Source of the DNA: Magnetococcales bacterium
GTDB lineage: Bacteria; Pseudomonadota; Magnetococcia; Magnetococcales; JADFYX01
Assembly (NCBI GenBank): GCA_015231305.1
Contig: JADGBW010000006.1
Span: 1-63,460, forward strand
Length of the DNA: 63,460 nucleotides
Direction of reading: 5' to 3'
In this document: positions 1 to 63,460 of the stretch, piece by piece
Layout: the number at the start of each line of letters is the position of its first letter
How positions within the stretch are numbered: the stretch's first letter is position 1
Translations under genes and position numbers: made by a program
The notes under the pieces: model-generated
The model's database searches: none
What the model saw: the letters and a program-made list of their open reading frames with translations, nothing else
Told to the model about the DNA's origin: nothing

Positions 1-107
1 TTAATAAAGAAAAGTGGAACAATTTCCACAATCCCTCCAATGAGGACCAAGACCAAAGTCAAGACCGCCATTAAGGGAATACTTTTTTCAATGGTTGTGT
101 GTTTCAC
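1..107 (-). CDS. ccoO: cbb3-type cytochrome c oxidase subunit II, 5' part (runs off window)
   Basis: Manual translation from GTG at 107: MKHTTIEKSIPLMAVLTLVLVLIGGIVEIVPLFF, a typical CcoO N-terminus. AGGAGA SD upstream; directly follows ccoN. Confidence 0.9.
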   Translation of the reverse strand, partial: MKHTTIEKSIPLMAVLTLVLVLIGGIVEIVPLFFI

Positions 108-144
108 CGTTGTTTCTCCTTGCTCGGTTTAGCTAGTACCACAC

Positions 145-1560
145 TCATGCGGCTACAGAGGGACGATCTTTAGCATTTGCGATTGTCATGTATACATTGT
201 AGACCATGACTAACGCCCCTAAAAGAAAGACTATGCCGCCGATTGCACGAATAATATAGTAAGGATGCATAGCAGCTACAGTTTCAGCAAATGAGTAAGT
301 CAAGTTGCCAAAATTATCATATGCACGCCACATTAAACCCTGCATAACACCGGAAATCCACATAGCCACAATATAGATAACCACACCAACAGTAGAGAGC
401 CAAAAATGTAAATTGATCAATTTAACCGAATGGATAGTGGTCCCCCACAATTTTGGGATCATATGGTAAAGCGCAGCAAAAGAAACCATTGCTACCCAGC
501 CCAAAGCACCTGAATGAACATGACCAATGGTCCAATCTGTGTAGTGAGAAAGAGCGTTAACTTCTTTGATAGACATCAACGGACCTTCAAATGTTGACAT
601 ACCATAGAAGGATAGAGAAATGATGAAAAATCTTAAAATTGGGTCAGTACGTAGCTTATGCCAAGCACCTGATAGGGTCATAATTCCGTTGATCATACCA
701 CCCCATGAAGGTAGAAGAAGCATGATAGAGAATGTTGCACCTAAAGTTCCAGCCCAATCAGGAAGTGCTGTATAGTGAAGGTGATGAGGACCAGCCCAGA
801 TGTATAAGAATACCAAAGACCAAAAATGGACTATAGATAAGCGGTAGGAGTAAATTGGTCGTTCTGCCTGTTTAGGAACAAAGTAATACATCAGACCTAA
901 AAAAGCTGCTGTTAAGAAAAAGCCCACTGCGTTATGTCCATACCACCATTGAATCATAGCACTTTGTACTCCAGACCAAACTGGATACGAGGCTGTGATA
1001 CTAACAGGTACAGCAAGATTATTAACGATATGTAGGATAGCAACAGTAATTATAAACGCCAAAAAGAACCAGTTAGCCACAAAAATGTGGGGTTCCTTTC
1101 TTTTAGCGAGGGTTCCTACAAAGTTGATAAAGTAAGCCACCCACACTACTACAATAAGTAGATCGATAGGCCATATCATCTCTGCATATTCCTGACCTTG
1201 GGAGAGACCAAGAGGATAGGTTACCACCACCGCAACCACAATCAGATTCCATCCCCAAAAAGTCAACTTGGAGAGAAAATCCGAAAACAGTCTGGCCCGG
1301 CAAGTTCTTTGAACTACATAATATGTAGTTGCAAATAGAACAGAACCACCAAATGCGAAAATAACCGCTGACGTATGTAACGGTCTTAACCGCCCAAACG
1401 ATATGTAGGGTATTCCAGCATTTAGCTCGGGAAAAGCTAGTTCCAAAGCGAGTATAATACCCACCAAAAAACCAACCACCGCATATGCTATGGCCATGAC
1501 GGAAAACATTTTCACTACGTCATAGTCATAGGTTGCTATTGAATCATTTTTTTGACCCAC
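145..1560 (-). CDS. ccoN: cbb3-type cytochrome c oxidase subunit I
   Basis: [28 protein letters not shown] and [13 protein letters not shown] motifs. Confidence 0.98.
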
Positions 1561-1702
1561 GATCTCCTCCTGTACTTATAAATTAACTAAAAAAAAAATT
1601 TGATAATATTTTCATATTATTTTTTGGAGATTGTTTTCGATTTTCTAATAAGTATTAGTTAGTAGAAAATCACATATAAACCACTGATAGTTAGTGATTA
1701 AA

Positions 1703-1716
1703 TTGATCTTAATCAA
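1703..1716. promoter_or_regulatory. FNR/FixK-type binding site
   Basis: TTGAT-CTTA-ATCAA, a perfect TTGAT-N4-ATCAA consensus between divergent ccoN and coxC. Confidence 0.8.
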
Positions 1717-1988
1717 CACTACACCGACAAGCTAACATCAATTTGATTTGATGGAAAGAGCTTATGTTGCTTTGTTAGTAAATAATTTAGCATCTTTATT
1801 GTTGACACAGAAACTACAAATGTGGTCTTATTTTTTGGTTGTCCATGCATATATTTGATATCAAATAAAAAGTACATTTAAAAATATCAATTGTAAAGTT
1901 TTAAGTGGCTTATTTTATCGTTTTAAATTTTTTTAGTCCGTTAAAATAGACACACAATTTGTACGGGGATATTCTAAGGAGAAGAAAC

Positions 1989-2753
1989 ATGTCGCAACCT
2001 ACGTCAGCCGAGCATGCTCATCATTGGGAAGTTAGTTGGGCACCTTTGGTCGCAACTTTCGGTGCTCTATTCTTAATACCATTTACGTTTTCCGCATATT
2101 ATGTTTATGAGGACTCTTTTTTAGCAATAATATTTGCTGGTATTGGCACTCCTCTTTTATTAGCTGGTATAGCTAAATGGGTAAGTGAGGGGATATCACA
2201 GAAACCATTACTAGAGGGGGTATCTCCTTCTGGGCTACCATACTTCATTGTTTCTGAGGTCTTCATTTTTCTCGGCTTTTTTGTCTCCTACTGGACAATA
2301 CGTCTTTCAGCTGGTAACGAATGGCCCCCTGAAGGAACACCAGAAATTAACCTTTGGATGCCAATCATTATGACCGTAATTTTGGTTGGTTCCAGCTGGA
2401 CATATCATGTTGCAGAAGAAAAATATGACCACGATGATCTTGCAGGATTTCGTAAGTGGCTTATAATTTCAATTGCACTTGGTGGAATATTCCTTGGTTG
2501 TACTTTTTATGAATATAGCCACTTATTGCACCTAGACTTTGGTCCATCAACCAATGCCTATAGCACAATTTTTTACACAATTACTGGCTTTCATGCATCC
2601 CATGTTGTAATTGGCTTGGGAATGTTTATAGCTATTTTAATACCGGCGTATTCAGGTAAAACAAATAAATATTTTGTTTTCTGCGCTGGTGTATATTGGC
2701 ACTTTGTTGATGTAATTTGGTTTTTTGTCGCATCACAAGTCTATTTTTGGTAA
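1989..2753 (+). CDS. coxC: heme-copper oxidase subunit III
   Basis: SEVFIF, WPP, TGFHASHV and YWHFVDVIW motifs. Start moved to ATG 1989, which follows AAGGAG. Confidence 0.93.
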   Translation: MSQPTSAEHAHHWEVSWAPLVATFGALFLIPFTFSAYYVYEDSFLAIIFAGIGTPLLLAGIAKWVSEGISQKPLLEGVSPSGLPYFIVSEVFIFLGFFVSYWTIRLSAGNEWPPEGTPEINLWMPIIMTVILVGSSWTYHVAEEKYDHDDLAGFRKWLIISIALGGIFLGCTFYEYSHLLHLDFGPSTNAYSTIFYTITGFHASHVVIGLGMFIAILIPAYSGKTNKYFVFCAGVYWHFVDVIWFFVASQVYFW

Positions 2754-2780
2754 AGAATTACAAAGGCTTAATAAATAGGT

Positions 2781-3602
2781 ATGCAACGACTTCTGGTTTT
2801 TCTCATTGGCTTTATAGTCCTTATTGTTTCATTACCTGTTGAGGCAAACTATTTTCGGCAACGTGAGTCAGATATTGACCCTAATATCTTTCGCATTGTT
2901 GAAAAAGATTTTATGGGGGTAAAATTTGACCCTAACCTTGAATTAATTGATCAGAATGGCAAAGAATTCAAATTTAAGGATCTTACAGGAAAACCGACAA
3001 TTCTAGTCTGGTCATATTATACATGCGACGGCAGTTGCTCTGCTGTAAATGCAGAACTAAAAGCCCTTCTAGAAGAGATTAAAGGACAAAAAATTGGTGA
3101 ACAATACAGGATTTTAACAATATCATTCGATAAGGATGATACCCTGGATTCACTAAAGAAATTTAGAACATTTTTAGAACTTACACCTGAATGGGAGAAA
3201 GCTTGGACTTTTGCTATTTTAAAAGATCCAAATTTAGTAAAAGAGAAGACTGAAAGTACTGGTTTTAATTTTTTCTGGGCACCACAAGATAAAACTTTTT
3301 ACCATCCTAATGTCTTCATAATACTTTCTTCTGAAGGAAGAATTACCCGTTATATTTATGCTTTGACCAATAACGAGAAAGATATGAGTTTGGCTCTATT
3401 AGAAGCTAGACAGGGTAATTTTAAAGTAAATGAAACTCTCGATTTTGTAATAGGGCTTTGTTATAGCTACAACTATGCTGAAGGTCGCTATACATATAAT
3501 ATCCCACTGTTTGTTGGACTGGGCGCGCTTTTCATTGGGTTGTCAATGTTGTTAGGCTCAGTTTTGCTTTTTAGAAAAAAGAAATTTAAGGAGGGAACGT
3601 AA
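2781..3602 (+). CDS. SCO1/SenC-family copper chaperone
   Basis: Signal peptide, CDGSC (CxxxC), downstream His, C-terminal LCYSY plus TM anchor. Confidence 0.85.
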   Translation: MQRLLVFLIGFIVLIVSLPVEANYFRQRESDIDPNIFRIVEKDFMGVKFDPNLELIDQNGKEFKFKDLTGKPTILVWSYYTCDGSCSAVNAELKALLEEIKGQKIGEQYRILTISFDKDDTLDSLKKFRTFLELTPEWEKAWTFAILKDPNLVKEKTESTGFNFFWAPQDKTFYHPNVFIILSSEGRITRYIYALTNNEKDMSLALLEARQGNFKVNETLDFVIGLCYSYNYAEGRYTYNIPLFVGLGALFIGLSMLLGSVLLFRKKKFKEGT

Positions 3603-3604
3603 CA

Positions 3605-4351
3605 ATGAAAAAGATGCTTGCGGCCTTGACCGGGATTGCATTGGTTGTGTCGTCCGCTATCGTGATGGCTTCTGAAACTACTGACACCATAAAGGATCCT
3701 GCCGTAGTTTGGGAACACCTATGGACAGAAGTTCTTATCGATCTATACATCATGGGCGGAATTTTTGGTGCTTTAGCAATTTACTGGCTGTTTAAATACA
3801 GAGCTAAAAGCCCCGATGCAGTTGGCGAAGGTCCAACCCTCACACGAGCGCAAAGATGGTCATGGGCAATTGTTCCATGTGTACTATTTTTAGCCGACGA
3901 CCTTTATTTAGGTGCTATGGGCTGGTCAGCTTGGAACGTCTATCGTACTGTTCCTGAAAATGCCATGGAAGTTAAAGTAACTGGCAGCATGTGGAACTGG
4001 GAATTTGAATATGAAGATGGTACAACATCAACATATGATGTAGATGGCGATGAAGGTGAGAAAGGTGACGGCTTGGTTGTTCCTGTTGGAACCCCTGTCG
4101 TTTTACGTATGACCTCCACTGATGTTCTTCACTCCTTTGGTATTACAAAATACCGTGTTAAAGAGGATGTAATGCCAGGCCGAATTACCTATATTTGGTT
4201 CTATCCAAAAGAAGAAGCTGAATCTTTTGTAACATGTGTAGAATTTTGTGGAGCAAATCACGCCAGAATGTATGCACCAGTCAAAGCTATACCACAAGAG
4301 CAATATGACAAGTGGCTGGTTAAAAGGGCTAAGGAGGAGGCAGAAGAATGA
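3605..4351 (+). CDS. coxB: cytochrome c oxidase subunit II (CuA), no fused cytochrome c
   Basis: DVLHSF and CVEFCGANHARM CuA ligands; no CxxCH motif. Confidence 0.95.
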   Translation: MKKMLAALTGIALVVSSAIVMASETTDTIKDPAVVWEHLWTEVLIDLYIMGGIFGALAIYWLFKYRAKSPDAVGEGPTLTRAQRWSWAIVPCVLFLADDLYLGAMGWSAWNVYRTVPENAMEVKVTGSMWNWEFEYEDGTTSTYDVDGDEGEKGDGLVVPVGTPVVLRMTSTDVLHSFGITKYRVKEDVMPGRITYIWFYPKEEAESFVTCVEFCGANHARMYAPVKAIPQEQYDKWLVKRAKEEAEE

Positions 4352-5952
4352 GCGCGCAATCAGAAAAGATCAATTGGTATGAGTGGATATTTACTACCGA
4401 CCACAAGCGTATCGGTGTTATGTATCTAATTGGATCTATAGCTGCATTTGGTGTAGCCGGAATAATGGCTATTCTTATCCGTATAGAACAATCCAGCTTA
4501 GGTCCTACATTGGCTGCAGATGGATTAACAGCAGGTCAACAGTACAACCAGTGGCTATATTTCCATGGTGCTGCCATGATTTTAGCCTTTCTTATTCCTG
4601 GCCTCACAGGATTTGCTGCAAACTATTTTCTGCCTCTCATGATTGGGGCAGCAGATGTTGCATTTCCTCGTATTAATGCCTTGAGTGTATGGCTCTTTTG
4701 GTGTGGCATCATTGTCGCGCTATTAGGTTTTGTCATTCCTGATGGCCCAGACATCATGTGGACTGGATACCCGCCATACTCCATTCTTTCGGGTGGTAAC
4801 ACGGCCTTTTATGTGTTTACAGTGCACCTATTAGGATTTGCATCCATTTTAGGTGCTGTTAACTTTCTTGTTACTGTTATCTACATGCGCGCACCAGGCA
4901 TGGGTTGGAACCAGCTAAACTTGTTTGTTTGGTCAACTGTTACAGCATTTGTAATTCAGTTGGTTTTTGTTCCTGTTTTGGCTGCTGCTGTAACCATGTT
5001 GCTATTTGATAAATATTTAGGAACTCACTTTTTTGACCCAAGTGCCGGCGGTGACGTTCTACTTTATCAGAACCTATTCTGGTTTTATTCTCACCCAGCT
5101 GTGTATGTTATTTTGCTACCAGCCTTGGGTATACTTTACGAAGTAGTAGCTACTTTTAGTAAAAACAAGGTGTTTAACTATAAAGTCTGTGTTTATGGTG
5201 GTATGTGGGGTGTTGTATTAATCTCTGGTGAGGTTTGGGTTCACCATCTATATGTATCCGGTATGCCTAACTGGATTAGAATTGGACAGATGATAAGTAC
5301 CCTGCTTATCTCTCTACCAGTTGGTCTATTGGCTATATCTCTGTTTGGTACTCTATATAAAGGTGCTATAACTTTTGAGCTACCAATGAAATATGCAGTA
5401 TCTTGTCTGTTTTTGTTTCTGGTTGGTGGTTTAACAGGTATTCCATTAGCCATTACTGCACTAGATCTACATCTCTCTGAGACGTCGTTTATCCATGCTC
5501 ATTTCCATTATATCATGGGTATATTTGCTACCTTCTCCGTGTTTGCTGCTGTATATTATTGGTTCCCAAAAATGACTGGCAAAATGTATGACGATAAGTG
5601 GGGAACTATCGGTTTTTGGCTTAACTTTGTCGGTGTGAATGTAACTTTCTTGCCACTATTTAAAATTGGTGTTGAAGGTATGCCTCGTAGATATTGGAAC
5701 TACGAGATGTATCCTCAGTTTGAAACATGGCATTTTGTTGCAATGTTAGGTGCTATATTGGTTGCAGCCGGTATGATTATTACTGTTTTGAACTGGATTA
5801 TGAGTGCATACAAAGGAGAGCCTGCTTCTGACAATCCTTGGAATTCTAAATCTCTGGAATGGACCCATACAGTCAGCCCTCCTGGCCCAGGTAATTTCTT
5901 AAAAGATGTAGTAGTTGACAAAGATTGGACGCCTTATGACTACAGGAAATAA
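4348..5952 (+). CDS. coxA: cytochrome c oxidase subunit I, A2 type
   Basis: TDHKRIG, DVAFPRIN, WFYSHPAVY (A2 YS signature), WVHH and HAHFHY. Confidence 0.96.
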   Translation: MSAQSEKINWYEWIFTTDHKRIGVMYLIGSIAAFGVAGIMAILIRIEQSSLGPTLAADGLTAGQQYNQWLYFHGAAMILAFLIPGLTGFAANYFLPLMIGAADVAFPRINALSVWLFWCGIIVALLGFVIPDGPDIMWTGYPPYSILSGGNTAFYVFTVHLLGFASILGAVNFLVTVIYMRAPGMGWNQLNLFVWSTVTAFVIQLVFVPVLAAAVTMLLFDKYLGTHFFDPSAGGDVLLYQNLFWFYSHPAVYVILLPALGILYEVVATFSKNKVFNYKVCVYGGMWGVVLISGEVWVHHLYVSGMPNWIRIGQMISTLLISLPVGLLAISLFGTLYKGAITFELPMKYAVSCLFLFLVGGLTGIPLAITALDLHLSETSFIHAHFHYIMGIFATFSVFAAVYYWFPKMTGKMYDDKWGTIGFWLNFVGVNVTFLPLFKIGVEGMPRRYWNYEMYPQFETWHFVAMLGAILVAAGMIITVLNWIMSAYKGEPASDNPWNSKSLEWTHTVSPPGPGNFLKDVVVDKDWTPYDYRK

Positions 5953-6055
5953 AATACCGAAAAAAAAAATATGGATAACTGCTGGGTTGTTGATGTTATT
6001 AGCTGTTTTAATCAACATATCCATCTATTATAAAGTTAGCCATTACGGACCATAA
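5936..6055 (+). CDS. putative 39-aa single-TM peptide, candidate small oxidase subunit (not in ORF track)
   Basis: MTTGNKIPKKKIWITAGLLMLLAVLINISIYYKVSHYGP*. Overlaps the coxA end by 17 nt; basic cluster followed by one hydrophobic helix. Confidence 0.55.
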   Translation: MTTGNKIPKKKIWITAGLLMLLAVLINISIYYKVSHYGP

Positions 6056-6092
6056 TTTTTTACCAGCAAAAAAATTATCAAAATGATGAAAT

Positions 6093-6131
6093 CACAGAAG
6101 CTCTCCAGGTATAACTTGGAGAGCTTCTGTG
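6093..6131. terminator. strong hairpin after the cox operon
   Basis: CACAGAAGCTCTCCAGGT-ATA-ACTTGGAGAGCTTCTGTG inverted repeat; no clear U-tract. Confidence 0.6.
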
Positions 6132-6152
6132 TAATATAACGCCGTTTATGGA

Positions 6153-6821
6153 TTGGAAAGTGTGCAAACTAAACTCACCAAAAAACAATTCGTTGTAGTT
6201 AGTTTATTAATATTTTTTGGGCTTTTTAGCTGTTTTAAACTTGTACAGCACTATTTCTATGCAAAAAAACCATCTTATAATCTTAACGGCATTACCCTTC
6301 CCCACCCTATTGCTTTAACGCCATTTGAGCTAATTGATCATTTTGGAGATCCATTTAATTTGGATAATTTGAAAGGTCGATGGAGTTTTCTTTTTTTTGG
6401 TTATAGCAATTGTCCTGATGTATGCCCAATATCTCTGGGTTTATTGACAAACACATTTATTGCATTAGAAGATACCCCTCAAATACTTGACAATGCTCAA
6501 GCTATTTTTATTTCTGTAGACCCAAAACGCGATAGCCATGAGTATTTAAAAGAGTATGTTCAATATTTCCACAAGGACTTTATCGGGGTTACTGGCAGTG
6601 AAGATGTTTTATTATCCCTAGTCAAACAGCTTCAAGCTAGCTATAAAATATCTTCTGCTATTGATACTGATGGCAACTATTTGGTTGAACATACCTCTGC
6701 ATTTTTTCTAATTGACCCCAAAGGTCGCTTCTTTGCTCTGTTTCAACCACAGTTTCATGATGCAGATAAAATTAAAGATGCATTTATTGCTATTTATAAT
6801 AGGCAAGCGAACACTAGATAA
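6153..6821 (+). CDS. second SCO1/SenC-family protein
   Basis: FFGYSNCPDVCP, FISVDPKRD and VEHTS motifs; N-terminal TM. Confidence 0.92.
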   Translation: MESVQTKLTKKQFVVVSLLIFFGLFSCFKLVQHYFYAKKPSYNLNGITLPHPIALTPFELIDHFGDPFNLDNLKGRWSFLFFGYSNCPDVCPISLGLLTNTFIALEDTPQILDNAQAIFISVDPKRDSHEYLKEYVQYFHKDFIGVTGSEDVLLSLVKQLQASYKISSAIDTDGNYLVEHTSAFFLIDPKGRFFALFQPQFHDADKIKDAFIAIYNRQANTR

Positions 6822-6959
6822 TAATATATAGAACTTAAAAAATTGAAACTAAACTAACAATTAGTTGTCATAAGGCTATCGACAAAGCAAATGTTCTATT
6901 TTAAAATATAAAATAACAGAGTCTCAACATGTAGAGCCCTCGCCTCAAGGAAAAAATTA

Positions 6960-8369
6960 ATGTCTGAACAGCCCAGCTCTTTATATGCCGACTGGAAGAA
7001 GATTTATCCTCGTTATCAAACTGGCTTTTTCCGTAGATTACGTTGGTCACTTGTCGCTGTATTTTTAGGAATTTATTACCTATTACCTATTATACGCTGG
7101 AATCGTGCGGAAGGTCTGCCAGATCAGGCGATTCTATTTGACCTACCAGCTCGTAAATTCTACATGTTCGATTTAGTAATATGGCCCCAGGATATCTTTC
7201 TATTAGCAATCATGTTAATTGCAGCTGCTCTAGCATTATTTTTCATGACTGCATTGGCTGGAAGAATATTTTGTGGCTATATGTGTTTTCAAACAGTTTG
7301 GACAGATCTATTCCTTTTTGTTGAAAAGTTTTTTGAAGGAAACAGAAAACAACGAATAAAACTAGATTCTGAAGCCTGGAGCTTGCGTAAATTACTAATA
7401 AAAGTCGCAAAGCACTTTGTCTGGATATTAATTGGAATTGCAACAGGCGGGGCGTTTGTCTTTTATTTTGCTGATGCCCCAACCCTATTTTGGCAATTTT
7501 TAGATGGGACAGCCCCTGGGCCTGCTTGGTTTACCCTTATTTTTCTTACAGCAACCACCTACATAATGGCAGGTATCGCGCGTGAACAAGTCTGTATTTA
7601 CATGTGTCCTTACGCTAGGTTTCAAGGAGCAATGTTTGATGAAGACTCCTTAATTGTTGCTTATCATCCTGAGTTGGGTGAACCAAGAGAGTCCAACCGC
7701 AGAGTTAGAGAGAGTAGTGAGACTAAAACAGGGCTATGCATAGACTGTGACGCATGTGTAACTGTATGTCCAACTGGTATAGACATTCGTGATGGTCAAC
7801 AGTATGAATGTATTACTTGTGGAGCCTGTATAGATGCTTGCAATACGGTAAAAGACCGTATGCACATGAAAAATGAGTTAATTCGCTATACATCAATGCG
7901 AGAGATTGAAGGCAAGAAAACCCGTTGGTTCCGCCCAAGAATTCTCATATATGGCACACTCTTAACTATTTTTCTTGGTGGTATAGCAGTTTATTTAGCT
8001 GTTAAGTCACCGCTATCTTTAAATGTTATAAAACACCGCCAGCCTATCTATATTATGCAGTCTGATGGTAGTATTCAAAACAACTTTACCATTCGTATTC
8101 TAAATATGCATACACAAGCAAGAACCTTCTCATTAGAGGTTGAAGGTTTAAAAAATGCATCACTATCTATTGTAGCTGTAGATGATTTTGATAGTGAAAA
8201 AAGACCTCTTATAACTGTTGATTCTGGAGCTGTAATGACATTTACTCTCTATTTAAAACAAGCAAAAAATAGTGTAAAGTCTGGATCAAAGGATATAACA
8301 TTCCTACTTCGTGCTACTGATAACACAGACTTTACCCACTCTTATGACAGTAAGTTTATGAGGCCATAG
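6960..8369 (+). CDS. ccoG: cbb3 oxidase accessory 4Fe-4S protein
   Basis: GRIFCGYMC, CIYMCPYARFQ, CIDCDACVTVCPTGIDIRDG and CITCGACIDAC. Confidence 0.96.
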   Translation: MSEQPSSLYADWKKIYPRYQTGFFRRLRWSLVAVFLGIYYLLPIIRWNRAEGLPDQAILFDLPARKFYMFDLVIWPQDIFLLAIMLIAAALALFFMTALAGRIFCGYMCFQTVWTDLFLFVEKFFEGNRKQRIKLDSEAWSLRKLLIKVAKHFVWILIGIATGGAFVFYFADAPTLFWQFLDGTAPGPAWFTLIFLTATTYIMAGIAREQVCIYMCPYARFQGAMFDEDSLIVAYHPELGEPRESNRRVRESSETKTGLCIDCDACVTVCPTGIDIRDGQQYECITCGACIDACNTVKDRMHMKNELIRYTSMREIEGKKTRWFRPRILIYGTLLTIFLGGIAVYLAVKSPLSLNVIKHRQPIYIMQSDGSIQNNFTIRILNMHTQARTFSLEVEGLKNASLSIVAVDDFDSEKRPLITVDSGAVMTFTLYLKQAKNSVKSGSKDITFLLRATDNTDFTHSYDSKFMRP

Positions 8370-8903
8370 ATGAACGAACAAACTACAGAAACCCAAGAGA
8401 AACCAGCCCGCCGTTTTGAACCGTGGCCTACCGCTATAGTACTGTTTTTTCTAGTGGTGTTTTCTGCTGATGCCATAATGATAACAATGGGTTTGAACTC
8501 ATGGCCTGGCTTAGTTAACAAAAACCCTTATCAAAATGGGATAAACTACAACAAAGTTATCCAAGCCCAGAATAAACAAGACAAACTCGGCTGGAGTATA
8601 AAACTAAATAGCGAAAGTCTTGTAGCTGGCCAAGAAGGAAAAATAAGTGTTTCCATAACCGGGAAAGAAAATATAGCTGTGCAAAAAGCTCAAGTTGAGG
8701 GTATTCTTTTTCGTCCAGTTGGTGAGGGAATTGACATAGCGTTTCTTTTAAAAGAAGAAAAACCTGGTCTATATTCCGCTATGATAACCCCACCTAAAGA
8801 GGGAAATTGGGATGTTAAAATTCGTGCTATTAAATCTGCCAGTGCAGATTTTAGATATGTGGAACGAATAACTGTGCAACAAAGCAAACCAGAGGTGAAA
8901 TAA
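8370..8903 (+). CDS. ccoH: FixH/CcoH family protein
   Basis: WP motif plus TM, GLV..NPY..G..YN and QDKLGW; abuts ccoG. Confidence 0.85.
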   Translation: MNEQTTETQEKPARRFEPWPTAIVLFFLVVFSADAIMITMGLNSWPGLVNKNPYQNGINYNKVIQAQNKQDKLGWSIKLNSESLVAGQEGKISVSITGKENIAVQKAQVEGILFRPVGEGIDIAFLLKEEKPGLYSAMITPPKEGNWDVKIRAIKSASADFRYVERITVQQSKPEVK

Positions 8904-8905
8904 TT

Positions 8906-9091
8906 ATGGATTTTGATACAATGATTTCCTTTTCCAAACAGTTTTCTCTCATTTGGTTTTTCCTTATATTTGTGGGAATAGTTTTATGGGCCTACTGGCC
9001 AAGCCATAAAAAAGGTTTTGAAGAAGAGGGGCAAAGATTGTTGGAAGACGATCCGATCCACGAAAATAGTGTACCAGAACCAAAAGATTAA
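8906..9091 (+). CDS. ccoQ: cbb3 oxidase subunit CcoQ/FixQ
   Basis: FFLIFVGIVLWAYWPSHKKGFEE, a typical FixQ pattern; GAGGTG SD. Confidence 0.85.
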   Translation: MDFDTMISFSKQFSLIWFFLIFVGIVLWAYWPSHKKGFEEEGQRLLEDDPIHENSVPEPKD

Positions 9092-9193
9092 AAAAATAGT
9101 CAATACAGATTAGGTAGCTCACAACTACCTTTTCTTATATATTTTGGCATTTTTATAAAAATCAAGCTCATTTAAGGGTTTGATTTTTTAACT

Positions 9194-9379
9194 TTATCTT
9201 ATAATATTCTTGGCTTTTTCCCAACCATTTTGCCAACTCTGTTCTTCATAAGAGCCATGCTCATATGGGCACTCATCATCAATCTTATAGCCCTCCTCAA
9301 AAGCAGCCTCTATGCAAGCAGCATAACCTTCTGCAAAATTTAAAAGATGCTTAGACTCTAATTTTTTATTTTCCTTCAT
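9194..9379 (-). CDS. small protein with Rmf/CrpP-like motif
   Basis: EGY...CPY...W..GW pattern. Confidence 0.6.
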   Translation of the reverse strand: MKENKKLESKHLLNFAEGYAACIEAAFEEGYKIDDECPYEHGSYEEQSWQNGWEKAKNIIR

Positions 9380-9618
9380 TTTCCACTGTCCTCCTGTCGT
9401 ATATAACCGTACACTTCACCATTAACAGTACATGGACTAAACCCCAAAGGTTTACCGTTATGCTCAGGAACCAAACGGGCATAATATCCGTTTTGACCTA
9501 CCTTTACATCCCATACAACCCACATACCTAACTGCCCAGATATTAATTTATTGCTAGAGTGAACACCTGTTATATACTGTTCATCAATATTTGATTGTGT
9601 AGCGGCAAATAACTGCAT
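9376..9618 (-). CDS. hypothetical protein
   Basis: 80-aa ORF with an AGAGGA SD; ATGA overlap with the downstream ORF. Confidence 0.55.
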   Translation of the reverse strand: MQLFAATQSNIDEQYITGVHSSNKLISGQLGMWVVWDVKVGQNGYYARLVPEHNGKPLGFSPCTVNGEVYGYIRQEDSGK

Positions 9619-9891
9619 TTTTATAATATTATCCTCTGAATTGTTTCAAACTTATGGAAGATGCTAGGGGATATTTCCAACAAATAATATGAGTACTGGT
9701 TCAGCAGAAGTTAAACTAAGAGTATCTTAATTTTAAAGTTACAAACGATGCTCTTATAGCGTTGTTAAGTATAGGTTATCTTATGTATAGCTATGATAAA
9801 CTGACTTAACATATTAATTATTAAGAATTTTTCTATTCTTAAGCTAAATATTTGCTTTTTAAAGGAGTATAAATACGGCTATAGAGTTTTG

Positions 9892-10635
9892 TTAAAACAG
9901 AGGAATAAGTGCTAAACAGACAAGGTAGACACCTTCGCTCAGCTCACAACTTGCCCCTAAAAAATCACCCGTTATACCACCTGGATGTTTTTGTATTTTT
10001 TTACGAAAAAATGTTAAAAAAATAGCTACACCTAAAAGGGGAATTTCACCACTAGCCATAAAAAGAGATGGTAATAGGGTAAAAAATGCAAGTACAACCC
10101 AGGCAGAATTATGAGGAATATTGGCAGCCATTTGCGACCCCATGCCAGAGTCTCTAATATAATCGCTAGTTAATAGCAGAAATATCATTGCCAAACGACC
10201 AAACAGAGGAACAAAAAGTAACCACCAAACCCCGTTATTGTTAGCAAATAGTGTATACAGAGCGGCAAATTTAACTAAAAGCAGAAGTACAACCACAACA
10301 ACTGCTCCTGGGCCACTACGAGGGTCTTTTAAAATCGCTAAACATTTTTCCCGGCTCCCCATACCACCAATCCAAGCGTCAGTTACATCAGCTAGACCAT
10401 CTAAGTGCAATCCACCAGTTATCCATACCCATACCACAAGCACCAATGCGCTACGCATTGCTGGGTCAACCGCTTCTAAACACCATGCTACACTGGCCAA
10501 TAATAGGCCTATCGCCACACCAACTAACGGGTAGAAGAGTATAGATAGGCCATATGCTCTTGGAGATGGAGTAGAAATAGCAGGCATGGGGATTTTACTT
10601 AACAAGCCAAAAGCCAAAACCATAGGTGATATCAT
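9892..10635 (-). CDS. cobS: adenosylcobinamide-GDP ribazoletransferase
   Basis: TGGLHLDGLAD, KDPRSG and GITGDFLGA motifs. Confidence 0.95.
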   Translation of the reverse strand: MISPMVLAFGLLSKIPMPAISTPSPRAYGLSILFYPLVGVAIGLLLASVAWCLEAVDPAMRSALVLVVWVWITGGLHLDGLADVTDAWIGGMGSREKCLAILKDPRSGPGAVVVVVLLLLVKFAALYTLFANNNGVWWLLFVPLFGRLAMIFLLLTSDYIRDSGMGSQMAANIPHNSAWVVLAFFTLLPSLFMASGEIPLLGVAIFLTFFRKKIQKHPGGITGDFLGASCELSEGVYLVCLALIPLF

Positions 10636-11273
10636 AATCTTAACCCCATAAAGGCAAGATGGGGAGCAATATTTCGCCCATGTTCATCAAGCTTTAAATG
10701 AATACGGCTAACAGAAGCCAAAGGCACATGCAAAGCAAAACTAGCAGTTAAGGATAGGCCAAGTATTTCAGCTAAAATAGCCCTAATTACACCTCCATGG
10801 GTAATTATAATTTTACGTTTTGTGTTTGTCTTATTAGAGAGCTTACCCCAAGTTACTAACACTCTTTTTTTAAAATCAGATGTTTTTTCTCCACCAGGAG
10901 GTGAGTGAATATCTGGGTTTTGCCAAAAAAGCTTAAGAGGCTCACTATCATACCTTAAAATTTGTGAAGCTGACTTACCTTCCCACTCGCCAAAGCAAAT
11001 TTCACTAAAGCCCTCTTCAATCTTAAGGGGGATGGAGTACTGTTTGGCTATTTTTGAGGCAACTTGATGACATCGAATCAGAGGTGATGTAATTATCTGA
11101 TCACACGGAGCCAGTTTATTTAAAGTAGACTCCATAATTTTTTTACCATTTGCAGTAAGAGGGTCATCTAAAGAACCTCGAAAGCAAGGGCCACCCTCTA
11201 CCTCGCCATGACGTAACAGGTCGATAACTCCTACACTGGTTTTTAATGTGGCTTGGTAGCCAGAATGGGTCAT
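10632..11273 (-). CDS. cobC: alpha-ribazole phosphatase (histidine phosphatase)
   Basis: LLRHGE and THGGVIR. Start moved to ATG 11273, which gives an ATGA overlap with cobT. Confidence 0.85.
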   Translation of the reverse strand: MTHSGYQATLKTSVGVIDLLRHGEVEGGPCFRGSLDDPLTANGKKIMESTLNKLAPCDQIITSPLIRCHQVASKIAKQYSIPLKIEEGFSEICFGEWEGKSASQILRYDSEPLKLFWQNPDIHSPPGGEKTSDFKKRVLVTWGKLSNKTNTKRKIIITHGGVIRAILAEILGLSLTASFALHVPLASVSRIHLKLDEHGRNIAPHLAFMGLRL

Positions 11274-12319
11274 CCCTGGGAAACACCTGCCTGAGCAAAT
11301 GTAGCCATACCAGCATGGAGTGTACAAGCCATTTTTAGAAGTGGAACAGCAACTGCTGCACCGCTCCCCTCCCCCAAGCGCATTTCAAGGTCAACTAAAG
11401 CTTGACCACCTATTGCTGCCAATAGTGCAGAGTGTCCTGGCTCTTCTGATAAATGAGCAAACAGCATCCAGTCTGCTAGCTCAGGACGTAGCCTAACAGC
11501 AGCTAAAGCTGCACTAGTAGTAATAAAACCATCTACCAAAACAGGTATACCAAGTTGGGCTGATGTAATGTAAAAGCCAGCTAAAGCCGCCAACTCAAAA
11601 CCACCTACTTTACGCAATACTGAAAGAGGGTCTTTAGCATCTGGCATATTTTTATCCAGTGCTTTTTGAATAACTTCTGCTTTTTTGGCAACACCTTCAC
11701 TATCTAATCCAGTACCAGGGCCAGCCATTAAAGTAGGAGACAGACCCGCTAATACTCCTCCTACAGCAGCAGCAGCGGTTGTGTTACCAATACCCATTTC
11801 ACCACCAATAAGAAGCTGAACCCCTTCTTTGTGGCCTCTAATAGCTGCTTGTCTTCCCACCTCCATAGCTGTATATAGCTGCTTTTCATCCATAGCAGCA
11901 CCTTGGCTCATGTCTGATGTTCCCGCGCCTACCCTGCTAGAGATTACACTGGGCAGTGGGCCAGGGTCAGTTACAGTTCCAACATCTACCACCTCAAAAT
12001 TGGCATTTAAATTTTTAGCAAGCACCGTTATTGCAGCACCACCACGGGAGAAATTTTTTACCATTTCAACAGTTACAGACTGAGGAAAAGCCGATACCCC
12101 AGATGCTACTACCCCATGATCACCAGCAAACACAACAATTTTTAATTTTTCAAGCTCAGGCAATACCTTGTTTTGCCATCCAGCAAAGTCCACAGCAATT
12201 TTTTCTAACACCCCTAGTGACCCTGGAGGTTTAGTCAACTGTTGTTGATGGCTCAAAGCGTCCTGACGATGTTTTTGTGATGGCACAACTATCGGTGCAT
12301 CCAACCAGTCTGGTCTCAC
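11270..12319 (-). CDS. cobT: nicotinate-nucleotide:DMB phosphoribosyltransferase
   Basis: LTKPPGSLG, GEMGIGNTT and MRLGEGSGA. Confidence 0.97.
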   Translation of the reverse strand: MRPDWLDAPIVVPSQKHRQDALSHQQQLTKPPGSLGVLEKIAVDFAGWQNKVLPELEKLKIVVFAGDHGVVASGVSAFPQSVTVEMVKNFSRGGAAITVLAKNLNANFEVVDVGTVTDPGPLPSVISSRVGAGTSDMSQGAAMDEKQLYTAMEVGRQAAIRGHKEGVQLLIGGEMGIGNTTAAAAVGGVLAGLSPTLMAGPGTGLDSEGVAKKAEVIQKALDKNMPDAKDPLSVLRKVGGFELAALAGFYITSAQLGIPVLVDGFITTSAALAAVRLRPELADWMLFAHLSEEPGHSALLAAIGGQALVDLEMRLGEGSGAAVAVPLLKMACTLHAGMATFAQAGVSQG

Positions 12320-12843
12320 AATTTTACTCCTTTTAAAACTGTTGGCAGCCCTGCCACAGTAAATATAACCCTATCACAAACCTTTGCTAAATCTTGGTGC
12401 AACCACCCGCTCTCATCAACAAAACTTCGGCTTAGATCTCCCATTGGTACAACTCCCAGGCCAGTTTCGTTACCTACCAGTATTATTGGTGATGCAAGTG
12501 CAGGTAAAAGTTCCAGCAATTCTTTTTTTTCTCTTTCCCATAGCTGTTGCCAATCTGGCTGTAATAAAATATTACTCAGCCAAAGTGTTAGACAATCAAC
12601 TAACAGCACTCTATCAGCTTTAGCATGTTTTGCCAAAACTGAAGATAATTCAATAGGTTCCTCAACTAGTTGCCAATGGGATGGTCTCCTTTGTTTATGG
12701 AGCAATATCCGTGTTTGCATCTCTTTATCTTTGGCTTGGGCAGTGGCGATATAAGTAACATCAAGGCCGGATTTTTTAGCCAGCTCTTCAGCCAAACTAC
12801 TTTTACCAGACCTAGCACCTCCAAGAATAAGTTCAATTGCCAT
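12316..12843 (-). CDS. cobU: adenosylcobinamide kinase/guanylyltransferase
   Basis: GGARSGKS, DCLTLWL and NETGLGVVP. Confidence 0.96.
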   Translation of the reverse strand: MAIELILGGARSGKSSLAEELAKKSGLDVTYIATAQAKDKEMQTRILLHKQRRPSHWQLVEEPIELSSVLAKHAKADRVLLVDCLTLWLSNILLQPDWQQLWEREKKELLELLPALASPIILVGNETGLGVVPMGDLSRSFVDESGWLHQDLAKVCDRVIFTVAGLPTVLKGVKL

Positions 12844-12929
12844 TGCTGCCTATGCTTTTTTTTATAAAATAATATCAATAGATTGATGATTCAGATAACA
12901 TGGTTATATAAAAGCTAGCAACCCCTATA

Positions 12930-13505
12930 ATGGAATTTAAAATGAATAACTCTAATACTACAGCAAATTCTAAAACAAAAAAACGTCAAGGTCGGGTTGT
13001 GGTTTTAACCGGTCCTGGTAAAGGCAAGTCTTCCAGCGCATTTGGTATGGTATTAAGAGCAGCCGGGTGGAACTATAAAATTTGTGTTATTCAATTTATT
13101 AAAAAAGAGTCTCGCAGAACAGGAGAACAGATGGCAGCTGCTAAGCTATCTGGTATAGAATGGCACTGTTTAGGTGATGGCTTTACCTGGATAACCAAAA
13201 ATCCTGAGCAAGATGCAAGCAACAACAAAAAAATATGGGAATTTTCCCAAGAAAAAATCAGCAGTGGTGAATTTGATCTGGTAGTACTTGATGAAATAAA
13301 CTATGCAGCCAGCTATGGTTGGATATCAGGAGCTGAAATTGCCGATTTTATCAAAAATAAAAAACCTTATGAGACACATCTAATTTTAACGGGGCGGGAT
13401 GCTCTACCAGAGGTAATTGCAGTTGCCGATACTGTTACCGAAATGGGTATGGTTAAACATGCCTATGAAGCTGGCATCACCGCTGGCAGGGGCATTGAGT
13501 TTTAA
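12930..13505 (+). CDS. cobO: cob(I)yrinic acid a,c-diamide adenosyltransferase
   Basis: TGPGKGKSSSAFG, QFIK, LDEIN, LTGR and GIEF (CobA/BtuR family). Confidence 0.94.
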   Translation: MEFKMNNSNTTANSKTKKRQGRVVVLTGPGKGKSSSAFGMVLRAAGWNYKICVIQFIKKESRRTGEQMAAAKLSGIEWHCLGDGFTWITKNPEQDASNNKKIWEFSQEKISSGEFDLVVLDEINYAASYGWISGAEIADFIKNKKPYETHLILTGRDALPEVIAVADTVTEMGMVKHAYEAGITAGRGIEF

Positions 13506-13556
13506 CTTAAGACCTCACAACAATTAGCATTAGCAAGTTGGTAGTTATTATTAAGT

Positions 13557-14597
13557 CTATTTTGAAATTGATTTAAGTGTACTCTCAAGACGTTGCCATT
13601 GGTCTTTGTCACCTGGCAACCCAAAACGGATACCTCCGGGATCACTAAAACGTCTGACTAGTATTCCATGCTGAGCAAATTTGTTAAACAACTCTTTGCT
13701 ACGAGAAACTTTAACCCATTTAAATAGAGTTGTTCCTCCAATTGGGGTCAAATTATATTTGCTTAGCATATTATGTAGTTGTTTTTGTTTTTCTTCTAAT
13801 TGACTACGTGTTTCAACATGCCAAGCAGTATCATTTAAACAGTTTTTAGCTACATGGCGTGATGGTCCACTTATCTGCCATGGACCTAGTAGCTGCCTCA
13901 TACTATCGAGTAGTTCTGGCCAACCAAAGACAAAGCCAACTCTTGCTCCAGCCAAGCCAAAAAATTTACCTAAGGAACGTAACACAATTAACCCTGGCTT
14001 TCCTGTCTCACCAATCATGCTTAATTGTGGTGTAGAGTCCATGAAGGCTTCATCAACTATTAACCATCTTTCCCCTCCAAATGCCTTGTCAGCAACAGCC
14101 TGACGTTTACGCCATTCAAATAGTTTCTCTTTACTAATTATTTTTCCAGTCGGATTGTTAGGGTTTACTACAACCACAGCATCATATAACTCTATTTTTT
14201 TCTCAAGCTCTCTTAATGTTACCTGTTCTACCTGATGGCTGGGAGGTGTAGAATAAAATGGTTTTTTATGTTTTTTACCAATAAAACCCCATGAGTGAGC
14301 ATGCTCTGAGTATGTTGGAGAGAGAACAGCAACCCTAAACTTTTCTGTTAAACGAGATAAAACTTGAATTGCTGCTTGAGAACCAGCAACAGGAAGTATA
14401 TTTTCACTACCATAGTAAGCAGATGCAGACTGTAACAGGCCATCTTCATCTTCTGGAAGGCGTAGCCATTTATCAGCAGGAATATGTGGAATGCTCCAGC
14501 CAATTGGGTTGATACCTGTAGAAAGGTCCAGCCATTTCTTAGGAGGCAAACCAAAAGTCAGTGCTGCCTGTTGAATTCCACCACCATGATTAAGCAA
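13557..14597 (-). CDS. cobD: L-threonine-O-3-phosphate decarboxylase
   Basis: HGG, DLSTGINP, NPNNPTG, VDEAF and RSLGKFFGLAG. Confidence 0.93.
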   Translation of the reverse strand: MLNHGGGIQQAALTFGLPPKKWLDLSTGINPIGWSIPHIPADKWLRLPEDEDGLLQSASAYYGSENILPVAGSQAAIQVLSRLTEKFRVAVLSPTYSEHAHSWGFIGKKHKKPFYSTPPSHQVEQVTLRELEKKIELYDAVVVVNPNNPTGKIISKEKLFEWRKRQAVADKAFGGERWLIVDEAFMDSTPQLSMIGETGKPGLIVLRSLGKFFGLAGARVGFVFGWPELLDSMRQLLGPWQISGPSRHVAKNCLNDTAWHVETRSQLEEKQKQLHNMLSKYNLTPIGGTTLFKWVKVSRSKELFNKFAQHGILVRRFSDPGGIRFGLPGDKDQWQRLESTLKSISK

Positions 14598-15525
14598 TTA
14601 CCAACACTCCTATGATAAACACAACCACAATCCAAAGCGCAATGCCCCGCCTAACTAACCCAACTGCCCTTGGTATATCTGCAATTCTAGGTGGAGTGCC
14701 TTCACCCATAATTGGGTTTTGTTGAGCAACACCATGATAAACAGTTTCACCACCTAAAATGATTTCTAAAGCACCTGCTCCACTAGCCATTACCAAAGTA
14801 GCATTAGGGCTTTTACGATTTTTACAATAAAACCAAGACCGTAAGGCTGGCTGGCTTTTTCCAACTAATAAATAAGTTAAAGCAGTTAAACGAGCCGGAA
14901 CATAGTTAAGTAGATCATCCAGCCTGGCAGCCCCCCAACCAAAATGTAGATAACGCTGGTTGCGGTATCCCCACATTGCATCCAGGGTATTTACTAACCT
15001 ATAGATAATTGCTCCTGGAGCACCCAAAATTAAAAACCAAAACAGAGCACCAAATACTGCATCACAGCCATTTTCCAAAACTGATTCTATAGTAGAACGA
15101 GCAATATTTGTTTCATCCATAGCCTCAACATCACGGCTAACAATCATAGCCACACTTTGCCTAGCAGCTTCAAGCCCTTCAGAATCCATGGCTTTAACTA
15201 CATTATGAGCATGTGTAGCTAGGCTCTTGGCTCCCAACACAAAATAAAGGACAACTACAGAAAATAATTCACCTAAAAATGCTATATTAGAAATCCAAGA
15301 ACTCGCAATAGTTATCGGTATAACTATGATAATAACTGCAATCACCCCACGCATCCTAATTATATTGTAACGCTTTTTATCATTTGATGCAACATATAGT
15401 ATTTCTTCTACTAAATTTGCCATATTCCCGACACCAACTAAAGGGTGATATCGTCTCACCTCAGAGAACAATCTATCAAGAAATATAGCAGCTACCATAA
15501 GAAGTGCTAACGTTTTAAATTCCAT
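14590..15525 (-). CDS. cbiB: adenosylcobinamide-phosphate synthase
   Basis: HPLV, IVSRD, ESVLEN, NTLDAMWGY and ARLDD. Confidence 0.95.
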   Translation of the reverse strand: MEFKTLALLMVAAIFLDRLFSEVRRYHPLVGVGNMANLVEEILYVASNDKKRYNIIRMRGVIAVIIIVIPITIASSWISNIAFLGELFSVVVLYFVLGAKSLATHAHNVVKAMDSEGLEAARQSVAMIVSRDVEAMDETNIARSTIESVLENGCDAVFGALFWFLILGAPGAIIYRLVNTLDAMWGYRNQRYLHFGWGAARLDDLLNYVPARLTALTYLLVGKSQPALRSWFYCKNRKSPNATLVMASGAGALEIILGGETVYHGVAQQNPIMGEGTPPRIADIPRAVGLVRRGIALWIVVVFIIGVLVIA

Positions 15526-16134
15526 AAAACCAACCTAAAAAACAGTACATTTTAGAAACAAAATACCCCCACATATTTCCTGTAATAATATGTGGTAAAA
15601 TGAAAAAACAACACAATCCTAAATAACTTTAGAAATTGTAAAAAATATAATAGTAGTTAATTGCTGGGTGTGATTTTTTTAAAAATAAAACAGTAAAATA
15701 TCTCTGTCTTAATCATGAACATAATAATTAAATTTTTTTTCATACCTGACTTAAAACAAACACCATTTATATGTTAAAATAAATTTTTTACAGCCTGTAT
15801 TAACTTATTTTTGATAAGTGATAATAAGAGATTTGGACTGTAAATTTAGTATGTGCTAGGCATATATTCAAAAGACTCCTATATATTGCACCCTTTGTCT
15901 ACTTATCAATAATTCACTTAGCATTGTAATGGCATAGAGACCCTACCCAAATATAACTTTGTCAATTACACATTAATAATTATGGAGACATTTTGGACCT
16001 TAACAACAAACAAAGGACTCTTGGATTGTTATTGGTAAGATAGGTTGGCTTATAGTTAGTAGACAGGTATATTGATCACCTTGGTAAGACACCTTTAAAT
16101 CTAGGTTAAACTAGTTATCTTGGGATGGTGAGTT

Positions 16135-16968
16135 ATGGAGCAGACGCTACTTGAACAGGAAAAAGTTATCCGCCTCAGCTTTTTTTTTGGAATTTTTGCA
16201 TTAGTTGCAATTTGGGAGATAACTGCCCCTAGACGCAAATTATCCATTAGCAAAGGCATGCGATGGAGCGCAAACCTTGGCGTGGTCGTTTTAAACACTA
16301 TTTTATTACGTCTGCTGTTTCCCACTGCTGCGGTAGGCTTAGCGTTAGTTGGCGAAGAGAGAAGCTGGGGTTTACTAAATAACTTTGAGATATCACCCTG
16401 GTTAGGGGTTATTATCGGTGTAGGTTTTATGGATTTTGCAATCTACGCTCAACATGTAATGTTTCATTCTGTTCCCACCCTATGGCGACTACATAAAGTA
16501 CACCATGCAGATCTTGACTATGATGTAACAACAGGAGCACGCTTTCACCCTATTGAAATTATACTATCAATGGTTATCAAGCTCGGTGTTGTGCTTTCCC
16601 TAGGACCATCAGCACAAGCTGTACTAATATTTGAAGTGCTACTAAATGCCATGGCTATGTTTAATCATGGCAATATATATTTACCAATAGAGATAGATAA
16701 AAGACTACGTCTGTTTGTTGTCACCCCTGATATGCACCGAGTTCATCATTCTGTTCACGCACCTTTAACAAACTCAAACTTTGGCTTCAACCTACCCTGG
16801 TGGGACCGCATTATGGGTACTTATACAGCCCAACCATTAACAGGCCATGAAGAGATGGATATCGGTCTAAATGAACCCAGAGAACCAAAACTGGTTAGCA
16901 CATTACCCGGCTTGCTAAAACTACCGTTTATTTCTCACTTAGATAAATACACAATCAACCGAAGATAA
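16135..16968 (+). CDS. sterol desaturase / fatty acid hydroxylase family protein
   Basis: His boxes HVMFH, HKVHH, FNH and HRVHH; NSNFG motif. Confidence 0.9.
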   Translation: MEQTLLEQEKVIRLSFFFGIFALVAIWEITAPRRKLSISKGMRWSANLGVVVLNTILLRLLFPTAAVGLALVGEERSWGLLNNFEISPWLGVIIGVGFMDFAIYAQHVMFHSVPTLWRLHKVHHADLDYDVTTGARFHPIEIILSMVIKLGVVLSLGPSAQAVLIFEVLLNAMAMFNHGNIYLPIEIDKRLRLFVVTPDMHRVHHSVHAPLTNSNFGFNLPWWDRIMGTYTAQPLTGHEEMDIGLNEPREPKLVSTLPGLLKLPFISHLDKYTINRR

Positions 16969-17035
16969 TAAAACCAGACTACCACAGTTAATAAACAGCT
17001 AAATGTTGCTTGCTATAACACAATTGAAGCAAACC

Positions 17036-18565
17036 TTAATCCCCAGAATAACTCCCCCCAACCCGATATTGAATTGCCTCAGCAAGGTGTTCTACGCCAA
17101 TGTTGGACGAATCAGCAAGATCTGCAATGGTTCGAGCTACACGACGCAAGCGGTTGTGGGTGCGAGCTGAGAAAGATAGCTTTCTTCCGGCATTCAACAA
17201 TAAAGATTGGCTATCTTTATCAAGTGCTGCATTTTTTTCTAATATTTTACCATCGAGTGAAGAATTTAAAACTCCAGCTCCATTACGTGCATATTGTCGT
17301 TCTCTAGCAGCAACTACACGCAGCCTAATTTCAGATGAAGACTCACCTGTAGGTAGCTCTATTAAATTTTCATGTGGTACTGGAGGTACTTCTACATGGA
17401 GATCAATTCGGTCCATTAAAGGCCCTGACAACCTTGCTCGATATTGTTCTATACGCGCCTGATTACAACGACACTCACGATATGGGTTACCAAGATGACC
17501 ACATGGACAAGGGTTAAAAGCAGCTACAAGCTGAAAGTCAGCAGGAAACCTAGCAGAACGAGCAGCACGAGATATATTCACCTCCCCTGCCTCTAAAGGC
17601 TCTCGTAATACCTCTAAGGTACTACGCCCAAACTCTGGTATTTCATCAAGAAAAAGCACCCCACGATGAGCTAAACTCACCTCTCCTGGTTTAGGTATAC
17701 TACCACCACCAACCAATGCTCCCTGAGATGAGTTATGATGAGGAGATCGAAATGGACGCACACCAACAATAGGCTGTCCAGCATGGAGCTTTCCTGCTAC
17801 TGAATGGATAGCAGTTACTTCCAAGGCTTCATCAAGAGACATATCTGGCAGCAGGCCAGGAAGACAACGAGCCAATAAAGTTTTGCCAGAACCCGGAGGA
17901 CCACTCATAATAAGGTTATGGCCACCAGCAGCTACTACCTCTAAAGATTGCTTGGCATGCTCTTGACCTTTTACATCACCCATATCCCGCACCAAACGAC
18001 TCTCTTCACCCACCCAATCTTGTAGGCCAGTTGTCACTACTGGTTTAAGAGGCTCCTCGGCTAAAAGGTGACGAACAAGCTCAAGAAAAGTAGTAGGAGC
18101 AACAACACTAAGCTCCTCAATTAATGCTGCCTCTACTCCATTCTCTTTTGGTACAATTAACTCAGTAAAACCATCACGTTTAGCATATAGCGCAGCTGGT
18201 AATGCTCCAGTTATGGGCCGTAAGCGACCATCCAAAGAAAGCTCACCCATAACAACTCGGCTATCCATAACCTGTTGTGGCAAACTACCCATAGCTACCA
18301 AAAGCCCTAAAGCCATAGGCAGGTCATAAGCCGAACCAACCTTAGGTAGATGAGCTGGAGCAAGATTTATAGTGATACGCCGAGTGGGAATTTTATAACC
18401 AGAATTAACAAGTGCAGCTCGAACCCTATCTTTAGCCTCACGTACAGTTGCTTCAGGAAGTCCAACTATACTCAATGCTGGCAAACCACGGCTTAAATCA
18501 ACTTCAACCTCAACAGGAACCCCAACCACTCCTTCAAGAGCAATGGTGTTAATACGAGCCAGCAT
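17036..18565 (-). CDS. comM: YifB/ComM Mg-chelatase-like AAA ATPase
   Basis: IVGLPE, TINLAPA, GPPGSGKT, PFRSPHH and NPCPCG. Confidence 0.95.
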   Translation of the reverse strand: MLARINTIALEGVVGVPVEVEVDLSRGLPALSIVGLPEATVREAKDRVRAALVNSGYKIPTRRITINLAPAHLPKVGSAYDLPMALGLLVAMGSLPQQVMDSRVVMGELSLDGRLRPITGALPAALYAKRDGFTELIVPKENGVEAALIEELSVVAPTTFLELVRHLLAEEPLKPVVTTGLQDWVGEESRLVRDMGDVKGQEHAKQSLEVVAAGGHNLIMSGPPGSGKTLLARCLPGLLPDMSLDEALEVTAIHSVAGKLHAGQPIVGVRPFRSPHHNSSQGALVGGGSIPKPGEVSLAHRGVLFLDEIPEFGRSTLEVLREPLEAGEVNISRAARSARFPADFQLVAAFNPCPCGHLGNPYRECRCNQARIEQYRARLSGPLMDRIDLHVEVPPVPHENLIELPTGESSSEIRLRVVAARERQYARNGAGVLNSSLDGKILEKNAALDKDSQSLLLNAGRKLSFSARTHNRLRRVARTIADLADSSNIGVEHLAEAIQYRVGGSYSGD

Positions 18566-18882
18566 AGTTAAAATTTTCCTTGAGATTATGTGATAAATCT
18601 AAATGTTTTTTTATTTTCAATTTTATTTTAAGTTTTCAACCAAAATTCACCATCACATAGAAAGAAAAATTGGCTTTCTTATAGTTTAGTTATGCATATT
18701 ACAACTGAAATTGTCATTTTGCAACAGGATAACTTTAATAAGAAAGATAAACAGCAATAACCCCATCAATATAAATAGTTTGCAGTGATTTGAGGATATT
18801 TTGGATAAGAGGAGGTTTTTGAAGAAAAGAAAAAAGCAAAATATCGAGCTTGCTCAAAGGCGCAAGAAAAATGACTAGCATT

Positions 18883-18901
18883 GCCCCTAACTTGTAGGGG
18901 C
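18883..18901. terminator. hairpin downstream of the aldehyde dehydrogenase
   Basis: GCCCCTA-acttg-TAGGGGC. Confidence 0.45.
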
Positions 18902-18921
18902 TTTGTTTTAAAATTTTTTAT

Positions 18922-20349
18922 TTATGAATGATATACTAAAACCCGTTTTTCTAACATATCATCCATGGCATAACGTACACCCTCCCGGCCCAAGCCAGAA
19001 TCTTTTAAACCGCCATAGGGCATGTTATCTACCCTAAACGATGGTACATCGTTATGAACTACACCACCTACTTCAAGGGCATCAAACCCCCGCATAACAG
19101 TGGAAAAATCGTCAGTAAAAAGACCACACTGCAAACCAAATTTTGAATCGTTAACTCTATTAAAAGCATCTTCCATATCATCCACCGCAGTTAAAGTAAC
19201 CACAGGGCCAAAGGCCTCTTCAGATGATATTCTAGATCTAGAATCAACCTCTTCTAATATGGTTGCAGCCATACTATTACCCTGCCCTACATCAGCTACG
19301 CTGTTTCCTGTAATAACCTCTGCACCTTGCACAACAGCTTCTTGAACCCAATCCAACAAACGTTGCCTGTTGTTGCTATCAATCATGGGGCCTAATGTGG
19401 TTTTAGGGTCAAGGGGATCACCAGGAACCAATGCTTCAGCAGCTTTTTTAAACCTAGCTCTAAATTCGCCAATAATTTCTTGATGTAGAAATATTCTCTG
19501 TACAGAGATGCATACCTGCCCACATTGGTAAAACGCCCCCATTACGGATCTTGCAATCAACCAGTCCCAATCTTTTACATCTTTATCAACAATAAGCCCG
19601 GCGTTGCCTCCCAGTTCTAACAGTACTTTTTTCCTGCCAGCATCTCTCTTCATCTGCCAGCCAATTTCTGGTGAACCGGTAAAACTCAACAAATTTATTC
19701 TATCGTCTTCAACTAACATCTGCCCCGCTTGTCTATCACAAGGCAAAACAGAAAAAGCACCTTTTGGCCAGCCAGAATCTTGAACAATCTCTGCTAACAT
19801 TAGTGCGGTTAAAGGAGTTTTAGAGGCAGGTTTTAAAATTACAGGACAACCAGTCGCAATTGCTGGAGCAATTTTATGAATTGCCAAGTTTAGCGGAAAA
19901 TTAAATGGAGCAATGGCAGATACCACACCAACAGGATATTTACGCACCAAAGCCCTACGACCAGCTCCCATGGAGTTAACCCCAAGGTCAAACGCTTCAC
20001 CCTGTATACGGGTAGCCTCACCAACTGCTATGTCAAATGTGGCAATTGCTCTTGCTAGCTCTAAGCGTGATTCAGAAATTGTTTTACCATTCTCTTGGCT
20101 TAAAACACGAGCAAATTCCTCTTTACGCCTTTCCATACCATCGCGGATAAAAGCCAAGGCATCAGCACGCTGGTAAGGTTCTAGCTTACTGGTTTCAGGA
20201 AGAGAGGCAACTGCGGCATCTAATGCTAAATTTATCTCATGGGTTCCACACTGAGCAACACTATCTACCAGCTCACCGTTATAAGGATTAACCACATTTA
20301 AAGTTTTACCAGTGCTAACCCAATCTCCAGCTAAATAGGCCTCTTTCAT
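18922..20349 (-). CDS. aldehyde dehydrogenase family protein
   Basis: PFNFPLN, KPA, FTGS, LELGGN, catalytic GQVCIS and EAFGP. Confidence 0.95.
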   Translation of the reverse strand: MKEAYLAGDWVSTGKTLNVVNPYNGELVDSVAQCGTHEINLALDAAVASLPETSKLEPYQRADALAFIRDGMERRKEEFARVLSQENGKTISESRLELARAIATFDIAVGEATRIQGEAFDLGVNSMGAGRRALVRKYPVGVVSAIAPFNFPLNLAIHKIAPAIATGCPVILKPASKTPLTALMLAEIVQDSGWPKGAFSVLPCDRQAGQMLVEDDRINLLSFTGSPEIGWQMKRDAGRKKVLLELGGNAGLIVDKDVKDWDWLIARSVMGAFYQCGQVCISVQRIFLHQEIIGEFRARFKKAAEALVPGDPLDPKTTLGPMIDSNNRQRLLDWVQEAVVQGAEVITGNSVADVGQGNSMAATILEEVDSRSRISSEEAFGPVVTLTAVDDMEDAFNRVNDSKFGLQCGLFTDDFSTVMRGFDALEVGGVVHNDVPSFRVDNMPYGGLKDSGLGREGVRYAMDDMLEKRVLVYHS

Positions 20350-20526
20350 AACAATCTCCTATCCGGTATAAGGGCAATAAAAAATGCACATCCATTGTAG
20401 TTATATTTTATGCCAAGGATCAGCCTTGATAAATTACAATGAGTATATCTATTTTCTTCAAAGCTACTGTAAAATAAAAAAACAGGAGAAATATGGATAT
20501 ATTATTTATTGTTACCCTAAATTAGC

Positions 20527-20781
20527 TCAACTTTTTTGTGCTAAAGCTGCCTCTAACTCTAAAACCTGTTTTTCTAAATCATCTACTTTAATCCGGGTGT
20601 TGCTCAACAAAGTTTGGGCAGCATCAAATTCGTCTCTTGTTACCAAATCAAAATGCTCAACCCCCTCCCGTACAACATCACGTAACTGCCTGATCATCTC
20701 TTGGCGACTCTCACCAACCATATTAACCACACCCATAATGTTTTGGGTAATTTGGTCTAGCATTACATTATCAATTTGCAT
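20527..20781 (-). CDS. ubiK: ubiquinone accessory factor UbiK (BMFP family)
   Basis: DLVTRDEFD motif and C-terminal coiled coil; ubi context. Confidence 0.85.
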   Translation of the reverse strand: MQIDNVMLDQITQNIMGVVNMVGESRQEMIRQLRDVVREGVEHFDLVTRDEFDAAQTLLSNTRIKVDDLEKQVLELEAALAQKS

Positions 20782-20806
20782 TTTGTTGCCTCTTGTTATT
20801 CTCTAG

Positions 20807-21703
20807 TTACTGAACAAATTCTAATCCTGGTCGCTCATGAAAATAACCGTTGCAAAATGGATCGTTACCATTTATTTCCAACAGTTTTGCTATGGCTTCC
20901 TGGCTTTCTATTTTGCCGTCCATAGTGCTTTTCCAAATTTTCACCACGTCCTTCATGTTTTTGCTTTGTGGCGACAAACGCAGGATATCTACTTTCATTT
21001 TTTGTAATGTTTTTAAATCTGCAATTAGATTGTAGACTAATTCTGACATTGTTTCTATGCCATTAATAACCAAAAACTGCTTGTTTTCTTGGGTATGCAT
21101 AGGCATACCATCAGGATAATCACCACATTTATACTGACAATTTCCCTTAGGCAGATTAAATGCACGGGCAGTATAACAACGGGCAGAAAAAGTTAATGGC
21201 AGTCTACCATAAGCAAACACCTCGGACTCTATACTCTTAACATCTCGACAAACGCCAGATATGTAATTAGCAGAAAGCTCTACTGGAAGCACAACACGTT
21301 CAACACCAACTTCTTTAAGAAAGTCCAAAGTCTCAGGGTTGTATGAGCAAATATGAGGGCCGGCTACCATCGGTTGTCCTTCACCTACCCCAATTGAAGC
21401 CATATCGTTAGCTTCTATACGTAGTCCGGCATCTTTTGCTAATTTTGCCATTTTACGAATTTCTACCTGTTCTTCCTCTGTCATAACCAAGCCAAGCATA
21501 GACAAAACAACCTCTTTGCCAGAACTTTTCAGCTCCTTTGCTAGCTTAACCAACTCTTTAGGGCTTAGGTGTAACCTTTTAGAGCAGACAACCTCACCTA
21601 TGTAGAGAATATCAGCATCGGTTTCAAAAGCCATCTTTTTATAAAAATCGGTAATGCCCTTTTTACCCCAATCAAAGAGGCAAGGCCCAATGGAAATTCT
21701 CAT
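20807..21703 (-). CDS. ubiV: U32-family O2-independent hydroxylation protein
   Basis: YIGEVVCSKR, EAND, LTFSARCYTAR and C..C. Confidence 0.92.
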   Translation of the reverse strand: MRISIGPCLFDWGKKGITDFYKKMAFETDADILYIGEVVCSKRLHLSPKELVKLAKELKSSGKEVVLSMLGLVMTEEEQVEIRKMAKLAKDAGLRIEANDMASIGVGEGQPMVAGPHICSYNPETLDFLKEVGVERVVLPVELSANYISGVCRDVKSIESEVFAYGRLPLTFSARCYTARAFNLPKGNCQYKCGDYPDGMPMHTQENKQFLVINGIETMSELVYNLIADLKTLQKMKVDILRLSPQSKNMKDVVKIWKSTMDGKIESQEAIAKLLEINGNDPFCNGYFHERPGLEFVQ

Positions 21704-21705
21704 AA

Positions 21706-22710
21706 TTACTGCCAGTCCTCTTGATAAGTTCCCAATGTGTGGGTTGCACCTTCAGAAGTGGTGTTTAATGTTTTAATCCACTTACCCTTGGGGCGGAATT
21801 TTTCTGGTGAGCTATAATAGGCATCAACAGCCTTACGGAAGGTCTTAGTTACTGTACCAACATAAGATTTTGTACGTTGTCGTCCTTCAATTTTTAAAGA
21901 GACAACACCTGCTTCAATAACCTCTGGTAACATTTCAAGTACGTTAAGAGAGCTAGGCTCCTCCATGGTATGATAAACTTTTTTATTAGCCTCAAAGCGT
22001 CCTTTGCAAATAGTAGGATATGCAGCATCTTCATCTGCTTCATATTCTGCTATTAATACATCGCCAAGCCTAGTTTGCAACTTATCACCACGGTTTTCAA
22101 AACGAACAGCCCGCGCTGGAGAACAAACACCCTCTATGTTAGGTGAGACTCCCGTGACATATGAAGAGAGATAACAACGCCCCTCTGCCATTACACACAA
22201 ACCTCCAAAAGCAAAAACCTCCATCTCAATGTCGGTTTTTTCTCCAAGCTTTTTAATCTCTTCAACGGTTAAAACTCGCGGTAGAATAACCCGTGTGATG
22301 TTAAAATGCTTTTTATAAAAATTTATTGCCTCATAGTTACTAGCAGAGGCTTGTACAGAGAGGTGAATAGGTAGGTCAGGATGTTTTTCGCGACAATATT
22401 TAAGTAGGGCTAAATTTGCTAGAATAATAGCATCAGCACCAATTTTGGCGGCAATATCTACTGTTTTATACCAGATATCAGGCTTATCAACCTGGGGAAA
22501 GGTATTTAAAACTACATTGCCTTTAACCTTATTTCTGTGGGCATATCGCAACCCCTCAATAGCCTCTTTTTCACTAAAATTCAAACCTTCAAAGTTACGT
22601 GCATTAGTGGCATTGCGGAACCCGAAATATACAGCATCAGCCCCATTATCAACTGCTGCCCTTAAAGATGGTAAATTTCCAGCGGGGGCAAGTACTTCAA
22701 TTTTGTTCAT
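21706..22710 (-). CDS. ubiU: U32-family O2-independent hydroxylation protein
   Basis: TNARNF.GLNF, LCVMAEGRC.LSSY.TG.SPN, CSPA and YPTICKGRF. Confidence 0.95.
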   Translation of the reverse strand: MNKIEVLAPAGNLPSLRAAVDNGADAVYFGFRNATNARNFEGLNFSEKEAIEGLRYAHRNKVKGNVVLNTFPQVDKPDIWYKTVDIAAKIGADAIILANLALLKYCREKHPDLPIHLSVQASASNYEAINFYKKHFNITRVILPRVLTVEEIKKLGEKTDIEMEVFAFGGLCVMAEGRCYLSSYVTGVSPNIEGVCSPARAVRFENRGDKLQTRLGDVLIAEYEADEDAAYPTICKGRFEANKKVYHTMEEPSSLNVLEMLPEVIEAGVVSLKIEGRQRTKSYVGTVTKTFRKAVDAYYSSPEKFRPKGKWIKTLNTTSEGATHTLGTYQEDWQ

Positions 22711-22877
22711 GTTAATCTCGATAATTTAATAATAGATACATGATGAATAAATATACTTTTTAATAGTGTCTACCATTAGAGTCTATATCACCTTGTTGGT
22801 TCAAGGCAAAATTATGATTTAAACTAATAAATTAAATTTTTCATTAGGTGTTAAATATATAAAATACCCAATTAAGG

Positions 22878-23513
22878 TTAAATATTTGGCCACGCCTTGT
22901 ATAAATCATGGTGTATCTCTAGCCTATCAAGAATGCGACCTACAATAAAATCGATAAGTTCGTCAATAGTTGAAGGGCGATTATAAAAACCCGGTGCAGC
23001 TGGTAACATAATAACACCAAGACGCGACAAAGCGAGCATATTTTCAAGATGAATAGGAGAAAAAGGGCTCTCTCGTGGTACCATTATCAATCTACCTTGC
23101 TCCTTGATGGTTACGTCAGCTCCACGTTCTATTAAATTTTCAGATATACCATGGCGTACCCTAGCTAAAGTACCCATTGAACATGGGCATATAACCATAT
23201 CTCGGCGACCACCAGAACCTGAAGCAACAGGAGATATCCAATCTTTTAGCCCATAATGTTTTAGAGTTTTAGATTTTTTATTATCTAAGCTGTTATTAGC
23301 AGTGGAATTAAAATATGCTAAGATATCTTTAACCACGTTATCTCCATCACCTTGCAACTCAAGGCCACACTCCTGTTTAATAACAACACGGGCAGGGTCA
23401 GACAATAGCAAGTCAACTGAGCGGTCAGCTTTTAAGAGTAACTCTATCAAGCGTAAGCTATATAGAGCACCAGAGGCTCCCGTTATAGCTACAAGGATTG
23501 GATTTTTTGGCAT
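22878..23513 (-). CDS. ubiX: flavin prenyltransferase
   Basis: ITGASG, ASGS, PCSMGTL, PRESP and PGFY. Confidence 0.95.
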   Translation of the reverse strand: MPKNPILVAITGASGALYSLRLIELLLKADRSVDLLLSDPARVVIKQECGLELQGDGDNVVKDILAYFNSTANNSLDNKKSKTLKHYGLKDWISPVASGSGGRRDMVICPCSMGTLARVRHGISENLIERGADVTIKEQGRLIMVPRESPFSPIHLENMLALSRLGVIMLPAAPGFYNRPSTIDELIDFIVGRILDRLEIHHDLYKAWPNI

Positions 23514-23552
23514 ATCAAGTTAAATATAATAGCTACAAAAAAAAAGGAACAA

Positions 23553-24494
23553 GTGGTGTCTGTCTATACTCATCTTAACATAAACGAACTAAGCACAGTT
23601 GTCACCCGGTTGAAACTAGACCCTATAAAGAGCTTAGAAGGAATTTCAGCAGGGGTTGTCAATACTAACTATAAACTTACGACTGAAACTCAACAATATG
23701 TACTTACCCTAGTTGAAGATCCCCATGAAGGAGACGCTCTACCTTTTATAGCTGATTTGTTAACACACTTGGCAAAAAAAGGTATACCCTGCCCCCACCC
23801 TGTTACAGACCAACAAGGCAAAGCCTATTTTATTATCAAAGATAGACCTTCATTACTTGCAGGCTTTTTAACTGGTAGCTCACCTATACTACAATCTTCA
23901 AACCACTGTTTTGAAATTGGCAAAATATTGGCTAAAATTCATCTTGCAGGGGCAGATTTTCCACAATCAAGAAAAAACTCTATGGGGCCAAGCAGGTGGT
24001 TAAAGCTACTAAATAAAATTGGCCCTTTGTTGCAAAAAAAAGACCCTACTACTTTGGAACTATTATTAAATGAACTAAAATGGCTAGATAACAACTACCA
24101 AAATTTAGAGCTTCCAAGTGGGTTGTGTCATGGAGATTTATTTCCAGATAACAGCCTGTTTTTAGAAGAAAAGATAACAGGAGTAATTGACTTTTTCTTT
24201 GCTTGTCATGATCTGTATATCTACGATATTGCCGTAATTAGAAATGCATGGTGTTTTGATGTTAATGGTAAGTCTATTCCAGGATATTGGAAAAAACTTC
24301 TTAGTGGATATACAGAGGTAAGAGCCCTAACTGAAAATGAAAAAAAACATTTAACAACTGCCTCTCGCGCTGCTGCGCTGCGCTTTTCCTTAACCAGACT
24401 TCACGACAATTATTTTCCCCGCAGCGGAGAAACAGTAACAAAAAAAGATCCTCAACCTTTTATAGAACGCTTAAAATATTTTCGTCAGTTATAA
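23553..24494 (+). CDS. thrB: homoserine kinase type II
   Basis: SVYT, NTNY, HGDLFPDN and RFSLTRLHD. Confidence 0.92.
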   Translation: MVSVYTHLNINELSTVVTRLKLDPIKSLEGISAGVVNTNYKLTTETQQYVLTLVEDPHEGDALPFIADLLTHLAKKGIPCPHPVTDQQGKAYFIIKDRPSLLAGFLTGSSPILQSSNHCFEIGKILAKIHLAGADFPQSRKNSMGPSRWLKLLNKIGPLLQKKDPTTLELLLNELKWLDNNYQNLELPSGLCHGDLFPDNSLFLEEKITGVIDFFFACHDLYIYDIAVIRNAWCFDVNGKSIPGYWKKLLSGYTEVRALTENEKKHLTTASRAAALRFSLTRLHDNYFPRSGETVTKKDPQPFIERLKYFRQL

Positions 24495-24499
24495 TTTAC

Positions 24500-25408
24500 T
24501 TACTTTTTATGGTCCCAATACGGATTGTTGCCAAATCTTTTAACTAAAAAATCAACAAAAACCCTCACCTTAGCAGAAAGATGCCTATTGTGGTGATACA
24601 GTGCATAAAGACCTGTCTCTTTAATTTGATATTCACACAACGTTTTTTTAAGAGTTCCTGCTAAAAGGTCTTGCCCAACTATAAATGTTGGAAGAATAGC
24701 AAGCCCTTGTCCTTGTAAAACAATCTGACGAATAGCATCACCACTATTTACTCTAATTCTGCTTTTTATACTAACTACTTCATCACCTTTTTCAGATTGA
24801 AAGTGCCAGTTATCTCCGCTACGACTATAACTGTAAGCAATACAGTTATGTTTAACAATATCATCAAGAGATTTAGGTTCTCCATGCTCACTAAAATATT
24901 GTGGAGAAGCACACAACACAGACTTCAATGGGGCTAAACGACGGGCAATAAGGCTTGAATCAACCATATCACCACCTCTAATAGCCAAATCAAAACCTTC
25001 TGTTAAAATATCTACAAACCTATCACTCATATCAAGGTCAATCTCTATATCAGGCCAAATAGCCATAAATTCTGCAATAGCCGAAGCTAAATGGTAAATA
25101 CCAAAGCTCATTGGTGCGCTAATTCGTAATAGCCCGCTAGGTGCTGCATGAAGGTCTTTAACAGATCTCTCCGCCTCTTCCAAATCTGCTAAAATCAATT
25201 TACATCGTTGTAGATAATCCTTCCCCTCTGTAGTTAGGCGAATCTGTCTGGTAGTACGGTTAAAAAGCCTTACTGAAAGTTGCTCCTCCAACAAGCCAAT
25301 ATATTTACTAACTACCGCTTTAGATAACCGCATATTACGAGCAGCAGCAGAAAAGCTACCAACTTCTGTTACTTTTACAAATGTCTGCATCAAGCGAAAT
25401 CTGTCCAT
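24500..25408 (-). CDS. LysR-family regulator (CrgA-like)
   Basis: GSFSAAAR HTH, LFNRTTR, EGFDLAIR and KVRVFVDF. Confidence 0.95.
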   Translation of the reverse strand: MDRFRLMQTFVKVTEVGSFSAAARNMRLSKAVVSKYIGLLEEQLSVRLFNRTTRQIRLTTEGKDYLQRCKLILADLEEAERSVKDLHAAPSGLLRISAPMSFGIYHLASAIAEFMAIWPDIEIDLDMSDRFVDILTEGFDLAIRGGDMVDSSLIARRLAPLKSVLCASPQYFSEHGEPKSLDDIVKHNCIAYSYSRSGDNWHFQSEKGDEVVSIKSRIRVNSGDAIRQIVLQGQGLAILPTFIVGQDLLAGTLKKTLCEYQIKETGLYALYHHNRHLSAKVRVFVDFLVKRFGNNPYWDHKK

Positions 25409-25422
25409 TAAACCACCCTTTC

Positions 25423-25447
25423 TATTGTCTACATTTTATGAACAATA
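25423..25447. promoter_or_regulatory. putative LysR recognition site
   Basis: TATTGT...ACAATA dyad in the divergent promoter, next to the lysR start. Confidence 0.5.
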
Positions 25448-25600
25448 ATGTCACAATAAACTATATTGTCAACATCAAATATCGACTGTATATTGCAAAT
25501 CATCTTAACTAACACTTATCAAATATTTAACAGTTAGCAGTAATTGCAAAGCAACAATTGCTAAAAAACCAGTTAACACTATATTTTAAGGAGTTACATC

Positions 25601-25816
25601 ATGTCTAAACCAGTAATTGCCCAACTACCAGCAGGTTCTCATCATGTTTGTATGTGTGGAAAAAGTAAAAACAAACCATACTGTGATGGCTCCCACAAAG
25701 GTAGCGGCATCACCCCTGCTGCGGTAGAACTTAATAAACCTGAACAGGTTGCTATATGTGCTTGTGGTAAGAGCAACACAGCACCATTTTGTGATGGCTC
25801 TCATAAAAATCTATGA
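25601..25816 (+). CDS. double CDGSH 2Fe-2S (NEET/MiNT-like) protein
   Basis: CMCGKSKNKPYCDGSH and CACGKSNTAPFCDGSH. Confidence 0.92.
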   Translation: MSKPVIAQLPAGSHHVCMCGKSKNKPYCDGSHKGSGITPAAVELNKPEQVAICACGKSNTAPFCDGSHKNL

Positions 25817-25869
25817 AAATTCCATCTAAGCTATAACAAACATGTTTTTTAGCTAAGGATACCTAAGCT

Positions 25870-26424
25870 ATGTTAAATGAAACTGAAAAAAAAATGCCTG
25901 CCCGCTATAACGGTTTTGCCCGCTTACTCCACTGGCTTATGGCAGTTTTAGTTCTAGGTTTAGCAGCTTTAGGTTTTTATATGGTCACTCTCACTTATTA
26001 CGACCCATGGTATAGAACAGCACCAGACCTACACCGCTCCTTTGGGGTTATCGCATTTATCTTGGTTATAATACGTTGGGTTTGGCGCAAGAAAAAACCA
26101 CCACCAGCAATGTCGCAAACTTTAAAACCAATAGAGAAGATGGCAGCACATTTGGTACATCATCTCCTCTACGGACTACTTTTTATACTACCCATTAGCG
26201 GATATTTTATTACTACTGCTAAAGGAGATGCAGTAAATGTTTTTGGCCTGTTTACAATACCTGCTCTATTTGAGAAACAGCCAGTTGCAAACTTAGAAGA
26301 TATAGCAGGGTTTATTCATTTTGGGTTGGCAGTATTTTTACTAGTCATAGTTGCTCTTCACATTGCAGGAGGACTAAAACACCATTTTATTGAAAAAGAT
26401 GATACACTTACACGAATGTTATAA
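25870..26424 (+). CDS. cytochrome b561 (YceJ-like)
   Basis: LHW, LHRSFG, AHLVH and HIAGGLKHHFI..D.TL.RM. Confidence 0.92.
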   Translation: MLNETEKKMPARYNGFARLLHWLMAVLVLGLAALGFYMVTLTYYDPWYRTAPDLHRSFGVIAFILVIIRWVWRKKKPPPAMSQTLKPIEKMAAHLVHHLLYGLLFILPISGYFITTAKGDAVNVFGLFTIPALFEKQPVANLEDIAGFIHFGLAVFLLVIVALHIAGGLKHHFIEKDDTLTRML

Positions 26425-26461
26425 CTAATTAATATTATTAAAATAAAACCAGGAGCCAACA

Positions 26462-27046
26462 ATGAAAACCTCCCTAAAAGCCAAAAACCTAATAGCTATA
26501 GCTTTAGCAACAGCACTAAGCTGGTTAGCAACACCAGCTCAAGCAGATAACTATCGTATAGACCCTACTCACTCATTCATTGAGTTTAGTATCTCACACC
26601 TTGGTATAAGTGTTCTAAAAGGCCGTTTTAACGATATATCCGGCAACTTTAACTACGACAAACAAAAACCCAAAACTGCAAAAATATCTGTTTTGGTTAA
26701 AACTGCTAGCATAGATAGCAACCATGCTGAGCGTGACAAACATCTACGCGGCAAAGATTTTCTAGATGTAAAAAAATATCCAGAAGCCACCTTTACCACT
26801 ACATCGTTTAAGGGTAATGGCAAAACCGGAACCCTAACAGGTAAACTTACCATCCACGGTAAAACAAATAAGGTAAAAATTCCAATCACCTATGTAGGTG
26901 CAGGAAAAGATCCATGGGGTGGATATCGCATGGGGTTTGCAGGCAAAGTAAGAATCAAACGCAGCGACTACGGCATAAGCTACAATCTAGGGCCAGCGGC
27001 ACAAAGCATGGATTTAGATCTGTTTATAGAGGGTATTCGTAAATAA
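26462..27046 (+). CDS. yceI: YceI polyisoprenoid-binding periplasmic protein
   Basis: Signal peptide, IDPTHS, ERDKHLR and DPWGGYR. Confidence 0.95.
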   Translation: MKTSLKAKNLIAIALATALSWLATPAQADNYRIDPTHSFIEFSISHLGISVLKGRFNDISGNFNYDKQKPKTAKISVLVKTASIDSNHAERDKHLRGKDFLDVKKYPEATFTTTSFKGNGKTGTLTGKLTIHGKTNKVKIPITYVGAGKDPWGGYRMGFAGKVRIKRSDYGISYNLGPAAQSMDLDLFIEGIRK

Positions 27047-27058
27047 GAGCAGTTATAA

Positions 27059-27091
27059 AAAGCCCCATTTCAGAGTTTGAAATGGGGCTTT
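27059..27091. terminator. intrinsic terminator, probably bidirectional
   Basis: AAAGCCCCATTTCA-gagtt-TGAAATGGGGCTTT. Confidence 0.85.
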
Positions 27092-27189
27092 GTTTGTTCA
27101 ACCTACCAACATTCGTCCTACGCTTTTTTACTAAATATTTTTAAGATCATTGATGTCGTCCTATCTCTTCGACCAATAAAGAAGTCGCA

Positions 27190-27288
27190 AAGGCCCAAAA
27201 AACGCTCAGCCAAAAACTGTACATCACTTATTCGCCAGTCTTGCTGGTTATTCCACATCTTTTACAAGATTTTTTCAGTTTTACTCAT
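27190..27288 (-). pseudogene. HicA-like toxin N-terminal remnant
   Basis: MSKTEKIL*KMWNNQQDWRISDVQFLAERF resembles the HicA-type N-terminus (K..KM.NNP.DWRI.D); in-frame TAA at codon 9. Right-hand boundary of homology is approximate. Confidence 0.55.
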
Positions 27289-27296
27289 GCAGCCGT

Positions 27297-27314
27297 GGTT
27301 CCGCATACGGAACC
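27297..27314. promoter_or_regulatory. perfect palindrome upstream of the hicA remnant (operator-like)
   Basis: GGTTCCG-CATA-CGGAACC. Confidence 0.45.
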
Positions 27315-27365
27315 TTAAATTTAAACTAAATTCACATAAATATCTTTATACACTCAAATAAAAAA

Positions 27366-28475
27366 TTAGACATTAAACAAGAAATGCATTACATCCCCAT
27401 CGCTTAGCTGATAGGTTTTACCCTCTAAGCGCATTTTGCCTTTTTCTTTGGCTCCCTGCTCACCATTGCAAGCGATAAAATCATCAAAACTTATCACCTC
27501 AGCGCGGATAAAGCCTTTTTGAAAATCTGTGTGGATAACACCTGCTGCTTCAGGTGCTGTCGCACCTTTTTTTACTGTCCAGGCTCTTACCTCTTTGGGG
27601 CCAACAGTAAAATATGTCATTAAACCTAACAGTTCATAAGCTTGGTGAACTAGACGGTCTAAGCCTGGTTCTTCTAGGTTTAAATCATCTAAAAACATTG
27701 CTTTTTCGTCGGCATCAAGCTCAGATATTTCAGACTCAATGGCTCCACATATTACTACCACCTCAGCCCCCTCTTCGGCTGCTTGTTTGCGTACGGCATC
27801 GGTCATTGGGTGTGCGCCGGGAGTTTGGGCTGTTACTATATCGGCCTCTGATACGTTACAAATATACAAGACAGGCTTTGCGGTAATCATGAAAAGATCT
27901 CGCAGCCCCTCTTTATCTTCAGGAGATAGATCCTGCTGGCGTATTGGTACTCCATCATTTAAGCCAGCTATAACTCTGGCATAAATATCAACTAAAATTT
28001 TTGCCTCTTTTTCACCTGTTCGTGCTTTTTTAATTACAGAATCATGCCGCTTCTGAACACTAGCTAAGTCAGCCAACATTAACTCGGTCTCAATAATTAA
28101 AATATCAGCAACAGGATCAACTCTATCTTCCACATGGGTGATATCATCATCCTCAAAACAGCGCACCACATGGGTAACAGCATCAACTTGTCGTATATGA
28201 CCTAAAAACTGATTGCCTAACCCCTCTCCTTTGGAGGCACCACTTACCAAACCAGCAATATCAACAAATTCCATTACTGTTGGTAAAACTTGTTGTGGAT
28301 TGGCAATTTTTTTTAGCTGTTCTAAACGAGGGTCAGCAACCGTAACCACACCAACATTTGGCTCTATGGTGCAGAATGGATAGTTGGCCATCTGAGCACC
28401 AGCCGCTGTTAAAGCATTAAAAATTGTAGATTTGCCAACATTAGGCAGACCGACTATACCGCATTGAAGTGCCAT
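27366..28475 (-). CDS. ychF: redox-regulated ATPase YchF
   Basis: [19 protein letters not shown] and [16 protein letters not shown]. Confidence 0.98.
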
Positions 28476-28551
28476 GGGAATCCTAGAATAATGATAGAAA
28501 AGAGAACACCTAAGTGCCTAAGCGGAGTAATTAAACATATCGCTTTAAGCC

Positions 28552-29115
28552 CTAAGAATTAAGCAACTGGTTCATCGCGCCGGGCAGATCACCATCAAGT
28601 AGAGCTGACAGTGCATTTGGTAACCCGTTAAGCCTAGGATCTATCAACTCTCGTTCTTCTTTATTAAACTTTGAGAGAACAAAATTTGTAGTATCCATAC
28701 GGCCCGGTGGTCTGCCTATACCTAAACGAACCCTTATAAAATCTGGTGAACCTATGATCTGTTGAATAGACTTAAGGCCATTATGTCCACCATTACCACC
28801 ACCTTTTTTCATCCTAACTCGACCTGATACAAGGTCTAGGTCGTCATGAAAAACAATTACCTGTTCTGGTTCAAGCTTAAAAAACCGGGCTGCAGCACCT
28901 ACTGACTCTCCAGAGAGGTTCATAAATGTTTCGGGTTTTAACCAGCCAATTTTTTGTGTGCCAACTCTACCAGTGCCAAAAACTCCCTTAAACCGCTGCG
29001 AGCCAACAGATAGCCCACATTCACGGATTAATAAGTCAATGGCATCAAAGCCCAAATTATGACGGGAACCCTGATACTTTTCACCAGGGTTCCCTAATCC
29101 TACCAACAAATTCAC
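28552..29115 (-). CDS. pth: peptidyl-tRNA hydrolase
   Basis: VGLGNPG, RHN, FMNLSG and GHNGLKS. Confidence 0.97.
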   Translation of the reverse strand: MNLLVGLGNPGEKYQGSRHNLGFDAIDLLIRECGLSVGSQRFKGVFGTGRVGTQKIGWLKPETFMNLSGESVGAAARFFKLEPEQVIVFHDDLDLVSGRVRMKKGGGNGGHNGLKSIQQIIGSPDFIRVRLGIGRPPGRMDTTNFVLSKFNKEERELIDPRLNGLPNALSALLDGDLPGAMNQLLNS

Positions 29116-29137
29116 GTAAAAAACAAAAGAGCCAAAA

Positions 29138-29782
29138 TTAGCTCTCTTCCCCTTCGTCAGATGCTTTCTCAGTTGTTACTTCAGTCTCAATAGCCTCTGG
29201 TGCATCAGTCTCTACCTCTTCAATCACAGGCGCACTGATATTAACAATGGTAAAGTTAACCTCTGTATTAACAACAACACCTTTTGGCATTTCAATATCC
29301 TCAATATGGATAGAATCACCAATATCCATCTCGGCCACAGATATCTCAAAGTTCTCAGGAATATCACCAGCTAAACATTGAACCTCAAGTGTACGGCGGA
29401 TTTGCTCAACCATACCACCTGCCTTAACACCTGGGCATACTTCTTCACCAAGCAAGACAACAGGAACCTCAATCTCAACTTTTTGCTTAGGATTAAAGCG
29501 CATGAAATCAACATGAACAGGGTCACCAGTTACGGGATGAGTTTGAAAACCACGCAACAGAACCATCTGTTTGGCACTACCTATAACTAGCGTCTGCCGT
29601 TGGGTACGGAGTGCAGAGCCGTTTTTCTCAACAACTTCCATCCACTCTTTAGAGTTTAAAGATAAGTTAACGTTATCTTTACCACCACCATAAAGTACTG
29701 CTGGTAGATTACCTTCGCGACGCATCAAGCGGGCCACCCCCTTGCCGGTCCCCTCTCGTTTTTCAGCTTTAATTGTTGCCAT
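29138..29782 (-). CDS. rplY: 50S ribosomal protein bL25/Ctc
   Basis: GKG.AR..RR...PAVLYG, HVDF and a Ctc C-terminal domain. Confidence 0.96.
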   Translation of the reverse strand: MATIKAEKREGTGKGVARLMRREGNLPAVLYGGGKDNVNLSLNSKEWMEVVEKNGSALRTQRQTLVIGSAKQMVLLRGFQTHPVTGDPVHVDFMRFNPKQKVEIEVPVVLLGEEVCPGVKAGGMVEQIRRTLEVQCLAGDIPENFEISVAEMDIGDSIHIEDIEMPKGVVVNTEVNFTIVNISAPVIEEVETDAPEAIETEVTTEKASDEGEES

Positions 29783-29905
29783 GAAACAGACTCCTCAAAA
29801 AATAATACAATAAAAAAAAACAGGAATATCTACCAAACCATTCACAAAAAATAGCCTTTATTACCAAGACATTAAATATAAATGTCTGGTTAAATAAAGA
29901 ATATC

Positions 29906-29940
29906 AAACGTCCAGCCTCCAGGGGTGCTGATAACGCTTT
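29906..29940 (-). promoter_or_regulatory. candidate rplY (L25) leader hairpin
   Basis: Minus strand AAAGCGTT-AT-CAGC-ACCCCTGGAG-GCTG-GACGTTT: a GC-rich stem-loop inside an AT-rich 5' region. Confidence 0.45.
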
Positions 29941-30009
29941 GAAAATGAAATGCCTAATTAATAAATATTTAGGCAAGATCCTGCAAAACATAAAATAAAA
30001 CAAATACTA

Positions 30010-30954
30010 TTAAACAAATAGAGAGCTAACGGACTCCTCATCACATACTCGGCGAATGGCCTCACCTAGGAGGTTGGAGACGGTGTAGCTTTGAATTTTA
30101 TCACAAGCAACGGCAGCTTCACTCAACTGGATTGTATCGGTTACAATTAAACGGGACAAGCCGGAGTTTTGAATCCGATCAACCGCAGGACCGGATAGAA
30201 CACCGTGTGAGCAAACCGCTATAACTGAATTGGCCCCTCTCTCCAACAAAGCATCAGCAGCTTTAGTTAGTGTTCCTGCTGTATCAACCATATCATCGAC
30301 GATAATACAATCTTTCCCCTCTACATGACCAATAATATTATGAACTTCAGCAACATTCGCTGCTGGACGGCGTTTATCGATAATTGCAAGATCAGCATTT
30401 AAACGTTTTGCATATGAGCGAGCACGCACAACACCACCAACATCTGGGGAGATTATAACTATATTAGAAGTATCAAGCTCTCGTATAGCCCCTAATAGGG
30501 TTGGTGTTGCATAAAGATTATCAACTGGCATATTAAAAAAGCCTTGGATCTGTCCTGCATGCAGGTCCATAGTTAATACTCTTCCCACACCAGCAGCATG
30601 GAGAAGGTCTGCAACAAGTTTAGCTGTGATAGGTGTTCTACCTGCCTCTTTACGATCTTGGCGAGCATAACCATAGTATGGTATAACAGCCGTTATTCGA
30701 CCAGCAGAAGCCCTGCGTAAGGCATCAACCATAATCAAAATTTCCATAAGATGATCATTGGCTGGTGATGAACTAGGTTGAACAACAAACACATCCTTTC
30801 CACGAACATTTTCATCGATCTGAACAAATATTTCCCCATCAGAAAACCGCTTGATTGTTACAGCAGAAGGATTAACAGAGAGATACGTACAAATCCGTTT
30901 GGCAAGTTCGGGGTTGGCAGTACCAGAAAAAATCTTTAATTTATCGATAGACAT
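30010..30954 (-). CDS. prs: ribose-phosphate pyrophosphokinase
   Basis: [25 protein letters not shown] and DDMVDTAGT. Confidence 0.98.
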
Positions 30955-31160
30955 AGCTATAACTTTAAGGGGCTCTTAGTGAGGGGATGTCAGGGTATTG
31001 CTAATACTTAAAAAAAACTGCTAACTCCATACAGGAATATTCTTTTGAATTTGCGAAGAAAAATACACCCCTTCTCTCATCAAAGCAACCATTAAACTGA
31101 TAGTTTGCATTATCCCCCCATCAGGCATCTAAATTTTTTAAAAATATATCTACCCAATAC

Positions 31161-31198
31161 AAAAAAAAACCTGTCTTTCCTTGAGGAAAGACAGGTTT
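31161..31198 (-). terminator. intrinsic terminator after the ankyrin gene
   Basis: AAACCTGTCTTTCC..GGAAAGACAGGTTT stem with a T9 tail on the minus strand. Confidence 0.85.
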
Positions 31199-31234
31199 AT
31201 GGTCACAGAAAAAAAATATTTAACTGGTTTACTA

Positions 31235-32320
31235 TCAACGAGCAGCCAAATTAACCATCTTTTTATATTTCAATGAAGATTCAACATGGCCAGAATTTAA
31301 TGGTGACAATAACTCTACGACATCTTGATAACCTCCAATTTTTGCTAGAGTCAAAGGTGTGTTACCAAGAGAATCAACCGCATTTTTATCAGCACCAGAG
31401 TCTATTAAAGTAGTAGCAGCCATTAAACGGCCTTTTCTTGCTGCCCAGTGTAGAGGGGTCTCACCATATTGAGCTTTAGGATCAATATCATTAGTTAAAC
31501 TAGACAACAATTTAATAATAGAAGAGAAACCTTCAGCAGCTGCCCAATGTAGAGGTGTATCTCCAGAAACGCCCTTAGAGTTAACAGATACACCACTTTC
31601 AACAATTAAAAAACGAGCTGTCTCCAAGGCTCCACGACGTACAGCCCAATATAGTGGTGTGCGACCATGAAGGTTAGCAATATTTGGATTTGCCCCTCCT
31701 TTTATAAGAAGCTTTACTATATTTTGATTGTTCTCTTCTGCTGCCCAGTGCAGAGCACTATCACCTGATATGTCTTGAACATCTATTACTGCACCATAAC
31801 TTACCAACTGTTGCACCAACTCAATGTTACCTTCACCTGCTGCCCAATGTAGAGCAGTATTACCTTTTGAGTTGACAATATTTGGGTTTGCCCCTTTTTC
31901 TAATAAAGCTTGGGAAATTTCCAAAGAACCACTAGCAGCTGCAATCATATGGATTGGTGTATCACCACGTTTATCTTGCACATTAACTTTTGCTCCATGG
32001 CTCAATAATAAATTTACCACAGAGAGATCATTTTTAATTACTGAAAAATGGAGGGGAGTAAGCCCAAAGCCATCGACTGCATTTACATCTTGGCCTTCAT
32101 TTATCAACCTAGTAACAACTTGAAAATTTTCATTTTCAATAGCTTTATGAAGAGCTGTTCGTGTGGATTTTTTTGGCTTATCAATAATAACTGCACCCAT
32201 CCCTCTTTCAATTGCTGAACCATAATTGGGCACAAAGACAACAGAAAATAGACAGACCAGAACAGCTAAATATAGTGGTTTGAAAATTTTCTTAAGGAAA
32301 ACCAACTCAAAACTGAACAT
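31235..32320 (-). CDS. ankyrin-repeat protein with N-terminal signal/TM segment
   Basis: About 8-9 G.T(P/A)LH.AA..G repeats. Confidence 0.92.
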   Translation of the reverse strand: MFSFELVFLKKIFKPLYLAVLVCLFSVVFVPNYGSAIERGMGAVIIDKPKKSTRTALHKAIENENFQVVTRLINEGQDVNAVDGFGLTPLHFSVIKNDLSVVNLLLSHGAKVNVQDKRGDTPIHMIAAASGSLEISQALLEKGANPNIVNSKGNTALHWAAGEGNIELVQQLVSYGAVIDVQDISGDSALHWAAEENNQNIVKLLIKGGANPNIANLHGRTPLYWAVRRGALETARFLIVESGVSVNSKGVSGDTPLHWAAAEGFSSIIKLLSSLTNDIDPKAQYGETPLHWAARKGRLMAATTLIDSGADKNAVDSLGNTPLTLAKIGGYQDVVELLSPLNSGHVESSLKYKKMVNLAAR

Positions 32321-32725
32321 TTTTGATTCCTCTTTAAAGCTTCATCAATAGTATTAGTGGCACGTAGAAACTCTAACTCGCAATAACCTTGCCACATCAA
32401 TAGCAAATAATTTTGACATTATTTTTCAATACGTTACCAAAGAAAGATAAAATTATATAACTATGAAAAACCTATAAATGCCAAGAATTTGTCAATAATT
32501 TTAACATATTATATTTGTTTCGATCCTTGTATATGCTTTCATTAAGTAAGAGCTTGTTATGTAAATTAAAATATATAAAGCACATCTCAGCTTGTTGGTG
32601 AAAAGATATATTTCTGTTATGCTTGAAAATTATTAAGTTACACAACTTCATGCCTTTTAATTATCAAAGCAACATTATATTATTGAAAATATTTAGTTTA
32701 ACTATAAAAAAAGAATAGATAATTT

Positions 32726-33481
32726 ATGATTCATAACAATAAAACCCGTATATCCATAGAACTTGTGCCCCGTAACGAAGAAGTCTTAAAAAAAGAGCTT
32801 AATCTCCTTAAGGAACAGTTTAAAACTGTAAACCTGATTAACATCCCCGATTTGACCAGCTTTGACATTCGTTCCTGGGAAGGGTGCGCAGTTGCTTCAC
32901 AATATTTCACCCATACAATCCCCCATATACGTGCAAAAGATATTGATCCCAATAGCCCTCTACCTATGAAACAATTTTTAATTGATAGTGGCATCAATGA
33001 AGTTCTAGTAGTAACAGGTGATCCACATACTGACCCCAACATACCTCAGTATAATGTTAACTCTGTTGATATAATTAAAAAATTTAAAACAGAAATGCCT
33101 GATATTAAGATCTATGCTGCTATAGACCAGTACCGCTCAGGTTTTCAAAAAGAGATGCACTATCTGTTGGAAAAACAGGCAGCTGGAGCAGTTGGTTTTT
33201 TTACCCAACCATTTTTTGACATACGCTTTATGGAAATTTATGGAGAAATTCTTGCCGATTATGAGGTTTTTTGGGGAGTGTCACCTGTAACATCTGAAAA
33301 ATCGAAAGCATACTGGGAAAAAAGAAACTGCGTAGTCTTCCCCCAAGAATTTAAACCAACCTTAGAGTGGAACCGAAAGTTTGCCAGTCAAGCCCTAAAA
33401 TATGCCAAAGCCAGCAATACTAACATCTACTTTATGCCTATTCGTATTGATATAGAGAAGTATCTTGGTGGTATAGTGTAG
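32726..33481 (+). CDS. metF: methylenetetrahydrofolate reductase, short form
   Basis: SIELVPR, NIPD, PHIR, VTGD and FFTQPFFD. Confidence 0.75.
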   Translation: MIHNNKTRISIELVPRNEEVLKKELNLLKEQFKTVNLINIPDLTSFDIRSWEGCAVASQYFTHTIPHIRAKDIDPNSPLPMKQFLIDSGINEVLVVTGDPHTDPNIPQYNVNSVDIIKKFKTEMPDIKIYAAIDQYRSGFQKEMHYLLEKQAAGAVGFFTQPFFDIRFMEIYGEILADYEVFWGVSPVTSEKSKAYWEKRNCVVFPQEFKPTLEWNRKFASQALKYAKASNTNIYFMPIRIDIEKYLGGIV

Positions 33482-33517
33482 AAAAATATTAAAAATTTAT
33501 AGTGATCTCAAACCAAA

Positions 33518-33559
33518 ACATACACTATAAAACCAACTTGTTGATTTTATAGTGTATGT
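33518..33559. terminator. hairpin between convergent metF and kinase genes
   Basis: ACATACACTATAAAA...TTTTATAGTGTATGT. Confidence 0.7.
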
Positions 33560-33592
33560 AGCACTGAATTATTAAGTTAGATAGTAACTACT

Positions 33593-36580
33593 TTATTTAG
33601 ACTCAATATTAATATCTAGCATATCTGCAATAACAGCCAAAGTAGCTTTTGCGCTATTAAAATCTATATTTCCTATCTGTTCTTCTAGTCGTTGCAACTC
33701 ATACCTGGCTTTATTATCTACCCCAACTAATAATTTATTAAGATTTTCAAATTTTTCTTCAGCATCAAATGATTGGATTTTTAACTTCTCTAGCAGATCA
33801 ATCATTACAGGGGTTATTAATGCTATATCCAAATTGTGAGCATCTTTACCACCACTTAATTCTATTATCTTAGCATTAGCTTCCTCATCTCTGTTTTTCA
33901 GAATCTCTATGGCACTTACAACTTCTTCAATAGAACTCTCAAGCTCATCAACTAATCTAAGTCGCCCTTCTACAGGTTGTGAAAAACTTTTTTCAAAAGC
34001 CAATGCTGCAACAAAAATTCTTTTGGCAGAGATATTTCCGGCTATACCTTTAATCGTATGAGCTATATTACTAGCATTGATCAAGTCTTCATTCTTTTGT
34101 GTCGCCAATAATGAGCGTATTTTACTAGCAGTCTGGGAGTGATTACGATGAAATTCAAACAATAGCGACTTAAACACACGATGGTTGCCGTTAAGCCTTT
34201 CTAGAGCCTCATCGACTTCAATTCCGGATAGATTTTCAGGAATAATATTATTTGTTAGATCTCTTTTCTGCTTAGGAGGAGTAGCTAATCCAAGCCCATC
34301 ACGTGGTTTGATATGTTCCACCAATGCAGCATAGAGCTTTGCCCTGTCAATAGGCTTGGTTATATGATCATTCATACCAACAGAAAGGCTTTTATCACGA
34401 TCACCACTCATTGCATGAGCAGTCATGGCGATAATTGGTAACTCCTTGTATTGTAAGTCTTTGCGAATCTGGCGAGTAGCTTGTAAACCATCCATTTCTG
34501 GCATTTGAATATCCATCAAAACTGCATCGTAACTCGACTTTTTGACCATTTTTACTGCTTCTAAACCATCTTTTGCCTGATCTACAATAAGACTTACACC
34601 TTCTAAAATTTCTACTGCAACCTGAAGATTGATAGAATTATCCTCTGCCAACAAGACGCGGGCTCCACCAATATGTTTGATTATTTGGGCTGTATCAACA
34701 ACTCCCTCTTTAACCCGGAAAGTCTTAGCGACATCCTTGCCAAAAACATCCATGATGGAGTCAAATATTATTGAACAATTAACAGGCTTGCTAACAGCTT
34801 CATCCACTCCCACTAAACGTCCCTTTTCCAGTAGCTCTTCTTCACGATCAAAGGGTGTCAGTAAAATCATCTTGGGAACAACCTCACCCTTAAAAGTCTC
34901 ATTTATCTGCTCAATGGTTTTAAGCCCATCCATATTCGGCATAAACCAATCTACTATAACCAATTGATATGGCCTCTCTTTGTCTATGCCCTCCCTTACT
35001 GCATCCAAAGCTTCTTGCCCGGAACTAACACCAGTTGCTATAAACCCAAACATTTCAAGTGTCTTTATTAATGATTTTTTAGCAGATAGATTATCATCTA
35101 CAACCAAAGCACGAAGATGCTCCATATCCTCTGGGGGAATCATATTTACATCCTCGCCACCCAGATTGCGTTGGAAAGTTGCTGTAAAATAGAATGTACT
35201 TCCTTGCCCAGATTTTGATTCTACCCAAATCTTGCCCCCCATCATTGTCACCAGCTTTTGACTTATTGACAGCCCAAGGCCTGTTCCGCCAAACTTACGG
35301 GTTGTAGAACTATCAGCTTGAACAAAAGCATGAAAAAGCTTATCTGCCTGGCTTTTGGTCAGCCCTATTCCGGTATCACGAACTGAAAATTCCAGTGTTA
35401 CACTGTCCGCTGATTCTTGAACAGTTTTTACCTGAACTTCAATTTCTCCTTCATCAGTAAATTTAATGGCATTGCCAATTAGGTTAAGCAAAACCTGCTC
35501 AAGACGGAGGGAGTCTCCATGCAACTCGTAACGACACTCTTCTGAAACACATAAAATAAACTCTAGGTGTTTTTTAGCTACCTTTGCACGAAACAGATCG
35601 GATAAATGTTCAAATATTTCCCTTACTAGAAAATCACTGTTCTCTAATTCAAGTTTACCAGCTTCTATCTTGGAATAATCCAAAATATCGTTGATAATTC
35701 TAAGTAAGGATCGAGATGAGTTTGAAATTTTGTTAAAATAATCTAGGGTTTGTTGTGATTGCTCAACTTGAATAGCCAACTCAGAAAGGCCAATAACTGC
35801 ATTCATAGGAGTTCTTATTTCGTGGCTCATGTTAGCAAGAAATTCGGACTTAGCCTTAGTTGCCTTCTCCAACTTTGATCTCTGATCGGTCAGATCCCAT
35901 GTCATTTTACGGAATGCAGTTGCTAATTCTCCAATTTCATCCTGAGATGAAACATCAATTTCTGTATTAAATTTTCCCTTACCAATCTCTATTGAGGCCT
36001 TTCGAAGAGCTTCTATAGGGGTTGATATTATCTTTTGAAACCAAATTGTTAGAAATATTGCTATTAGAAGAGAAATAAACAGCACCACTAAACCTAAAAA
36101 GATACTTCTCCAAATCTTCTCCTTTAACTCAGACAGATTAGCATGAATTATAATTGACCCAATAACCTCTTCTTCCAAAACTATCTTTTCTCTTAAAATC
36201 AGCCTGTCAGAATCAAACAAAAAATTTTCATCTTGAGAGAGAGATGCATGATTAGGGTTAAATGACTTATGATCTGAACGAATATATTCAGTAAACAAAT
36301 CTCCATCCGCTGTAAATAGTGTAGCAGAATCTATTGTGGTAGCAGTCTCTAGTGCTTGAAGAATATTGTAGGCGGTATCAGGGTCATTAAAGGCCAAAGC
36401 TGCCCTGCTATTGAGTGCTATAATACGAGTCTGTATAAGGATATCTTTTTTAATCTCTTCTCGTTCAATAAAATAGTCTGTCGCAATAAATGCCGTACTA
36501 GCCAAAAGCAGGGTTAAACAGCTTATAAGGGTCATTATCCCTATGAGCTTTTTCCGAATTGAGAGATCTCTAAAATTCAT
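33593..36580 (-). CDS. hybrid sensor histidine kinase (CHASE8-like sensor, HAMP, HisKA, HATPase, 2 REC, Hpt)
   Basis: AALAFND sensor between two TMs, [32 protein letters not shown] and MDIQMP, AHTIKG. Confidence 0.95.
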
Positions 36581-36595
36581 GGTTTTTTAGCAACC

Positions 36596-37150
36596 TTATT
36601 GAACGTTTATACCCACCTGCAGCATGGTAGCACTTATCTTTAAGCCAGCATCTTCTGCCCTTTCTTGACTTATTTCAAAGCGTAACTTTTGTTCTCTTGT
36701 TGTAAAGTTAACCATTCCCCCATGTTGTACAAAACTGTCAATCTCACCAACAGTTAGAACAGGGCTGCCTATTACACCTGTAAAAATTGATTGTAAGTTG
36801 CTGGCTTCAGATCTGCTAACAAATAGTATATGACAATCTGCCACACTTTTAACATCATCTAATCTACGGATAGTTATCCGTCTCTTTTTTACCTTTTTTT
36901 TAGAGAGAACTGACAATAATTTACCAAATGGGTCATCACCAATTATACAGAGTTGAAAGTTAGCATTATTATCAGAAAAAGCTGTTGTGGGCCATTTGAC
37001 AAATTTAGTGAAATGGTACAGATAAGCGACCTTAAGTTGATGCTCTTTGGATAAACCAGCATACGCAACCCCGCTTGTAGTTACACAAAAAATAGCAGCA
37101 AGAGTGATAGCTGCTATTTTGGAGGCAAATATTTTTTTTAACAACATCAT
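36596..37150 (-). CDS. YfiR/DUF4154 periplasmic protein
   Basis: E..LKVAYLYHFTKFVKWP, LCIIGDDPF, CHILFVS, LTVGE..F...GGMV and LKIS. Confidence 0.92.
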   Translation of the reverse strand: MMLLKKIFASKIAAITLAAIFCVTTSGVAYAGLSKEHQLKVAYLYHFTKFVKWPTTAFSDNNANFQLCIIGDDPFGKLLSVLSKKKVKKRRITIRRLDDVKSVADCHILFVSRSEASNLQSIFTGVIGSPVLTVGEIDSFVQHGGMVNFTTREQKLRFEISQERAEDAGLKISATMLQVGINVQ

Positions 37151-37158
37151 AATCTAAA

Positions 37159-39114
37159 CTAAAAATTCCAATCAATCTGAGCCAATATACTTCTTGGTAT
37201 TTCGCTGCTTGTAACTGCTGTACTAATAAATTCAAGATGAGAATCATCTAAAAGGTTATGCCCTGTTAGGCTAACTACAATATTTTTTTTAGGGGTCCAG
37301 CCAAGACGAACATCAAGCCTAATATAGGAAGGAATATCTGAATTGGAAATTTTATCAACGTAGTACACAGAAGTATCAAATTCCAGGTCATCACGTAAAT
37401 CAAAGTAGGATCTCACCTGGAATTGATTTTGAGGTATATCACCATTAGAAGCTGAAATTGTTGTATCAGTGCTATCAGCATCCAACTCCATATTCATTTT
37501 CAACCATGTGTGGCTAGCCCGCAGCTTCCATTTTTTATTAACCTGCCAATCTACAGCAGTTTCCACACCATAAGTAGTAGCAGAAAGCTTGTTATCAAAA
37601 ACCTGGGCAATTGATAAAACTCCACCTGAAAAGGAGGTACTATCTTCGTAGGATACTACGTCATCATATTTGTTGTAAAAGGCAGAAACATCAAAGAAAA
37701 GTCTATTATTTGGCTTAGCCCGGTATCCAACCTCGTAGGCTTGAAGAATTTCTGATTTTATTTCTGAGTTACCACTGATGGTTATAGCTGTTGTGGCTCC
37801 AGTCATAGTGTTTAGGTGAAAGTCTCTATCAACCCTTGCTGGCGAACGGATAGCTCTTGAAGTAGCTACCCACATTGACTGTTTAGGATCAATATACCAC
37901 AAAGCTCTGGCATTTGGCTGGTATTCCATTCCAGTATAGTCGTTATGCTCTACCTTAGTACCTATAGTCAGCTTTAGCTTATCTTCCACCATAGAAATCT
38001 CATCTTGAACAAACATGCTGAATGTCTCATCATTTGCTGATGAGGGTATCCAGCTTGATGTACTGTTATTTGTCATATCATCTTTAGTGATTCGGTATCC
38101 TAGCCCCCAGATAATTTCATGTTTATCTTTGGGAGAAAAACGATGCTGGAAATCCCAATCAAAAGTATCTCGTTCCTCATTTTCGGTGCGTACATTTCTA
38201 TCGTAATAGAGTTGCAAAGAGAGGTCAGAGGTATCAGATAATACACGATCCCAACTGATATGAAGGTTTCCTCCATTTTTAATTGATGTGCTGGCATCAT
38301 GTTCCATTTGATAAATATCTCCCTGAACAGTCAAAGTATCATTTGTGGAAATATTTAAATCTGCACGAAACCCACCACGCTGGCTACTCCATCCATCATT
38401 AGCATCACTACCACTAGCCAGGTCGAAGCTATTGCGGTCAAACTTTTTAGCATAGAGTCTAAATGTTGATTTTTCTCCAACTTTACCGCCGTAACGGGCA
38501 GCTCCATGGAGTCTTTCTACACTTCCAACCCCAATACTAACTAGACCTTTCTGGGTATCTGCTGAATTTTTTGTAATGATATTTATGACACCATTTACAG
38601 CATTGGCTCCCCACAAACTACCACCTGACCCTCTTATTACTTCAATGCGTTCTATATTATCAATCATAACATCCTGTACATCCCAAAACACACCGGCGAA
38701 CAATGGGCTATAGATAGTACGACCATCCATAAGAACGAGAAGTTTGTTAGAATATTGCGCATTAAATCCCCTGGAAGAGATAGCCCAGGTACTATTATTT
38801 ATTCTTGCTACATCAAGACCTGGAACCATTCGCAATAGTTCGGGGATACTTTTCATGCCAGAGCGACGAATCTCCTCATTACTGATTACATAAGCGGCAG
38901 CAGGAGCATCTTTCAGGTTCTGTTTTTTCTTAGATGCTGTTGTTAGTGTAATTTCAGCTAACTCATGAAAGTCGACTTCAAGGAGATCTTCTAACTCTGC
39001 CATCGCCTTATCATCTTCAAGATCACTAGCCCAGATATTTGTCGGCATCACAACTAACAACAAAAGAAACAACATGGCCAAACCATTTGAAAGTATGCGA
39101 TTAATAAACTTCAC
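37159..39114 (-). CDS. TonB-dependent receptor
   Basis: Plug-domain motifs LLRMVPG, LVLMDGR, IERIEVIRG.GGSLWGANAVNGVINIITK; C-terminal Phe. Confidence 0.95.
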   Translation of the reverse strand: MKFINRILSNGLAMLFLLLLVVMPTNIWASDLEDDKAMAELEDLLEVDFHELAEITLTTASKKKQNLKDAPAAAYVISNEEIRRSGMKSIPELLRMVPGLDVARINNSTWAISSRGFNAQYSNKLLVLMDGRTIYSPLFAGVFWDVQDVMIDNIERIEVIRGSGGSLWGANAVNGVINIITKNSADTQKGLVSIGVGSVERLHGAARYGGKVGEKSTFRLYAKKFDRNSFDLASGSDANDGWSSQRGGFRADLNISTNDTLTVQGDIYQMEHDASTSIKNGGNLHISWDRVLSDTSDLSLQLYYDRNVRTENEERDTFDWDFQHRFSPKDKHEIIWGLGYRITKDDMTNNSTSSWIPSSANDETFSMFVQDEISMVEDKLKLTIGTKVEHNDYTGMEYQPNARALWYIDPKQSMWVATSRAIRSPARVDRDFHLNTMTGATTAITISGNSEIKSEILQAYEVGYRAKPNNRLFFDVSAFYNKYDDVVSYEDSTSFSGGVLSIAQVFDNKLSATTYGVETAVDWQVNKKWKLRASHTWLKMNMELDADSTDTTISASNGDIPQNQFQVRSYFDLRDDLEFDTSVYYVDKISNSDIPSYIRLDVRLGWTPKKNIVVSLTGHNLLDDSHLEFISTAVTSSEIPRSILAQIDWNF

Positions 39115-39406
39115 AATATTTCCTTTCTTAAAAAGAGTAGTGAGTCAAATTTATTCTTCTTCATAATGGCATTGATCTAACTATCATAGTTACAATAAAA
39201 AATTCACGTATAACAAAGTTACGTCACGATCATACATGAAAATTATTACAGAAGACATGTGTATATAGATTAGTACTTTTTATTTTATATTTTTAAAGCA
39301 GCATCATTCATACTCTCATGAAATTACTCCGCAATGTATAATATATTTTTACTCTTTTCGTATTAACTATCCCATAACCAACTAGAAAATAGTTCGTCAT
39401 GCTAAG

Positions 39407-40750
39407 TTATTCACCATAAGCCATAGCTGGCAACCACGTAACTATTTGGGGCCAAAGAGCTACTAATAGTAGGGTAAAAATTTGAATTGCCACAAATGGT
39501 ATTACTCCTCTATATATATCCATTGTGCGAATTTGGGGCGGACAGACACCTTTTAAAAAAAATAGTGAGAAACCAAAAGGAGGAGTCATAAATGATGTTT
39601 GCAAGTTGATGGCAAAGAGAATACCAAACCACAGTGGGTTATAACCGTAATCAGCAATAATTGGAGCTAAAATAGGAATATGGATAAAGCATATTTCTAT
39701 AAAATCGAGGAAAAAGCCTAGGATAAAAACCAGCACCATTACAGTTAGCAAAACCTGCCAACCGACAAAGTCTAGATTTTCTAAAAAATCTCTGATCACC
39801 ATATCTCCGCCCATACCGCGGAAAACCAGACCAAATGCATTTGCCCCAACCAATATAATAAACACCATGCTGGTTAATTTTGTGGTAGTTTGTGATACTT
39901 GACGAACTACTTCTATATTTAAACGACCATGGAAAGCAGCCAAAACCAATGCCCCCACAGCTCCCATCGCTCCTGATTCTGTAGGTGTTGCAATACCCAT
40001 AAAAATTGAACCCAACACAGCAAACATTAACCCTAATGTAGGAACCAGAGTTTTTACTACTTGCCACAAGAAGGCTTTATCATAGGGTTTATCGTTATCT
40101 TTAACAGTGGGGGCTTGCTCTGGTTTAATTTTGCTTATAAATAGAATATAGCTAATATACAAGCCCACCAATATTAAACCGGGTATAACAGCTCCTAAAA
40201 ACAGATCACCAACAGAAACACCAAGAATGTCTCCTAGTAAGACCAAAATAATACTAGGGGGGATAATCTGCCCCAAAGTACCAGAGGCAGCCACAGTACC
40301 AGTGGCAAGAGATTTTGCATAACCGTGGTTAAGCATTACCGGAACCGAAAGCAGCCCCATTGTTACGACAGTTGCCCCAACAATACCAGTAGATGCACCC
40401 AACAAAGCCCCAACTACTACAACTGAGACCGCCAAACCACCATGAACTTTCTTAAACAACAACCCCATTGTCTCTAATAAAGACTCCGCCAAACCAGACT
40501 TCTCAAGCATTAAACCCATAAATACAAACAGGGGAACTGCTATAAAAGTGCTGTTTTGCATTATCCCCCATAAACGCAAAGGCAGAAGGTCAAAAAAAGC
40601 TAGGTCAAGCCCAATAACAGCAAAAGTCAGAGCCGTACCAAGAAGGGTAAAAGTTACAGGAAAGCCCAACATCAACAAAAAAGTGAGTAGTAGAAACATC
40701 CAACCTGGTAGGTAATCTGCCAATAAAGGGGGAAGATAATCTATGAACAT
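39407..40750 (-). CDS. dctM: TRAP transporter large permease
   Basis: AVPLFVFMG, GTLGQIIPPS and QTSFMTPPFG. Confidence 0.95.
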   Translation of the reverse strand: MFIDYLPPLLADYLPGWMFLLLTFLLMLGFPVTFTLLGTALTFAVIGLDLAFFDLLPLRLWGIMQNSTFIAVPLFVFMGLMLEKSGLAESLLETMGLLFKKVHGGLAVSVVVVGALLGASTGIVGATVVTMGLLSVPVMLNHGYAKSLATGTVAASGTLGQIIPPSIILVLLGDILGVSVGDLFLGAVIPGLILVGLYISYILFISKIKPEQAPTVKDNDKPYDKAFLWQVVKTLVPTLGLMFAVLGSIFMGIATPTESGAMGAVGALVLAAFHGRLNIEVVRQVSQTTTKLTSMVFIILVGANAFGLVFRGMGGDMVIRDFLENLDFVGWQVLLTVMVLVFILGFFLDFIEICFIHIPILAPIIADYGYNPLWFGILFAINLQTSFMTPPFGFSLFFLKGVCPPQIRTMDIYRGVIPFVAIQIFTLLLVALWPQIVTWLPAMAYGE

Positions 40751-41256
40751 GATGGGGATAGCAATATTTTCAAGCTGTTAATACCAAGAGAAACCCCTTG
40801 CAGCATCAACAATACAAATCCAATTGGTACAAACGCTTTAACAATAAAACGTGCAGGAATACCGCCAGGATCAGGTGATATTTCACCAATTTCATAAGCA
40901 GTAATTACCCATGGAATGCTTACCCAAATTATTAGATAACAGCCTGGTAAAAGAAAAAAAATTACACCAAGAAGGTTTATTAAAGCTTTGGTTTTTGGGC
41001 TAAACTGTTGATAAAAAAGATCTACCCTAACATGTTGATCGTATAAAAGCGTATAACCTGCGCTTAATAGAAACAAAAAGGCAAACATATGCCATTCAAG
41101 CTCCTGTACAAAAACATAGGAGCTGTTAAACATATATCGCATAATAACATCAATTAAAACAACAATAACCAACACAAAACTAACCCAAGAGACCAGTTGC
41201 CCAACTCTCTCATTTATGCTGTCTATTATCCCGGCTAACCGTTCTAAAATAATCAT
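40741..41256 (-). CDS. dctQ: TRAP transporter small permease
   Basis: RY.F, ELEWH and HVRVD. Confidence 0.93.
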   Translation of the reverse strand: MIILERLAGIIDSINERVGQLVSWVSFVLVIVVLIDVIMRYMFNSSYVFVQELEWHMFAFLFLLSAGYTLLYDQHVRVDLFYQQFSPKTKALINLLGVIFFLLPGCYLIIWVSIPWVITAYEIGEISPDPGGIPARFIVKAFVPIGFVLLMLQGVSLGINSLKILLSPSCS

Positions 41257-41267
41257 TAAAAAATATT

Positions 41268-42389
41268 TTATAGCTTTACTTTTTTAGCTATTAGCTGGTG
41301 ATAAACCTGCTCTGATACTGAACTCCACACCCCTACTCTGTCTTGAAACTTGTTAAAAGCTTTATGTACTTTCTGTGCTTGGGCATCTTTGCTGGCTTCT
41401 TCTTCTCTCACCTCTAGGGCTACTTTATGGAGTTTTCTTAATGTTTCTTCAGGAAAATTGCGGATCTGTACATTGTGTTTGTTGATTAAGGTTCGTAAAG
41501 CATTACCGTTTTGAGCGTCAAATTCTGCCAACATCCAAATATTATTATCAGCTGCTGCTACATCTAAAGCTGATTGTAGGTTTTTAGGTAATTTTTCATA
41601 CGCTTTCTTGTTAAAAAACACCTCAAGCACTGACCCAGGTTCATGCCAGCCTGGTGTGTAATAATATTTTGCTGCTTTATAAAAACCCATACGCATATCG
41701 TGTAGAGGGCCGACAAACTCAGTTGCATCAAGCACTCCACGTTCTAGTGCTGTGAAAATTTCACCACCAGGTAGAAGTACGGGAGTTCCCCCTACTTTTT
41801 TAATTACCTTGCCACCCAAACCGGGTATCCGCATTTTAAGACCTTTAAAATCTTCAATGGTGTTTATCTCTTTATTAAACCAGCCCCCCATCTGCAAACC
41901 AGTGTTACCACAAGGCCGAGGAATTAAATTAAAAGGTGCGTAGGTTTCTTCCCACAGCTTTAACCCACCACCAGCATAAAGCCAAGAGTTCATACCTTGA
42001 GCATTAAGACCAAAAGGCACAGATGAAAACCACTGAGCAGCACTGCTTTTTCCTGCCCAATAATATGAAGCAGCAGAACCAGCTTGCACCATACCTTTGG
42101 ATACAGCTTCAAAAGCTCCAAAAGCAGGTATCAGCTCACCAGCTGCATATACTTGAATAGTTAACTGAGAAGAAGTTAGCTCCTTAACCCGTTTAGCAAA
42201 ACGCTCTACCCCTTCCTGAAAAAGTGGTGAATTTGGTGGCCATGTAGAGACAATTTTCCACCTGTATTTTCTAGTACTTGCCAGCACATTAGGTGCAGCA
42301 ATTACAGCACCTGTACCTGCGACAGCAACAGCACCTGTTTTTTTTAAAAAATCACGGCGTTTTATATTTTTTTGACCCATCTTTTGCAT
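41268..42389 (-). CDS. dctP: TRAP solute-binding protein, TakP-like, Tat-exported
   Basis: RRDFLK, YYWAGK, QMGGWFNKEI, MRIPGLGG and PGWHEPG. Confidence 0.93.
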   Translation of the reverse strand: MQKMGQKNIKRRDFLKKTGAVAVAGTGAVIAAPNVLASTRKYRWKIVSTWPPNSPLFQEGVERFAKRVKELTSSQLTIQVYAAGELIPAFGAFEAVSKGMVQAGSAASYYWAGKSSAAQWFSSVPFGLNAQGMNSWLYAGGGLKLWEETYAPFNLIPRPCGNTGLQMGGWFNKEINTIEDFKGLKMRIPGLGGKVIKKVGGTPVLLPGGEIFTALERGVLDATEFVGPLHDMRMGFYKAAKYYYTPGWHEPGSVLEVFFNKKAYEKLPKNLQSALDVAAADNNIWMLAEFDAQNGNALRTLINKHNVQIRNFPEETLRKLHKVALEVREEEASKDAQAQKVHKAFNKFQDRVGVWSSVSEQVYHQLIAKKVKL

Positions 42390-42433
42390 ATCCCAATGGA
42401 AAATAATAGATGACTGAATTTATTAGCCTTGAT

Positions 42434-44650
42434 TTAACGTTCCTGGAAGGCTTTATTAACCGAAGCATAAATTGGTTTTAACAGATACTCCATTAAGGTT
42501 TTTGCACCTATATGAATATCTGCTTGTACCACCATGCCAGGAAGAATCTGATTAGTATTTTTTTCGTTACCAATATAAGATTTTTGCAAGCGCACTATAC
42601 CTTTATAAAAAGGTTCACCACCAGTTGGATCATCAAATGTAGTTGGTGAAATAGACTCTAATACACCTTGGATACCGCCATAACGGGCAAAATCGTATGT
42701 GGAAACTTTAACTGTTACCCCTTGGCCAATTTTTACATGACCAATATCTTTGGTATTTATCATAGTCTCCACACGACGAGTTTCATCCAGTGGAACTATT
42801 TCAGTTAAAGGACTACCAGGACCAACTACACCACCTACAGTACTAATTTTAAGATCTTTAACAATTCCCCATACTGGAGAGTAAATGACTAGTCTCTTAA
42901 CCCTATCATCAAGACGAGACATACCCTCTTTTACCTGGGAAAGTTCAGCAGTAATTACACCAAGCTCGCGAAAATTCTCTTCTCTGCTTTTATCAAGAAA
43001 ACCATCTAATTCATTCAAGGCTTCATGGAGATCTTTTCTTGCTCCAACAGTAGAACCAATTACTCTAACCAGCTCAGACTCAACCCTAATTTTGTCTCTT
43101 TTGGCTGCAATAACCATTAACCGCGACATTAGACCTTTTTTAAAGCCAATATTTTTAACTTCCATCTCTTGGTTAGAATAATTAATTTGTAATTGCAAAG
43201 CCTCTTGTTGAGCAAGAAGGTTTTCCAAACTAGCTTTTGATCTATCAATACGGGTATTAAAGGTATCAATTTGACTGGTATAGGCACTGCGTTGCGCACT
43301 TAGAAGTGAAGCTTGCCCTTTTATTATTGTATCATATTCTTCTGGTATTTCAGAAAAATCAGCCCGCTTATCTTCAAGCATGGCGACAATACGTATTTTT
43401 TGCGCCATTAGTGAAGCCAAGCGAACACGCATTTGGTTAAGGTCTGCCTCAGCTGATTCTGGACTTAAGCGAGCAAGCTTGCCACCTTCACTGATTATCT
43501 GCCCTTCTGAAACAAAAATTTCTTCAACAATACCACCTTCAAGGTGTTGAATTACCTGAACAGGACTATTAGGTATAACCGTACCAGTAGTAGAGGCCAT
43601 CTCATCGATTGTGGTAAAAGATGCCCAAGTTAAAAATAGGGCTATAAGAAATGCCACCAACAAAATTGAAGAACGTACCAGGGTTCCAAGGCCGGACTCT
43701 TCCAAAACCACTGACTGTGATAAAAAACGGTCCTGTTTTGGTCCCTGTTTTAACTTTGTTACCTCCTCAGGGTCTGGTTCCAACAATGACAGCAGAGATT
43801 CTGGCTCTTCGGAAGATGATAATATTGGGGATTTGGCTTTATCACCCTTATCTGCCTTGTTTCCACCAGCTTCTTTGGGTGGTGGTGGGGTTGGCTTTGC
43901 TGCTGCAGGTGGTGGCTTTTTGGCTTTTGCTGCCACCTCAGAAGCTGCCATTTTTTCAAGTGGTATTTGACCTAAAGCTTTAGGTTCTGAAGGTTTACCT
44001 TGTTTGCCTGTACCAGCTTTATTAGCAGGAGCTTTTGCAGGATCAGTTGCCAACGGAGGAATTTTTGCTTTACCAGTATCATTTTCAGCTGAAGATGCTG
44101 GAGGTTTTACCTCACTATTTTTAGCAGCTAAAGGAGGTACTTTGGACTTACTTGCAGCTTTTTTGTCTGTAGCTGCTGTTTTTTCCCCTTGGTTATTTTT
44201 AGCAGCCAAAGGAGGAACTTTTGCTTTTTCAGCCACTTCTTCCAATGCCTTACTTGACTTTTTAGCTATATCACTTTTAGAAACTACTGGTGGTATAGGT
44301 GGCTTTTTAAGCTCTTTTTTCTCTGGTTTAGCCTTAGGGCGAACTTTACTGGTGATAGAAAGGCCTCCACCTTTTTTCTTCTTTTTTGGAGTCTTACCCT
44401 GCTCTGCTAATGGCTTTTTTACAGCTTTTTTTTCTAAATTTAAGCGAGATTCTTCAACCTTTTTTTTCTCAGGTTTTACCTCAGGTTTTTTTTCACTCTT
44501 TTTAGCTGGCTTTTTTTGACCAAGGTTAATTCTTAGGCCAGACTTCTTCTCTTTACCACTACTCTTGGCAGCAGGTATTTCTGCCTTCTGAGCTTTGGCA
44601 TCACCTTTTTTTAATAACTCCTTTTTGTCTGTAAGTTTAGTGTCAATCAT
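42434..44650 (-). CDS. HlyD-family T1SS adaptor with ~305-aa low-complexity N-terminal extension
   Basis: IQHLEGGIV, SPVWG.V, GGVV.PG and LMEYLLKP; K/P/A/E-rich N-terminus. Confidence 0.92.
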   Translation of the reverse strand: MIDTKLTDKKELLKKGDAKAQKAEIPAAKSSGKEKKSGLRINLGQKKPAKKSEKKPEVKPEKKKVEESRLNLEKKAVKKPLAEQGKTPKKKKKGGGLSITSKVRPKAKPEKKELKKPPIPPVVSKSDIAKKSSKALEEVAEKAKVPPLAAKNNQGEKTAATDKKAASKSKVPPLAAKNSEVKPPASSAENDTGKAKIPPLATDPAKAPANKAGTGKQGKPSEPKALGQIPLEKMAASEVAAKAKKPPPAAAKPTPPPPKEAGGNKADKGDKAKSPILSSSEEPESLLSLLEPDPEEVTKLKQGPKQDRFLSQSVVLEESGLGTLVRSSILLVAFLIALFLTWASFTTIDEMASTTGTVIPNSPVQVIQHLEGGIVEEIFVSEGQIISEGGKLARLSPESAEADLNQMRVRLASLMAQKIRIVAMLEDKRADFSEIPEEYDTIIKGQASLLSAQRSAYTSQIDTFNTRIDRSKASLENLLAQQEALQLQINYSNQEMEVKNIGFKKGLMSRLMVIAAKRDKIRVESELVRVIGSTVGARKDLHEALNELDGFLDKSREENFRELGVITAELSQVKEGMSRLDDRVKRLVIYSPVWGIVKDLKISTVGGVVGPGSPLTEIVPLDETRRVETMINTKDIGHVKIGQGVTVKVSTYDFARYGGIQGVLESISPTTFDDPTGGEPFYKGIVRLQKSYIGNEKNTNQILPGMVVQADIHIGAKTLMEYLLKPIYASVNKAFQER

Positions 44651-46821
44651 GACATACCAGGAGGAATTTGCGGAATTATTTCAGCAGGAGGGCCCATTAA
44701 TTTTAAGTAGCCCTGTTGAAAAAACAGGACAGTATCGGCAACCTTGATGTGGCTAGGTCTATGTGTAACGATAAAAATGGTTTTTTTTCCTCGTTGCGAA
44801 TTTACATAACGAACAAAAGCTTGGTCACTATCCCAATCCAGAGTATTAGCAGGTTCATCAAATAACATGATTTTAGCTGGTTTTAAATACGCTCTTGCTA
44901 GGGATATTTTTTGGATCATACTTGAAGGTAAACTTGTGGCCTTTTGATCTCCAACTCTAGTCCAAAATCCTTGGGGTAAAGCCTTAATCTCATCTAAAAC
45001 ATCAGCAGCTCTACATGCCTCTTCTAGTTCTTCATCTGATGCTGTGGCATATGCTAAACGTAGATTTTGCGCAATAGTTCCATAAAATAGCGCACATGTT
45101 TGTGGAACATAAGCTATGGCATGACGAAGTTCAATTTGGTTCATCTGTCTAATATCTAAACCATCAATTCGTATACTTCCAGCTTGGGGTACATATATAC
45201 CAGCTATTAATTTTACAATTGTAGATTTACCAGAGCCATTACCACCAATAACAGTAACAATATTTCCCGGTTTAATATCAAAAGATACACCCATTAGTGC
45301 TGGCTCTGCATCTGGAGAATAACGAATACTCACCCTGATAAAAGAGACAAATCCATCAAATTTTTTCAGTGGTTCAATAACCGCAAACTCTTCTCTTTCT
45401 GGTACTACCTTCATTAAACCATCAATTTGACTTAGACTTCCCCTAACTTGTTCCAAACGTGTCATAGCAACAAAAGCACTTTGAATAGGAGCCAATACTC
45501 GCCAGACTAGGATCATAGTTGCAACCAAACCACCAGTTGTCATATCACCAGCCAAAACCCGGAACACCCCTACACCAATAGTAGCAATTCCAGAACCCAT
45601 AACCAATACGGTAGATATTGTATTAACAAGAGAGTTAATAAAGGCAGTTTTAAAGGAAGTCATTGCTGCTTTAGCAGCTAAGTCACGGTAGCGATCTAGT
45701 AGTATTTGCTCAACACCATTATATTTAATACCGCGAATTTTTGAGAGAGCTTCAACTACAAACTCCTGCCTTTTTGATACAGCCCTACGGCTTTTGGATT
45801 CCTCATTTGCAACCATGGGCATCATTACAATCCACAAAACCACAAACATGCCCATAGTAGCAAAAGGTATAAGAGCAACAGGACCAGCCAGGCTCATAAT
45901 TACCGCAAAAAAAACTATGGTAAAAGGTAGCTCAAAAAAGACCATCATTAATGGCCCTGTAAAAAAGTCTCGTACGGAGTCAAAGTTTTTAATACGTGAT
46001 ACCTGAGCGCCTATTGGGGCGCGTTCTGTAACATGTGGTGGCAGTGATAAAATTCTCATAAATATAGCATTACTAACAATGCCATCTAATCTGGCACCAA
46101 TATACATCAGCATTTGCACACGCACTTTACGCAACATCCAATCAAATAACATTACAATCCCAATACCAACTAGCAGACCCATTAGTGTAGTAATTGAGCG
46201 ACTTCCAACCACCTTATCATATACTGTCATAACAAATAGCGGAGTTGCCACCTGTAACAGTGTGAGAAAAAAAGTTACAATCATAATGTAGGTGATTAGT
46301 TTTCTAAATCTTTGGGAGACAAAACGAAACCAACCCAATCGTTTTTGATCAGAGACTATCTCTTCTATGTCTAATAACTCAAAAAAGTATCCTGTTCCTT
46401 TGAGAGTTCGTAAAGGTAATTTTTCTAAGCGGTTTAGCTCACCATTGAAAATGATGATTGCATCTTTAGTACGTTTTAGCAGGACCATGGCCCCAGAGAC
46501 GTCTGGCACAAAAAGACACGGCATTAAACGAGCATCAATTTCTGCTGCGTTTATACGACCTTTACTACTTTTATACGAGAGATTAGACATCATGTTACGT
46601 AAACCAGTTAGGTCTAATGTCTCGGCAAAATGGGGTAGAGCTTCTGCTATATGACGACGATCACCACGATAGCCAAGGGACATAAGAAGTGGCATCATGC
46701 ATGCGCCGAAGTCCGACATATGCGCGAACTCTTCTAACAATCCAGATACCTCTTGTGTAGGTCGTAATGCCCTTGCAAAGGCTTCTAATTCTGGATCACG
46801 GTCAATGGGGTATTTTGTCAT
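44647..46821 (-). CDS. T1SS ABC transporter with N-terminal C39-like domain
   Basis: VYDKVV, GGNGSGKST, LFDEP and THR. Start moved to ATG 46821. Confidence 0.9.
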   Translation of the reverse strand: MTKYPIDRDPELEAFARALRPTQEVSGLLEEFAHMSDFGACMMPLLMSLGYRGDRRHIAEALPHFAETLDLTGLRNMMSNLSYKSSKGRINAAEIDARLMPCLFVPDVSGAMVLLKRTKDAIIIFNGELNRLEKLPLRTLKGTGYFFELLDIEEIVSDQKRLGWFRFVSQRFRKLITYIMIVTFFLTLLQVATPLFVMTVYDKVVGSRSITTLMGLLVGIGIVMLFDWMLRKVRVQMLMYIGARLDGIVSNAIFMRILSLPPHVTERAPIGAQVSRIKNFDSVRDFFTGPLMMVFFELPFTIVFFAVIMSLAGPVALIPFATMGMFVVLWIVMMPMVANEESKSRRAVSKRQEFVVEALSKIRGIKYNGVEQILLDRYRDLAAKAAMTSFKTAFINSLVNTISTVLVMGSGIATIGVGVFRVLAGDMTTGGLVATMILVWRVLAPIQSAFVAMTRLEQVRGSLSQIDGLMKVVPEREEFAVIEPLKKFDGFVSFIRVSIRYSPDAEPALMGVSFDIKPGNIVTVIGGNGSGKSTIVKLIAGIYVPQAGSIRIDGLDIRQMNQIELRHAIAYVPQTCALFYGTIAQNLRLAYATASDEELEEACRAADVLDEIKALPQGFWTRVGDQKATSLPSSMIQKISLARAYLKPAKIMLFDEPANTLDWDSDQAFVRYVNSQRGKKTIFIVTHRPSHIKVADTVLFFQQGYLKLMGPPAEIIPQIPPGMS

Positions 46822-46822
46822 T

Positions 46823-48565
46823 TTATTTTTTACCCCCTTTGTTGTCCCCAGGTGGTGCACCTCTAGGAGGCTGAGGAGGCTTTATAACAACTTGACCGTC
46901 TTCTAACAAAAACACGCGCTTTGCAAGCTTTAATAAAGAGGGCCTAGCACTAACCATGATGACAGTTGCACGACCTCTCATATCAGCCAGTACATTGCCT
47001 AAATTATCGTCACCAGCTCCATCTAACGCTGTGTTTGCCTCATCAAAAAGCACAATTTTTGGTGAGGTAACTAATGAGCGAGCAATTGTAATACGCTGTT
47101 TTATGCCTTTGGGCGTGGATTCGTCAGCACCATCATCAATTACAGTTTCATACCCACGGGGCAATTTAGATACATAGGCTTCTAGTTGCAGTAGCTCTGA
47201 GGTGGCAATTGCAGCTTCTTCATAGCCAGGGCGAAATAGGTGTATATTTTCTAGAATAGAGCCTTTAAACAACATGCCAACTTGTGGCAGATAAGCTACC
47301 TTATTGCGAATAGATCGTGGGTCGTGGAGGTTTAGGTCATAACCGTCTATCAACACCTCGCCAGATGTTGGTTTTAATGCTCCCATCATCAACCAAAGCA
47401 GAACAGTTTTACCGCTGCCATTCTCACCAGATATACCTATCATCTCACCTGGGGCAACATCTAATGAGACATTTTTGATGATGTCTGGCCCATCTTCTGT
47501 AAATCTAAAGCTCACATTACGCATTTCTAGACGGCCAATAACTTCAGGAATTTCAGGCAGTCCAAAACGTGATTCTGGCTTTAGCTCAAATACCTTGGCA
47601 AGACGATCTTTTGCCAAACGGATTGTCTGAAATCGGGTCCAAATTCCTACTGCTCGTTGCAGAGGCTGTAAAGCCCGCCCAGAAAGCATAGTACAAGCTG
47701 CAAGGCCTCCAATGGTCAACTGCTGTTCGACAACCATAATTCCACCAAACGAGACCACCCCAACCATAGATAGCTGGGAGAAAAAAGAGCCTATATTTTG
47801 TGAATCACCACCTTGTACCCCTACCTCCTGTGAGCCTTTAGCGCAGGCATCAGATAGTCTCTCATATCTGCGGAGCATCATGGCTTCCATAGCCATAGAT
47901 TTTACTGAGTGCAAACCTGTTAACACTTCAATAATAAAATTAATCCTGCGGTCATCTGATTCAATCTTCTGAGCGACTAGCTTATGGAGCTTAATACCCA
48001 ATGCCCATACAAAAATTACAAATAAAACAAACATAACAACAGGCATTAAAACTAATAAACCTGCTAAATGATATACTAAACCGAGATATATCGATACAAA
48101 TGGGAGGTCCAAAATTACCAAAACAGCAGTACCGGAATAAAAATCTTTTAGGGTGTTAATAGCATTAACACGTTCTAAATGAACTCCTGATCCATCTTTT
48201 TCAAAATCAATTAGGTTTGTGGTAAGCAGTCTCTCCATAGCACTGCAACTTGCTAGATGTTCAAACCTCGCTCCTAGCCAACCTGTAATATAAGAACGCC
48301 CCATTGACAGGCCAGCTTCTAATAAAATAGCAACAACAACACCTATAAGAAGCCAGCTAAGAGTGCTAACAGCTTGATATTGTAAAATTCGATCATAAAC
48401 TTGTAAGAGTGTAAGGGGTAATGCCAAGCCAAGAAGGTTTATCATAAGAGAAAGCAAGACAAGATCACCCAAAGTTGAAGCAACCATAGAAAATGGTGTC
48501 AATCTGGTTGGCCAGCCAGCTTTTGCGAAAAAATTGTCGCTACTCATTACAAGTACCATACCCAA
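46823..48565 (-). CDS. second T1SS ABC transporter (no C39 domain)
   Basis: LQVYDRIL, GGLAACTML, GENGSGKT and LFDEAN. Confidence 0.9.
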   Translation of the reverse strand: MGMVLVMSSDNFFAKAGWPTRLTPFSMVASTLGDLVLLSLMINLLGLALPLTLLQVYDRILQYQAVSTLSWLLIGVVVAILLEAGLSMGRSYITGWLGARFEHLASCSAMERLLTTNLIDFEKDGSGVHLERVNAINTLKDFYSGTAVLVILDLPFVSIYLGLVYHLAGLLVLMPVVMFVLFVIFVWALGIKLHKLVAQKIESDDRRINFIIEVLTGLHSVKSMAMEAMMLRRYERLSDACAKGSQEVGVQGGDSQNIGSFFSQLSMVGVVSFGGIMVVEQQLTIGGLAACTMLSGRALQPLQRAVGIWTRFQTIRLAKDRLAKVFELKPESRFGLPEIPEVIGRLEMRNVSFRFTEDGPDIIKNVSLDVAPGEMIGISGENGSGKTVLLWLMMGALKPTSGEVLIDGYDLNLHDPRSIRNKVAYLPQVGMLFKGSILENIHLFRPGYEEAAIATSELLQLEAYVSKLPRGYETVIDDGADESTPKGIKQRITIARSLVTSPKIVLFDEANTALDGAGDDNLGNVLADMRGRATVIMVSARPSLLKLAKRVFLLEDGQVVIKPPQPPRGAPPGDNKGGKK

Positions 48566-48909
48566 ATTTGTTCTTATGAAAATTACTAAATATTGGTAAT
48601 CCTCAAAATCTAGAAAAACACACTACACTATATATGAAATTTCACCTAATTTCACTGTGTTGCTACCCAAGGTTACATAAAAAATAAACATTTTCACTTA
48701 AAGATTTGGTTAACAAAGGATTTTTAATTACTGACCATACATTAATATAGAGATATTTTAATTATTTAAAGAAGATAGCAATCATTTTTATAGTTTTATC
48801 ATGGTATTAAATCAACAAAAACTTAAGACAGGCACAGTTATTGCTTTTATATTTTCTCGTTCAATAGCGTAACTAAAAGTAGCAACTGGCTAAAAACCTG
48901 TTAAGACGT

Positions 48910-50589
48910 GTGGATATTATATCTGTGAAAAAAGACACAAAACATTTTAGGTATTTATTTCCACTAGTTATTGGGCTTACCCCACTACCATACTCCCCTG
49001 CTTACGCACAGACATTACAAGAGGCTGTAGCATTAGCAATTAATAGCAACCCTACAATTCTTGCCGCAAATGAGGAACTAAAAACCTTCAAAGAAAAAAC
49101 AACCCAAGCACAAGCAGGTTTACTTCCAACTATAAATCTAACAGCTGCTTATGGTGAAGAGTGGAACAACACTCCAAGCACTAGAAACGCTGGAGAAGTA
49201 AGCGGCCTTAGCTTAGGTCGTTCTGAAGTTGGGGTAACAGTTAGCCAAAAATTATATGACGGCAAAGAGACAAAATATAAAATTGAACAAGCCATAGCAA
49301 AACAGCAAGCAAACAAAGGCAAGCTTTTATCAACAGAAGAGACCCTAACCATGGCCGTTGCAACGGCATATATAGATGCTCTTCAGGAACAAGAACTGCT
49401 AGCCCTACAAGATCAAACAATTTCTTTACACAGGAAAATTCTTGGTAAAGTCAGAGAGATGACCTCCATTGGCGCAGGAACAGCTGTTGATGTGCGCCAA
49501 GCAGAAAGTCGCTTTGCACTCGTTGCATCTGATAGAGAAACAAATATTGGTATAAAGCTTTCCGCCGAAGCTCGATATTTAAAAGCTGTAGGACAAGAGA
49601 GCGAAAATTTAACTCACCCTGTATTAAAACATACATTACTACCAAAATCTTTAGAGCAAGCACTGGAAATAGCACTGGAACGTCACCCAAGTGTTATAAC
49701 TAATCAATCAGACTTAAAGACTGCTATAGCTGAAAAAAACATCTCAAAAGCCAGCTTTTGGCCTGATCTAACCCTAGACTTATCAGCTACAAATACTCGA
49801 AATGTAAGCGGAACTAAAAGTTACTCTAAAAGCGCATCTGCAATGCTAAATTTTAGCTATAATGTTTTTAATGGTGGCGCTGATAGTGCAAAAAATCGAG
49901 AAACAAATAGCAACATCAGTAAAATACTCGAAAAAGGAGAAGAGACTCAACGTAACATAAGAGAGGCTGTAGAGTCTGCTTGGCACACTCTTAAAAGCTC
50001 TCGTAGACGCATTAAACACATAGAAAGACATGTATCTGTTGCAAAAACAGTTACAAAGTCTTACCACGATCAATTTGAAATAGGAAGCCGTTCTCTTGTT
50101 GAAGTACTAGACTCTGAAAATGAGCTACATACTGCTAAAAAATCACTTATTATTGAACAGTTTCAGTTAATGAGAACTACCATGATGCTATTATCATCAA
50201 TGGGAATTTTACATGAGACACTCAGCATGCCACCAAAAGATGTTATGCAGTCTATAGCCTCAAAGTCGGACATGTTGAAGGCAAACGGTTTATTACTAAA
50301 TTTGATGGACGATGAAGAGTTTTTAATAAAACTAAAAACTACTGACCCTGATAGCCAAAAAGCAACACCAAAAACAAAAGACGATAGTGTGCAAAATACA
50401 ATAGAAAACTTGCCTCCATATCTTTTTAAAATACTATCACAAGAAGGCAGTACATACAGCCCAAGTTTGTTAGAATACCTCGATGCAGTTCAAGACATGT
50501 CAGAAAGAAGCAGTAAAAATTTTATGAATGAAATATCAGTGTTAGACTATATATCAAGCATAAATGACGACTCAAAAAAAACCAATTGA
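48910..50589 (+). CDS. TolC/BepC-family outer membrane protein
   Basis: AQTLQEAV..A...NP, LPT..L and QF.IGSRSL.EVLDSENE; C-terminal extension. Confidence 0.9.
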   Translation: MDIISVKKDTKHFRYLFPLVIGLTPLPYSPAYAQTLQEAVALAINSNPTILAANEELKTFKEKTTQAQAGLLPTINLTAAYGEEWNNTPSTRNAGEVSGLSLGRSEVGVTVSQKLYDGKETKYKIEQAIAKQQANKGKLLSTEETLTMAVATAYIDALQEQELLALQDQTISLHRKILGKVREMTSIGAGTAVDVRQAESRFALVASDRETNIGIKLSAEARYLKAVGQESENLTHPVLKHTLLPKSLEQALEIALERHPSVITNQSDLKTAIAEKNISKASFWPDLTLDLSATNTRNVSGTKSYSKSASAMLNFSYNVFNGGADSAKNRETNSNISKILEKGEETQRNIREAVESAWHTLKSSRRRIKHIERHVSVAKTVTKSYHDQFEIGSRSLVEVLDSENELHTAKKSLIIEQFQLMRTTMMLLSSMGILHETLSMPPKDVMQSIASKSDMLKANGLLLNLMDDEEFLIKLKTTDPDSQKATPKTKDDSVQNTIENLPPYLFKILSQEGSTYSPSLLEYLDAVQDMSERSSKNFMNEISVLDYISSINDDSKKTN

Positions 50590-50607
50590 TAATATCGAAG
50601 TATAAAC

Positions 50608-50647
50608 AAAAAAAACGCCATCCCAATTTTTATTGAAATGGCGTTTT
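50608..50647. terminator. bidirectional terminator between tolC and fba
   Basis: AAAACGCCAT...ATGGCGTTTT flanked by A/T tracts. Confidence 0.75.
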
Positions 50648-50662
50648 GATAAAAAAAATTGT

Positions 50663-51727
50663 CTATTTCACTCTAGGGTCAAGTTTACCAGACTGGTATG
50701 AGATAACCATATCACCAAGGCTAATAGGTTTAATTTTTGAGGCCATGCCAGCAGTACCAAACTGTTCATAACGGTCTTTACAAATTTGTGAAGCTGCATT
50801 TTCAGCTGGGTTTAAAAATTTGCGAGGGTCAAAAACACCTGGGTTTTCATTAAAATATTTACGAATTGCACCTGTCATTGATAAACGCAAATCGGTATCA
50901 ATGTTTACTTTACGAACACCGTGTTTTATACCAATTTGCACCTCTTCTACTGGCACACCATATGTCTCAGGAATATCACCGCCATATTCATTAATAATTG
51001 CTAAATGTTCTTGTGGAACTGCTGATGATCCATGCATAACAAGATGTGTGTCAGGAATCCGTGAATTTATCTCTTTTATGCGTTCAATAGCTAAAATATC
51101 GCCTGTGGGTTTACGGCTAAATTTATAGGCCCCGTGAGATGTGCCAATAGCAATAGCAAGCGCGTCTACTTTTGTTGCTTTTACAAAGCTTGCTGCCTCT
51201 TCTGGGTCTGTTAATAGAGCCTCTTTATCTAGTTTTCCTTCGGCTCCATGACCGTCCTCTTCCCCGGCTTCTCCTGTTTCCAAAGAGCCTAAAACACCAA
51301 TTTCACCCTCAACGGAAACCCCTATGGAGTGGGCCATCTCTACCACCTTGGCGGTGACTTCAACGTTATAGTCATAAGTAGATGGAGTTTTGCCGTCTTC
51401 GCGAAGAGAACCATCCATCATTACACTAGAAAAACCACTACGCATTGCAGCTAAACAGACCGCTGGAGATTGACCATGGTCTTGGTGCATAGCAATAGGT
51501 ATGTGAGGATAGGCTTCTAAAGCTGCTAAAATTTGATGCCGTAAAAATGCCTCACCAGCATATTTTCGCGCTCCAGCAGAGCCTTGCAAAATCACCGGAC
51601 TATCAGTTTCGTCAGCAGCCCGCATAATAGATTTTACCTGCTCCATGTTATTGACATTAAATGCTGGAATGCCATAACCATATTCCGCAGCATGATCAAG
51701 CAGCTGTCGCATGGATACCAAAGGCAT
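50663..51727 (-). CDS. fba: class II fructose-bisphosphate aldolase
   Basis: [29 protein letters not shown] and KVNIDTD. Start moved to ATG 51727 (AAGGAG SD). Confidence 0.97.
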
Positions 51728-51866
51728 GAAGGTTCTCCTTGAGCCATATAAAAAATTGAAAAATAATATATAAACAAAACTTATAATTGCAAGCACTAAC
51801 TAAACAAAAGGCAGCTTGATTTATATAAGTAAACAATACTAGAAAAACATTAATACATACAGAAAG

Positions 51867-52841
51867 TTACTGCTTTTTCTCTTCTTCTTCTAAAACAACA
51901 CCCATGGAGATAAATTTGTTAAATCTATCTTCAATTAGTTGCTCTGGAGTCATCTTTTCCAACTCATCCAGATATTTTATAATGTGAATTTGTAGAAGTT
52001 TAGCTGCCTCTTCTGGGTTGCGGTGAGCACCACCTCTGGGTTCTGGGATAACTTCATCTATTAAACCCAACTCAAGAATTTCATTGGGAGTAACCTTCAA
52101 AGCTTCTGCTGCTAAGTTGGCTTTTGATGCGTCTTTCCATAAAATGGATGCGCATCCCTCAGGTGAAATAACTGAATATGTAGCATACTCCATCATAAGG
52201 ACTCTATTACCAACCCCTATAGCAAGTGCACCACCAGATCCACCCTCACCTATAACCACAACCACAACTGGCACTCGCAAGGTAACCATAGATTTAATGT
52301 TTTTAGCTATGGCTTCTGCTTGCCCTCGCTCTTCGGCTCCTTTACCAGGATATGCTCCTTGTGTATCCACCAAACAAATTATGGGTAGGTTGAATTTTTC
52401 AGCTAGCTTCATCAATCGCAAGGCTTTTCTGTAGCCTTCAGGGCGTGGCATACCAAAATTTCTGTGAACCTTAGCTTTGGTTCCCCTGCCCTTTTCTTGG
52501 GCTACAACCATTACATCACGGCCTTCAAGTTTAGCTAAACCAGCTACAATTGCTGTATCATCACCAAAAGTACGGTCGCCATGTAGCTCTTGAAAATCAG
52601 TGAAGGTTGTCTCAAGGTAGTCTAGTGAGTACGGGCGGTCTGGGTGACGAGATAGGTGGGTTTTTTGCCAAGCATCAAGCTTAGAGAATATACGGTCTGT
52701 TAGCTTATCCGCCTCTTCTTCTAGGCCAGAAAGATCTTGTGTTATATCTATGTCTGAAGTGTCAGAGAGATAGCGTAATTCATCTATTTTGCCCATCAAT
52801 TCACCGATAGGCCGTTCAAAATCAAGAAAAGTCCGGGACAT
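51867..52841 (-). CDS. accA: acetyl-CoA carboxylase carboxyltransferase alpha
   Basis: LDFE, RHPDRP, NFGMPRPEGYRKA and GEGGSGGALA. Confidence 0.98.
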   Translation of the reverse strand: MSRTFLDFERPIGELMGKIDELRYLSDTSDIDITQDLSGLEEEADKLTDRIFSKLDAWQKTHLSRHPDRPYSLDYLETTFTDFQELHGDRTFGDDTAIVAGLAKLEGRDVMVVAQEKGRGTKAKVHRNFGMPRPEGYRKALRLMKLAEKFNLPIICLVDTQGAYPGKGAEERGQAEAIAKNIKSMVTLRVPVVVVVIGEGGSGGALAIGVGNRVLMMEYATYSVISPEGCASILWKDASKANLAAEALKVTPNEILELGLIDEVIPEPRGGAHRNPEEAAKLLQIHIIKYLDELEKMTPEQLIEDRFNKFISMGVVLEEEEKKQ

Positions 52842-53084
52842 TATTCTCTATTTCCAAGTAAAAGGAAGCAATAAGACAGTTAAGCCATAAGTTCCCATAA
52901 AAATTACAATTAACCAATACACTTCAGATTACACTTTCTAACCTAAAATTGGCAAGAGTTTCAATCTTTTTTTGTGACGTTTACTACCCTGCAAGGTATT
53001 TATAGCAATACTCCGCCAATACTAATTATAACTCAAACAGTTAATAAACAGTATTTTCACAACAATTTGATTTAGATTAATGAT

Positions 53085-53247
53085 CCTAAAAACGGCAGTT
53101 GGAAGTGCGTGCATAGTGTAATCTATAGATTTATCTGGTGTATAAGGGGAAATCGCGGTTACCTTATTGGTGATAAGACTTTCCCCTGATATGCTAGGTG
53201 AATCAAAAGGTTGCGCTAGGTGCGTGCTTACAACTGCCGTTTCTAGG
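53085..53247. mobile_element. 163-bp MITE-like palindromic element, copy 1
   Basis: Ends CCTAAAAACGGCAGTTG / CAACTGCCGTTTCTAGG; flanked by direct ATGAT (53080-84, 53248-52); second copy at 60957. Confidence 0.85.
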
Positions 53248-53267
53248 ATGATAGTTTTCAGATTTAA

Positions 53268-56200
53268 TTACAAGCTATTAACTGTCCTTCTACCACTAAA
53301 ATTAGCAGCACCTGTTCCAAACAGCCCTATAGCTCCTGATAATAGCTCTTCACTGGGGGTAACCTTATAAGCCTCCCCTAGTTTTAGCTGTACTTTACTA
53401 TCTGGTATAGTCAAATTGACAACAACCCGGCAAGCCGTGCCACTGTTTTTTGATATTAGCTCTGCTAAACTATCCATACCTTTGTTTGCTAACTGTTCAT
53501 GCTTAATCTGCAAGCGCAACTCCCGACAAAAGCCCCCCCTAAAATCTGCTAGACTAACAACATCAGTAGCCATCATTTTTGGCTCTTCTTCTCCTGGTTC
53601 TATGGTTCCTGTTACTACTAGCAACCCCTCTTCGTCTAGAAGGTCACGGCATGCGGTAAATACTTCTGAAAAAGCAATAACTTCAATCTGTCCAGCCATA
53701 TCCTCAAGAGAGAAAAAGGCCATTAGTTCACCTTTTTTTGTCCTATGAATTTTTTTGTCAACCACCACCCCTGCTATGCGTACATCATCCTGTGGGTTAG
53801 CTCTAGGGCCAAATTTTTTCTTAATATGGTCCGAGTCTTTAATGCCATAATCTGCAAGCTCAGGCAGATACTTACGCATGGGATGACCCGACATATAAAA
53901 ACCTAGGGCATCATTTTCAAAAGATAGCTTTACATCATCGCTAAGAGGTTTTACTGCTGGTAGTTGTGGTTCACTCTCAGGAGTATCACCAAAAAGATCC
54001 AGGCAACCATGGTCGGACTCCTCCTGCCGTCTGCTTCCTTGGCTTAAGGCTGAAGGCAAGGCTTTTAATAGGGCTGCTCTATTTTCAGAAAGGCAATCGC
54101 ACCCACCAGATTTAATTAGGTTTTCCATCATACGGCGGTTTAAACCAGCTGTTGCAGCACGGTGACAAAGATCATACAAACTTTTAAAAGGCCCAGTACC
54201 GTCATCTCTAGCTGCTAACATGGCATCTACAGCACCCTCGCCAACATTTTTAACAGCTGCCAAACCATATTGTACCGCACCATCTTTAACACCAAAGTCT
54301 CTGCCAGAAACATTAACATCTGGTGGCAAAACCTTAAGCCCCATCTCTCGGCATTCACGGACAAAAAGTGTTACTTTATCAGTGTTTAGCTTATCACATG
54401 TTAAAGTTGCAGCCATAAACTCTACGGGGTAATGGGTTTTTAACCATGCGGTTTGATAGGAGATCAAAGCATAAGCAGCAGAGTGAGATTTATTAAAACC
54501 GTAACCTGCAAATTTTTCCATTAAATCAAAAATATATTCCGCTTTTTTGGCATCAATACTGTTTTCGGCAGAACCTTTCATAAAAATAGCTCGCTGAGAG
54601 GCCATCTCTGAAGCTTTCTTTTTACCCATAGCACGTCGGAGCAGATCAGCACCCCCTAGAGAATACCTTGCTAAAACCTGAGCAATTTTCATCACCTGCT
54701 CTTGATAGAGGATAACTCCAAAGGTCTCTTTTAATATTGGCTCCAGCTCTGGCAGAGGATATTCCACCGCAACCCGTTTATGTTTACGGTTAATAAAATC
54801 GTCAACCATACCTGACCCCAAAGGACCGGGACGGTAGAGAGCAACAAGAGCAACAATCTCTTCAAATGTATCTGGAGCCAGTTTTTTTAATATCTCCCGC
54901 ATACCAGAAGATTCTAACTGAAACACACCTTTAGATTTACCATCTTTTAAAAGCTGAAAGGTCTCTTTATCTTCTAAGTCAATAGTATCAATATCAACTG
55001 GCTCTTCACCTCGTGCGATACGAGGACCATTAACAAGGCGTAAAGATTCATGGATGACTGTTAAGGTTTTTAGGCCCAAAAAGTCAAACTTTACCAAACC
55101 AGCACGTTCAACATCTATCATGTTAAACTGGGTTACAGGCATGGTAGATCGCGGGTCTAAATAGAGAGGGACCATGTCAGTTAATGGTCCATTAGCCATT
55201 ACCACACCCGCAGCGTGGGTTCCGCAAGAACGTGGAAGACCCTCCAGGGTTAAAGCTAAATCAATTAACTCGGCGACCTCCCTATCTTCTTGTATTAATT
55301 TATTAAGCCGTTCTTCTTCATCTATAGCTTTTTTCAGTGTTATACCAATAACATTGGGAACAAGTTTGGCAATACCATCTACCTGCCCATAGGGTAATTG
55401 TAAAACCCTGCCCACATCGCGTATAACAATTTTAGACTGCAAAGTACCAAAGGTAATAATCTGCGCTACTCTATCATCGCCATATTTATGCTGCACATAT
55501 TCAATAACGTTTTGCCGTTTATCCATACAAAAATCTACGTCAAAGTCAGGCATAGATACACGTTCTGGGTTAAGAAACCTCTCAAACAATAATTGATAAC
55601 GAATAGGGTCTAAATCGGTAATATCCAAACTCCAAGCCACCAAAGAACCAGCACCAGAACCACGCCCTGGACCCACAGGTATATTCTCTTTTTTAGCCCA
55701 ACGTATAAAGTCTGATACAATTAGGAAATAGCCAGGAAAACCCATTTGCAAGATAACTTCTAGCTCAAACTTAAGCCTATCATTATATTGTTTTGTTATT
55801 TCGGCATGCTCTTTTTCATCAAACCGTGGCAGAACGTGATTTGACAGACGAGATTTAAGACCATCGTGTGATTGAAGCCGTAACCAAGAAGCAAGATCTT
55901 CCCCAGCGGGAAGCTGAAAGTTGGGCAGTACAGTTTTACCTAAATCTAACTGTAAGTTACACCGCTTAGCTATTTGAATTGTATTTTCAATGGCTTCTGG
56001 TATATCAGAAAACGTATCGACCATCTCATCAGCAGTAGCAAAATGAAAACGATCGTTAAAACTCTCCCGGTTGCTATCATCAGCTAATGACTGCCCTAAA
56101 CCGATACAGCGAAGGGTATCAAAAGCCCGTAAATCCTTTTTTTCAAAAAAATGGACATTGTTACTAGCAACAACAGGAATATCCAACTCTATTGCAAGCT

Positions 56201-56795
56201 TGGCTGTGTTGTGGATCAACTCCTCTTCTTCTACTAACCCATGGCGTTGTAACTCAAGATAAAAACCCTGCTCTGAAGTAGTTTTATCTTTATATAAACT
56301 GGCAAGTTCTATAGCTTTTTCACGAGCCAAATCAACCTCACCCAAAGCTAAAAGGCGACCAACCCCACCTTTTACACCAGCCGAAAGAGCAATCAACCCC
56401 TCGTTATGTTTACTTAGAAGATCTAAATCAACCCGTGGTTTACCATGGCTACCATCAAGATGCCCAATAGATATTAATTCCAGCAGATTTAGCCACCCCT
56501 GATTATTACGACACAGCAGCACCAACTCTTCTCTAATCTCTTTATCTTCACGGACGGTAGTATCAGTATGGTCTGCAACAACATATACCTGCGCCCCTAA
56601 AATCGGCTTAATACCAGCCTTCATACAACCAGAGAAAAACTGCACAGCAGCAAACAGGTTACCCTGATCAGTCAAAGCCAACGCAGGCATGTTCTCCTTT
56701 GCAGCCCTTGCAATAAGGTCCTCAACCCTAATAGTAGAGTTAAGCAAAGAGTAGCCAGAGTGAACATGCAAGTGAATAAAAGGAGCGTGTGTCAT
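53268..56795 (-). CDS. dnaE: DNA polymerase III alpha subunit
   Basis: HLHVHS, GPGRGSGAGS, PDFDVDF, FAGYGFNKSH; no intein visible. Confidence 0.98.
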   Translation of the reverse strand: MTHAPFIHLHVHSGYSLLNSTIRVEDLIARAAKENMPALALTDQGNLFAAVQFFSGCMKAGIKPILGAQVYVVADHTDTTVREDKEIREELVLLCRNNQGWLNLLELISIGHLDGSHGKPRVDLDLLSKHNEGLIALSAGVKGGVGRLLALGEVDLAREKAIELASLYKDKTTSEQGFYLELQRHGLVEEEELIHNTAKLAIELDIPVVASNNVHFFEKKDLRAFDTLRCIGLGQSLADDSNRESFNDRFHFATADEMVDTFSDIPEAIENTIQIAKRCNLQLDLGKTVLPNFQLPAGEDLASWLRLQSHDGLKSRLSNHVLPRFDEKEHAEITKQYNDRLKFELEVILQMGFPGYFLIVSDFIRWAKKENIPVGPGRGSGAGSLVAWSLDITDLDPIRYQLLFERFLNPERVSMPDFDVDFCMDKRQNVIEYVQHKYGDDRVAQIITFGTLQSKIVIRDVGRVLQLPYGQVDGIAKLVPNVIGITLKKAIDEEERLNKLIQEDREVAELIDLALTLEGLPRSCGTHAAGVVMANGPLTDMVPLYLDPRSTMPVTQFNMIDVERAGLVKFDFLGLKTLTVIHESLRLVNGPRIARGEEPVDIDTIDLEDKETFQLLKDGKSKGVFQLESSGMREILKKLAPDTFEEIVALVALYRPGPLGSGMVDDFINRKHKRVAVEYPLPELEPILKETFGVILYQEQVMKIAQVLARYSLGGADLLRRAMGKKKASEMASQRAIFMKGSAENSIDAKKAEYIFDLMEKFAGYGFNKSHSAAYALISYQTAWLKTHYPVEFMAATLTCDKLNTDKVTLFVRECREMGLKVLPPDVNVSGRDFGVKDGAVQYGLAAVKNVGEGAVDAMLAARDDGTGPFKSLYDLCHRAATAGLNRRMMENLIKSGGCDCLSENRAALLKALPSALSQGSRRQEESDHGCLDLFGDTPESEPQLPAVKPLSDDVKLSFENDALGFYMSGHPMRKYLPELADYGIKDSDHIKKKFGPRANPQDDVRIAGVVVDKKIHRTKKGELMAFFSLEDMAGQIEVIAFSEVFTACRDLLDEEGLLVVTGTIEPGEEEPKMMATDVVSLADFRGGFCRELRLQIKHEQLANKGMDSLAELISKNSGTACRVVVNLTIPDSKVQLKLGEAYKVTPSEELLSGAIGLFGTGAANFSGRRTVNSL

Positions 56796-56813
56796 GCTAA
56801 AATACTACCTTAC

Positions 56814-57920
56814 TCAACGCTCAAGATCTAACTCAATTTTTATCTCTTCACCCTCACGCACAATGTCTAAAATAGCTGTGGTTCCCCACTCTAGTCTTTT
56901 TGTTAGCCATACTAACCTTTTGCTTGATGTTATCTTTTGACCATTTAGGTGAGTTATTTCATCTTCTGGTTTTAGGCCGTGTTTGGCAGCTAATGAACCT
57001 TCCATTACACTTTTTATATACACTTCTTGGTCAATATCTTCTAGAAAAATGCCAAACCTAACCGGTGGTGGGGGTGGTTTAGGAACCCCCCAAGCGTAGT
57101 ATGCTATTGTTTGATCTGGCCAATCTTGGTCTATGTTCCACGGTAGAACTGTGGCTATATTGTCTATCCCCTGGCTTTTTAATTGGTGGGGTATACCGTG
57201 ACCGTATGATATGTGGCCACTTCCTGTTAATCCAATAACTAACCCATAGGGGTTATGGCCTAACCATTCACTAATTTGGGTTGCCATCACCCCATCCCAA
57301 ACCTGCTGTGCCTGGACAAAGTTTTTAAAATCACCCAATTTTGACATCATAGGGTGACTATCGAACACATCCTTTAATATCAAAGTATATTCTCTACTTG
57401 CCGGAGCAATTTTTGGTAGCTTATGGCGTATTGACTCATCAACCCCATCCACACCTTTTAGACGCACCTCTTTAACTATCTCTCGTTTTATATTCATCGC
57501 TAGAAGAGGTACTTGGTTATCTCTGGCAAATCGTAAAATTTCCATATACAAATTTGCATCAAAGCCCCAAATATTATCCCAGTCTACTGCCTCTAAAAAA
57601 TCTTTACGGGTTAGTTCATCAGCGACCCATCTGTCTAATATTGGTTGTAGATGCCGGGGAAACATCTCTAAACCTATAACAATATTTTTATGGCGTTTGT
57701 GTAAAGCCTTAATAATCTTAAGCTGCACCTTGTGATGGTGAACATTGTCATGAGTCTCACCAACAAGCACCACCTGTCTTTTGTTTAACTGGTCGTAAAA
57801 CTGCTCTTGGGTGATAGTTTTATGGCGAAACAGGTTGACAATTTGCCCACTTTCAATTTGTTGAGGCCCCATTATTATCACCTGAAAAAAAATAAATCCG
57901 AGAATTAAGAAAGGTATCAT
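56814..57920 (-). CDS. ChaN-family (EreA/TraB-like) protein with C-terminal PDZ domain
   Basis: VGETHDN..HH..Q, GLEMF, AQQVWD..MA and GSGH; PDZ GSLAAKHGLK..D.I. Confidence 0.85.
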   Translation of the reverse strand: MIPFLILGFIFFQVIIMGPQQIESGQIVNLFRHKTITQEQFYDQLNKRQVVLVGETHDNVHHHKVQLKIIKALHKRHKNIVIGLEMFPRHLQPILDRWVADELTRKDFLEAVDWDNIWGFDANLYMEILRFARDNQVPLLAMNIKREIVKEVRLKGVDGVDESIRHKLPKIAPASREYTLILKDVFDSHPMMSKLGDFKNFVQAQQVWDGVMATQISEWLGHNPYGLVIGLTGSGHISYGHGIPHQLKSQGIDNIATVLPWNIDQDWPDQTIAYYAWGVPKPPPPPVRFGIFLEDIDQEVYIKSVMEGSLAAKHGLKPEDEITHLNGQKITSSKRLVWLTKRLEWGTTAILDIVREGEEIKIELDLER

Positions 57921-59371
57921 AGTAATTGATTTAACTCTTTTTCAACCATGTTTAAGATGGTTTTTTCAGCTTGAGGATCTACAAAAACTCGCACCTGACG
58001 GCGATTGTTTTTACCAAGAAAACTAATAAGGTCAGAAATTTCCTCGGCAGGACGAATTTCACCGTTGCCTGAAACTACATATACAGGCTCCGAATGACCA
58101 GACGTATACTGTAAATGGGCGTAAGGGGCACGGTCTAGGTAATCAACGTATACTAATAAACGTAGGGGTATTTGGCGTATATTGCCATTTTCATCTTTTA
58201 TTTCTAGAAGATCTTCAGCTCGCTGAGCAAAAAAATGTTCAACTTTCTTTGCCATAGCAGGGTCGGTAATAACATCGGAATATATTTTTTGCCAAAATAT
58301 ACGTCTATATACTGGTTGGCGATTACGAAACAGGCTGCATTTCCAACGTAGATCTGCTTGCCCGTATGATTGGGGCTTCATATCTGCCCACTGACCAAAA
58401 CAGTAGTCAAATAGGGTGTCGTCCAGTGCTAAATAGTCACTTAAAATAGGCTTTTGATCTTTATTAGAGACCCCATTTAAAAAACCAGCCATCTGCTTTG
58501 GCATGCCTGGAGGCCAAGCACCATCTTTAGCTTTAATCCATATAAGCAGTTGAAAAATGTGGATCAAAAGAGCCTCAAACGCCCGCACAGTTTTATGGTC
58601 GTAGACCTGACGGTACATATGATCACGAGCTGAAATATAGCTCTCTAAAGCTACCGGACCTTTTGCTAAATCTACACACAACCTAAATGAACCATCAACC
58701 TCTTCTGCTCTTAAACTATGCAGCAGCCACTCTAAGTCGTAACTACCATAAGATACACCTGTAAAACAGGCATCACGCAGAAGATAATCCATCCTATCGG
58801 CATCTAACTGGCTGGAGATAATCTGCTTGCCTAAGTGTACTTCGCCGTGGGGTGGGTTGTGCCCCCAAATACCTTTAAGGTGTGAAAAAAATTTTTCAGA
58901 ACTTATATTTAACCGCTTACAATGTTTAATTATTACTTCTCTAGGATTGCCATCACCAGCAAGTACACGCCACCCCCATACTTCATGGCTTTCAATACCT
59001 GGCACAAGGTGCTCAAAAACATGAGAATAAGGGCCATGACCTACATCGTGAAAAAGAGCAGCTACCTTAACTGCCAGCATTAACTCACGATCCATCAACC
59101 TACCTTTTTTTAAAGGTAAGGTTGCTAAAATACGTTTTGCTAGGTGCATAGTACCTAAAGCATGAGAAAAACGAGAGTGTTCTGCTGAAGGGTAGACCAT
59201 TGCTGCTGGTCCAAGTTGACGAATACGCCGCAACCTTTGTAGCTCTTGGGTGTCTATAAGATCCAAAAGCATTGCGCCGCCCCACTCGGTAGGGTCACTG
59301 GCAGGTCCTTTGCGCTCCCTATGTAGGGAGATCATATTATGGACAGCATCCCTAAAAACCTTGCTACTCAT
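57917..59371 (-). CDS. HD-domain dNTP triphosphohydrolase-like (YdhJ/SAMHD1 family)
   Basis: RDAVH, QRLRRIRQLG, HSRFSH, HDVGHGPYSH, LDADRMDYLLRD and MYRQVY. Confidence 0.9.
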   Translation of the reverse strand: MSSKVFRDAVHNMISLHRERKGPASDPTEWGGAMLLDLIDTQELQRLRRIRQLGPAAMVYPSAEHSRFSHALGTMHLAKRILATLPLKKGRLMDRELMLAVKVAALFHDVGHGPYSHVFEHLVPGIESHEVWGWRVLAGDGNPREVIIKHCKRLNISSEKFFSHLKGIWGHNPPHGEVHLGKQIISSQLDADRMDYLLRDACFTGVSYGSYDLEWLLHSLRAEEVDGSFRLCVDLAKGPVALESYISARDHMYRQVYDHKTVRAFEALLIHIFQLLIWIKAKDGAWPPGMPKQMAGFLNGVSNKDQKPILSDYLALDDTLFDYCFGQWADMKPQSYGQADLRWKCSLFRNRQPVYRRIFWQKIYSDVITDPAMAKKVEHFFAQRAEDLLEIKDENGNIRQIPLRLLVYVDYLDRAPYAHLQYTSGHSEPVYVVSGNGEIRPAEEISDLISFLGKNNRRQVRVFVDPQAEKTILNMVEKELNQLL

Positions 59372-59377
59372 ATAATA

Positions 59378-59818
59378 CTATTCACCTTCAGGAAGATCAT
59401 GTAACACGGACCAAGCCAGACGATATTTTTTTAAACGCTTCCAATCTCGCTCACTTGGGCTGTGGTTTAATCGCCTTATATCCATATTGTCTTCCAAATC
59501 GCGTAGCTTGACATAACGGGCGAGAGAGTTTCCTTTAATCCGTAAAATATAGCTTTGATAATCCTCACCTTCTCTATGGGTAAGGTGGTCCAAGGCATCT
59601 AACACCCGCTGGGAAAATCCAGCCTTTCGTAAATCTTCAAAGGTGGTATCGGTATCTTCTACTAAATCGTGGAGTACAGCTACAATTCTGGCAGTTTCAT
59701 CTCGCATTCGCATCATTATGCGTAGCGGATGCAGAATGTAGGGTTGATCAGCCTTATCAACCTGTCCTGCATGACCTGCAACAGCAAGGGCAATTGCTTT
59801 TTCAAGAAGAGTAGCCAT
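59378..59818 (-). CDS. small RelA/SpoT-type HD hydrolase (SAH/Mesh1-like)
   Basis: HAGQ.DK...PYILHP, LHDLVEDT and VKL.DLEDN. Confidence 0.85.
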   Translation of the reverse strand: MATLLEKAIALAVAGHAGQVDKADQPYILHPLRIMMRMRDETARIVAVLHDLVEDTDTTFEDLRKAGFSQRVLDALDHLTHREGEDYQSYILRIKGNSLARYVKLRDLEDNMDIRRLNHSPSERDWKRLKKYRLAWSVLHDLPEGE

Positions 59819-59830
59819 AAAACAAATATC

Positions 59831-60946
59831 TCACATAACGCTAAGCATTCGATCCAACGCCTTTTTGGCAGAAATAGCCACAGCTGAAGGAACCGTAATT
59901 GGGTTAACAACATGCCCTGCTACCAAGTTTTCTAGGGTCCAACACAAATGCTGGGTATCAATACGAAACATAGTTGAACACATGCAAATTGTAGGGCAAA
60001 GAAAATGTATCTCTTTATCTGGCATCTCATGCTTTAGGCGGTTTACCAAATTTAGCTCTGTACCTATGGCCCATTTACTACCAGAAGGAGCATTACGCAC
60101 TGCTGATTGAATCTGTTCGGTGGAACCTAAATGGTCAGCCTTCATGCAAACTTCATAGCTGGATTCTGGGTGTACAGTTATTTGAATACCAGGAATTTGC
60201 TCTCTGAATTGGTCGATATGGGCAGGTAGAAACATTTGATGTACAGAACAAAAGCCGTCCCATAAAATAACCTTAGCATCTTTTATCTGCTGAGCAGTTA
60301 AACCACCATTAGGCTCGCTTGGCTTCCAGATAACCATCTCATCAAGAGCTATCCCCATAGCAGCAGCACTGTTGCGCCCTAAATGTTGGTCTGGAAAAAA
60401 AAGTACTTTTTCCCTCTTCTCAAAAGCCCAAGCTAATACTTTTTGTGCATTTGAAGAGGTGCAAACAGTGCCCCCATGATCACCACAAAAACCTTTTAAA
60501 TCAGCCATAGAGTTGACATAAGTAACAGGAGTAACCACGCTTTCGACATCTATAACCTTACCAATTGCCTGCCATGCTATCTCAACTGAAGGGAGGTCTG
60601 CCATATCAGCCATAGAACAACCAGCTGCCATATCTGGCAAAACCGCTATTTGTTCTGGGGTGGAGAGTATATCTGCCACCTCAGCCATAAAATGGACACC
60701 ACAAAAGACAATATAACGGGCATCAGGTCTTTTGGATGCCAAACGAGATAGCTTTAGAGAGTCACCAGAATAATCTGCAAACTTATACACTTCTTCACGT
60801 TGATAGTGATGCCCCAAGATAACACATGTGTCACCAAGGGTAGTTTTTGCAGCTTGTATTCGACTTTCTAATTCAGCATCAGAAAGTTCATATAGTGGTT
60901 CTAACAATACCGGGCTGGGATCAGACATGATAATATTTGAACTCAT
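59831..60946 (-). CDS. nadA: quinolinate synthase
   Basis: GHHYQ, FCGVHFMAE, AGCSMAD, CTSSNA and C.VH. Confidence 0.96.
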   Translation of the reverse strand: MSSNIIMSDPSPVLLEPLYELSDAELESRIQAAKTTLGDTCVILGHHYQREEVYKFADYSGDSLKLSRLASKRPDARYIVFCGVHFMAEVADILSTPEQIAVLPDMAAGCSMADMADLPSVEIAWQAIGKVIDVESVVTPVTYVNSMADLKGFCGDHGGTVCTSSNAQKVLAWAFEKREKVLFFPDQHLGRNSAAAMGIALDEMVIWKPSEPNGGLTAQQIKDAKVILWDGFCSVHQMFLPAHIDQFREQIPGIQITVHPESSYEVCMKADHLGSTEQIQSAVRNAPSGSKWAIGTELNLVNRLKHEMPDKEIHFLCPTICMCSTMFRIDTQHLCWTLENLVAGHVVNPITVPSAVAISAKKALDRMLSVM

Positions 60947-60956
60947 TAAATATTAA

Positions 60957-61120
60957 CCTAGAAACTGCAGTTTAAAGAGCGTGCATAGTGTAATCTATTG
61001 ATTTTTCTGGTGTATCAGTAGAATATCGTGGTCACCTTGTTGGTGACAAGACTTTCTTCTGATATGCTAGGTGAATCAATAGGTTGCGCTAGGCGCGCGT
61101 TTACAACTGCTGTTTCCAGG
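60957..61120. mobile_element. 164-bp MITE-like palindromic element, copy 2
   Basis: About 86% identical to copy 1 by manual alignment, same orientation; flanks ATTAA/TTTAA (4/5 match). Confidence 0.8.
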
Positions 61121-61151
61121 TTTAAGTTAACAAAATAACGGATACCCTAAA

Positions 61152-62291
61152 TTGCCCCATTCTAACAATCAAAGAGCAAAACTAAAAGAGCAGTTAAGAA
61201 GAATCGCCTTAGATGAGGGCTTTTCTCCCGTAGCTTTTGCCTCGCCACAAAAACCACCTCAAGGAGAATTTTTAACAAAATGGCTTAAAAACGGCTCCCA
61301 TGGTGATATGGAATGGATGGCAAAAAACCAGGAAAAACGCCAAGACCCTAACCTGTTAATGCCGGGGCTGGGTTCTATAATGGTGTTGGGGCTAAACTAT
61401 CGCCCCCAAGGTAATCACAGCCCATATCTTAACGACCCTGCTGCTTTGGGTGTTTCGGCTTACGCAAGAAATGTTGAATATCAGGGCTTTATTAAAAAAA
61501 AGTTAAAAAAGTTAGCACAACAGATAGAAAAACTACTAGGTCGTAGAATTGATGGCAGAATTTTTGTTGATACCGCACCAGTATTAGAAAAACCAATAGC
61601 AGCAAGTGCCGGCTTAGGTTGGCAGGGGAAAAACAGCTTATTGGTAAATCGCAATTACGGATGCTGGCTTTTTTTAGCAGAATTTTTTCTAGAACTAGAC
61701 CTACCACCAGACCCACCATCAAAAGAACACTGTGGAACCTGCAACCGCTGCCAAAAAGCCTGCCCTACAAACGCCCTAAATACCCCGTGGCAGCTAGATG
61801 CCAAAGAGTGCCTAGCCTATTTTACCATAGAATCATCAGCACCAATCCCCCACAAACACCGCAAAGCCATGGGCAACCGGGTGTTTGGGTGTGACGACTG
61901 CTTAACAATATGCCCCTGGAACCGCTTCACCCCCCAAAGTAGTGAAACAATATTCAACCCCCGCCCAATATTAAAAGCCCCCAAACTTTTAGAGTTCGCC
62001 TTTTTAGACGATGCAAAATTTCGCACCACTTTTAGCAAGTCCGCAATAAAACGCACTGGCCGTATAAAGTTTATGCGCAACCTAGCAATAGCACTAGGCA
62101 ACTGGGGCAACATTGCAGCACTGCCAGCCTTAAAACACCTATTTAACGATGAAAACCCATTAATAAGAGGCCATGCTGCGTGGGGTTTAGGGCAAATCCC
62201 CTCAGAACATGCTATAGACCTACTAAAAAAAGCAGAAAAAAATGAAGAAGATCAAACAGTTTTAGAAGAGATTTGTATTGCCTTAAGATAG
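61152..62291 (+). CDS. queG: epoxyqueuosine reductase
   Basis: FVDTAPVLEK, GWQGKN, CGTCNRCQKACP and FGCDDC..CPWN; HEAT-like tail. Confidence 0.95.
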   Translation: MPHSNNQRAKLKEQLRRIALDEGFSPVAFASPQKPPQGEFLTKWLKNGSHGDMEWMAKNQEKRQDPNLLMPGLGSIMVLGLNYRPQGNHSPYLNDPAALGVSAYARNVEYQGFIKKKLKKLAQQIEKLLGRRIDGRIFVDTAPVLEKPIAASAGLGWQGKNSLLVNRNYGCWLFLAEFFLELDLPPDPPSKEHCGTCNRCQKACPTNALNTPWQLDAKECLAYFTIESSAPIPHKHRKAMGNRVFGCDDCLTICPWNRFTPQSSETIFNPRPILKAPKLLEFAFLDDAKFRTTFSKSAIKRTGRIKFMRNLAIALGNWGNIAALPALKHLFNDENPLIRGHAAWGLGQIPSEHAIDLLKKAEKNEEDQTVLEEICIALR

Positions 62292-62332
62292 TTTAATGTA
62301 GTTTCAAATCATAAAAGTACTAAAACTACTAT

Positions 62333-62428
62333 GGGTCCAGAGAGATAACCTACCTGTTTGGTTTGGGTAAAGCCAAGGTTTTGCCTTTATTTTCAAAAGG
62401 GTGGGGTTTGGGGGAATGCAAGCCCTAA
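62333..62428. repeat. degenerate G-rich REP-like stretch
   Basis: GGGTCCAG...GGTTTGGGTAAAGCCAA and GGTGGGGTTTGGGGGAATGCAAGCCCTAA; decayed mini-hairpins in an AT-rich spacer. Confidence 0.3.
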
Positions 62429-62537
62429 TAATGAAAAGCACATAGACAGAAATTGAAATCACTAAAACAAAAAAAAACAGCTATAAAACATTTTTAAAAC
62501 CTAAAACCAAAATCTTAGTTATGCTCAACGGAGTAAA

Positions 62538-62953
62538 CTATCCTTGCTGGGCTTGTTCTTCGTTATATTCGTAGACAGTAGAATTATTTTGAATATAATC
62601 CACAACTACTCGCTTTATCGCGGACTACACAACTTTTACATACTTGCTTTTCATGTTAAAGCTTAGATTTTCCCCGTATTTTCCTTTTTTCAAATCAATA
62701 AATGTTGGAATATAATCTGTACCATCAACAACTATAATTAAATATCTAAAATCAACCCTACGTATATAAACCCGTAATTTAATATGCTCAACTACGATTT
62801 CAAATATAGTTTCACTTTTTAAAAAAACTTCGCCTTGTTTAAACCCTTCATCAATAAATTCTTTAACATCATCAACAATATCATTTTCACTTATTGTTTT
62901 TTAAAATCTTTAAGGTTCAGTTTAAATGTATCTGTTACAACAATATATCTCAT
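62538..62953 (-). pseudogene. RelE-like toxin gene, frameshifted
   Basis: MRYIVVTDTFKLNLKDFK, then a shift in an A6 run (~62897-62902) into TISENDIVDDVKEF...HIKLRV...DFRYLI...FIDLKKG. TAG at 62625 and again at 62538. TAATG coupling to the upstream ORF. Confidence 0.55.
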
Positions 62954-63186
62954 TATATTTTTATTGAATTTTCAAACTTCCTTTCTTTGAAATGTGAAGC
63001 AAGTTTTTCAAGTGCATCTCTGCTTTCTTGTGATTCCAAAGCTTTAAGAGCAGCCTCTTCAAAATCTTGATCCTCTGAATCAGATTCAATTGTAACCTTA
63101 TATTTTTGGTCAGGTCTTCCACCAAGCTCAGTTAGCCAGTTAGTAGGAAGTTGAGAACCATCAACATATTTTAGCACCGATGACAT
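62953..63186 (-). CDS. small acidic protein, putative antitoxin
   Basis: MSSVLKYVDGSQLPTNWL..LG..PDQKYKVTIE (AbrB-like beta pattern) plus an acidic helix; start moved to 63186. Confidence 0.55.
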   Translation of the reverse strand: MSSVLKYVDGSQLPTNWLTELGGRPDQKYKVTIESDSEDQDFEEAALKALESQESRDALEKLASHFKERKFENSIKI

Positions 63187-63460
63187 TTTTAAATGTATCC
63201 ATTTGAAAATAATAAAAATAATATTGGCATTAAAGCAAATTATCAAATGTATGTAAATACAATTATAGGCTTTGGAATTTTCATAGTTTTAATCATGTAA
63301 ATATCCAAACACAAACAATAGTAACACTATGCTATACATGTGTTTACTTCATCCAAGACACAAGTTTAGTGTTGGCTTGAATTAAAACACGCAATTATTA
63401 AACGAACTATTGTTAAGTTTAAGTATAATTGAGAAGTAAACATGACACAGTATGTGATTA

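Follow-up and report, generated by a model that had tools for sequence, protein, structure and literature searches.

What kind of sequence folds into a single 163-bp rod between dnaE and accA, and in which molecule is that fold kept? This question is raised by one locus of the window, a stretch of 63,460 nucleotides from an uncultured, magnetotactic-type Magnetococcales bacterium. An earlier note had proposed a mobile, non-autonomous element with IS1380-like ends, undescribed so far, whose rod is selected in a single-stranded form. The features of the window referred to below are the following:

53085..53247, + strand: MITE copy 1, 163 bp, subfamily A; + is the well-folding strand, and this copy was the query of the family search
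53080..53084, no strand: left target-site duplication, ATGAT, 5 bp, read directly; fits W-T-N-A-W
53248..53252, no strand: right target-site duplication, ATGAT, 5 bp, read directly
53085..53101, + strand: left terminal inverted repeat, 17 nt, where the transposase presumably binds; identified as a shared 17-mer
53231..53247, - strand: right terminal inverted repeat, 17 nt, identified by pattern match; its partner in the fold is the left repeat
53158..53174, + strand: apical 6-bp stem with a 5-nt loop, taken from the fold; sequence nearly invariant across genera
53201..53213, + strand: IHF-like site, WATCAANNNNTTR, a perfect match to the IHF consensus
60957..61120, + strand: second copy of the 163-bp family, 164 bp long with 86% identity to copy 1, identified by the family search

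A dispersed family of 163-bp elements

Copy 1 is flanked by dnaE (53268-56795, - strand) and accA. Its + strand pairs with itself from end to end without gaps, and a recount of the first 68 positions returned exactly the numbers previously obtained by hand: 50 Watson-Crick pairs, 12 G.T pairs and 6 mismatches, one of them A.C and five of other types. Beyond position 68, an internal loop is followed by the apical stem-loop, which occupies alignment columns 74-89 and is invariant or nearly so. The 12 G.T pairs against a single A.C corresponded to a two-sided binomial p of 0.0034. Folding both strands as RNA, a check suggested beforehand, gave -93.0 kcal/mol for the + strand (z -12.7, equalled by 0/200 shuffles) vs -50.6 kcal/mol for the - strand (z -6.8); DNA parameters gave -37.3 and -23.6, respectively. 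The perfect ATGAT duplication described for this copy was read on both sides of it. At gathering scores, Rfam returned 0 matches across the whole window. When the segment 53064-53269 was searched in E-value mode, the best match was the plant MIR821 precursor with 50.8 bits vs a gathering score of 249; we rejected this identity as a generic long-hairpin match far below threshold. A promoter scan found no site within copy 1, and the single site in its flank was within chance.

Copy 2 is placed between the divergent genes nadA (59831-60946, - strand) and queG. The 23 aligned positions at which it differs from copy 1 agree with the earlier estimate of about 23. Its flanks, ATTAA and TTTAA, carry one mismatch and the duplication is therefore imperfect.

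Blastn searches of the window's genome (3.96 Mb in 238 contigs, 82.6% complete, 38.5% G+C) identified about 99 family loci, many of them at contig ends; 46 are full length with flanks. These 46 copies were combined with 60 copies from related genomes (G001-G004, G011 and G017), the 60 being the best-scoring places listed, to give a set of 106 copies. Direct repeats of 5 bp were perfect in 65/106 copies and had one mismatch in a further 22/106, vs 0/105 in an offset control. The duplications comprised 13 different 5-mers. The second base was T and the fourth A in each of the 65 perfect repeats; the target is therefore W-T-N-A-W. Empty sites were also recovered. The dnaE-accA spacer measures 286 bp in the window's genome and is empty in two relatives, with lengths of 119 bp (G004) and 87 bp (G001). 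In a contig of a named MAG (L043), the element is bounded by TTAAA on either side, and the matching site in contig C38 of the window's genome is a single TTAGA. The number of loci, the duplications and the filled and empty sites bore out the proposal of a mobile non-autonomous element. The G003 dnaE-accA spacer (L127, G003:C29, ~1130-1330) contains a different, degenerate stretch of ~170 bp which is weakly family-like and could be an old or independent insertion.

Most full copies (43/46) lie outside crude ORFs of at least 100 aa. By hand count, 12 of the 46 are between convergent ORFs and 4 between divergent ones (p 0.08). Many family copies are degenerate or truncated. The window's genome also contains a 112-bp family with identical ends, and mini-elements of 48 bp made of two subfamily B ends only (C194:5441-5488, C175:22472-22519, C151:1536-1583 and C74:10358-10405). 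The deletion junction is common to the mini-elements, most of which are flanked by 5-bp duplications (e.g. those in C194 and C175). Since these ends-only forms carry duplications, about 24 bp per end would suffice to move, which suggests that the two ends alone can be mobilised.

The family was found in 9/41 genomes searched: all 5 of the genus, including the window's, G017 and G011 in the same order, and G033 and G022 as weak matches. The exact end pattern was present in 8/56 genomes of the order. A 22-nt pattern retrieved 14 stretches from the named genome collection, 12 in one Magnetococcales MAG, 1 in another and 1 in a contig labelled Nitrospinota. The 17-nt end alone matched at least 117 metagenome stretches. 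The Nitrospinota-labelled contig (L040, JADGAW010000244.1) includes a copy of the element, and its genes show 78-89% identity to those of contig C104 of the window's genome; it is therefore probably a mis-binned contig of the window's genus.

The element is 163 bp long and gene-less and has 17-nt inverted ends; its copies are bounded by variable duplications of fixed length and are dispersed in the genome, and autonomous elements with the same ends exist. Judged by these sequence features, it is a MITE family, a non-autonomous DDE transposon with ends of IS1380 type.

Terminal repeats and candidate transposases

IS1380-family elements have ends starting with CC and make a 4-5 bp duplication. 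The 17-mer of the left end of copy 1 (with W at two places) bounds MITEs of 48 bp to 290 bp as well as full ISs. One of these, at metagenome locus L195, is a complete element of 1634 bp with an ATGAA duplication and the 17-nt ends of this MITE. Its 519-aa ORF scored 57.3 bits against PF13701 (cut-off 34.7) and 133.6 bits against NF033539 (cut-off 180). Another, at locus L188 (123-1799), is an IS1380-type element of 1677 bp with the MITE's ends and a transposase 56% identical to that of L195. The L188 flanks, TTCAT and ATGAA, are reverse complements of each other and form no direct repeat, as after recombination between two copies, and its two ends match the ends of two different MITE subfamilies. 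Plasmid CP087967.1 of a cultured Polaromonas provided a further example: 1630 bp long, it has the MITE's ends, is flanked by a TTAAA duplication and encodes a transposase with 50% identity to that of L195. Compared by tblastn with annotated ISEcp1-family transposases, the L195 transposase showed 25.8% identity over about half its length (E 3e-12).

The subfamily B end of the MITE is CCTAGATTCGGCAG, beginning CCTAGATTC. The ISEcp1 IRL is given as CCTAGATTCTACGT, with 5-bp direct repeats, in PMC6061673. Since three full ISs with the 17-nt ends (L195, L188 and CP087967.1) encode IS1380-type transposases, the IS1380 origin of the ends, proposed previously from their resemblance to ISEcp1, stands, and sequence comparison supports ends of IS1380 type from a clade distantly related to ISEcp1.

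This assignment comes with two reservations. Locus L154 (2178-3967) contains an element of 1790 bp with an ATTAT duplication and the same 13-17 nt ends, but its 522-aa ORF matched the IS4_4 model (253.5 bits, cut-off 250) and DDE_5 and is of IS4/IS701 type; no BLASTP similarity was detected between the L154 and L195 proteins. The partner is therefore not limited to one transposase family. Within the order, homologues of the L154-type transposase were rejected as partners, as they are found without these ends. The start of a 234-bp class of metagenomic MITEs resembles the L154 left end.

The second reservation concerns the carriers themselves. The IS1380 model had 0 matches in the window's genome, which is 82.6% complete. 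All end pairs lying 0.2-6 kb apart in this genome were neighbouring MITEs, and ten solo ends had no adjoining transposase. No gene of the L195 type was found in G001-G004 or G017. The IS1380 model did match genes in 19/41 relatives. The IS1380-type ISs inspected among them have ends CCCGGATATTTCATGAA and a 4-bp CTAG or CTAA duplication, and these genes were rejected as partners since both ends and duplication differ from those of the 163-bp element. The search for a transposase with the same termini thus succeeded in metagenomes and on the Polaromonas plasmid, but not in the window's assembly or in G001-G004 and G017.

The ends of the relatives' ISs (G004:C205 and G013:C25) are those of a second MITE of the window's genome, 178 bp long with ends CCCGGATATTTCATGAA and a 4-bp CTAG/CTAA duplication, of which 17 copies were found. 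Examples lie outside the window:

C42:13423-13600, C227:16005-16181 and C77:3732-3909: copies of the 178-bp MITE

Several copies of the 178-bp MITE sit within the 163-bp element, at a CTAG in its end or body.

Folding of one strand, covariation and orientation

Copies were oriented by sequence similarity and not by folding. In this orientation, the + strand was the more stable one in 104/106 copies. In an alignment of 84 sequences comprising 5700 cells, 92.2% of cells pair on the + strand vs 75.6% in the mirror structure of the - strand; 4223 cells are Watson-Crick, 1035 G.T, 87 A.C and 355 other. G.T was the majority state at 14 pairs and A.C at 0. Changes on both sides were observed at 37/68 pairs, a number reached by 0/500 shuffles, and slid controls paired at 35-45%. 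Tandem G.T stacks were of the 5'-TG/3'-GT type in 178/216 cells.

Because the copies are related, cell counts overstate the number of events, and changes were therefore counted by parsimony on a tree of the 106 copies; the tree is shallow and the sequences short, so these counts are rough. Internal branches carried 47 changes from Watson-Crick to G.T vs 17 from Watson-Crick to A.C (p 2e-4), together with 48 changes from G.T to Watson-Crick and 21 double changes between Watson-Crick pairs. With 22 A>G and 25 C>T changes among the G.T gains, deamination alone does not account for the excess. Terminal branches showed 138 changes to G.T vs 101 to A.C (p 0.02). Six cluster consensuses each contained 9-14 G.T and 0 A.C. 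Private changes inside tight clusters were 23 G.T vs 10 A.C (36 vs 14 with a looser threshold), whereas strict singletons, counted in the window's genome only, were 7 G.T vs 12 A.C and showed no bias. The G.T bias is not merely inherited: it is continually renewed in lineages that leave descendants, and the signal after the last insertion is mixed. The internal-branch excess and the covariation lend support to the proposed selection on a single-stranded form, with one strict count of private changes standing apart.

The same behaviour was found in other MITEs. Five metagenomic families with these ends, 137-290 bp long, had the homologous strand more stable in 20/21, 11/12, 7/7, 4/4 and 4/4 copies; nine further metagenomic elements were singletons or pairs and were excluded from the family counts. 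In the 178-bp MITE, the same strand folded better in 17/17 copies, with means of -96 vs -67 kcal/mol.

An IHF-like site at element position 117, in the 3' arm, was present in 72/106 copies vs 14/2120 shuffles with any site, and the mirror site on the other arm was kept in only 19/106 copies. The IHF consensus used was WATCAANNNNTTR. Such a site may account for conservation of its region at the level of the double strand.

The well-folding strand is the + strand of the window in both window copies, and dnaE and nadA are on the - strand. The previous observation that the best fold is antisense to these genes is correct for both copies, but it is not a rule: among 25 copies between co-directional ORFs (hand count), 14 had the foldable strand in the same direction and 11 in the opposite one, indicating no preference. 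Orientation was also compared with the GC skew of the flanks, calculated with elements masked on MAG contigs, an indirect proxy for replication direction. The foldable strand was the C-rich strand in 41/67 copies of the window's genome and in 41/67 copies of five relatives, or 82/134 when pooled (p 0.012, about 61:39). Four of the five relatives agreed in direction; G017 was reversed (7 vs 4). In the 178-bp family, the foldable strand was on the C-rich strand in 13/17 copies. The sign of the skew matched the majority gene strand in 42/57 regions, and in the relatives the foldable strand was opposite to the majority gene strand in 35/57 copies. Adjacent copies sharing a contig agreed in orientation in 10/13 pairs. 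The orientation effect is modest.

Proposed mechanism, alternatives and relation to known systems

We think it probable that the element is a gene-less, IS1380-derived MITE moved in trans, whose rod is kept by a single-stranded state of fixed polarity. Movement by a transposase provided in trans, which recognises the ~17-bp ends and inserts the element by a 5-bp staggered cut at W-T-N-A-W sites, is shown by sequence through the ends, the duplications, the copy number, the filled and empty sites and the full ISs with identical ends. The internal rod is unneeded for end recognition, because the 48-bp ends-only derivatives also carry duplications. Lineages that continue to produce copies nevertheless keep the rod foldable on one fixed strand, following the GC-GU-AU path typical of structured single strands. 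From this we infer a single-stranded state of fixed polarity, either as a stage of the element's passage or as the form in which it is judged. That such a phase matters for spread is likely, given the renewed G.T bias, the six other families behaving alike and the placement on the C-rich strand. Several results count against this explanation: no partner transposase was found in the carrier assemblies searched, the L154 element shares the ends but encodes another type of transposase, the L195 transposase scores below the NF033539 cut-off, the orientation bias is modest and reversed in G017, and the signal after insertion is mixed (singletons 7 vs 12, clusters 23 vs 10, terminal branches 138 vs 101).

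Covariation alone cannot separate RNA from ssDNA. We lean slightly towards ssDNA exposed at replication or transposition, since MITE families that are unrelated to each other, have these or other IS1380-type ends and come from different hosts show the same one-strand bias, and since the foldable strand is under-represented on the G-rich strand, which has the sequence of the lagging-strand template. A more detailed version, which we put forward tentatively, is that transposition of IS1380-type and neighbouring IS4/IS701-type elements has a strand-specific ssDNA step; selection would favour short derivatives that fold back into a rod on one strand, and these would be retained more often where the lagging-strand template is the other strand. 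The RNA counterpart, which had been suggested previously as a mobile structured RNA, would be a MITE that spreads in the same manner and whose rod is kept as a + strand transcript, which might, for example, be cut by RNase III, stabilise transcript ends or regulate the partner transposase. Several features fit such a transcript. Interchange among GC, GU and AU is balanced, G.T having been gained 47 times and lost 48 times on internal branches; 18% of paired cells are G.T, a pair that is costly in DNA; the strands differ in RNA folding energy (-93 vs -50.6); and tandem G.T stacks are mostly 5'-TG/3'-GT (178/216 cells), a stable motif in RNA. The placement of the foldable strand opposite to the majority gene strand in relatives (35/57) could mean that strong hairpins in mRNA are avoided, and bcr1, the closest described analogue, is transcribed with compensatory changes at the RNA level according to Delihas 2011 (PMC3184786). 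However, copy 1 has no promoter-like site inside it, the foldable strand shows no preference relative to co-directional flanking ORFs (14 vs 11), no Rfam family matches at gathering score, and many copies are degenerate or truncated. The bias is moreover common to unrelated MITE families in many hosts, which suggests a cause in how the elements move and not in a single RNA function. We regard a functional transcript as rather unlikely, yet as a serious rival in view of the G.T frequency, the tandem stacks and the bcr1 analogue.

It is harder still to attribute the pattern to no single-strand selection at all, with the G.T excess arising from a founder accident or from strand-biased mutation, and the covariation from template-switch correction of quasi-palindromes. 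Template switching can change both arms together without selection, the relatedness of the copies inflates cell counts and the strict singletons (7 vs 12) are unbiased. These points are outweighed by the 47 vs 17 independent changes on internal branches, which involve both A>G (22) and C>T (25), by six separately derived cluster consensuses with 0 A.C, and by the bias shared by seven families with different internal sequences. In addition, copies sit in both genome orientations, so that a chromosome-level mutation bias should cancel. Very improbable, finally, is a REP/REPIN-like or IS200/IS605-type palindrome moved as ssDNA by a tyrosine (HUH) transposase. This idea would agree with a hairpin confined to one strand and with the orientation bias seen against GC skew, but REP/REPIN and IS200/IS605 systems are not known to make a target duplication or to have long terminal inverted repeats, whereas variable 5-bp duplications and long terminal inverted repeats are both present here, and full-length relatives encode DDE transposases. 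A derivation from such palindromes was disfavoured on account of the duplications and the inverted repeats.

Taken by itself, the element is a further MITE family from an uncultured lineage; it is valuable as a natural experiment. More than 100 copies in six genomes, together with six further families, indicate that short IS1380-type derivatives evolve like structured single strands of fixed polarity, with a modest bias in their orientation to GC skew. To our knowledge, how IS1380-family elements transpose has not been worked out. Since a cultured carrier of a full element exists in the form of the Polaromonas plasmid, the requirement for fold and polarity is directly testable. In practical terms, the family breaks assemblies, many copies lying at contig ends, and can mislead binning, as in the contig labelled Nitrospinota.

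In the literature searched, we found nothing on MITEs in Magnetococcales, no occurrence of the strings of the element's termini, and no report of hairpin MITEs that combine a systematic G.T strand bias with an orientation bias. The claim of an undescribed element holds for the literature and the Rfam release searched; its kind is that of a MITE, and no new class is involved. The new part is the documented and renewed one-strand bias across families, with the accompanying orientation bias.

Among known systems, ERIC, Correia (nemis) and other enterobacterial or neisserial hairpin MITEs are similar by description: they lie between genes, measure ~100-170 bp and form long palindromes, imperfect and bounded by terminal inverted repeats. 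An IHF site is found in Correia elements, and an IHF-like match is present in 72/106 copies of this element. Elements of the ERIC and Correia type are known to make a TA duplication or none, whereas the duplication here is 5 bp. The bcr1 element of the Bacillus cereus group (~155 bp, MITE-like) is closer: in the descriptions of it given by Delihas 2011 (PMC3184786), it has a similar size, 5-bp direct repeats, a non-conserved genomic distribution and compensatory changes that preserve a fold. The MITE described here differs from bcr1 in being a single rod, in having a nameable transposase family and in being known from sequence alone.

The comparison with ISEcp1 and the IS1380 family concerns the ends and the enzyme. 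The ends of the MITE begin with CCTAGA, and subfamily B shares its first 9 nt with the ISEcp1 IRL given in PMC6061673. Both elements make 5-bp AT-rich duplications, and transposases of full ISs with the MITE's ends have matches to PF13701 and to the transposase of ISEcp1. Unlike these ISs, the MITE is 163 bp long and without a transposase gene, and the related transposases are only ~26% identical to that of ISEcp1 over half their length and score below the NCBIfam IS1380 cut-off. If the proposed single-strand step is true, it would concern the transposase group that includes ISEcp1, a mobiliser of resistance genes.
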